This document shows, in pieces, positions 1 through 64,000 of a stretch of 64,000 nucleotides of DNA (position 1 is its first letter; every line of letters starts with the position of its first letter). The stretch is taken from positions 21,018,001 to 21,082,000 of the forward strand of contig NC_135667.1 in the NCBI RefSeq assembly GCF_964188315.1, written 5' to 3'. The translations under genes and the position numbers were made by a program. The notes below the pieces were generated by a model. That model was not told the DNA's origin, ran no database searches, and saw only the letters and a list, made by a program, of their open reading frames with translations. The stretch comes from Podarcis muralis (Eukaryota).

Positions 1-202
1 CAGAACATGACATCACACACATCCCCCGATGCAATAGTAGCCCCAACTACAATAGTACCCCCAACTACACCTCTTGTAGCAGCTGGCTGAGAACCAGTCT
101 CCATGTGACAATAAATGTGTCACTTGAATTTACATTTGTATTTTACAGCTGCTACCAGGGGTAGAGTGGGATAGTTTTCAATCAGGGTGGGAAAGTTTAT
201 GC

Positions 203-493
203 CATGGGTAGGCAACTAAGGCCCAGGGGCCGGGGCCTGCCCAATCACCTTCTAAATCTGTCTAAATGAGTAGAATGTGTCCTTTTATTTAAAATGCATC
301 TCTGGGTTATTTGTGGGGCCTGCCTGGTGTTTTTACATTAATAGAATGTGTGCTTTTATTTAAAATGCATCTCTGGGTTATTTGTGGGGCATAGGAATTC
401 GTTCTTTTCTTTTTTCAAAATATAGTCTGCCCCCCACCCCAAGCTCTGAGGGACAGTAGACCAGCCCCCTGCTGAAAAAGTTTGCTGACCCCT
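203..493. mobile_element. hAT-like MITE
   Basis: Termini catgggtaggcaact... / ...agtttgctgacccctg. Internal duplicated tagaatgtgt...tttattt aaaatgcatctctgggttatttgtgggg. Confidence 0.55.
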
Positions 494-639
494 GGTTTAT
501 GCTTTTTCGTTCCCACCGCAGTCCCAACAATATTTGCCACCTTGAAGCTGCTGTTTGCGCCAGAAGTGAGGCTTCCATTATTGCCAGTGGGAGCTTCTCC
601 CAGTGTAAGGCAAATTGCAGCTGAGGAGTGGCAACATGA

Positions 640-775
640 GAACGGGCCTTTTCTGTGGTGGCTTCCAGTTTGTGGAATGCTCTCCACAGGGAGGCTTGCC
701 TGGAGCCTTCATTACATATATTTAAGCACCAGGTGAAAACTTTTCTCTATAACCAGGCCTTTGGCTAATTAAACA
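640..775 (+). mobile_element. L2/CR1-type LINE 3' fragment
   Basis: RAFSVVA..LWN.LP-like remnant (gggccttttctgtggtggct...tggaatgctctc). A related copy lies on minus around 27330-27760. Confidence 0.5.
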
Positions 776-2054
776 ATATACCAGTATGTCCTTTTAAATG
801 TGTTTGTGGGAGCATGGGGTTTTTGTTTTTTTTTTGTATTCTGTGTTATCATTTTGTATTTTTATGTTGTAAATGGCTCTGTGATCTTCAGATGAAGAGA
901 GGTACACAAATTCACTAAATAATAATAATATTTTTTCATGGTTTTAGCCTATGGCCTGGAGATGGCTGCTGTTAACAAACAACCCTTTTTTACATGATAA
1001 GCGCAGAGGAGGTTGATTTGCTGTAATCATCTCTTGTAGGTGTATAATGATTATTTTTATAACTTGTGGCTAGAGTTTTTGGTTTTGAAGCAGCAAAAAA
1101 CCAGTTCCTGTTTTCTGCTGAGTCACAGTGTAAGAGTCACTGATAAATACCTAGCTAGTCACGTTTTCTTGAAAACAGGCACAGTTTCTTTATGACTATT
1201 TGTGTTACATTTGGAGCCCCACTCTTCCTCAAAAGAGAAACACGCATACCCCACATTCCCTTCTATCCTGGGAGATAGATTGGGATGAGAGGCTGGCATG
1301 ATGTAATCTCATGAGCTTTGTGAATGAGCAGACATTTGAACCCGGGTCTCCTTGGGCTGTGCCCATGACTCTAGCCACTAGACTCGAACCAACTAAATCA
1401 ACTTAACCAGCTAACTTTAGTTCCCACTGAAAGCAATGGGACTAAAACTAAGTCATGACTAACCTACTCCATTGATTTCAGTGGGACCTAAGTTCAGTTA
1501 AGTTCCATTTTCCATCCTCCTGGCATGCACTCTTTACAAAGACCTGAGGAATGAGATTATCACCCCTCTCTTATTGTCCATTCCGGGTCACCCAACCACT
1601 GCCACAGTGTCTTTTCTCCTGGCAGATCAAGAGGAGCAGATGACTGTAAAGGTTGCAAGGTTTCTAGCTGGGGCAATCCGAATAAGGTCCACTATTTGAT
1701 TGCTGATTCATGACCCTAAACTGTGTTTTATATAATTGACTTTTTATTTTGTTCTGTGTACATCCCAATGTTCTTTTGTTGCTATGGCCGATGGCTGGCA
1801 CAAATAGAGTTTCATTCATTCAACTGTATCCAGCCCAGTGAATTTTAGAGTGGATAGTGACCCTTGAGATCATCCATAGTTCAAACAGCTGCTCCGTGTA
1901 GGATCCCCAATGCAGGATGGGACCATGGCATTGCTGACCAAAGGCCACCCAGCCCAGTGATCAGCATCATCTGCATCTTAGTTTTCAATGGCTTATCTGA
2001 ACAGAAAGGTTTTTGGCCTGCTGGCAGAAGGATAGCAAAGAGAGAATGAATTTT

Positions 2055-2585
2055 AAAAAATGTTTAAAATAACTTTTTCTTTTAACCCCCCCCCCAAAGC
2101 CTTTCTTTTAGGTGCCAAAATCCCAGTGGAGCAGAGAAGACTATGTATGTGACCACAGCTGCACAGATATTACTGGATCAGAGATGGAAAGAGGACAGTC
2201 CTGACCAGAGAAGAATGGCAGATCAAGTTGATGGATTATGCCGAAATGGCAAAAATGGCCCGAAGAATCAGAAATCAGGAAGACCAAAACTTCAATAGGG
2301 AATGGGGGAAATTTATAATTTACCTTAAAAACCATTGTAAACAGTTTAAATTGTTGGTAGGATTTGAATAACAGTTGTCGTTTAATGGTGAATTTTGGAT
2401 ATAATGGAAATGTAAAAGATTTGGATTATTATGCAAGATGCAGGAGGAAATGATTAATAATAGGACCTACAAAGGGGAGGAGGGAAGTCCAGGAGATTCT
2501 TTGGAATCTTGTTTTTCTGTTGTATGTTTGTGATGGTAAAATCTTAATTTGAAAAACCAAATAATTTTTATTTATTTTTTTAAAA
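2055..2585 (+). mobile_element. L1-type LINE 3' end
   Basis: Shares gaatggcagatcaagttgatgg, aagaccaaaactt...taataaggaatgggg and accattgtaaacagtt with the longer copy at 29.8-31.2 kb. Confidence 0.75.
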
Positions 2586-2947
2586 GGATACCATAACAAA
2601 GAGGGAGCCAATCTAACCTTTATTGTGAGGGAGTTGCACAATACTGAAGCAGAAAAGGCTCTCTTGTGTCACCACTAAGTTTGCTTCTGAGGTTTACGTT
2701 TATGAGGATTATGGCATAAACTTTTGTAGACTCATGACCACTTCTTCAGCTTTCCTAAGGTGTGTGTGTGTGTCTCTGTGTGTATCCATATAAATTGCAT
2801 GCTACACAATGAATTAATGGCAATGAGATGAATGGCAATGAATGGCAATGAATTAATGGCAATGAGATGCAAAAGAACAAGAACAAAACCTCCAATCAGT
2901 CAGTGATAATTAAATATATGTTAAATAAGCATACTGTTAACATTTTA

Positions 2948-3329
2948 GGGATGCGGGTGGCACTGTGGTCTAAACCACTGAGCCTAGGGCTTGCCGGTCA
3001 AAGGTTGGCGGTTCAAATCCCCACGACGGGGTGAGCTCCTATTGCTCAGTCCCAGCTCCTGCCAACCTAGCAGTTCAAAAGCACGCCCAAAAGTGCAAGT
3101 AGATTAATAGGTACCGCTCCGGTGGGAAGGTAAACAGCATTTCCGTGCATTGCTCTCGTGTCGGTGTTCTGTTGTGCCAGAAGTGGCTTAGCCATGCTGG
3201 CCACATGACCTGGAAAAACTGCAGGGTGGACAAACACCGGCTCCCTTGGTCAGTAAAGTGAGATGAGTGCCACACCCCCAGAGTTGTTCACAACTGGACT
3301 TAACTGTCAGGGGTCCCTTAACGTTTTAC
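2948..3329 (+). mobile_element. Sauria SINE
   Basis: gggatgcgggtggcactgtggtctaaaccactgagcc...ggttcaaatcccc...aggggtccctt; Pol III box remnants. Confidence 0.9.
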
Positions 3330-3365
3330 AGTAGCAGATTGGAGGTAATTGCTCAAACAATTGTA

Positions 3366-3580
3366 CAGTGGTATCTTGGGTTACAGACGCTTCAGGTTAC
3401 AGACTCCGCTAACCCAGAAATAGTACATCGGGTTAAGAACTTTGCTTCAGGATGAGAACAGAAATCATGCGGCGGCAGTGGGAGGCCCCATTAGCTAAAG
3501 TGGTACCTCAGGTTAAGAACAGTTTCAGGTTAAGAACGGACCTCCAGAATGAATTAAGTTCTTAACCTGAGGTTCCACTG
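3366..3580. mobile_element. Tc1/mariner-type MITE (215 bp)
   Basis: TA|cagtggta...ccactg|TA. An inverted sister copy lies at 11092-11306. Confidence 0.85.
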
Positions 3581-3971
3581 TATTAGCACCCGTCCTGGAG
3601 CAGGGAACCATTCAAAAGAAACAGATTCCTGGCACTGATCAGCTAATTAACCCAAGTAGTGTGTTTAAGGTGGGGGGGCGTGGGGAGGAAGTGTAAGAGT
3701 GAGAGTGATGTGGAAAAATCCACCGGGGGAATTCTAGAAGGGCAGATTTGGAAAAATATTACCCTTCTGGACACCAACTGGCATGGGTTGTTTTTTAAAA
3801 ACAAACAAACAAGAAGTCCCCCACATCTAAAATAGCTTTCATTATTTAAGTAAAAATGTTAGAAGAATAGGGAAGTGCCTGCAGCGGTCACATCCTGACT
3901 GTTGTCCTAGAACTCAGCTAGATTGGTAAAGAAAAAGCATTTTATATGCGTTGTATATGCGATATAATGCT

Positions 3972-3990
3972 GTGACACCAGATGGCGCTG
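3972..3990 (+). promoter_or_regulatory. Putative CTCF site
   Basis: gtgacaccagatggcgctg matches the CCASYAGRKGGCRS core with one mismatch. Confidence 0.5.
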
Positions 3991-6208
3991 TGGAGTCCTG
4001 TCTTTCCCTACCGGATTTCCCTGTATAAGTTTACAACACTGAATCACCTCTTTGATGTGTCTAGATCCAGCCCTACGTGAAGAAGTAGGGCAGCCATTTA
4101 TCATGTTTCACAGAGGACTTGCTTGAAGGAATCCTCTATTTGAAACATTGTCCAGTCCAAATCTGGTTTCAAGATAAAAGAACCAACAAAAAGGAAAGAA
4201 ACCGGAAGGGCCCTGAAAGTTGCCCATCAACAGTGAACACCTGGATAGCAGTCAGAGCAGGCCTTACAGGTCACTTGGTCAGTCTTTACACTATGGTGAG
4301 ATGTACGGTATCTCTACTGAAATTATAGTAATGGTGTCTAGCATTGTATCCATATGCAATTATGGAAAATCTATTTTGCCCCACGTTTTGGGAGATGGCC
4401 TCCCTGAGCGACAAGGATTGAGATTCCCACAACTGTTACTATAAGATAGGCATTGTGGAAAACAAGATGTTGGCCTAGGTAGGTCTTTGGCCTGATCCAG
4501 CGGAGGGATGGATCCAGCTGCTGTGAGCTGTGTCCCCTCAGCTGCCAACTGCTTTTAACAGCTACTACTCCAGACCCTCCAAGTATCCCTATTTTCCAGG
4601 GACAGTTCTGGATTTACAGAAGCCTACCCAGTTTCTGATCAGATTCCAAAATGTCCTCCTTTTCCTTAGGATGTCCCTGTTTTCATCGGAGAAATGTCGG
4701 AGGGTATGTGAGACTGTGATGCTCTGCAAGAAAGGACGGAGTGTGTGCGTCTTTCTGTTTCAGCGGGGAGCTGAATCATGAGAGCGAGAGACAAGTAGGA
4801 AAAACAGCAAAGGGGATTTTAACTAATGCCAATGGAAAATCCCAGGCAGACAGAGCAGAAACCTGGGGGTGGATGTCCCTATGGCCTCAGATGCTGCTGA
4901 CTCATGGCCAGCTCAGCTCATCAGCAGCAGGATGAGCTCATCACTTTACTCTAGAAGAGCGAGTTCCTCATACCTGAAAGGCTGTGGAACTGCCTTTCCA
5001 CAATACTGAGGCTGCGCATAGATGCGTCTGTTTTTTCGCACACACAGCTCCTGCCATCACAAGACACCTTTCACAGGGAGCACACCTTGCTTGCTGCATC
5101 TGACGGCTGTCCACAGGGCAAGGATTGTATTTGGGAAGGGAGTGTATAGGTCAGACCCTGGGGTGCCTTTCTAGGAAGCCAGTCCCAGCAGGGTCTTGAC
5201 ATTTCTTTTCAAATGCTAAGAAACAGAAAGTGAAATCAGTGGTGCTCAAATGTCTTGTTTCCTAGAGCAGCCACTGTTTCTGAGCAGCAGAGCAAATAGT
5301 CCCTTCAAGCACCCTCTAAGATCTTACCATCAGTCAGCGAGTGGGAATTAGGAGTCCTCCTGGGTTCTCCCTGCCAGCTCCAAGAATGAGTTCGATCAAA
5401 TTCAGGATTGCACAATTTGCGCCGTCCCACCATGCACTGGCTGGGCCGGCAGGTGCACACTGACTCCCCGGGCATATAGAATCAAGCCCCTTGCAAGCCA
5501 CCATACAAGGGGTGGTTGCGTTGCGTTTGGTTTGGCAATTTGCCCGTTCTGGAGGCCTGACCAAAAGTTGTGCAACAGGATACAGATGGGGATGCAGACG
5601 GGAAAAACATGGCCGAGGAGCACGTAGAACTAGGGCTGCCCAAAAATTTTATTGGCTGGGTCGACCAATTAAATTGGCTTTTAAAATAGGTTGTGTGCTT
5701 TAAATCTAAGCACTTAAACCGCAATCTGCAGGCATCACACACCCCAGAGGCACACCCCCCCCATCTCACCCAGGAGGGAAACCTTATCTTTAAGATGGAG
5801 ATGGCTAACTAGCTAGAAAAGGCTTGTTTTTCTTGTTACTTCAAAACAATTGTTTTGTCATGTGAAAATTTCATTAAGAAGTTAAAACTAAGATCTGGGT
5901 GGGATTCCTGATGGGAATAGCACAAAAAGACATCAGGTAGCCGCTGTATGTGTGCTCACAACAGTTTTTACAATGTAATACATCAGTTGCAGGGACTGTC
6001 GTTGCTGAACTACAACTTGTATCACCTGAGGCTATTGGCTATGGTTGCAGGAGCTGATGGAGATTGTAGTTCAGAAACATCCAGAGGACCAAAGGTCTCT
6101 TATCCCTCTATACATGGTACTCAGACCTAAGACCTATTGATTTCCAGGATACTTACACCAAGGTAAGTAGGTATAGGATTTCAGCCTTATTTTAATGATT
6201 CCTTATAA

Positions 6209-6344
6209 CAGGCATAGGCAAACTCAGCCCACCAGATGTTTTGGGACTACAATTCCCCTCATCCCTGACCACTGGTCCTGTTGGCTAGGGATCATGGGAG
6301 TTGTAGGCCAAAAACATCTGGAGGGCCGAGTTTGCCTATGCCTG
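6209..6344. mobile_element. hAT MITE (136 bp)
   Basis: TIR caggcataggcaaact/agtttgcctatgcctg with a perfect 8-bp TSD ccttataa. Confidence 0.9.
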
Positions 6345-6782
6345 CCTTATAAACAAGTATCCCCAATCCATGAGGGAAACACGTTTTTAGAAGTTACAGT
6401 ATTGTTAAATACAAGTTACTTGTAAAACTGTTACTAGAGGCATTCCCCTTTCACTCTCAGAATGCCTTTTCCGAAATGGCATTGGCTGACATATACACAC
6501 GCTATCTAAAAACAAAAGTATTCTCTCCTCAAAAAACCCCAAAGAAACCGACTGTCTTATGCAAATTAGTGTTGTTTTGTTCACTCAGTTCAAACCCATT
6601 TGATGAACAGACCAATATTTCCTTTAATCAGATGGCAGCCTTAGTTGAAACAAATTCTAAGAGCATGAATTAGTTCTACTGTGGCTTCAACTTTTAGTCT
6701 CTCAGTGGCTTGCTCTGAGCTCCATCCACGTATGTTTGGGGTTTGAAGGGAACAGTCAAAAGCTGCAACGCATGAACTTGAC

Positions 6783-6918
6783 CAGGCATCCCCAACATTC
6801 AGCCCTCCATATGTTTTGGACTACAATTCCCATCATCCCTGACCACTGGTCCTGTTAGCTAGGGATCATGGGAGTTGTAGGCCAAAACATCTGGAGGGCC
6901 ACAGGTTGGGGATACCTG
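6783..6918. mobile_element. hAT MITE (136 bp)
   Basis: TIR caggcatccccaa/ttggggatacctg; same internal ggactacaattcccatc...gggagttgtagg core. Confidence 0.8.
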
Positions 6919-7343
6919 ACCTTGGCAATGCACCTTTTGTGGGATTCTGTTTCTCGCCCTATGTTCTTTAGGGTGTGGTTAGGAAAGGAATAAGGAAGTC
7001 CCACTGGCCTCTGCAAGCATAGCCAATGGGCTGAGATGGTGGGAGTTGTAGTTCAGCAACATATAGAGGGCCAGAGGTTCCTCACAGCTGGAACAGAAAG
7101 GAGAGCTTCTCTTCCATCCTGCTGGGGAAGCAGCAGCATTATTAAGTCAGTTCTTGCCTTTCCCCACAGGCAAGAACAGAGAGGTGAGGAAGGAGGACTG
7201 AGCAGGTTTGTAATTTATTCTGGAAACTTCTGCATCGGGTACATAAAAAAACCCAGCACACACACACACACCAGCTTCTCTCTAGTCCATCTTATACTGC
7301 AGGAAAGGAACAAAATAGGAGACCAAAACCTTTGAGGAAGTTG

Positions 7344-7523
7344 CAGTGGCGTAGCGTGGGGGGTGCAGGGGGGGCCGGCCGCACCGGGCGCAACATCTGG
7401 GGTTAGGGCAAATCCACAGGTTAGGGGGCGCAAATCCACTGGTTAGGGGGCGCAAATCCACGGGTTAGGGGGCGCAAATTACTTGCCTTGCCCCAGGTGC
7501 TGACAACCCACACTATGCCACTG
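7344..7523. mobile_element. hAT MITE with internal tandem repeat
   Basis: TIR cagtggcgtag/ctatgccactg and 8-bp TSD ggaagttg on both sides. Confidence 0.85.
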
Positions 7524-7969
7524 GGAAGTTGGGTATCTTTAACCTGGAGAAAAGTTGATTAACAGGTGAAAAAGTAGCCATCTTATTCAGTTCCTGAAAA
7601 AGTGGCCACGTACGGGGAACATTTGTTCTGTGCTGCTGCGGAGGGAAGGCTCTGAACTACAGGGTCTAAGGACAAGCAGGTTTTCGATGGAACATTTAAG
7701 AATAACTTCCTGACGGTATGAGCTGTTTGTGAGTGTGAGCAAGCTGCCTGAGGAGGAGGTGGGTGTTCCCATGGCTAGAGGTGTTCTTGCTGTTGTTTTT
7801 TATTAAGCAGAAGCCAGGTAACTAAGTTATCCAGATCAGCAAATTTCCTCCACTGACATAGGGTTGGACTTGCAAGACCTCACCCTCCTCTATGAGGTAC
7901 TCAAATGAGCCACAGCAGCCACTAACCCTCCCTGTGTCTCCCACCCACCCCACAACAAGGAAACAGGAC

Positions 7970-8997
7970 AAGAACTCAACTTCAAGTTTATTTATTGTTT
8001 TACTTTTTTAAAAAAAGATTTCAGTGTTTTTCTTGCTTAAAAAAAATACTGTTCAGATCCTTAGTAATGCACTATTGGGCCTTAAATGCCTCCACTTCCC
8101 CCTCACTTAAGACCCAAAGGGGCAGCTGAAATGCTTCTGAGTGACTCTCCCAAGTGGGGGGAAATTACATGCCCTTCCCACCAACACAACTGGGAAACGA
8201 GGGACAGGGAAAAGAAGATTAAAATAAAAACGAACCAACAACCTAGGAGTAGAGTTCAGTGCCATTAAAAAGGAGGAAATGATGGGTCAAGAAACAGACC
8301 CTGAAAATTTTAGCCACGTGTGGCCTTCTTTGGAAAACAGGGCAGGTGAACTTTGCTGCCTAAAACAAACGAGTCAGTTTAGTGGCACGTTTTAACTCTA
8401 CTATATGGCACGGGAAGAACCGAGAGTGAAACTGCTGCGGTCATTGTTCCCCACAATCCCAGGAGATGAATGTGGTGCTGAAGCAGCGCTTCCATGCCTC
8501 TCCGAAAGACAATTTTAAATCCACAGTGAAGGCGAAAATGATGCTCCTTATAGTTTCACTCCTTTGCTTCCTCCCCACCCCCATTTAAGCTTTCCTGATC
8601 TTCCTTTCCCTTTGGCCTATAGAAAGCCCCTCCCCACCCCAATACAATTTCAAATAAGGTTAAGGTTAATCTTATTAATAGTCATGCAGCCCTGCTCCTG
8701 CAGGGCAAAAATAAGAGAGACATCCCCACCCCACCCTGGAAGGTCCTTGCCTCCCCCTTTTAAGGCCCCACTTGTGGTGAGGGGGGCACCTATTAATCCA
8801 TGATCAGTAAGAAGTAAAGGGCAGTTTCCTGGGGTTTCCCGTGCCGGCAGAAGCAGGGGCAGTTTTGAATACAGTATTTTCGGACCAGAAGGATGGAGAA
8901 GAACGGGGACCCATCTTCCCCTCCCAAGGTGGCAAGGGGAGGGAGAGCGGAGTCCCACGAAGAGAGGTCCAATCTCAGGTCAGAAAGGGCACTGCAC
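7970..8997 (-). other. Probable non-coding last exon (3' UTR) of the PITP gene
   Basis: Strong acceptor cttcctttttgtcttctttctatcccag| ending at 8998. Candidate donor aag|gtagaa at 9469, 34 nt after the stop. AATAAA (minus) at 7996-7991 followed by a GU-rich tract. Confidence 0.6.
7991..7996 (-). terminator. Poly(A) signal of the PITP gene
   Basis: tttatt on plus = AATAAA on minus, followed on minus by gttgagttcttgtcctgtttccttgttgtgggg. Confidence 0.55.
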
Positions 8998-9503
8998 CTG
9001 GGATAGAAAGAAGACAAAAAGGAAGTATTAGCAGCAAAAAGCAACAAGCTTTCCTTTTCTTATTTAATGTTCTTTAAAAAGACAAGTTGGCCTTCTCTGC
9101 GTGGCAGGAGCAAACAAACCAGAAAGTCTCTAGTTGACCATAGTTTCTGGTTTCATCTGATCCAGGAAACGGTGGTTACCAGCTCCAAAACAAACCCATA
9201 TATTAAAACCATAGTTCTAGGTTGCCTTAATATCGTTGCTTGTTCCAAATGTGGTAACTGTATCTCCCAAGTTTTGACAATACGGGAAACTTTGGTTAAT
9301 CAGAGACACCCAGGCTTGTTTCTCACGCCACAAATTGGCTGGGCGGGGGCATAGGCACATGCATATCATGGCTTGATGAGGCCAAGATATGATCACTGTC
9401 TCCTCCCACCCTCACCCAGAGTTTCCACCCATAACTATGTAAAGCTTTCCACTCTCCAATTTCTTCTACCTTGTTACTTCTCGGCCCAGGCAGTAGGGGG
9501 CGC

Positions 9504-12500
9504 TCATTCGTCCCCTGCAGTCATTCCTCTCACAGTGCCTTTCTGGCGTATCTGCAACAAAACAAGATCCTTCAGCATCTGGGTAACTTCTGGTAGTACT
9601 GGCTGTTTACTTCCACATGGCCTTGCCAGAAAGATTTGCCAATAAATTAAAAGTTTTTTTTATAAAAAAAAATCAATAATCAATTACAAGTGTATTTAAA
9701 TGCATCAGCATATTATCAAACATTATAGGGTTTGAGGGTTCAAAGCATATTTAATACTCTCTGGGCAAGACAGGAACCACATTTAATCCCAAAGTGCAAA
9801 ATAGGATATATCTATAAACAAAACACTTGTATGTACCAGTTTTTCCTCCCTTTTATTTTAAGGAGGAACAGATTCAAATAAGGGCAGGACTCCTATATAT
9901 TTTGTAAAAGTTGTATAGAAAAAGGTTTTAATCATCAAAAACTAGAAAGGTATATATTTACAAATATATAAAATATGTTTACAGAAGCATAACATATTTA
10001 TGTAACTATACATTTACAGACATTAAAAAACTACAAATTGAGGAAACAATGGTAAGCACATTAGCAGTTAAATATTTTTAAAAGAGGGGATTTTTGCAGT
10101 GCATCTTTTACAGCAGTGGAAAAAACCTATGCCTATCAAATTATCTTCTTCCACATTAATATCATATAGGACTGTTATCCAATTGTGGAAATCTTCGTGC
10201 CTCTGTGGGGAACTTTTGGTGCTCCATTTGCTGCTGAACTACAACTCCCATCATCCCTCACCACTGGTGATGCTTGCAGGGGGTGATGGGAGTTGTAGTT
10301 CAGGAACATATGAAGGGCCAAAGCTTCTCTCACCCTTAAGCAGATCAACTGAGTTTTAAAACAACCAAATCTACATAAATTTGCATATGACTAAATGCTT
10401 TTGAAGAAGGGAAAAAAGTATACCTGATTTTAGATGGCATATGTATAGGGTGCATAGATATCTATAAGTTTTAGATGGCATATGTCTTGGAAGTGGAGTC
10501 CCCTCCTATGAGAGACTGAAGAGGGAATGCCTCTCCCAAGATGGGGTCCGCCATTGGCAATTTTCACGTTTTAGGATTCGAATCAGGGTTTTGCGCTTCT
10601 ATATTAGTGGATCAAAACCACATCGACTAAATAAAACCTATGCCCTAGTTGGAAACTCCTCCTCTTGTCAGGGGATCTGCACCTACTACAACAAGTGTGC
10701 CATAGGGACAGCAAATGTAAAACAGGAGTACCGATCATCACTCAACAGAACAGTGGCAGCGATTTTTTGGAAAATCCTGCCTGACAGATCCGCGTAGCAA
10801 CTCGGTTCATTGAAATCAACAAAGCCTCAAGACTAGCTGCGGGAAAACAAACAGGAAAGGGTTTTAACTAAGCTTCTACAAGTGAGAACTGAGCTGGCCA
10901 TGGAAGGCCTTTTTGGGAAGGGAGTTTCACAATAAGGAAGCCATGAAAAGAAAAGGCCTGGCTGCTGGACCCCACCCGCCTTACTCTCTGACAACAATGG
11001 CATCTGAAGCAGGCCACCTGTAAATGATCTCAGAGATCAGGCTTGTATGGGCAAAGCCATCCTTTCAGACCCAGTGACAGGGAAAGTTGTACAGTGGTAC
11101 CTCTGGTTATGTACTTAATTCGTTCCGGAGGTCCGTTCTTAACCTGAAACTGTTCTTAACCTGAGGTACCACTTTAGCTAATGGGGCCTCACGCTGCTGC
11201 CGCGCGATTTCTGTTCTCATCCTGAAGCAAAGTTCTTAACCCGAGGTACTATTTCTGGGTTAGCGGAGTCTGTAACCTGAAGCGTCTGTAACTCAAGGTA
11301 CCACTGTACTTCTGGCCTTCCACCCACAAGAGTTCAAGCACAAAAGTAAGGGAAGCTCTCACAACCCAAACCAAGTGCCCTTTGCACCCGCAAACCTGGT
11401 CCTCTGCCCCAAAATACCTCATCAAGCTCCCTCTGTGTCTCTTCCTCCATCCGTCGAATGTCAGCCATGGTTAAATCCACCCACTTGTCCAACCAGCAAA
11501 ATAGCTGCCTATGGAAGTTGGTAAAGAGGCGTCTTTCTTGCTGTAGGAAGAGAAAAAAGGCTTCAAGAAAACAGGATGACAAGAATGCAAGAGACCTTGA
11601 AGTGGGGGATAATAGTCTACACTGAGGGGAAAAGTCCCTGGGTTGCATTCTGCAGAGCAAGCTCAAGATGGGGTTTTTTACCCCCACCTCTTCCCGCCCC
11701 TAAAAAAACCTTTGCTAATATTGCTCTGCCATCTGTTACTATCCAAGCAAGCTCCAACGCCTCAGCCTGATCTTACCTTTTGGATAAATTTTTCCACTCG
11801 GCCCTGAAGACCCCACCAGCGGAACTTCACGCTCACAAGTTTGTAGGCACACATGTGGGGGCAATCTTCATTGTTGGCTAGTTCCCGCTAATGGACGGGA
11901 GATAGGGGGGAAGGGGAAGGGGGAGAAAGGAAGAAGCCAGGAAGATTAGGCCTGGAGTTGCCGATGAAGTTTCAAAGCAAACTTGTGGAGATTTCTCTTA
12001 TAGGTGAAACATCTGAGGGGGATTTGCAGGGATGAAAAAGAGATTTACCCCCTTTTTATATTTCATTTAGAAGTATTTACACCATGCCTACTAACCAAAG
12101 TTCTCGAGGCGGCTTGCAATGTATTTAAAACACAACAGAACAGACAGCGATACATACACCTTTGCCCTGATTATTGTAAGTTTTCCCCCTCCCCTTATTC
12201 TCCAGAGTTCCTACAAATGCCATTCTGCAGCTAAATCTCCTGGCTGTAGAAGCAGATGGGTGCTAATTCCACATGAGTAAGGGCATGGAGTGACTGCTGT
12301 TTATGTCTCTCACAGCCCCAGCCCTGGCAGCATTAATAGAAGGTGGTGGGTGTAGCACCTTCCAGTTTTGATAAGACCCAGCCTTGCTCCAAAAAATCCT
12401 ACAGCCGGTTCGTGCACCCAGTGACCACTGCAACACTTGATTTCTCTCTTCCTGCCATGACTAAAAGGTCACAGAGAAGGCTCCATCTTTTGGGTCTGGT

Positions 12501-15500
12501 GCCACAGCAAGCGCACATTTTGCTTTGCTAAGATGAAATCTGCAGACCCCTGGGGTCCCACTACCACCGCCAAAGCCTGTCTTCAGAACAACGAAGAGGC
12601 CCGAGATGTATGGATGGGAGGGAGCAGGACACACTTACGGGCTGGTTCGCAAGTTTTGCTATCATCCGTTTATCTATTATTTCATTTATGAATTGCATCC
12701 CATAAGGTGTCTTGAAACAAATTACAAGACAGGGGACTGGACGTACCTTCCAGTCAGGACCAAGAGGCCCTCTGCCCGTCTTCAGTGATTTGAAAAGAGC
12801 TGGGTCTTCATCTGGCTTGTAATCCTGAAAGATAAGAGAGCAGAGATGAGAATGTCAGCAGTATGAGATACAGGGGGGCAGAGATGGATAAATGCCATGA
12901 AGATCTTTGTTCAGCAGGTAGAAAAGCAGTCAGAAAGGGCAGATTCCTCTTGACACAAAAACAGGGCCTGATAGCATCTAAAAACCAAGAGCCAGCCCTG
13001 AAAGCAAAAGGGTACTATTTTGGATACTACGAGCAGTGCAAAAAGTTGAGCAACAATGTGGTTTTAGTGGTACCAGCTGTTGCCACCACTACTGTTACCT
13101 TCACTCTGATGTGGAGAGAATAGTCACTTGGTGGCGAAGAGAAAGTGCTCAGCATATGCTCAGAGACAAGCTCTCCTCTCAGGGGCCTCTCCTCACTCAG
13201 AGTGGGAGATCTCCTTTCATCCCTTCTGTAGGCCATGGGCCAGAAGGAACAAATGAGATCACAATGTGGAGCCTGGCCAGATATAAGCAAACTTCCTTTC
13301 TCTGTCAATGTTGGGGGGATAAAGGAGGGAGAAGGAAGAGGAGCGAGTTGTATGTGGAAATGAAGGCCCCTCAGGCCAGGTAGTGGTGGGCAGGATAGCT
13401 GTAGCCTAGAATCGCTGGGGTACTGTTCTCCTGAGCTCTCCCAATCTAGAGCAATTCGACAGAACAAATGGTTCCAAGTAGGGTGTTTGCAGATGCTACA
13501 ATAACCAAAAATATTCCCTTTGTGCTCACGGCTTTCACACTCCAGAGCCACAAAGGGATCCTTCTTTCCTATCAAAAGCAGTCGGCTGGAAGGGCGCTTT
13601 CCCTCCCAGAATTCCCCTGCCTTCTGTGTCATGTTAACCTTTGCCAAACACTCTTCCAACTGCCAGACAAAAACCAAGGTTGCCTCTTACATCATCTGAC
13701 ACTTGCGTCCGATCAGCGACATCTATATGGACCACCTCAACATCTTTCCAAGTTTCCGCATCGAGGCTGTGGACCTGCAGAGAGAAGAGTTTTTATGTCC
13801 TCACCCGAAACAAAAATGGGAGTCGCCAGCACTGAAAGTTTGATTGGGCTTTGTTGACTTTTTAATATGCTTCCATATTATGATATATGCTTTGTACTGG
13901 CCTAAAGACAACGAGTGTTAGGCAATCAATGTGTTCAATTTAATAATAATAATAATAATGTATTTTACATCAAAACACACAAGATTTGGGTGGGACCTTG
14001 AGAGAGCCGAGCATAAACAAATGCCAGCAAACCCCAAAGAACTCAAGCAAAATTGTAAAGTAGAGTTGCCCAAACCTCCTCCACAATGATGTGAGATATT
14101 GATATAGTCATACAGAAAATGATTACTTCAAGTTATTGCTGCTAGATGTGGTTCTAAAAGCTATTGAATCATAAGGTGTACTAGTTTTGCACACATGGCT
14201 TCTCCATTATGGCTTTATTTTTGCTAAATAAATCATGACGCAGAATAATATGTCATGTGTTGTTGTTCTTCCCCTGAGGTTGTATTTACCTAATTTTAAG
14301 ACCTGCTAAAAACAGATGATTGTTATGTTTTCATATGTAAAACCACAGAATTCAATTTTCTCATGACTGTATAGAAATTAAATAATAACATACATAACCC
14401 AGATTTGCTTCAATAAAAATCACAGAAAGTTTAATACCTTAAGACTGCATCCCTCAATACTGCCAAATATTTCAGTCATTTAGAAGAGAAAAAGACCTCT
14501 GTAACCCCAAACTGCATCCAATAGTTAATTATAAAACATGTTTCTCTTCCATACAGTTTCCTCTAAAGTGCTTTCAAGATCTTTGCAAGAACAAGTGCTT
14601 TATTTCTTATTATATATGCAATGGAACCTTAACAAAGTCTAAATTATTTATCCCAGCTGGTATCTTTCCTGGATCTGAACTGATTTCCTGTGTGTGGTAT
14701 TATTTTAAAGGCATTTTTATGTTTAATTTTTTGTGTTTGTTTTGTATTCAGTTGTTTTTACATATGCAACTATTTTATATACGCCATTGTATTGTAAATC
14801 ACTTCAAGATGCCTCACAGGAAGCAACTCATAAGTGACATAAACAACAACAACAACTATTCCGGATACAAAGTATTATCTTTGTGCAGAAAGAAAAAATG
14901 CTGGTTAATCAAATACTATTTCCCCACCCCTTAATAATAAAACAGTGCATCTGTGCCCATGGTCTTTCTATTAATAGAGAGTACAATTCAGCAGGATTTG
15001 GGCACCCTGGTTCTGTGGATAAAACGTGGTGTTTCATTCCCATCACTTACATTGTCTTGGTCACCTAAATCTGGTTTGTGCCAGGTTTCAATTTTGATGA
15101 AGAAATCATCCTTCATATATTCATTCTGTCCAAAAAGGAAAGGGTGGGGAGGAGAGAAGAATGGTTACCCAGAATACTTTGTGGTAACAAGAGCACACGC
15201 AGACCTAAAGCCACACATGGCTTGAGCAGACATATTACCCAGAATGCTCTGCGACATTCTGGGATGTGTGTGTGTGTGACTCATGAGAAGTGGACTTCAT
15301 GGGGTAGAAGGTGTGTCATAGCTTACTGGAGATAGGCGAGGACACAGATGTACCCAGGGAATCTGACGGAGTTGGGGTTCACTGAGAAGCGCTGCCTGCC
15401 CACCCACAGATGTCCCTTCCCCAAGTCACTTACCGTAATAACTGCAGCAGACGGGACCACAAGAAAGAAAAGACAGAACATGTTAGTTCAGGATAATGAA

Positions 15501-18500
15501 ACGAAAAACCTTCCCTAATCAGCTTGATATAAGTCTTCTCTAGCCACAGTTGCCATTTATGTAACCCAAATCACACAGGACAGTTTTAGCCCAATATATC
15601 CAGCAGGTTAGACAAAGTGTGGAGAAGCTATGGTCCTCCAGTTGTTGCTGAACTGCAACTCCCATCAGCCCCAGCAAACATGGCCAAAACCAGGGAAGAT
15701 GGGAATTGTAGTTTAGCAATATCTAGAGGGCCAAAGGTTTCCCACACCAGTTTTGACTGTCCCTGAACTCTGATAATATTTCCTGCTGGACTGGACAGGG
15801 CGTGCGAGTTTGTGTAGAAACCAACTGTACAAATGTAAAATTTGCATTTGTTGGTTCTCCCACTTTTGCCGCAGGACACACCCAACACCGTCCAAAGAAA
15901 GTTGCCCAAATGAGAATGTGGCCCTTGGCCTATGAAAACTTCCCCAGCACTTGCTCAAAATGAATGTTTATTCAAACTCAGTTCTGTGGAAACTTGAGGT
16001 TCCTCTGGGCTTTGTCAATGAGAAGAGCAGTAATGTATGAAAAGAGTTTCCCAATAGGCTGCTTGTTGTAGGAGTCTGCTGGGTGCATTTCTAGGTTATA
16101 TTCTCAGCTTAAGCAGAGGAGTGATGAATGGAGTGTACAGTACTTCCAGAATCTCTGCCAAACAACCCCTGGATTTTTGCCACTCAGCCATTATTCAAAA
16201 GGATCATTCAAGATAGAGAGTTTGAAAAAAATGAGAACACTCCAGACAAATTTGTTCTCCTACCAAAGCATCTAGGTAGGACGGGGTTTTGCAAACATGG
16301 GTCGCCAGCTGTTTTTGGACTACAACTCCCATCACCCCAAGCTAGTATGACCATTGGTTGTAGTCCAAAAACAGCTGGAGACCCAAGTTTGGGAAACCCT
16401 GACCTAGGGAGTCCCAGTTACAGACATAGCCCCTTCTCCCATCCCTCTCCCCGGCTCACCTGTTCGACAATAGGGGTAGGCATTCCAGGCTCTCTCGTGA
16501 ACAACTAGGGACCCCTCAGGGGCGAACATCTTAATGAATCCAGGAACTTTGCTGCAAGAGAGAGAAAAACAGGGCGTCAGAGGAAGCCCATGCCTTTGGA
16601 TGCCCGTGCCCAGGAAGGACCTTACCTCTGGAGGTGGTAGATCTTGTGGGTGAACTGCCCCCTTTCCCCTTCACACTCGTAAGGTTCATTTTTTAGCACC
16701 TCAATCCCTTCGCCGCCGCCAGTGTTGTTCTTGCTGGCTTCAGCAACAGAGAATAACTGCCCCACCTGATACTGAAGAGGGAAAGAGCAGAGGTTGGTAA
16801 TGGGCATTTTAAACAGGTGATTCAAGTTCAACATGTCCCAAAAGGAACTCATCCCAGTTCAAATTTGTCCCTTTGCAAAACAAAGTAGTTGCCTTCAGGT
16901 CACAGTTCCAAGTTGATCCAAATGATCCTCAAGAATTTTTTTCAGTATTCAAAATGCTCCTGTGCTGAAGTATAAAATAAAAGTATGAAATAAACTTAAG
17001 ATGAGAGTCTATAGAGTGAAAAGCACAGATGAGAGAACGAACTTGAAGATAAAACTAGAAATCGTTCAAAGTTCTAAGCTGAAACAAATGCAATTCAAGT
17101 TTTGATCACTTGGCAATTCTGGAAACTACTTTCAGATGTAGTTTAGAGACTTTTGAACTAATCTGATGAAGTCTGTTAAGCTCATTCCAAGCACTGGGAA
17201 AGAGAGAAGGGGAAATACTCCTGCCCCTTTGGGCTTCAAATAAGGCACAGGTCTTGGGGACGAGGAAGGCCATAGGAGTCACTTGGCAAGGCCTGCCTGC
17301 CCCAACTCCTGCTGGGTGGGGAGAGAACAGGGAGCCAGAAAGAGAGACAGAAAAGGGCAATGCCCTTTTGGTTTTTGGTTCTGGCACCACCTATGAAAAA
17401 CAGGAAGAAAAGCACCCTAAACTTTCTGCTGATTTATGCCAACCCATTATCCCTCCCTCCCCCCATTGATTAACTAGGGGGTCAGCAAAGTTGCACACTT
17501 CCTAATACCACTGCATGTAAATGGAACTTACCTCCTCTACGGAGCAAGGCAGCACAACCCGGCTGGTTTTGGAGGATGGAGATAAAAGCAGCATGGGGGG
17601 GGGGGAGGGAGAGGAAAGAGAAACAAGAGTTAGAGAGGGAATCCTCCAGTGCCCAAGCCCTCACACTCCACTGCCACACGCACCAGATAAAAAGCACATA
17701 CACACTTTATTCACCCTGGAATGTATTTAACAGACCGTTCAACAAAGACCACTAAATAAAGCACTACTGTTGCATCTGAACTATCATTATCAAGTTTCTA
17801 GAAAACTGCCACTAAAACTAGTCTTAAAACAACTTACAATATGATATATCAAAGGGTACAAAAATTTAGAAATACCAAAGAACAAGCCACAACGTAAAAT
17901 GCAGCTTTAAAACAGTAACACTGAATTAATAAGCAAGCCTATCGAATACCACCAGAGGCCTGGAAGTAGAGGAAGACCTTACCCGGTGCCAAAAGGTATT
18001 AAACTTGACACCAGGTGGGCCTCACCGGGGAGACCAATCCATAGATGGGGTGGGAGGAGAGAGAAGCCAAAATGTTCTTTCCCTTGTTGCCAATCACAGG
18101 ACCTTTCTTGGAGGAAGAAGAAAGCCTCTGATGACAACCACAGGGCATGTGTTTGGCAGAGGCATTCTGTTAGGTATTGGGGTCCTGAACTGTGAGAAGC
18201 TTTCTAGGCTAAAATCAGAACTCTGAATTGGTCTCAGGAACCCATTGGGAGCCACTGAAGCTGGGGCAAATGAGAATAATAGGTACAGTGGTGCCTCGCA
18301 AGACGAAATTAATTGGTTCCGCGATTTTTTTCGTCTTGCGATTTTTTCGTCTTGCGAAGCACGGTTTCAGAAAAGTTTTGGAAAAGCTTCAAAAATCACC
18401 AAAGTCTTCAAATCCTCAAAAAAGGCTACCACACCGCGTGCTATGAGTTGCTCCTCGAAGTCAAGTCACAACTGTATTAACGGTGTTAAGAAAAAGGAAA

Positions 18501-19983
18501 CAAACTTGCAAGACGTTTCCGTCTTGCGAAGCAAGCCCATAGGGAAAATCGTCTTGCGAAGCAACTCAAAAAACCAAAAACCCTTTCGTCTTGCGAGTTT
18601 TCTGTCTTGCGAGGCATTCGTCTTGCGAGGTACCACTGTACTTGTTGTCTGGTGCCTATTATCAGTTTGTCAGCTGCACTGAACACTCGCTGCAATTTCC
18701 AAACAGTCTGCTAAGGTGAGCACATATATAGCACATTGCAATAACATACATATGCAGGACCCTGGTATCTCAAAACTTGAAGGCCGTGTACATGGTATAC
18801 CTTTAAAGTACCATTAGAAACACACGTTCCCTTCAAAAAACTATGGGAACTGTAGTCCATTGAGAGCTGTTGGGAATTGCAACTCTGAGTGGTAAACTAC
18901 AGTGCCCAGAATCCCAGGGAGGTGGAGGAGATGTGCTTTAAAGGTGTTGCAGAAGTTTCGCTGAAATCGAAACACAAAGCAGATTGTCTCCTTTGCCCTG
19001 AGGAAGAGCACACTAATATGCACGGAGAACCTTCCTAAGCTCACAGTGCAATCCTAAACAGGCCTATACAGAAGTAAGCCTTACTGAATTAAAAAGGGCT
19101 TTCTCCCTGGAAGTGTGCTGCATCCCTTGAGGCAATGTTATTGTATGTGCCAGATGAAATAAGTTGGAGTGCCATCTCCCCACCCCCAAGGTCTTTTCTC
19201 CTACAATTCTCCTCCAGCGCATGCCTCAGCCAGCTTTAACAAAGATAAATCTGCTGCTGCCAACTTCCCCTGAAACAGTGCTCAGCGTGATTTGCGGTAA
19301 CACTCTGAAACTGCAAACATTTCGTGTTTCCTCCGAAATAAGTTCCTGGAAATCAACAGGCCTTAGTTTAAAGAAAGTGGGCCGAGCAGAGCACAAAAAT
19401 TATGACGGATTCAGGGATCCGAGGATGGCACTTCTTATTTGTTCTCCTCCCTCACTGATTATTCCATTGAGCTTTGGTGAAAAAAAACATGGGTGGAGGG
19501 TGGGGAAGAGGGAAAAAAAATACATTGAAATGGAGAATAACGGTATAAACTATAAAGCAAGGCTCCTCCTGTCGGGAAAACATGCCGGGTCAGGGACCCC
19601 AGATGGATTGCAGGACTGGGTGTGCGAAAAACCTCCTCGCAGGGTAAACCGAATGGGCCAAGGCGACCCCCCACTTCTGCTTTTCAGAGGCATATGAGAA
19701 AGCGCCGTCCCTTACACTGCAGAAACAAAAGGCCCCATTCATCCAAAATATCAGATCTCACCCAGCGCACATTATTAGGCGCTCTAAAACCCCCCAGCAA
19801 AATACAGAAGGAAGAGCCGTAGAAAGGGGCAGCCATATGTAGACGGGTCCCTTGTTTATCGCCCACCCATTTTTAGGAAAGCCCCCTCCCCACTGCCTAG
19901 TTAACCCTTCCCATGCCCTGCACCACCCACGCTGGCGCCCCCCACACCCCTCCCAGTACTCACAACTCTTTGATCAGCACCAT
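9504..19983 (-). CDS. PITPNB-like: Class I phosphatidylinositol transfer protein, PITPNB-like (271 aa; 11 coding exons)
   Basis: Exons (minus): 19983-19964, 17562-17532, 16771-16626, 16551-16460, 15441-15434, 15125-15051, 13774-13691, 12824-12747, 11887-11777, 11540-11418, 9551-9504. All GT-AG. Sizes 20/31/146/92/8/75/84/78/111/123/48 = 816 nt, the PITPNA/B exon pattern. Translation [48 protein letters not shown]...[13 protein letters not shown]...KFRWWGLQ...[16 protein letters not shown]...[15 protein letters not shown]. Confidence 0.96.
11092..11306. mobile_element. Tc1/mariner-type MITE (215 bp) in PITP intron 10
   Basis: TA|cagtggtacctc...gtaccactg|TA; reverse complement of 3366-3580. 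Confidence 0.85.
18286..18638. mobile_element. Tc1/mariner-type MITE (cgtcttgcga family)
   Basis: TA|cagtggtgcctcgcaagacgaa...cgtcttgcgaggtaccactg|TA. Confidence 0.85.
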
Positions 19984-20460
19984 CCTCCCGTCCCTCCGGC
20001 ACCCCGCACGCCAAATGCACCAGCCCTTTTCTTCCTCTTCCCCCCTACCCCGGCCATTGACGCCACTTCCGCCCTCACTCTAGCGCCCGCTCGCCCGCAC
20101 CTGCCCGCGACGACGCCACTTCCGCCCTCACTTGGGCTTCGCCCGCGCGGGCGAGCCGGAGCAAAGGCCGGCCACGTTGGGGAGGAGCAGGTCGAAGGGG
20201 GGGCGTTCGGTCCTCTTGATTGACAGCACAGGGAAGCCGGGGAATGACGGGACGCTGAGGGTTGCATTGGACACAAATGTCCACTAGGGGTCGCGCTCGA
20301 ACCGGGTGTTCGGAATCGGCTCTGTTGAGAGTTCTTCTGAGATATGTGCAGAGCGCCTTTCTAGTCGTATTTGAGAAAGGGCAAGATCACGGACCTCCTG
20401 ACTTTCATGCCTTTCAAGGGTTTGGTACCCCACGCGAAATTGGTACCCCACGCGAAGCCT
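19900..20460 (-). promoter_or_regulatory. CpG-island promoter of the PITP gene
   Basis: CpG-dense region around and upstream of ATG 19983. Two identical GGGCGGAAGTG (GC-box + ETS) modules at 20059-20079 and 20112-20132. Confidence 0.8.
20278..20294 (+). promoter_or_regulatory. Putative CTCF site
   Basis: tgtccactaggggtcgc, one mismatch to CCACTAGGGGGCGC. Confidence 0.45.
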
Positions 20461-20539
20461 TGTCCCTTCTGTTTTTACTGAACCGTGAAAGGGACAGGAG
20501 GAGACATATTTGCAGGGTATCCTGGAAATTCCTTTCAAT

Positions 20540-20663
20540 CATGGGCATAGCCAGGATTTATGTTAGGGGGGGGGGGTAGAACTAAGCTGTTGATTAAGTA
20601 TTTCTATTTATTTACTTGATGGGGGGGCAGCTTCCCCCTGCCCACCCCCCCGCTACGCCCTTG
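20540..20663. mobile_element. hAT MITE
   Basis: catgggcatagc...gctacgcccttg flanked by ctttcaat/ctttaaat (8-bp TSD, one mismatch). Confidence 0.7.
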
Positions 20664-22616
20664 CTTTAAATGTTCACATCTCTATGGAAATATGCATCCC
20701 GATGCTCCAGATCAATAATGCATATTCCCAAGTAAGTGTACACAGAATTGCAGCTGTATTGCCTTTAGAGTAGGAGATCTGTGACTTTGAGTATTCTAGA
20801 CAGGGGGTGCAATGTTTACTTTTATGGCAGGTCTCTTGTGCAATAATTTTAACCCGGGAAATATTTCCCAACATGAAGATGGGAGGTGGAACTTGTGGAC
20901 ATTCTGACTGCCGTGTACAAGATCCCAGGTTCGTTCTCTAGGCCTGACTGGGCCTCTGTTGCCTCTTGATTTGTTTTTGAGACCAGGATATGTTCACCTG
21001 GATCTGTTCTCCTCAGTAAATATGGTCTGTTTATTTCCCCTCTTGACTCTGTCTGCATTATCCCAGCCACTTTGCTAACGTGGACCACTCAGATACTACG
21101 CCTGTGAATGAATTCTGCAGAACTCACATGCAGAACTTGTTATGTTTTCCTTAGTCCCAGTAAAGATGATTACTCAACTGTGGATTTTGGAGTTTTCCCT
21201 CACCGACAAACACAGCTACCCTATATATTTGTTGTTTATATACCCAGAGGGGCTTTTATGTCATTCCTCCATTAGCTATTACTTGCTATTATCTCTTAGG
21301 TTTTTTTTGTTGTTTTTTTACTGTTACCGGAAAAATCTGAGGGCTCCCTTGGACAAAAAGTAAAGACACCAACCAGAGTAAATTGAAGCAAATCAGCAGC
21401 CTGTAGGCTTGGTCTTTATTGAAGAAAGACTGTCGCGACAGGGTGCTCCCCTCACTTGCAGGTGAGAGGAAAGACCCCGAAAAATAGTGTGCAAGGTCTT
21501 ATAAAAACTTTTGAAATTCCCCTCCTCTAGGTCAAGCCCACCCCCAGAAACATCATGCATACATTACAGAAAGGAGGGGTTGAGGGAGGAGTTGGTGGTA
21601 ACCTGAGTGTCTTGTCACCTGGCTGGTTCCTCATTTCCCCCCTACCCCTTGAGTCACTTCCAGGAGACAAAGGGGAGTTTGCAGTTTCCTGCCCCCTGAG
21701 GGAAGATCTGATCATTGTCCTTTGTTTCAGTCCATGCTGAATCCACTCCCATATGCAAGTTCTTTGTGATCTTGATTGTCTTCTGTCTGGGATCATCTGG
21801 GCAGGGCTCCTGCAGATGTGCTGAGACAGTGAAGGGATTATGGCTGACCAGGGCCAAGCCACCCCCCTTTGTTAGTTCTTGTCATATGGAGTAAAATAAA
21901 AATGGAACAGTGCAAATCCGATGTATGGTTGATTTTCTATGAATTTATAACAGAAATGTGGCGTATGTAGTGTGTGAGTGTGTGTGAACTTTGTACAAAC
22001 AGAATGATTGGGGTGGGGGTGGGGTCCTGCTACATTACACAGTCTGGTGCTGAGCCAAAGAATTTCAACGCAGGAAAGCCAATGACTCCGATAAAATCCC
22101 TCCACCAGGCAATGGGAAGAGTTTAGTTGTGGTTTGAAAGAACTTGTGTGAGGTCTGGATTTCCTGCGAGAGGAAAAGAGGCTTTTCAGGCTGAGGGTAG
22201 AAGAAGCAGCCAAGATTCTTGGATTACTTGCAGAGAAATCTTGAGATCTAAGCAAACAGCGGACAAAATGAACAAATTGGAGGTTCTGGGAGGAAAAGCA
22301 TAGTATTCAGTCTGCCTATACTCCACCCATCCACCCCCTGCAGCCATTCTGTTGGCTGGTAAAACAATGGGCTGGATTGAAATGATAAAATCAACGCTGT
22401 TTCCTGGGGTTGGACTTTTCCTGAATGAGGAACTCGCCTGTTGCCCTTTAGATTGCATAAGAGTGATGAAATAAAACAGGCTGGGAAGCAACTGTGCCTG
22501 GAAGCAGGAAGAGAAACACAGTTGTGGAGTGGAAGTGGAGAACCCTCTTAGAGAATAACACCTGGGAGGCTGCTGCTTTCTTTGTGAAGGGCTACACAAC
22601 CCTTGCACCTCGGACC

Positions 22617-29748
<7,132 letters not shown>

Positions 29749-29772
29749 ACTCAGAAAACCGCCCCTCTTGTA

Positions 29773-31210
29773 TTTTATTCTTGGCCAAGAAAAAAAATAA
29801 AAATTATTAATAGATTCGAAAGAAAGTGGTGGCTTCTCACTACCAGACCTAATGTTATATTATGAAGCATACTGCCTGTGCTGGCTTCGGGAATGGATAA
29901 TTTGAAAAAACACGAATATTTTAGACCCTGAGAGTCATGATAATAGGTTTGTTTGGCATGCATATCTATGGTATGAAAAGGCAAAAGTGCATAAAGGATT
30001 CTTGAATCATTTTGTAAGAAAATCAATTTATGTGGTATGGGAGAAATATAATTTACTAGAACAGAAAACGCCATGGTGGCTTTCCCCACTGGAAGCAATA
30101 TCCTTTAAAAATGTAAATATGAGAAATGACTGGGCAACATATACGGACCTGTTAATGGAAGCAGAACACCAGTTGAAATTGAAGGATTTTGAGGATATGA
30201 GATTTATTAACTGACTGGTTACAATATCATCAATTAAATGATTTTTTTAAGATAGTAATGAAGCTTCAAGGTTTAGAAAATAATTGTTGGACAACACTGT
30301 AAAATTACTTTCTAAAACGTATAGACTGCTTTTGGAATGGTATACAAAAGATGAAAAGGTTAAATCAGCAATGATACACTGGGCGAGATCTGGGGTATAA
30401 TATTCAGCTTTCATCATGGAAGAAGTTATGGAGAACTGATTTGAAATTTACAGCATGTTATACATTGAAAGAAAATTATATGAAAATGATGTACCGTTGG
30501 TATTTAACTCCTAGCAAGTTAGCAAAAATGTATAAGAAAAGTACAAATATTGGTTGGAAATGTAAACAAAAAGAAGGCACCTTTTATCATATGTGGTGGA
30601 CGTGCAAGGTGATAAAAGCATTCTGGGAAATGATATATAATGAATTGGGGAAAAAATGTTTAAAGTAACTTTTCCCCAAAAAAACCAGAGGCTTTTTTAA
30701 TAAGGAATTGTAGGTGCTGAAATCCCAGAGGACCAGAGAAGACTGTTCATGTATGCAACAACAGCTGTGTGAATGTTGATAACCCAGAGATGGAAGGAAG
30801 ACAAAGTCCCTATCATAGCAGAATGGCAGATCAAGTTGATGGGCTATGCCAAAAGGGCAACAATGACTGGAAAGATCAGAAACAAGGAAGATCAAAACTT
30901 TAATAAGGAATGGGGGGGGGGGATTATAACATACCTTGGAGACCACTGTAAACAGTTAAAGTAGTTAGCGGGATTGTAATAACACTTGTAATGTAACAAG
31001 AACTATGGATATAATGGTGCTACAAAAATCTGGATGAATATAAAAGATGCAGCAGAAAGGGTTTGACAATGGGACCCACAGAGAGGGAGGTGGGAAGTCC
31101 AGAGAGATTCGTGGGAATCTTGAACTGTTGGAATGGGTTGTGATATGACTGTCATTTTTAATATGTGAAACCAAACTAATAAATAGGAAAAGAAAGAAAG
31201 AAAACTGCCC
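29773..31210 (+). mobile_element. 5'-truncated L1-type LINE
   Basis: Degenerate ORF2 C-terminal motifs (KESGGFSLPDLMLYYEA; MMYRWYLTPSKL; CWKC-type GWKCKQKEGTFYHMWWTC), then 3' UTR and A-rich tail. Confidence 0.9.
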
Positions 31211-32141
31211 CTCTTGGAACCGTTTCCATCAAGGCACACAACAGGTTCTTTTGCCATTCAGCTTTGGTTGTAATAAATGTAGGCACCGTTAACAATGATT
31301 GTGGACACAGTGTGCATGTGCAAAAAAGGAGATGAGTCGGTGGGAGTGGACAGCAAGGAACCTGGGTTCTTTGGGTGATAGGAGGTTGAACTAGGAGCCC
31401 GGCAGATCTGTCTGAGATTCACACGTTGGCTGTGGCAGTATGCTGTCCTATTCAGTGGTTGCTCTGCTTTGGCATGGCCGGGGGGGGGGGGGAGTTAAAG
31501 ACACAACCAGATAAAATGAAAATGGGACAGAAATGACAGACAGGCCCACAGCATCCCTGGAAATGGCACCAGTGGCAACCGATCAGGGATTGGGCTGGGA
31601 ACAACATCCACCTAATGCGCTGATCGAACCAATGAGCTTATGACAACAGGAACCATAGCATCCTGGGCTCTTTTAGAAGGAAGGGCAAGAGATTAATGTA
31701 ATAAATGAATGACAGCGGCAAATCTCAAGTTCTGGCTTTAGTAAAGGGAAGCTTTTATGAAATCCGAAAGCCCTTGGACCTGTGGTTTTTGTGCATAGCA
31801 TTGTGCCCTCAGTAAGGTTCACAGGACTTTCTCCCAATGGCTTTGACAGCAACTTGCTCTCCATACGTTATTCTGTTCATGTTCAGCTTGTTAATTTCTG
31901 AAGCTCAAGCTGCTCATAAAGGCAGGGGAGCAATTTAGGCTGGGATGCTTTCTCTCATCAGTTGCTAAGTCTAATGTAATGAAAAGTGGAGAGGAAGGGG
32001 AAATTATTACAGAAAATTCCAGCTCTAAGCTTGTCAATGTTGCATCACAGTATGATGTGCAAATTGGCATCAGACTCTTCTTTGGCCCCAGGTAATCAAA
32101 GTATATGAAAAAAGGTAAATCGGTCTGTAACTAAGCTTATA

Positions 32142-33582
32142 CCGTAAATTTCGTTCCATAACACGCGCTTTTTTGCTCCTAGAAAGTAAGGGAAAATGCC
32201 AGTGCGTGTTATGGGGTGAATGCACTGGACCGGAGCCATGGCTGCCGTCAGTTAAGCAAAGTGGGAGCCGCTTGCAGGGCTTCTGTCTCGCTTTGCAAGG
32301 CTCTAGCTTTGCCTGCTTTACAGCCAGGAGGAGGGGCTCTCTGAAAGTAAGCAAAGCGAGAGCCGCTTACACGCTCTACGAGGCTCTCGCTTTGTTTGCT
32401 TTAAAGCGACCTACGGAGGAGCCGGGGAGGAGGGAGGGAAAGAGAGGCATGGCAGCAAAGTGGGCAGCAGCTGCTTACACGGGAGGAGGGACAGACAGGA
32501 GCCATAGCGAGCCGGAAGGAGGCAGGCAATTCAAAGCCAGCAGGCACTTTTAAAAGCGTTGCGTAGCCAGCAACAGCTGCTGCAGCCTCAGCTAGCAAAG
32601 GTCTGCGCACTCTCTAAATGGAGCAATGAGGCTGCGCGCCGGGGACAGGAGGGCATGGGATGAGGGAGAGGGGGAAATGACGCGTCCCCAGCGTCTCAGC
32701 TGATCCGCTGGCTCCTTGAGTGCGCTGGGACAGGAGGGCACGGGATGAGGGAGAGGGGAAAATGCATGTCTCCCAGCGTCTCCCCTGATCCGCTGGCTGC
32801 TTGAGCGCGCTGGGGACAGGAGGGCACGGGATGAGGGAGAGGGGAAAATGCATGTCTCCCAGCGTCTCCCCTGATCCGCTGGCTGCTTGAGCGCGCTGGG
32901 GACAGGAGGGCACGGGATGAGGGAGAGGGGGAAATGCATGTCTCCCAGCGTCTCCCCTGATCCGCTGGCTGCTTGAGCGCGCTGGGGACAGGAGGGCATA
33001 GGATGAGGGAGAGGGGGAAATTACGCAGGATAGACAGGATAGGTTTGAGCACATGAGCAGGACTTGGATTGCAGGGGATTCGCCATTAGCTGTGTAAAGC
33101 AGCAAAGAGGGAGAGAAGGAGCAAAACGGGAGAGAGGAGCTGCTTACACTGCTGTAAGCGGCTGCTGTCCGGTTGGCTCCTTTAAAGCAACAGTGCTCTT
33201 TCCCTCCCTCCTCCCCGCTCAGCTCCCGGAAAAGCTCCTTCTCCACACACCCCACACTGGTTCCTTCTGCCCTTAAACCCATCGCCTGCATTATTAGCAG
33301 CATCCTTCTCCACACACCCCATGCGTGTTCCTTGTCCCTTGAGTGCTTTTCCTTCCCTCCCCACTTAAAACGTGGTTACAAAGTATGGATCCACATGGAT
33401 CCTCAGGATTTTTGCATTGGGCTACCCCAAACTCACCGTCAGATCACATGTCTGTGGCCACAGCATGAAGCACAAAAATCATACATCCACTGTTTCGTTT
33501 AGAATTTTTTTTTCTTGTTTTCCTCCTCTAAAAACTACATGCGTGTTATGGTCTGGTGCGTGTAATAGAGCGAAAAATACGG
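32142..33582. mobile_element. Non-autonomous Tc1/mariner-type element carrying an 86-bp tandem repeat
   Basis: TA|ccgtaaatttcgttccataacacgc ... gcgtgtaatagagcgaaaaatacgg|TA inverted termini. Confidence 0.75.
32635..33020. repeat. 86-bp minisatellite, about 4.5 copies
   Basis: ggggacaggagggc recurs at 32641, 32727, 32812, 32898 and 32984. Confidence 0.9.
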
Positions 33583-33739
33583 TAATCTTCTAAGGGCCAA
33601 ATTAGATGTGATAGTGGAAATTTAGTATTTATACTGCCCTTCCTACAAAATGATACCAGGCCAGTGCACATATATACAGATGCACAATCTTTAATAAAAA
33701 CAATTGCAAACTGCAGCACAATAAAATATTAATGTATAG

Positions 33740-34030
33740 GCAGGGGTTTCTTCAGATATCCAGGACCTGAGTTGTTTACAACTGTATAAGTCAACAAAAG
33801 CACCTTAAATTTGGCTCAGTAGCAAATCGGCATCCAATACAGTTCTTTAAAGCTTGGTGATCTATCAAAAATTAAATTATTCTTCAAGAGTTACTAGCAT
33901 CACATTTCTTAACTACAGTAATTCCCCTTTTTTTGTAGTGATTGATTTGCCGAGATCCTGTTCCCATTCATGTTCAAAACTAGCTCTTGTATGATCATGG
34001 CATTGAAGTATACTTTTCATAGTAAGTAAG
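33740..34030 (-). mobile_element. Old LINE fragments (L1 WEQDLG motif; L2 WxPI...FKVLLLTY...GPGYL motif)
   Basis: Minus-strand translation fragments HEWEQDLGKSI and WMPICY*AKFKVLLLTY...SGPGYL. Confidence 0.5.
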
Positions 34031-36047
34031 AAGAGAAGAAACACCCATCTATTTATTTCTAATATCATTCAAATCCCAACAAGATAAGATATAAAGGTTC
34101 CTAAATTTTGTTACTTGCAGAGGAGACTAGCCAGTGGCCCAGGAGGGGCAAATGGGGAACTGCCCCTCCAAACTCAGCCTGGTCTCATCAGCCACCATCT
34201 GCTTCTCTTCCTCCTTGCAACCAGCTCAGGGTGGTGGCAGCGGGCACCAGCCTCCTTAGTCTCAACATCGCCTTGTGCAACTCAGCAGGGAGGAGGATGG
34301 GGACAAAACTAAACAGTAATTTGTTGTCTCTCCTCCAGGCACCTGCTCTTGCTCCACCTATTGCTGATCTCCCTGCCTTCTACCCCAATGGGCACCAGCC
34401 GGCCAGCACTGGCTACTTTATTCAGTTGAAAGCCAACAAGTCTCAACAAAATGCAGCAAAGTCCAGCAAGGTCCAATAAGATTCAAAGTGGCCCAGCCAG
34501 GCCCACCAAAGTTCACCAAGGTCAAATAAATCCAGTAAGATCTAACAAGTTCAGTCCAAGAAGTCCAGCGCAGTCAACCAGTTCAGTAGGGTCCAGCAAG
34601 TTCAGCAAAGTCCAGTGTGTCCAGCAGGGTCCAAGAAAAACCAATGGGCTTCCAAAGAAAACCCCTCCCAAAAACAATATTGCAATCACAGCTTTAACAT
34701 GAACTGTTATTTGACTTTAATTAACATTTTATTGATACAAAAGCTCTACTCCTGGGGCTTTTTGGACATATTGCTGAACTGTGGCTTAGCACTGCAGGAA
34801 CGAGTTTGGTGTCTTTCCATACTCAAGCATTCCCATCTCTTCCTCTTGAAGAGGAGGCTTGCAGAAGTGTTCTTTTCCATTTTTTGTTAACCATGCCTTC
34901 TCGCTTTGTCTGAAGAGGGGATCGTGATTTATTGCTACCTATGGATAGTTTCAAACAGCCCAACTTCAAGCCATAGTTTGTGAAGCTGGCTTGCTTGTTA
35001 GCGTTAAGCACGATCTTCATTTCAGATGAGACAGACTTTGTAAAAACATGTTGCACCGCAGGATTATATATTAGCAAATTAACCGGGCTTGCTTTGTGAA
35101 ATTTATTAACAGAGGAATAATTCTTTGTGAATATGATTCTCTTGGAAGCCTGCCTCTTGCCTTGTGTGAGTTCAATCTCCTAGAGCGAGAGGGGTCTTTA
35201 GGGAAATAGAGGAATGGCCAGCTGCACAATCAAGCTGGGGTGCTCTCCTATGCAGAAGGTTGCTTACAAGAAGGACAGAAGCAAAAGGACAGCACAAAGC
35301 TCTGGCCTCCTGTATTCATCTACTGTAGTTTTTAATTATTATACTGGACCTTTTTGCAGGACTACAGCACATAGCAAGCGTAAGAAACCTTCCAGCTGTA
35401 ATGCAAACACAAGTGAAATAAATATTATTGCTTTCCCAAGGGGGTCCTCGCCTCGTAAGGAGGACCGGACTGTTGTGGTGGCTCCGAACCGGTCGGGAAA
35501 TGACAGAGACTACATCAGGATTGTTGAAAAAGCAAAGTCTGATCTTTATTTTCAAAGAACAGAAGACTGTTGCAACAGGGTTCCCACTCGCGTAACAGAA
35601 GGACGGAGTGAGAACCTTGAAGAAAGGAACTGCCTTTACTTAAATACCTTTTCATTTCCATATAGATCAATGATACAGAAAAATGACAGAAATGGCACAA
35701 AGAGAGGATTAACATAAGGTAAGTGGGATGTTGTAAGATCTTGGGTGTTTTTAATGAAGAAGTCCGCTTTGAGGTTGGGAACAAAAGGTGTTGTGTGGTT
35801 TTTCCCCTTCAGTGGATCTTACAGTTCTGTTTTTGCTTCATTTTCAGGAAGGAATTCCGGAGGTTTTGGGATGATCGGTATGCAGATTAAATGGCTGGAT
35901 ATTTGGGAAACGGTTATCAGTGTTGGTGTGAAGTCCTGTTTCTGCATGTGTATCATTGCTGGTGTGAAGTTTCCGCTCTGCATACTTTTATTAATTAAAC
36001 TGATTTTATATTGCATTTTGTGTGTATTCACGATGTCATTTGTAGAC

Positions 36048-36062
36048 CCAGTAGGTGGCGCT
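36048..36062 (+). promoter_or_regulatory. Putative CTCF site
   Basis: ccagtaggtggcgct, perfect match to CCASYAGRKGGCRS. Confidence 0.6.
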
Positions 36063-39000
36063 GTGGTGCTTGAAGGCATTTTGACAGTTTGTGAACGGTA
36101 GAATATTGACAGATTAAGTATATGGCAATGGAAAGTCACACAGAATATAAAATATTTTGGCTACATTCTTCCAGTTACATTTTTCTATTCTAGTTACATT
36201 TTCTAGTGTAAGAAAACACTTTTTTGAAAGATACAAAAAGATACAAAAAGGCAATACATTTGATAAGAAAAACACTCTTTTGAAAGATACAAAAGGTGAT
36301 ACATTTGGTAGAGTCAACAGTTGCATTCCTCAGCTACATTATTTAGTCGTATTACAGTGATACAGAAGTAAAAGATACAAGTAAAAAGATACATTCTTTT
36401 GTTAGCATAGAAATACGTAACACTGAGAGGTTCATTTATTAACTCCCCTCTCTGATCATGGCTTCTCTTATGACACAAGCAAATATGCAGAAGCACGATT
36501 TCCAAATTGCATTTTAACAATAACAGTAACAAACAATGTTTATTTCTTGAGAGTGTCATCAAATGCCTGGGAAATGCCCTCTCTAATTGTTCCCCCTACA
36601 GCAAATATAAAATGGAGAAAAATGAGTAAACAATCAACAACCATTACAGAGGGGTGTTCTCCTTCAATTGCTAACTCTTCTCCTCACCCCAAATATTTTT
36701 ATTCTGATCATGTTACTTGTTTATCAATTTCAGGAACTATATTATCAAGCCGCCACCCCCACAGAGTTTTGCTTAACCTCCTTAATTATGTAAAATCTCT
36801 CACCCTGTTGTTATCCCAGAGGTTCATTTTCAATGGCAGATATACCGCCATGTCTCCAAATTATTTTTAGCAGCTTCCATGTAAACAGCCAACACATTAC
36901 AATCGAGCCGACCAAGTTCACACAATAAATTCATGGTGGATTTAAAATTTAATCCCAGTTTCCACCCCCTCTGCTCAGTAGACCATAAGGCCTACCGTAT
37001 CTGTTTCTAGTTCCTCAAAAGGGTAAGGAACAAATTGAGTCATTAGTTACTGATTTCCTTTCATTCTTTCGTTTTTCTTGTGAAAGGGCTGGGCAAAATT
37101 CCAGTGAATGTACTCCGGGCCATGAGATCTGAACCATTGCCAGACACTGAAGAGGGGACAATGGCATCATTCCTACATAATAAGCCAAAGATCAAACTGG
37201 GTTGTGATTGTTTGCAACCGTTGTACATGGTACAGAGCAGCAGTCAGCAGTCATCAGGCTTTTTGGATCCGTTTAGATCAAGTGTGGGGGACCTATGGGG
37301 GAGCAGCAAAACATGAGCAGCAGTGATTTGGGGGTGCAGAGTGGCAGGAAGGGCCTCTCGCCCTCAACCTGCCTGGACCCTGTGAAAGGGGGAGGTGGGC
37401 AGGCAAGCCCTCTGCAACCCTCTCTCAGCTCCCAACAGCCAGACGCACGCTTCACTCTCACCCTCGCCCACCACACAAAAGGAAGAGGTTCAAGTTTGCT
37501 CCTCCCTGCATAGCATCACGTCTCGCCTCACAAGGCTCCCTGAGCGGCTGAAAGGGAATTAACAAAGCGGAATCTTTTGACCCAGATGTGGAAGAAGCCA
37601 GAGGTGCCGGCGACTCTGCAAGTCACCGTAGGGATAGGAAAATTGCAAGAGTGACCATAGTCTGTTGATGTGGAGGAGAAGCAGGGGTGACTTTCTGTTT
37701 TCTTTCTGTTTAGTAGCATTGCCACCTACTAATGGTACCTACTAATGGTGCCAAACAAACAAAAAAACCTGGACATTTTGCCTAATTCAAAAAATCTGCC
37801 TGGACAGAAATCTTAACCTTGAAAAAGAGGACAAACCAGACATATGGCAACCCTATCTAGACTCCTGTTGCCATCGTCATCCCTGACTGGGGCTTGATGG
37901 GGATGGAGTCCCAGAATATCTGCCGGGCCACAGATTCGTCATCCTTTGTTTTGATACACTTTGGGCTGTACAACACTCGTGTGCAACAGACCACTTCAAA
38001 AAAACTTGGACGTCTTGCAGTAAAGAAAATTCACTAGAAAGTGTGGGATAACATTTGCAGTATTGTATCATGGCCCCACAAATAAATGTCTCCTTAATGA
38101 ACAGCTGATGTTGTATGACAACCCCACAAACAAACAGGATGAATGTTCTAGAAACAGGTCACCTGGAATAGAAGTGTCCCTAGACAATAAACAAATGGGA
38201 GTGTTGCTGAGCACATCTGGAGCCTAGATGTTTGCTTTCAGGAACAGAAGAACTGAACTGAACTTTCACTAAAGATGGGGGGGGGGGAGCTGGATTCAGT
38301 TTACATTGAAAGCTGAGCCTTCCAATCTGTACTTTGTGAAACAATATGCAAATCAAAGCACTGCAAACCTTCCACATTTGCACTTCTCTGAAATTTGTGT
38401 AGCAGTTCTCTAGCCAAAAATATATGTACAAGGGAAGTAGTTCTGAAAACTTTCCCCTCACAGACCACTTGAAAATTGCAAGGGTCTTGACAGAGCACTT
38501 ACTGATTTGTCTGCCTGTTGAAGAAATTGTGCTGTGCTTGATGTGGTATGATTTTTATTTATATTTTTACAGACGCACCACTGACAACCTCAACAAAGCT
38601 CACAGGCCATGGACTGGAAACTCCTGCATTAGGATAAAGTATTTGTAAAATGCATATATTAGTAAGAAGAGCATACAAAAATGTATTGTGTGAAGGGGAA
38701 ATGCATAAAAAAATGTGTATTTTAGTCAAAACTGCATATTAGGAGAAATTCATATTTAATTCTAATGATTTTTCATGAGATTTTTTTTATTTCTTTGCAA
38801 ATTGTTGGAGAAATATGGAGAACTGAATGTAAGCTTGCAGAAATGAGAAACTGATAGAATTAAAAAGTTTTATTTGTCTATTCCCCAGCTTTCACACAAA
38901 AGTCCATTTCTGGTTAACTTCCTTCGATTTCTGCTAGCAAATTTATATGGGTGAGAAAAGTCATTTTGATGGCCATTTGGGGGCCAGAAACCTGTGACCG

Positions 39001-39091
39001 TCTACTATGAATCAATCAGAGATCTCTAGATCCTGATGTAATTTCTGCCCACCCCGCCCAAATGTAGGTGTGTAAAGGAAGTGGACGTACA

Positions 39092-39443
39092 GGGATGCGG
39101 GTGGCGCTGTGGGTTAAACCACAGAGCCTAGGACTTGCTGATCAGAAGGTCAGCGGTTCAAATCCCCGCGACAGGGTGAGCTCCCGTTGTTCGGTCCCAG
39201 CTCCTGCCCATCTAGCAGTTCGAAAGCACACCAGTGCAAATAGATAAATAGGTACCACTCCGGCGGGAAGGTAAATGGTGTTTCCGTGCGCTGCTCTGGT
39301 TCACCAGAAGCGGCTTAGTCATGCTGGCCACATGACCCGGAAGCTGTATGCCGGCTCCCTTGGCCAATAAAGCGAGATGAGCACCACAACCCCAGAGTCG
39401 GCCACGACTGGACCTAATGGTCAGGGGTCCCTTTACCTTTACC
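39092..39443 (+). mobile_element. Sauria SINE
   Basis: gggatgcgggtggcgctgtggg...ggggtccctttacctttacc tail; taaaggaagtgga duplicated at 39072 and 39444. Confidence 0.92.
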
Positions 39444-39777
39444 TAAAGGAAGTGGAGTGGAAATCAGGGTGCAGGTATCCCCACAAAGGTTTAAAAGCCT
39501 TACAGTGACTTCAGTTGAAGGTGCCGATAAAAACCCCAGGCCAAGGCATGTGAGGAAACTCAGCCAAAACCTCACACTCCCCTCTCTCCATCCGCACCTG
39601 CACAGACACCCAATCCTGTTCCCGGGTCATCAAAGGGGCCTCTAGAATGCCAGCATTTTGCTGGAGGAATTCATGCGCAGGCTGGGAAACTTAAACACGG
39701 GCAATTAAAGTGGATTAAAGTACTCTGTTGCATAACTCATCAATTTTTAAAGGAATGGCGTTGGGAAAGTGAGATGA

Positions 39778-39806
39778 ACAAATGATTAACAGCAATTTGT
39801 ATATAA
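39778..39806 (+). promoter_or_regulatory. Candidate HNF1-like site plus TATA box for SULT1C copy A
   Basis: acaaatgattaac (HNF1-like) about 10 bp upstream of tatataa (39800-39806). Donor t|gtgagt at 40002 would give a 5' UTR exon and a 114-nt intron ending at the acceptor directly before ATG 40116. Confidence 0.35.
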
Positions 39807-40115
39807 GTACCCCACAAGCAAATCTGCCTGAATGCTCACCCAGCAGACAAATCAGACCAAATACTAAATGAAGACTATAATCTAACCTCTCCATAAGCTT
39901 CGCACCAGAAAAATCAGGAGGGTTTTGAGGTCATCTGGAGGAACCCAAAACAATTTCAGGAAGTGAGATTGAGAGAGAAGGGGGGAAAGAAAAAAGAAAC
40001 TGTGAGTCCGGGAAGAAAAGTAAAACTGACCAGCGGCTGCTGGCAGCAGATGTAGAAAGGAAGCAGGCTGGCTACTTAAAAGCAGGTGCTATACTTGCTT
40101 TTCCTGCATTGCCAG

Positions 40116-43326
<3,211 letters not shown>

Positions 43327-44339
43327 GCACCCCTCTGTGCTCATCAATCCCATTCCTGGAGCTTGGGCCTGCACTAAACAAAATAGACCATGTAGCCACA
43401 AGCAAGGACCACATAGGTTGTGCATGTTTGTTTAGAAATTTACCTTTTATTAAAAAATAATCAATGATTTGTGAAATAAAATGATTGTGTTTGCTCTTTA
43501 TTAATTCCACACTGAGAGTGAATAAAATAACTAGTATTGCATTATTATTGTTGGGATCTCAGCTTGGCCAAGCTGATAAAACTCATTTTCCCCCGGCCGG
43601 CCGTGGAGTGGTGAGCGTGTTGGATTAGGACCTGGGAGATCAGGATTCGAATTCCCACCTTGCCCATTCAGTGTTTACAAACAATACCTTTACATTTTTA
43701 TTTATTTCTTAAAGAGTTCAAGTTGTTCAAAAACGTACCTTTGCATTAAGGACTCACCCCGATCCCTCAATAATTGTGATCCTATGTATTCTTGACTCAG
43801 GAGTAAGTCTTAGTGGACATATTTCTAAGGAAACATGCAGAGGAGCAGACTGCACATTTCCTAATAGACACTGTGCTAAAAGCATAACCAGGTGAAGAAA
43901 AATAGAAGAAAGGACAGTGATCATCTCTAATGAGAAGCTACACCTGCCAATACTCTCTCTTTCTTCTTATATGGACAGTCTACTCAAGGTCCCTCAGCCC
44001 TACTGAGCTGGGTGCCTCCATCCTTGGTTGCCATGGAGGCTGCTAGAGCGAAAGACAGGGAGCCCAGCAGCAGGTGGAGCCAAAGACAAGCAGAGCCAAC
44101 TACGGTATATATGGTTTTGTCCAGAATTCTGGTACTTGCCAATACTGTACAGAGAAGGAAGCCAACAGCAAATGTGCCGGACTGAGTGTTAAGGGAGAGT
44201 GGATCCACATCACGCACCCAATACACATCACCCCGGGGGTGCTGCCGCATTCCCTTCAGAGAGCCACAGTTTTCAGCACCCTCAGTGAACTACAGTCCCC
44301 AGGGCTCCTTATGGAAAACCATCAGGGGCTTGAAATGTA

Positions 44340-45400
44340 TGGTTTCTGGCCTCGCTCAGTCGGTATAGCACGAGACTCTTCATCGCAGGGTCGTGGGTTT
44401 GAGCCCCACGTTGAGCAAAAAGATCCCCTGCACTGTTGCTGAGGGCTGGACTCTCGGGGTCCCTTCCGACCAGCGGCTGCCCCTTCGCCCTGATAGCGCA
44501 GGGCTTCATTAATGCCCCAGACGACCCCGCGGTGAAGAAAAGGCTCCTGCATCTATAGCAGCTGCAGAGGAATTTCGTGTCTTTTGAGTCCCACTTCCAC
44601 GCGGGACAGATAAAACCTCCGTTAATAAAACAGCGCAACACCCAAATTTTTCCCCTGCCACAAGCCTCGCCTGCGCGCCGCTCTCTCTCGCGCGGCCATG
44701 GCACACTCCCGAGCAGTTGCAAAAGGAGACAGGAGCCCTTCCATCTTTTTGGACTCGTTGTCTGGTTGCTATGGCCACCGCCCTTTAGCGAGGCCCTAAA
44801 GCCGCCATGTTTGTTGGGGGCAAACTACCCGAGCCTCATTTAATGTTGCACACACGCGATGAAAGACTGCCTGGTCCAGACTGCGACGCTAATAACCCCA
44901 CATTTTATGTCATTCCGGGGAGCGCCTGAAAGGCAAAACACACGGAAGCTATTTCAGAAGCTATCCCCCAAAGTAGAAATAGAAAAAAGCAGCACCTCTC
45001 CACCCCTACCCCTCGGCCATAGAAACAGCAGCTGGGGAAATCGGCCTGCCTCCCCCCCTCCCCCGCATCAAAGCGCCGGGCGCGTGTGGGAGCGAAGAGA
45101 ACGGGAAAACGTTATATTAAAACATCAACGTCAGGCGCTGGGCTTGAAGCGGCTTGAGAGGCGGAACGAACGTTTGTGGGTTGTGTTGCTGGACGGAGGG
45201 GGAAGAAAGGGACCCCACAAGAAGAAAGGAGGAGGCGTTAGCAAGTTGGAGCGGAGGAAGATGGCGGGGCTCTCCGTGCGGGATCCCGCCGTGGACCGGT
45301 CCCTGCGCTCCGTTTTCGGTGAGGGCGGAGCGGGCGAGGGAAGAGCACGCCGCTCAACCCCCACTTTGGCAAAGGCGGGGGAAAGTAGATGGGGGGAAGA
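44340..45400. promoter_or_regulatory. CpG island / CSTF2 promoter with divergent motifs
   Basis: High CpG density. YY1-type aagatggcgg at the CSTF2 ATG, oppositely oriented gccgccatgttt (44801-44812) and RFX X-box gttgctatggccac (44765-44778). Confidence 0.8.
44345..44470 (+). mobile_element. tRNA-Lys(CTT)-derived SINE
   Basis: gctcagtcggtatagcacgagactcttcatcgcagggtcgtgggtttgagccccacgttgagca has about 6 substitutions vs tRNA-Lys-CTT. It is followed by aaagatcccctgca...ggact...gtcccttcc, a SINE body rather than a T-run terminator. Confidence 0.8.
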
Positions 45401-48400
45401 AAGGGTAGGAGAGAGAGAGAGAGAGAAGGCGGAAAGGGGGCGGGGGAAGGGGAAGGAAAGGTAGAAGTGGAGGAAGGTAGGGATGGGAGAGGAAGGAAAG
45501 GGAGATTAGGAGGTGTAGGGAGGAAGTTTGGGGTGGGAAGAGCAGTGGCTGCTCTGGCTCTTTCCTCCCCTTTACCTCCAACTCCATGGAGAGACTGATG
45601 CCTTTCAAACATTTTAGACAGTAGCTCCCAATACAAATCCCTCGGCATTATAAGGGAAACTGTGTTTGCCTCATAGCACATAGTTTTGCCAAAGTTGTGC
45701 TGCCTGAAAAGACTACCCAACCTGCCATTTCAAGCTGTGCATTGCCGTGGGAGATCAGTAGTCATGGGCAATATTTCTTCCAAGGATGCTTCCAAATACT
45801 CTCTTAAGTTTCCCTTGTACACTGCTATTGAAAGAAACAGTAGAACTAATGAGCTTAGTTCCTTCTTGTTGATTATCATTCCCTCACGTATGCTGTTCTC
45901 CATGTGCGTAGCAAATATTGTAAAGTATGTGTTGGGGTGCCCTCCCGTTTGCTTGCTAGGTCATTGCCTTCAAATGCATACATATTCTAACACCTCTTGC
46001 CTAAAATTGAGAGTAAACTTTGTAAAAGCTGGGCAGTAACACAAGATGATCTAGTGCTCAGGGTCTAATTTGGGTTTCTTACTCTTTGCTGGAGGATTGG
46101 TTCTGAATAAAATACTTCAAAACTCTGCTTAATCAGTGCCTTCAGTAATTGAGAATGGGAAACAAATAACCAACACTAAAACCATTTTCCATTTCCAAAT
46201 TCCTGATGGAAGATGTATGCCTTGACCTATGTTTGAAAAGATGTCCCACTTATTCCAGTAATGCTGCTGGTGCTCACAATCTGTTTCCATCTCTCCAATA
46301 GTGGGGAACATCCCATATGAAGCCACAGAAGAGCAGTTAAAGGACATTTTCTCAGAGGTTGGGCCTGTCGTCAGTTTCCGGTGAGACATATGCCTGTTAG
46401 GATTTCCTGAATCAGAGAAGCTGAGTCTGAAGAGCTGAGAAAGCTGGATGAGGATGTGGCATGGGTGGTGGTGGTAGTAGATACCATAGGATCTTAAGTC
46501 ATGGGTGGGGAATCTTGGCTAAGAAATTTAACTGAGAAGTATTAAGCACTTTGTATGCAGAAGGTCCCACCTTCAGTCTTTTGCACTTCTCAGTCCAACC
46601 TGCCTCACATAGTTGTGAAGATAAAATGGGTGGGGTGGGGTGGCTATGTATACCAACCTGAACTCCGTGAAAGAAAGGTGGGATATAAATATTACAAACC
46701 TCCAATAAAATGTTAAGGTAGCACAGGGATGAGGAATCTGTGGTGCTCCAGAAGTCATTGGACTCGTATCTCCCATTTGCCACAATCCCAGTGGTCAGAG
46801 ATGATGAACGTTGCCGTCCAAGAACATCCAGAGGGCAACAGGTTCCCTGTCCTTGAGATATCATATGCGGGGGAAAGCTTTTGTCTCTTTGAGACCCTGG
46901 AGAGATGCTGCCAGTAGATAATACTGAACTGGATAGACAAATAATCTAATCTGATTTAAGGTAGCTTCCCATATAATAGGACAGTATATAGCCAGTTAGC
47001 CCAACTGCAGTGCCCCTGATCCCCAGCTTTCACGAAACCCTTTCCCCTCCCTCTCATGCCTTTCTGCTCATTACAGTTTGTTTTCTGTGCTTGTTGGCTA
47101 GATTGGTGTATGACCGAGAGACGGGCAAACCAAAAGGTTATGGCTTTTGTGAATATCAAGACCAGGAGACGGCACTCAGTGCCATGCGGAATCTGAATGG
47201 ACGTGAGTTCAGTGGGAGAGCCCTGCGTGTGGACAACGCAGCCAGCGAGAAGAACAAAGAGGAGCTGAAGAGTGAGTCTGAAGGCCTTGTGGAAGGGAGG
47301 AGGGCGGGGAGGCAGCAGCTGCCATGCGCTGCCAGTCAAGGTGTTCATGACAAGATGAAGATCTCTGGTTCTAACCCAATCTTCTCTACTAGGCCTGGGC
47401 ACTGGGGCCCCCATCATTGAGTCGCCCTACGGAGACCCTGTGAACCCTGAAGATGCTCCCGAGTCCATCAGCAGGGCTGTTGCCAGCCTCCCACCAGAGC
47501 AGATGTTTGAACTGATGAAGCAGATGAAGGTCAGTGGACAGTATGGCCGAGAGCAGTCAAGCCAAGTGTTTAACAGCTCACCTGGTAGCAGCCGTAAGTG
47601 GGTAGGAAGTTCATGTAGGCTAGTCTTTCCTCTCCAGTCCACACCCATTTCTCACTCTAGGTGCAAAGAGAATAAAGCTTATTTCACCACGACTAGCACA
47701 GAAACCAAAACAGTCTTACGTAGGCATGGTGCAGCACTCCATATCACCTCCAACCTTCCACTTGATAAAAAATGGTTGGTTGGTTTTAACTGCGCTGCTG
47801 AGAGGCTCACCCATAGCTTGCATTTTCATACTGGTTGCAGAGGAGAAGGCTTCTCTGTGGCTACCAGAGATATGAAATAGTTTCCCACGTCTTCTCTCGA
47901 GTTTATTTGTGTGTTTCTAATTGTGAACTGCCCTGAGATCTTTTGATGAAGAACAGTTTATTAATAATAATAATAGCCTGGACTGGGGAGAAATGCTCTA
48001 TGCCCCCCCCCCCCAATATTGCTGAACTACAGCTCTCCATCATCCCTGCCCATTGGCTGTGCTTGCTAGGACTAATGGGAGTTGCAGTTTAGCCACATTG
48101 GGAGGGCCAAATGTTCTCCACACCTGCTTTAAATGCTGGGGAATTTCAATCCAGCTGCCCTGTGTGCTTTCCCATCCTCTCTCTTTCTCTCTCCAGCTCT
48201 GTGTCCAGAACAGTCCTCAGGAGGCTCGGAGCATGCTGCTGCAGAACCCTCAGCTCGCCTATGCTCTGCTGCAGGCCCAGGTGGTGATGCGGATTGTGGA
48301 TCCGGAGATCGCTCTGGTATGCTTGCGACATCTCTTGCCTTGGGGAAGCGGGGTGGGGGGTGGGATGTTGCCCCCGAGGTGGGGCCATGTGTTTCTGCAA

Positions 48401-51400
48401 CATAAACACTTAATAGGCTTTACTCTGCCATTTCCCTTCCCTAGAAAATCTTGCATCGGCAGACGACCGTCCCAGCTCTGATTCCAAGCGGCCTGCAAGC
48501 GGGTCCAGGACAAGGGCCTGGGCCTGGGCAAGGTCCTGGGCCTGGACCTGGACCTGGACCCGGACCAGGGCCTGGTCCTGGTCCTGGTCCTGGTCCAAAT
48601 GCACAGATGAACCAGCCAAACGTCCCCTCCTCCCAGCCACAACCAATAGTAAGAGTTTGTTGCTTTGAGTAGAATCTTATCCCTTGCTCTGTGGGCTGAG
48701 TCTTATTTCCCAGTTGTAAATGATACGCTAGTTGTCTATGTCACAATCTGTTGATGTCCTTTCCTATTTGTTGTTTTTATGATGGTTTTAGTTAAACCTT
48801 TATTGAACATGAATATATCCATTACAAATAATTTGATAAATTTCATAGAGTTTTGATTAGTCCTTTATTAGTAGCTATATTTGTTATATTAGCATTTAAA
48901 TGGGTTAATACAGTGGGGACAAACTTAGGACCAGAAATCAATTGCCCACCTGAGTGAGAATAAGGCTTCACAATCTGTTTTCATTCCCTCTTTCCAAGCA
49001 GGGGGGTATGCATGTCAATGGAGCCCCCCCTATGATGCAGCCACCCATGCAGGGAGGAGTGCCAGCCCCAGGGCAAATGCCAAGCTCTGGCCCTGGCCCC
49101 TTGGCTCCTGGAGGTGAGTTCTTCTCTGTGGGGGTGTGGGGGGGGTGTCTTTCCCAACATCTGTAATTGATTTGGCAGTCATAATTTTTGACTCTGGGTC
49201 CCTGGGTTCCAGGGATAAGGAGATATAGGAAACCTCAGGGCAGGAAAGGGCTGAATTTGGCCACACATGGCAAGTGGAATCAAGGTTGGCAACATTGGAA
49301 GACTATAATCCTTTGCACATATAACTCTGGGTCAGCACCAGTGAATGTAGAACGTCTTTCTTAAGAAACATGCATAGGGTTAAGTGGTTTAGCCAGGTTG
49401 AAAATTGAGATAATTGGTGTTGATAATATTTAGTGATCTGATGTGGAGGATAGCAATACAGTTTGTTTATTTTCATTTTCTAACATTTTTAAAAACCCTT
49501 CTTTCTTGGTTTTATTTTATTTATCTTTGTCTTTTGCGTGCCTTGCTGGGCTTTCACTTTGCTGTTTTAAATCAGCTTTTTATTTAACAACTCATTTGAC
49601 AACGCAGGCATTCATGAATTCCATGCGAGGGAGCAAGAGAGCCAGAGGAGGAGGGATGGGTTGCTCACATCCTCCCTCCTGCAGCCCACTTCTGTGCTAG
49701 GTATGGGAGAAGGAAAGCCTCTTTCTCAATGGAGAACGCTGGAGGAAGAGGCATGGTAGAATGCTTTTTTCCTTCTCTTTTTTCAGTAGCCTTCTAGGAA
49801 GATGAGGCTTTCCTTCTTTCCACATCCAGCATGGAAACACAGGCTTCTGGTCTGATAGTGGTCTAGTAAACATAAATAAATTGCAGGGTATTTGTTGGCT
49901 TGTTTACAAGACTGGTTTTGAATCCCTGAGTCTCCCAGCACACCCTCATAATCAACCCAGTGCCTCCTTTGCTTAACACGGCTTTTTCTCCCCAGGTGGC
50001 ATGCCAGGAGGTGGCCCGATGCTCTTGGAACGTGGTCAAGGTAAAGCATATGGCTGCCTTCTGTCACTTAGCCAGCAGAGGGCGTCACTCCTTGAAATGC
50101 TTCCCACTCCCTCCTTTTTCTTTCATACAAAGTTAATGGGCTTGCTTTGTTCTGGTGGTGGAGGCCAAGGGGTTTGTGTGTGTGTGTAGATGTTGCTGCA
50201 TGTTTGTTATTCCACCTGGTTGCACTGAAATTTACCTCTGGTTCTGCAAGTAACAAAACATCCTTTTGGAATTGCCTTTTTGAGCCAGCCTGCAAATCCC
50301 ATTTTAGCCCTGAGGCTCCAACCTCCAGGTGCTCCCAGAAGCTCATGGAGCTGATGGACATAAAGAAACAAGTCTATTTTTTGCATTTATTTATTACTTT
50401 TTCCTGTCAGGTCCCAGGGGCAAGTTGTAGTATTATTCTCAGTAATAACTGGCTGAGAAGGAGAGACCAATAGCCCAGCTCTGAGTTCAGTGGAGCTTAT
50501 TCTCAATAAGCCATGCAAAGGATGGCATCTTTAGTGAGCTTTGTTGCTAAGTGGGGGGACGGGGTTTGTACCTGTGTTTCTCATGCTCAAAGAGTCCCCA
50601 TTCGTATTTGTTATATAGCCTTTTTTTGGCCTGATTCACACATAATGCTAAGCCATAGTTTGCTGTGTGTGTTGTGTGTGAACCCTGTCCAGAAGCTGAG
50701 CGATAGTTTCTTCACTGTCAGCAAACCACTATCTGGAGCTATGGTTTGTTTTAAACTATGACTTGGTGTTATGTATGAACCCAGCACGCTTCCTCCTGGG
50801 TGGCTGATGCAGATCACCACCAAAAAGGAGGTCCAGATAAACACTGAAGGATCAATGGATGCCCCCAGTCAAGGGAGAGAATGGGACAATTTCTTTTATG
50901 TGCTTCTCCTTAGATGGCTTGGCTACAAGCAAGAGTCTTGTTATTGTTTGCAGCTATGTGGCCCCTAATGTCAGTAGCACTGAGAACTATATCAAACTTT
51001 TACGTATAGTTATTCCGAGTCCAAAGATCAACATAAAATGACCAGGGGGGAAATGCACAAAAGTCTACTTTTCAATTGGAATAAAAAGCTTGAAGACTTT
51101 CAAGAAACAGAAACACAAAGCATTACGTTGGCTGCTGTAATCAGGAAAACTTCTACAACCATACTTTAAAACTTGCAAAAGTTAAAATACTTAGCCATCT
51201 GGGTAGGCTTATCTAAACAAGAACGTTTTAGCAGGCGTGGAAAAGAGGTCAGTGAAGGCCTATTGGCTTGACATCAGTAGGCAGGGAATTCCAAAGTGTA
51301 GGCACAGCCACACTATGGAATCATATTCTGAGGGGGTGGTCCCTCCTTTCATTTAAAGGGAAGTGTCTCCAGAGCTGTTCCAGAAGAAGAGGGAGGGGCA

Positions 51401-54400
51401 CTCTAGGCAGGTGTGCGTCTATGCACACACAGATGCAGCAAGTGCACCTCCTGTTGATGTGTCTGCTCTTTCTCCCTCTCTTCCTGCTGCCGGGCCAGGG
51501 AACCTGCAGCTCTCTCCCGTGGGACCTGCCAGGCCTTCCTCTATTGAGCGAGTACAAGGTACCTGTAGTTGCGGTTGGCTCCCCTTGCTCATTGCATGCC
51601 CTGGGGGGAGTATGCAAGACAAGGCCTCTGCTTACTTTGGGGGTGCAGGCCACATGGCTCAGAGAGTGGTGTGGGACATGCTGTCGTGGGGAGAGGGAGA
51701 AACGCCATCTTTGTGCAAGGAGGCTCCCTGTTGCAGGTTCGTTTGATCACCTGGCCTCCTCCTGTTGTTAACAAAGACTTGGGGTGGCAACACAAGTGTT
51801 GAGTATGTGGCAGGCAATTCAAAGCCTGGAGCTTTTGAAATTAACCCATCTCTCTGCAACTGCATCTGCGCCTACCTGCCCTCTGTGAAGCTTGACTTTC
51901 CCCCTCTTTTGTCTCAAGTGAAGCCAATGCTCACAAAGTGGAATCGCGCTTCTCTCCCATGATTTTAATTCCCCCTGCCATCTGCCTTCCCAACAGTGCC
52001 CATGCCGGATCCACGGGCCCCCATGCAGCGTGGCCCAATGCCAGCTAGTGGTCCACCACCCCGAGGCCTTCTGGGAGACGCCCCAAATGATCCACGTGGG
52101 GGAACTCTGCTGTCAGTCACTGGAGAAGTGGAACCCAGGTAGGCAGAATGGCCTAGAACTTCTAAAATGGGTGTTAATAATAATGGTAGGCTATTGGTAG
52201 CCCGGACTGCTTGCATTAATTCTAAAAATACAACTAGGAAGCAACTGTGTCTCTTCCTCTGGAGTCCTGGGGACTTGCCACAAGGGGAAGCTGTAGTCCT
52301 GGTGGTTTGTTGCAGGTCTGTCTGAGTTGCGCCACTGTATTGCAAGTGGGAACTCTCCCAAAAGAAACAGGAAGGTAGCAAGGCTGGAACTCTTCTGCCG
52401 GCCATCTTCTTTTATGTGTGCAGAATGTTGTTTTGTTGCAGTGCATATTTTTTTTTTTGTAATGCAATAACATTTGAGCCTCCTACTTGCCTCTTGGAAG
52501 TCCAGGCAGAGATTGTCTCACCTTGTTTGCTGTGTGAGAAGAATGGAAACTGGGTTTTGATGTCTTTTCTCCTCCTCCACCCCCCTCCCTTCCCATCCTC
52601 TTCTGCAGGGGTTACCTTGGGCCATCGCACCAGGGGCCTCCTCACCAGGGCCCCCCCATGCACCACATGGCTGGTCATGACAATCGTGGGCCGCCCCCCC
52701 ACGAAATGAGAGGTGGGCCAATGGGAGAACCGAGGCCTTTGATGGGAGAGCCACGAGGTCCCATGATGGACACCCGAGGTGAGAGACGGTTTCAGGGTCA
52801 AATGAAAAGGGACGTTTATTTAATGCCAGCGGTATAAATCCCAGCACAGTAAAGGATCCCTCAGGGGAGTGATATATGAAATGAATAGCAGTTGGTGTTT
52901 TGTTCCCCTTTGTAGCAGATGCAGATAATAAAATAACTTGTACAATAAATCACACAATAACGAATAGAAATAATTATACAAGTATACCATGTTCTAGAAG
53001 ATCAAATTGTATCCTCGCCCCAAAGCAAAACTTCCCCGGCTACAAACACACACAAAATCAAGCCACGAAAATGTTAAAAATCAAACTGGTACAATCAGTT
53101 ATTTAATTCTCCCTAACTTGGGCAAGTAACTCCCAGGTTTGCTTCTCCGTCTATCAGATGTGTTAAGTTTGATGGTCTTCAATGCAGGTGGAAGAGATCC
53201 AAGGGGAATGGAGCCCCGAGGCATGGATGGCAGGGGCATGGAGCCCAGAGGAATGGAGCCCAGGGGAATGGAGCCCAGAGTGATGGATGCCAGGGGCATG
53301 GAACCCCGAGGGATGGAGCCCAGAGTGATGGAAATGCGGGGCATGGAGCCCAGAGGAATGGAACCTCCTCGGGGCATGGAGCCTCGTGGGATGGAGCCCA
53401 GGGGCATGGAACCTCCTCGGGGCATGGAGCCACCCAGGGGCATGGAGCCCCCCAGGGGGATGGAGCCCCCCAGAGGCATGGAACCACCCAGGGGAATGGA
53501 GCCACCCAGGGGAATGGAGCCACCCAGGGGGATGGAACCCAGAGGCATGGACTCCAGGGGCCCTGGCCCCAATCCAAGGGGTCCAATGACTGGAGGCATT
53601 CAAGGCCCTGGACCTCTTAGCATGGCATCCACTGTCTCGCAGGGGCCTCGACAGGTATGTGGGGCAACCGTGGTCTGTTGCATTTTCACTGAGGGGTCCT
53701 TGTTGCCAGTGCAAGGACAGCCTCAGTTGGTCACGCCAGCCGATTGGCATAACAATCCAGTCTCCACATGGAGGTGGGAGAGGGAGGGAGGAATCTTCGT
53801 CTTGAATGCTCCCCCTAGTTGGTTCCTGACCAAGACAGGAAGTGGCTTCAGGGTTGACTGATCACTTAGATAAAACTCTAGACCAGGGTTTCCCAAACTT
53901 GGGTTGCCAGCTGTTTTTGGACTACAACTCCCATCACCCCTAGCTAGCAGGACCAGCAGTCAGGGCTGATGGGAACTGTAGTCCAAAAACCACTGGAGAC
54001 CCAAGTTTGGGAAACCGTGCTCTAGAGCAAGGATGGGGAACTTGCACCCCTCCTGAGATTGCTGGACTCCAGCTCTCATCGGCCCCAGCAAAGTTTGATC
54101 GGTGATTACTAGATTCATAGTCCAGCAACATTTGAAGTTGGGGAGTTGTGTCACAGGTTCCCAACCCCTGTGCTGGATGGAAAGGCAAACACTCTGGCCG
54201 GCCCTGTGCCTTTGCAGCAGAGAACAATTCCTAGTGCAAAGCTCAGAACCCAGCAGTATGAGAGATCATTAGAGAGAGCTGAGTCCTTAGCTGGGGAGCT
54301 GACTGTGGAAATTAGGGATTCTCTCCTAATACTCTACCAAGCTTTTCCTAACAGTTATACTTAATCCTTTCTAAGTCGTTGGCTGGAAAATCCATGCATT

Positions 54401-55459
54401 GGGGAAGGGAGCAGGAGTGGTGATCTGTTTCTTTTGAAGTTGTGGTCGGAAATTATATTGGCTGTGGTTAGTGAATTGCTACCGGCCACGTCCCCATGTG
54501 CTTTTCTAATCAAAGGCTTGCTGTCTTACTTTTCCCATGGTTCCCCCCATCCCCCAGCTCAGTGTTCAGAGGTAGTGCAGCTAGTAGGGCCTGGAGCTGC
54601 TTCCAGAGACCCTGTGAATGTTATCCCTTTGCATCCACGTGACCAAGGAGGGGGCAATACATTTTCAGAAATTGTTCTTTGTGTTCACAGGTGCCTAACA
54701 TGCCTGCCGCAGCAATGCAGGCCGGAGGCATGCCAGGACCAAGCGTACAAGCAGCTGGCCAGCCTGGAGGGTTCAGTCCTGGCCAAAACCAGGTAACACC
54801 CCAGGATCATGAAAAGGTAAGCCAAACATTGTTGCCTTCTTTGAGTTCTCCATTAAAGAGGCAAGCAGTAGCGGTCAGCAGGAAAGGGTGGCAGCGCTTA
54901 CATGACCTCCCATCACAGGGGAGGTCAGCGTAGTTCAGATGCACTGGTGGAGCCAATCCTGCACTCCCACCAGTGTGCCTCCACGTCATCACCCCTTCCT
55001 CCTAGGACTCCCCAGTAGCACCAGCGGCAAGAGGCCAGGAAAGTGCTGCTGGCCACTGCTGGAGGCAAAATTGGTGGCAGTAGGAGCAAGGTGTTTTCAG
55101 TGGTGGCTTCAAGGCTCTGGAATGAGAAATTGTTGTAGAGTGCATCCCTCAACTTACAACACAATGTGCTTTGCAGATCTTTTCAAACTAGCTTTTGGCA
55201 TGTAATATGCTGCCCGTGTGTGGTTATTAGTATTTTTTTTATTTTTTAGTGTAATTCAATTGCCAAATCCTTTCTAGGAAAAAAAACAACAATTGGTCTG
55301 AATACACCCTTTTCAGTTTTTCTCATCTCTTCATAGGCCGCACTCATCATGCAGGTCCTCCAGCTGACGGCAGACCAGATAGCTATGTTGCCTCCAGAGC
55401 AAAGGCAGAGCATCCTGATCCTGAAAGAGCAGATACAGAAGTCCACCAGTGCCCCTTGA
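45261..55459 (+). CDS. CSTF2: Cleavage stimulation factor subunit 2 (CstF-64), 650 aa (670 aa with the cassette exon)
   Basis: Exons 45261-45318, 46302-46380, 47102-47271, 47393-47529, 48197-48316, 48445-48648, 49002-49113, 49996-50040, [51499-51558 optional], 51997-52138, 52609-52778, 53188-53654, 54691-54816, 55337-55459 (1953 nt without the optional exon). [30 protein letters not shown] with RNP1 KGYGFCEY, hinge domain, Pro/Gly region, C-terminal [28 protein letters not shown]. Intron-containing, so not the retrogene CSTF2T. Confidence 0.97.
51499..51558 (+). CDS. CSTF2: Candidate alternative in-frame CSTF2 cassette exon (beta-CstF-64 type), [20 protein letters not shown]
   Basis: 60 nt, phase 1-1, ag/gt flanked, between the exons equivalent to human 8 and 9. 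Resembles the 20-aa mammalian insert GTLQHSPVGPAGPASIERVQ as I recall it. Confidence 0.7.
53884..54019. mobile_element. hAT MITE (136 bp)
   Basis: cagggtttcccaaactt/aagtttgggaaaccgtg with TSD ctctagac/ctctagag. A related copy lies at about 16280-16401. Confidence 0.8.
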
Positions 55460-55509
55460 TCTGCACTCTCTGGGTAAGAGGGGAGCTGAGAAATGGTTGT
55501 TCAGCAGTC

Positions 55510-56225
55510 AGATTAAATCAAAAACAATGAATATTTGGTGTTATGTTGGAGGGGATGCCAGGAAACCCGGAATTATGATCACGTGTGGTGGGGGTGTAAA
55601 TATGTACAATTTTTCTGGCAAAGGGTGTTTAAGGAGATAACAGAAATCATTGGGTTAAAGCCAGGCATCCCTAACCTTCGGCCCGCCAGATGTTTTGGAC
55701 TACAATTCCCATCATTCCTTACCACTGGTCCTGTTAGCTAGGGATCATGGGAGTTGTAGGTCAAAACATCTGGAGGGTCGCAGGTTGGGGATGCCTGGGT
55801 TAAAGCTGACTGAAAGTCCAGAGTTAGCATTATTATCAATTTACGATGGGGTGGAAGGTTCGCAGGCTATGAAGGACTTGCTCACAAATTTATTGATAGC
55901 TTCATGAATTATGATAGCTAAAAAGTGGAAGGGGCAAGCAGAATATAAAATGGGAGAATGGTATAAAGGGGTGTGGAATATAGCTATTAATGATAAATTA
56001 ACATGTGCCATTAAGATAAGATGGGGAATACACAGGAAAAATTATTTTGAGGAAATATGGAAGGTGTTTGTAGAATTTGTAGTGTTAAAACAGAAAGGGG
56101 TCAAACCATCGCAAGAGGTGTTGAAATTTTGGGAGGTTGGATAGTAACAATGGTATGGTCTCGGTGGTGGGGTGCACATTTTATTCATGAACATTACTTT
56201 GTCAAAAGAAAAAAAATAGAAATTG
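55510..56225 (+). mobile_element. L1-type LINE 3' fragment in the CSTF2 3' UTR intron, interrupted by a hAT MITE (55662-55797)
   Basis: CWRGC..T..YDHVWWGCKYVQFFW zinc-knuckle motif; the frame resumes after the MITE (LTESPELALL...MIAKKWK); A-rich tail. MITE has an 8-bp duplication (gttaaagc). Confidence 0.85.
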
Positions 56226-56975
56226 TACTGCCCAGGCAGCTCTAGTTCTCTCAGAGTAAACAAAGTGAGAAACCCCCATTGCCTTCTGTTTCCAGTGCTG
56301 CGCTCTCCTGTCAAAGCCCACCAAAATAAAGGGAGGTGTGCAAGCACCCCTGCTCTCATCTTCTCCTGACCATTTCCATGGTTCTTGCACAGGAGAAGGC
56401 CTTGGAGCATTGTGCCTTTGGGTGGGTGGGGGGGGGAGGTTGGGCCCACAATCCTAGATTTTTATGAAGGCACAGCAAAGAGGCACAGTTATTTAATATG
56501 ACTCTGCCGCAGCAGCGTGTTTCTGTTGCACTTCTGCAGGAGCTTTCATATGGGGGAAACCATGCTGGGAAAGCCCAAGGAAAATGATGGCAGGCACGGA
56601 ATAGAGGCATGCTGGCTGTAAAAGATCTGGTGGAGAGTCTAGCCAGCAGCCTGAGCAGAAGCAAGGCACCACCCCTGACTTCAGGCAGCTGCAAACCAAT
56701 GCATGCCCAGACTTTTTCACAACCTTCTAGGCCCCGGCACCTCTCAGCATTCAATAGTGCCTAATTGCACTGATGTCCTTCACAAACTTTTGCCAAGTTC
56801 TCTGCAGTTTTAACTCTTGCCCCTTGTTCCACCAGTTCTGAGTAGGTTGAAAAGCTGTTTCCCCGTCTGCTTTCAGGGATCCACCCGAAATCCCCATTTA
56901 GGCGCTTTTCTGCAGGAGATTGGTGTGATGGGAGCACAGTCCCTCTTCTTAACAGAATCCTCTTTGTTTTCTTAG

Positions 56976-57140
56976 GTTTGGAAAGTTGCCTAAGATATGT
57001 TGAAAATGGCGCTGAAGACTTACTTGGATGCCCTTTCTTTTCCTGAGCCTGGAGCAGAATTTTATTTCAATTTATCTTGTTCAGTTCTCCCCCTTGTTCT
57101 GTTTACTTCCAGATTAAAAACTTGTCCTGGATTTGAGTGA
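56976..57140 (+). other. Probable non-coding last exon of CSTF2
   Basis: Donor tgg|gtaaga 14 nt after the stop (55474). Acceptor ctctttgttttcttag| at 56975. ATTAAA at 57113-57118. Confidence 0.55.
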
Positions 57141-57249
57141 AACCCCCATGGCTTTATTGTACAACTGCATTGCACTCACTTCATCAGTCTCTTCTCCCTG
57201 TTTCTTGCAGGGCAAAGATCAGCTTTGGTCTTCACAAAGCCATTCTTTC

Positions 57250-57760
57250 TCTTTTTTATAGTGTATTTATTGATTTTCATAAACATGGGGAAATACAAAA
57301 ACAAGAAAAAAATGAAATATGCTGGGGGGGGGGGGGAGAGAAACAACATAGATTACAAAAAGACAAGGAGTTGCCAAAATATTTTCATTCCAGAATAGAT
57401 GCTCTGTTGATGCATATGTATTGAAGGCAGATGATAACATGTTTTTTTTTTGTCATTATGTAAGAAATAAAAAATTCAGATAATTCTTCACATTGTCTGT
57501 AGTCTTGTTTTCCTTCTAGCCTGCAAGATCCGTTCTGTTAATAGCTTTCTAGTAAAAGATTTCCAGTTCTGAGAAATGACCAGTCTGGCTGCAGTCACAA
57601 AGTGCACAACAAGAATCTTGGGAGGTGTTTATAACAGTTGAATTGAGCCTGAGCAGCCTGTTTTGGATCAAGTGATATGTCATATTTTGCAATATTAACA
57701 ATGTCAAAAAAGAATTTTAAAAAGCATAAGGACATTCCCACCATATATGGGCAGTATTGG
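57250..57760 (-). mobile_element. L1-type LINE 3' fragment
   Basis: T-rich head on plus; minus translation HFVTAARLVISQNWKS resembles the L1 ORF2 C-terminus. Confidence 0.6.
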
Positions 57761-58002
57761 CCTGGGTTTGCACATCCCTTCCATCCCTTTTATCACTTCG
57801 TCTTCCCAAAATTCTGCACAGTATGCCACTTATGAATAAGATTCAGCATAATTTCTTTTACGAATAAAAAGATGGGTTTCACAATTGGAGATACCCACAT
57901 AACATACCTCTCCCCCCCCCCAATCAATAATGTTTAAATCAGCCTCCCAGCATTTCCTCAAGTCACCAGTGGTGTAAGACAGAATCTTACATGGTTTAGA
58001 GC

Positions 58003-58198
58003 AGAGCTTGCCAAACTTCTCATGTTGGTGACACACTTTTTACACATGTATCGCTTCGCAAAATGGTAATTCAGTTTTGCATCATTTCGAAACACAGTAA
58101 TTTAGTTTTACTAGGAAACTGGGAATTAAACTAACCCCTTTCCAGCCCCAGGAGGAGCGTGGGAAACATTCGCGTGACACACAGTTTGGAAAGCTCTC
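58003..58198. mobile_element. hAT-like MITE
   Basis: Termini cagagcttgccaaact / agtttggaaagctct. Confidence 0.6.
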
Positions 58199-59864
58199 AT
58201 TGTTAAAAATTAAAATGAGAGTTTCAGTTGCGTGACTTGATCTCAGGATGATTTATTAAATAAAGAACCTGGTGTATAAAGAACCAATTAGGTGGAGTAG
58301 GCAGAACGTTTCTCTGGATGGCATCTGATAAAGGAGTTGCTCCTCTATAAAAATATTTAATGGTAAAACCCAGCTTTCCCGCTGTCAAACATTTTGCGTA
58401 ACTTGTGAAACAAGTGATGGTCTACCAAAGGTGTCATCGGAGACACTGGAGGAGCAGGTGTCTTGGCCCAGTATCTCCAAAGAGACATACCCTGTTTCAG
58501 GAAAGAGTTGGATAAAGAATCCCATGAAATCACTATTGCATCATCCACCCTGCACTAGATTAATATTCTCCCATGGTGGTTTAAGCACCAAAGTAAAAGC
58601 TAATCCAAACAAGGAACACAGCACTTCTGGAAAAGGGAACATTTTACAGCCTGCTGAGAGAAGTTTGTTCCGTGACTCCTGAGAATGCTATATTGTGCAC
58701 TCATTCTCTCTTAATATGGCATGCTATTAAGAGGACGTTATCGGGGCTGGTGAACGCCCACTTCTTCCATACACTACTTTTGTGAATTCGAATGGGTCCT
58801 ATTTACTGAGGCCCAGGAGCTCAGGTGAGAGATGGATGAGAAGCCCATAAATATGGAGGGGAGGGGGAAACAGAGACCAAAACATGTAGCTGATGCTTGA
58901 GGATGTTTACAAAAGCAGGCTTCCCTGTACCCAGAATCAATGGCCCCTTTTAAAGACTTGTGTGGAGGTTTCCCATTCTTTTAATGAATGCACATAGAGC
59001 AAAGCCTGCCCAACATGGGTGCCACCCACTCTACATATGTTAGCTTGAGGCATGGCAGCACTGGAGTCCAAAGCATCTCTCCCCACCGGCCTTCAGGCAG
59101 CCAGCCAAGATCATTCTGCTCCTTCCTCAGCTATCCCAAGCCTCACGACAAAGACCCAAAAATTATTTGTGGTACATAACTTCCAATTCCCTTGGCAACC
59201 TTATAAATCCCTGTCTCTGTTCACACCTCTGGGCAGGAATAAAGGACAATTCTCTTGGGCTGCCAATGGCCATCAAGGGCTCTCTGAACAGTAATTTCGG
59301 GAAAGTCCTGGCAGTATGCCCACCTCCAGCACTCAAGCAAACACAGCCAGGAACTTTGCTCTCTCAGAAAAAATACACACTATCAGGTTCTTGGGCTGCG
59401 CAGAAAGCAAGAGAGAGGCAGAAGGAAGAAAGGATCAAGACGGGAGTGAAACTGACAGGCTTCTTTCAGGTAGATGGCACCCATACATGGCTGCTTGCCA
59501 AGGGACATGGCTGTATAGGGGTGGGGAACACAGTGATCCTGTATAAGAAGTGCAGACTCATTTACCAGTGGTACCATCCATGCAGAAAGAAGTATCTGTA
59601 GATTTTAGGGAACCTCCAAGTTAGCAAAAGTCCTTTCAGGGTGGGAGGGATACTAAGGAGGGGAACCTAAAACAGTGCAATAAGGTCTGAGTGTGCTCAG
59701 TGACTGACTTCAAGGTGGGGAGGGATAAAAAACTGGGAGGAGGAAAACTGGAACGGTGTGTCCTGGGAAAGCGATGGAAACCTGAAGAGGGGCAGATCAC
59801 TCCACAACATTTTGTTGCATGCTTGACTTACGGTATATTATTTCTTTTCATGCTCCACCAGGTG

Positions 59865-63602
<3,738 letters not shown>

Positions 63603-64000
63603 GAACATCTCCCTGCTACCAGTTGAGACTTCCTCCCTAACATTCCTGGTGCGGACATTTTACCTGTGTTCAATAAAACAAGGAAGGAACCAAAAGGAAG
63701 GAACAAGTTGACACTATGGGGTTCTACCCTTTGTTATTTCTGCCCTCAGTACACCCTCTGAATTTCATGCACACAACTAAGTCAGGTCCACTGACTTCAG
63801 TAGGCCTACTCTGAGTAGAAGCTGGAAATAACCTGTTAGATTGAACCTTCTTTCATCTGATTCAGTTTTCTTTGCTTCCTTTAAAGTGGGGGGTTTGGGG
63901 GGAGGCTGCTTTGCCAAGCCCTGTAAGGTGGGATCAGCTGTCTTGGCTCCTTTCTTTCTCCCTTCCATGGCAATTGACCAGGAAGGGATAAAGAAAGGTG

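Follow-up and report, generated by a model that had tools for sequence, protein, structure and literature searches.

Reviews of phosphatidylinositol transfer proteins (PITPs) describe two class I proteins, an account based on placental mammals (PMC8266687). Is the class I PITP gene found in the lizard Podarcis muralis one of these two, PITPNA or PITPNB, or does it represent a third? A first-pass annotation of the window (the 64,000-nucleotide stretch of P. muralis DNA analysed here) had proposed a third paralog resembling pitpnbl, absent from mammals and essentially unstudied in amniotes. The last point agrees with our literature search, which found no paper on pitpnbl in amniotes. The zebrafish gene ("phosphatidylinositol transfer protein, beta, like") was reportedly called PITP-gamma by Ile et al. 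2010, and to our knowledge any functional data on pitpnbl are confined to fish.

The minus strand of the window holds a complete class I PITP gene at 9504-19983, with 11 coding exons totalling 816 nt (Table 1), the final TGA base lying at 9504. AG/GT sites border every one of these exons. The splice model bears out the 271-aa protein proposed earlier, a count that needs the inclusion of an 8-nt microexon; the coding sequence extends over 10.48 kb, shorter than the ~12 kb first given for the gene. Its spliced product matches RefSeq XP_028558150.1, listed for Podarcis muralis as "phosphatidylinositol transfer protein beta isoform-like", at every residue (271/271), and the 10.48-kb region exactly matches OZ076966.1 of GCA_964188315.1. 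The gene is thus already annotated for P. muralis itself, and is not a new discovery. A CpG-island-like stretch at its 5' end is likely to be the promoter between the PITP gene and the divergent SULT1 gene.

Table 1. Coding exons of the PITP gene and nearby features, in window coordinates
Feature	Position	Strand	Details
Coding exon 1	19964..19983	-	ATG at 19983; MVLIKE + 2 nt; donor GTGAGT
Coding exon 2	17532..17562	-	31 nt; F7 completed here
Coding exon 3	16626..16771	-	146 nt; T58, K60, clade-specific N33
Coding exon 4	16460..16551	-	92 nt; E85, N89, C94; phase 1 end, ACA G/GTGAG
Microexon (exon 5)	15434..15441	-	8 nt, TTATTACG; flanks ctgctgcag / gtaagt
Coding exon 6	15051..15125	-	75 nt; first residues NEYMKDDF
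Coding exon 7	13691..13774	-	84 nt; no Pfam match when scanned alone
Coding exon 8	12747..12824	-	78 nt; S165
Coding exon 9	11777..11887	-	111 nt; K194, W202/W203, clade-specific G207/R208
Coding exon 10	11418..11540	-	123 nt; F224
Coding exon 11	9504..9551	-	15 codons + TGA
CpG-island-like stretch	19750..20500		spans exon 1 and upstream; GC 0.61-0.63, CpG obs/exp 0.79-0.92
SULT1-type sulfotransferase gene	22617..29748	+	307-aa product; head to head with PITP; Sulfotransfer_1 exons 25870-26471

Together with the terminal G of exon 4, the microexon encodes V-I-T (residues 97-99). With exon 4 ending in phase 1 and exon 6 beginning in phase 0, the two are out of frame if joined directly, and hence the 271-aa frame is restored only by including 15434-15441. 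A direct splice from exon 4 to the exon beginning NEYM was rejected (frameshift and stop), as were other donors and acceptors at this junction, which led to an inserted stretch of 13 residues, to acceptors lacking AG, or to upstream AGs meeting stops. The same microexon is present in P. muralis PITPNA and in the turtle, snake and Lacerta orthologs, with a synonymous change in the Lacerta copy. Several of the public gene models for lizards and platypus contain errors at the microexon junction, and the microexon stands as a practical warning.

The frame clash between exons 4 and 6 could also be read as a sign of decay, in a copy that is unexpressed and intact in appearance only. The in-frame stop met by a direct splice would fit such a reading, as would the distortion of several public lizard models at this very junction. 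However, the microexon has a strong acceptor and donor and repairs the frame, its conservation extends from Lacerta to snake, turtle and PITPNA, and the gene carries a CpG island at its 5' end. We also estimated dN/dS, relying on Lacerta (0.05-0.09) and snake (0.03-0.05) as closer species, given that dS from both NG86 and YN00 is saturated or undefined at the distance of the turtle (dN/dS ~0.06). The P. muralis gene is under strong purifying selection, and since values of 0.03-0.09 are incompatible with decay, we regard a decaying copy as very unlikely. A 909-nt Logan contig encodes a protein of the same clade without introns, which we read as a transcript from another species; in P. muralis, we infer that the gene is expressed.

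Homology searches were run exon by exon, while the structural and NCBIfam comparisons used the identical public protein. Pfam IP_trans (PF02121) matches six of the seven exons tested singly, colinearly and over profile positions 17-245, leaving profile positions 97-99 for the microexon; exon 7 scanned by itself gave no Pfam match. The NCBIfam search had no match either, and none was expected from a library aimed at prokaryotes. Searching a representative protein library with exon 3 returned mainly exon-sized fragments, of which few full-length seeds were usable. The protein aligns end to end and without gaps to solved structures of both PITP-beta (2A1L; E = 2e-155, 519 bits, 76% identity) and PITP-alpha (1UW5, 1T27 and 1KCM; 270 residues, E = 1e-152, 510 bits, 77-78% identity). 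An IP_trans domain across a single-domain protein of ~270 aa places it among the class I PITPs.

The lipid-binding residues are also in place. Inositol binding has been assigned to T59, K61, E86 and N90 in rat numbering, and phosphatidylcholine binding to C95 and F225, two residues that distinguish class I PITPs from those of class II (PMC8266687). The lizard protein, numbered one below rat as in human PITP-alpha, keeps the former as T58, K60, E85 and N89 and the latter as C94 and F224. Together with S165, K194, W202 and W203, all the residues listed in the first-pass annotation were found at their given positions, and F224 can be added to them. The phosphatidylinositol- and phosphatidylcholine-binding residues, the WW motif and S165 are identical in PITPNA, and PITPNB has the same binding residues. 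Given these residues, the protein most likely resembles PITP-alpha and PITP-beta in binding phosphatidylinositol and phosphatidylcholine and transferring them between membranes.

Other positions set the protein apart. The differences from human beta given in the first-pass annotation (Y24F, E33N, Y57F, K86R) hold up, as F24, N33, F57 and R86 differ from both rat PITP-beta and human PITP-alpha. Three residues that we derived as specific to the clade described below (N33, G207 and R208) occur in 96-100% of its 23 members, but in no more than 10% of the rows for alpha (15) and beta (19). PITPNA instead has E at 33, N at 207 and K at 208. The G207/R208 pair adjoins the WW membrane-insertion motif.

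To place the gene among the class I PITPs, we used an IQ-TREE phylogeny of 45 rows, built without outgroups and with no root placed. The lizard protein joins that of a snake (100/98), then the amniote "beta-like" proteins (95/94), and then a jawed-vertebrate clade of 18 rows (99/97). This clade comprises pitpnbl from teleosts, ray and coelacanth as well as amphibian, turtle, snake and other amniote genes; its named members include the "beta, like" genes of Triplophysa, Oncorhynchus and Mobula, UniProt calls the coelacanth gene pitpnbl, and a Xenopus gene that at present bears the name pitpnb also belongs here. Teleost, ray and coelacanth proteins are among the clade rows over which N33, G207 and R208 are 96-100% conserved. 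Teleost pitpnbl is of the same length class as the lizard protein and ~77% identical to it, although the branch leading to the teleosts is long (0.23). PITPNA forms a clade of its own (100/98) and PITPNB another (83/87), with PITPNA as sister of the third clade at moderate support (90/85) in this tree without outgroups. Adding two very distant outgroups (branch lengths 3-4, attaching inside the ingroup) turned the third clade into a polytomy; this tree is uninformative, and the clear separation therefore comes from the tree rebuilt without them.

Could the gene nevertheless simply be the lizard PITPNB, with the name "beta isoform-like" reflecting divergence rather than a third gene? PITP-beta is the best PDB match, by a small margin (519 vs 510 bits), and the N-terminal residues (MVLIKEF, LPCSV) are beta-like; moreover, a separate PITPNB locus has been shown only for squamates other than P. 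muralis. However, identity to PITP-alpha and PITP-beta is equal (76-78%). The PITPNB clade, with snake, gecko, bird, marsupial and rodent members, excludes the lizard protein, and an AU test rejected a clade uniting the amniote beta-like proteins with PITPNB (delta lnL 31.6, p = 0.013). The koala carries both a pitpnbl-type gene and PITPNB, and the SULT1 and IL27 neighbours of the window gene differ from those earlier given for PITPNB (MN1/TTC28). In mammals, PITPNB is expressed as two splice variants (PMC8266687), whereas our search for an alternative C-terminal exon near exon 11 of the lizard gene found none. On the tree and the AU test we rejected PITPNB orthology, which now seems highly improbable. 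The earlier proposal of a third, pitpnbl-like paralog is thereby upheld, and orthology with fish pitpnbl is supported by the tree.

PITPNA orthology was likewise rejected, as P. muralis has a PITPNA gene elsewhere. This separate locus, which the first-pass annotation had asked to be confirmed, is on another chromosome (OZ076969.1) and encodes a different protein, 76.8% identical to that of the window. It shares the 11-exon layout, including the 8-nt microexon. An MFS transporter gene lies on one side of it and an Exo_endo_phos/SKICH gene on the other, which we take to be SLC43A2-like and INPP5K-like, respectively.

The neighbourhood of the window gene is different. Pfam domains confirmed the SULT1 and CSTF2 neighbours named earlier, with exons of SULT1 type at both 25.9-26.5 and 60.0-60.8 kb of the window, and an RRM and hinge of CSTF2 between them at 47-48.5 kb. 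A divergent SULT1 gene lies upstream of the PITP gene in P. muralis, Lacerta and turtle. Downstream, the turtle has IL27-like and APOBR genes, and the opossum PITP gene adjoins APOBR and a 245-aa gene that has no Pfam match and is probably IL27. The order SULT1, PITP, IL27, APOBR is common in parts to lizard, turtle and opossum, and pitpnbl would sit within this block, which presumably corresponds to human 16p11.2. No neighbour genes were visible within 10 kb of salmonid pitpnbl. A duplication of PITPNA or PITPNB that took place recently and in reptiles alone would account for the high overall similarity to both (76-78%) and nothing else, and can be dismissed with near certainty given that orthologs with N33, G207 and R208 range from cartilaginous fishes to marsupials, exon lengths are common to lizard and turtle, and gene order is partly shared with turtle and opossum.

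The claimed absence from mammals did not survive the search of protein databases, as RefSeq contains orthologs from 12 marsupial species, platypus and echidna. No pitpnbl member was found for placentals, birds or crocodilians among the top matches listed. Judging from these matches, pitpnbl appears to have been lost in these three groups, and among mammals only placentals seem to be without it.

We are therefore highly confident that the gene is the P. muralis ortholog of pitpnbl, a third vertebrate class I PITP that encodes a functional cytosolic protein of 271 aa and predates the divergence of jawed vertebrates; it appears to have been lost later in some lineages. As a single-domain cytosolic protein, it would hold one molecule of phosphatidylinositol or phosphatidylcholine in its cavity and exchange it between membranes in the manner of PITP-alpha and PITP-beta. 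It has been retained across fishes, amphibians, turtles, squamates, monotremes and marsupials. An origin as an ohnolog, by whole-genome duplication, is plausible because the clade takes in cartilaginous fishes. Perhaps the third protein is also non-redundant with alpha and beta, having a distinct counter-lipid, membrane target or tissue marked by an invariant N33 and by G207/R208, and was lost independently in placentals, birds and crocodilians; we offer this only tentatively, and think it rather unlikely. If true, and assuming the match to human 16p11.2, pitpnbl would be a neighbour that IL27 and SULT1A have lost.

The relevance of these results is mainly comparative, as this is an ordinary, catalogued gene of modest evolutionary interest. 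They nonetheless indicate that most vertebrates outside the placentals, marsupials and monotremes among them, have a third, strongly conserved class I PITP. The knock-out phenotypes of mouse PITP-alpha and PITP-beta come from an animal that lacks one member of the family, whereas fish, frog or lizard models retain all three class I PITPs.

The class I PITP gene in the window is real, intact and conserved, and it has already been catalogued. Ten of its exons were evident from stop-to-stop translations and the DNA at each junction. Splicing exon 4 straight to the exon beginning with NEYM runs into a stop codon (ACA GAA TGA). When the intron between them was searched by pattern, a single candidate fitted, an 8-nt microexon, which together with the G of exon 4 encodes V-I-T, the same residues as in other PITPs at that place. 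The model containing it has 11 coding exons, all with AG/GT boundaries, and 816 nt encoding 271 aa and a stop, bearing out the complete class I PITP reported in the first-pass annotation. Scanned singly against Pfam, 6/7 exons matched IP_trans colinearly, with profile positions 97-99 left over for the microexon; exon 7 (28 aa) alone gave no match. No PITPNB-like alternative C-terminal exon was seen at this gene.

Features of the PITP gene and its neighbours (window coordinates)
Feature	Position	Strand	Remarks
Class I PITP gene	19983 to 9504	minus	stop-to-stop translations and DNA read at each junction
Exon 4	16551-16460	minus	phase 1 at 3' end, ACA G/GTGAG
8-nt microexon, TTATTACG	15441-15434	minus	pyrimidine tract and CAG before, GTAAGT after
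Exon after microexon, first residues NEYM	15125-15051	minus	only usable AG gives phase 0
CpG-island-like stretch	19.75-20.5 kb		between PITP and SULT1-type genes
SULT1-type gene	22.6-29.7 kb	plus	head to head with PITP gene
CSTF2-type gene, RRM and hinge	47-48.5 kb		beyond first SULT1 gene
Second SULT1 gene	60 kb onward		beyond CSTF2-type gene

The spliced product is identical to P. muralis RefSeq XP_028558150.1, "phosphatidylinositol transfer protein beta isoform-like" (271/271), and the 10.48-kb gene region exactly matches OZ076966.1 of assembly GCA_964188315.1; the gene is thus already annotated. The Podarcis entry UniProt A0A670K8W2 (272 aa) differs solely at the junction, with VFGQ in place of VIT, its gene model lacking the microexon. 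Between CRT and NEYM, wrong residues are also inserted in Phrynosoma and Lerista models, one Sphaerodactylus entry and one platypus UniRef entry; these distorted models miss the microexon, and the RefSeq models are correct there. The microexon is an old one, present also at the corresponding position in P. muralis PITPNA (locus L003) and in the turtle (locus L005, encoding V-V-T), snake and Lacerta agilis (one synonymous change) orthologs, and coding sequences built with the lizard exon lengths reproduce the public protein exactly in these three orthologs.

Seeding a word search with a platypus-like full-length relative gave 1579 class I PITPs. At the top, 79-96% identical to the query, stood "beta isoform-like" proteins from opossum, platypus, turtles, snakes, lizards, salamander and frogs; PITPNB and PITPNA of all vertebrates came next, at about 73-78%. 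In an unrooted maximum-likelihood tree of 45 rows, built without two very long outgroups (a tree including them was unresolved), the window protein grouped with that of a snake (support 100/98), and these with turtle and opossum/platypus-like proteins (95/94). All belong to an 18-row third clade (99/97) whose other members are a chimaera protein, teleost and ray "pitpnbl", and proteins of amphibians and coelacanth. That clade grouped with PITPNA (90/85); PITPNA and PITPNB formed clades of their own (100/98 and 83/87). The window protein thus lies outside the PITPNB clade, and forcing the amniote group with PITPNB is rejected, at a cost of 31.6 log-likelihood units (AU p = 0.013). Alpha and beta are equidistant from it (76-78% identity). 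The main idea of the first-pass annotation, a third class I PITP apart from both, was right.

The neighbours it had named, SULT1 genes and CSTF2, are matched in the window by SULT1-type genes and a CSTF2-type gene, which may be CSTF2 itself or a paralog. SULT1 also adjoins PITP in Lacerta and one other reptile contig; the turtle order is SULT1, PITP, then an IL-6/IL-11-family gene, and that of opossum is PITP, a 245-aa gene without a Pfam match, then APOBR. The human order at 16p11.2 is APOBR-IL27-NUPR1-SGF29-SULT1A. This region has many duplicated gene families in common with chromosomes 17 and 22, where human PITPNA and PITPNB lie, which would fit an origin of the third PITP in the vertebrate genome duplications. 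P. muralis PITPNA is a separate locus, on OZ076969.1, with an MFS transporter gene on one side and an Exo_endo_phos/SKICH gene on the other. The CSTF2-type gene (46992-48478 and 53130-53858, plus strand), with a long MEPRG-type repeat run, sits between the two SULT1 genes, unlike human CSTF2, which is X-linked. A simple repeat with a dinucleotide or hexanucleotide unit lies at 48413-48740 within the CSTF2 gene region and reads in every frame as a run of GP/PG- or TRT/WSW-type dipeptides. Short translated LNYNSH...QQQ... motifs recur on both strands (10175-10348, 15540-15719, 16204-16354 and other introns), suggesting copies of one SINE-like interspersed repeat family.

The supposed absence from mammals proved wrong, since RefSeq entries of 12 marsupial species, platypus and echidna belong to the opossum protein's 90%-identity cluster. 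Koala has both the third-clade gene and PITPNB. In the word search of annotated proteins, no placental, bird or crocodilian protein ranked with the third clade; matches there were ordinary PITPNB or PITPNA, which we read as loss in these groups. Names of third-clade proteins are inconsistent across databases. XP_067420004.1 (Emydura macquarii, protein P0273), a 271-aa third-clade PITP identical to the lizard protein at 243/271 positions, is called "interleukin-27 subunit alpha isoform X2", a name that probably stems from the adjoining IL27 gene. Xenopus laevis "pitpnb" (P0188) and Callorhinchus "PITPNA" (P0268) fall in the third clade of the tree, X. tropicalis "pitpnb" shares the 90%-identity cluster of the former, and echidna and Tasmanian-devil members (P0317, P0323) are named "alpha isoform-like".

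Our literature search found no paper on a third class I PITP gene in amniotes. One third-clade member is intron-free on a 909-nt Logan contig, taken for a transcript. The whole clade is marked by N33, a position at which every alpha and beta row compared has E, and by G207 and R208, shortly after the WW motif. Of the differences from human beta noted earlier (Y24F, E33N, Y57F, K86R), E33N holds clade-wide and the other three do not: F57 is common to other lacertids and Rhineura, with Y in the remaining squamates compared, and residue 86 is R in the window protein and K in the turtle compared (Emydura). Compared with Lacerta, from which it differs at 18 nucleotides and 3 amino acids, the gene has a dN/dS of 0.05-0.09; the values for snake and turtle are 0.03-0.05 and about 0.06, the latter with saturated dS. 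Gap-free alignments of the identical public protein were obtained with the solved structures of PITP-beta (E = 2e-155) and PITP-alpha (E = 1e-152). The window protein carries all four inositol-binding residues and both PC residues, the latter pair being what defines class I (PMC8266687); the PI-binding residues, C94, S165, K194 and the W202/W203 pair of the first-pass annotation were all found. From the retained binding residues, we infer that it would be a PI/PC exchange protein working like alpha and beta.
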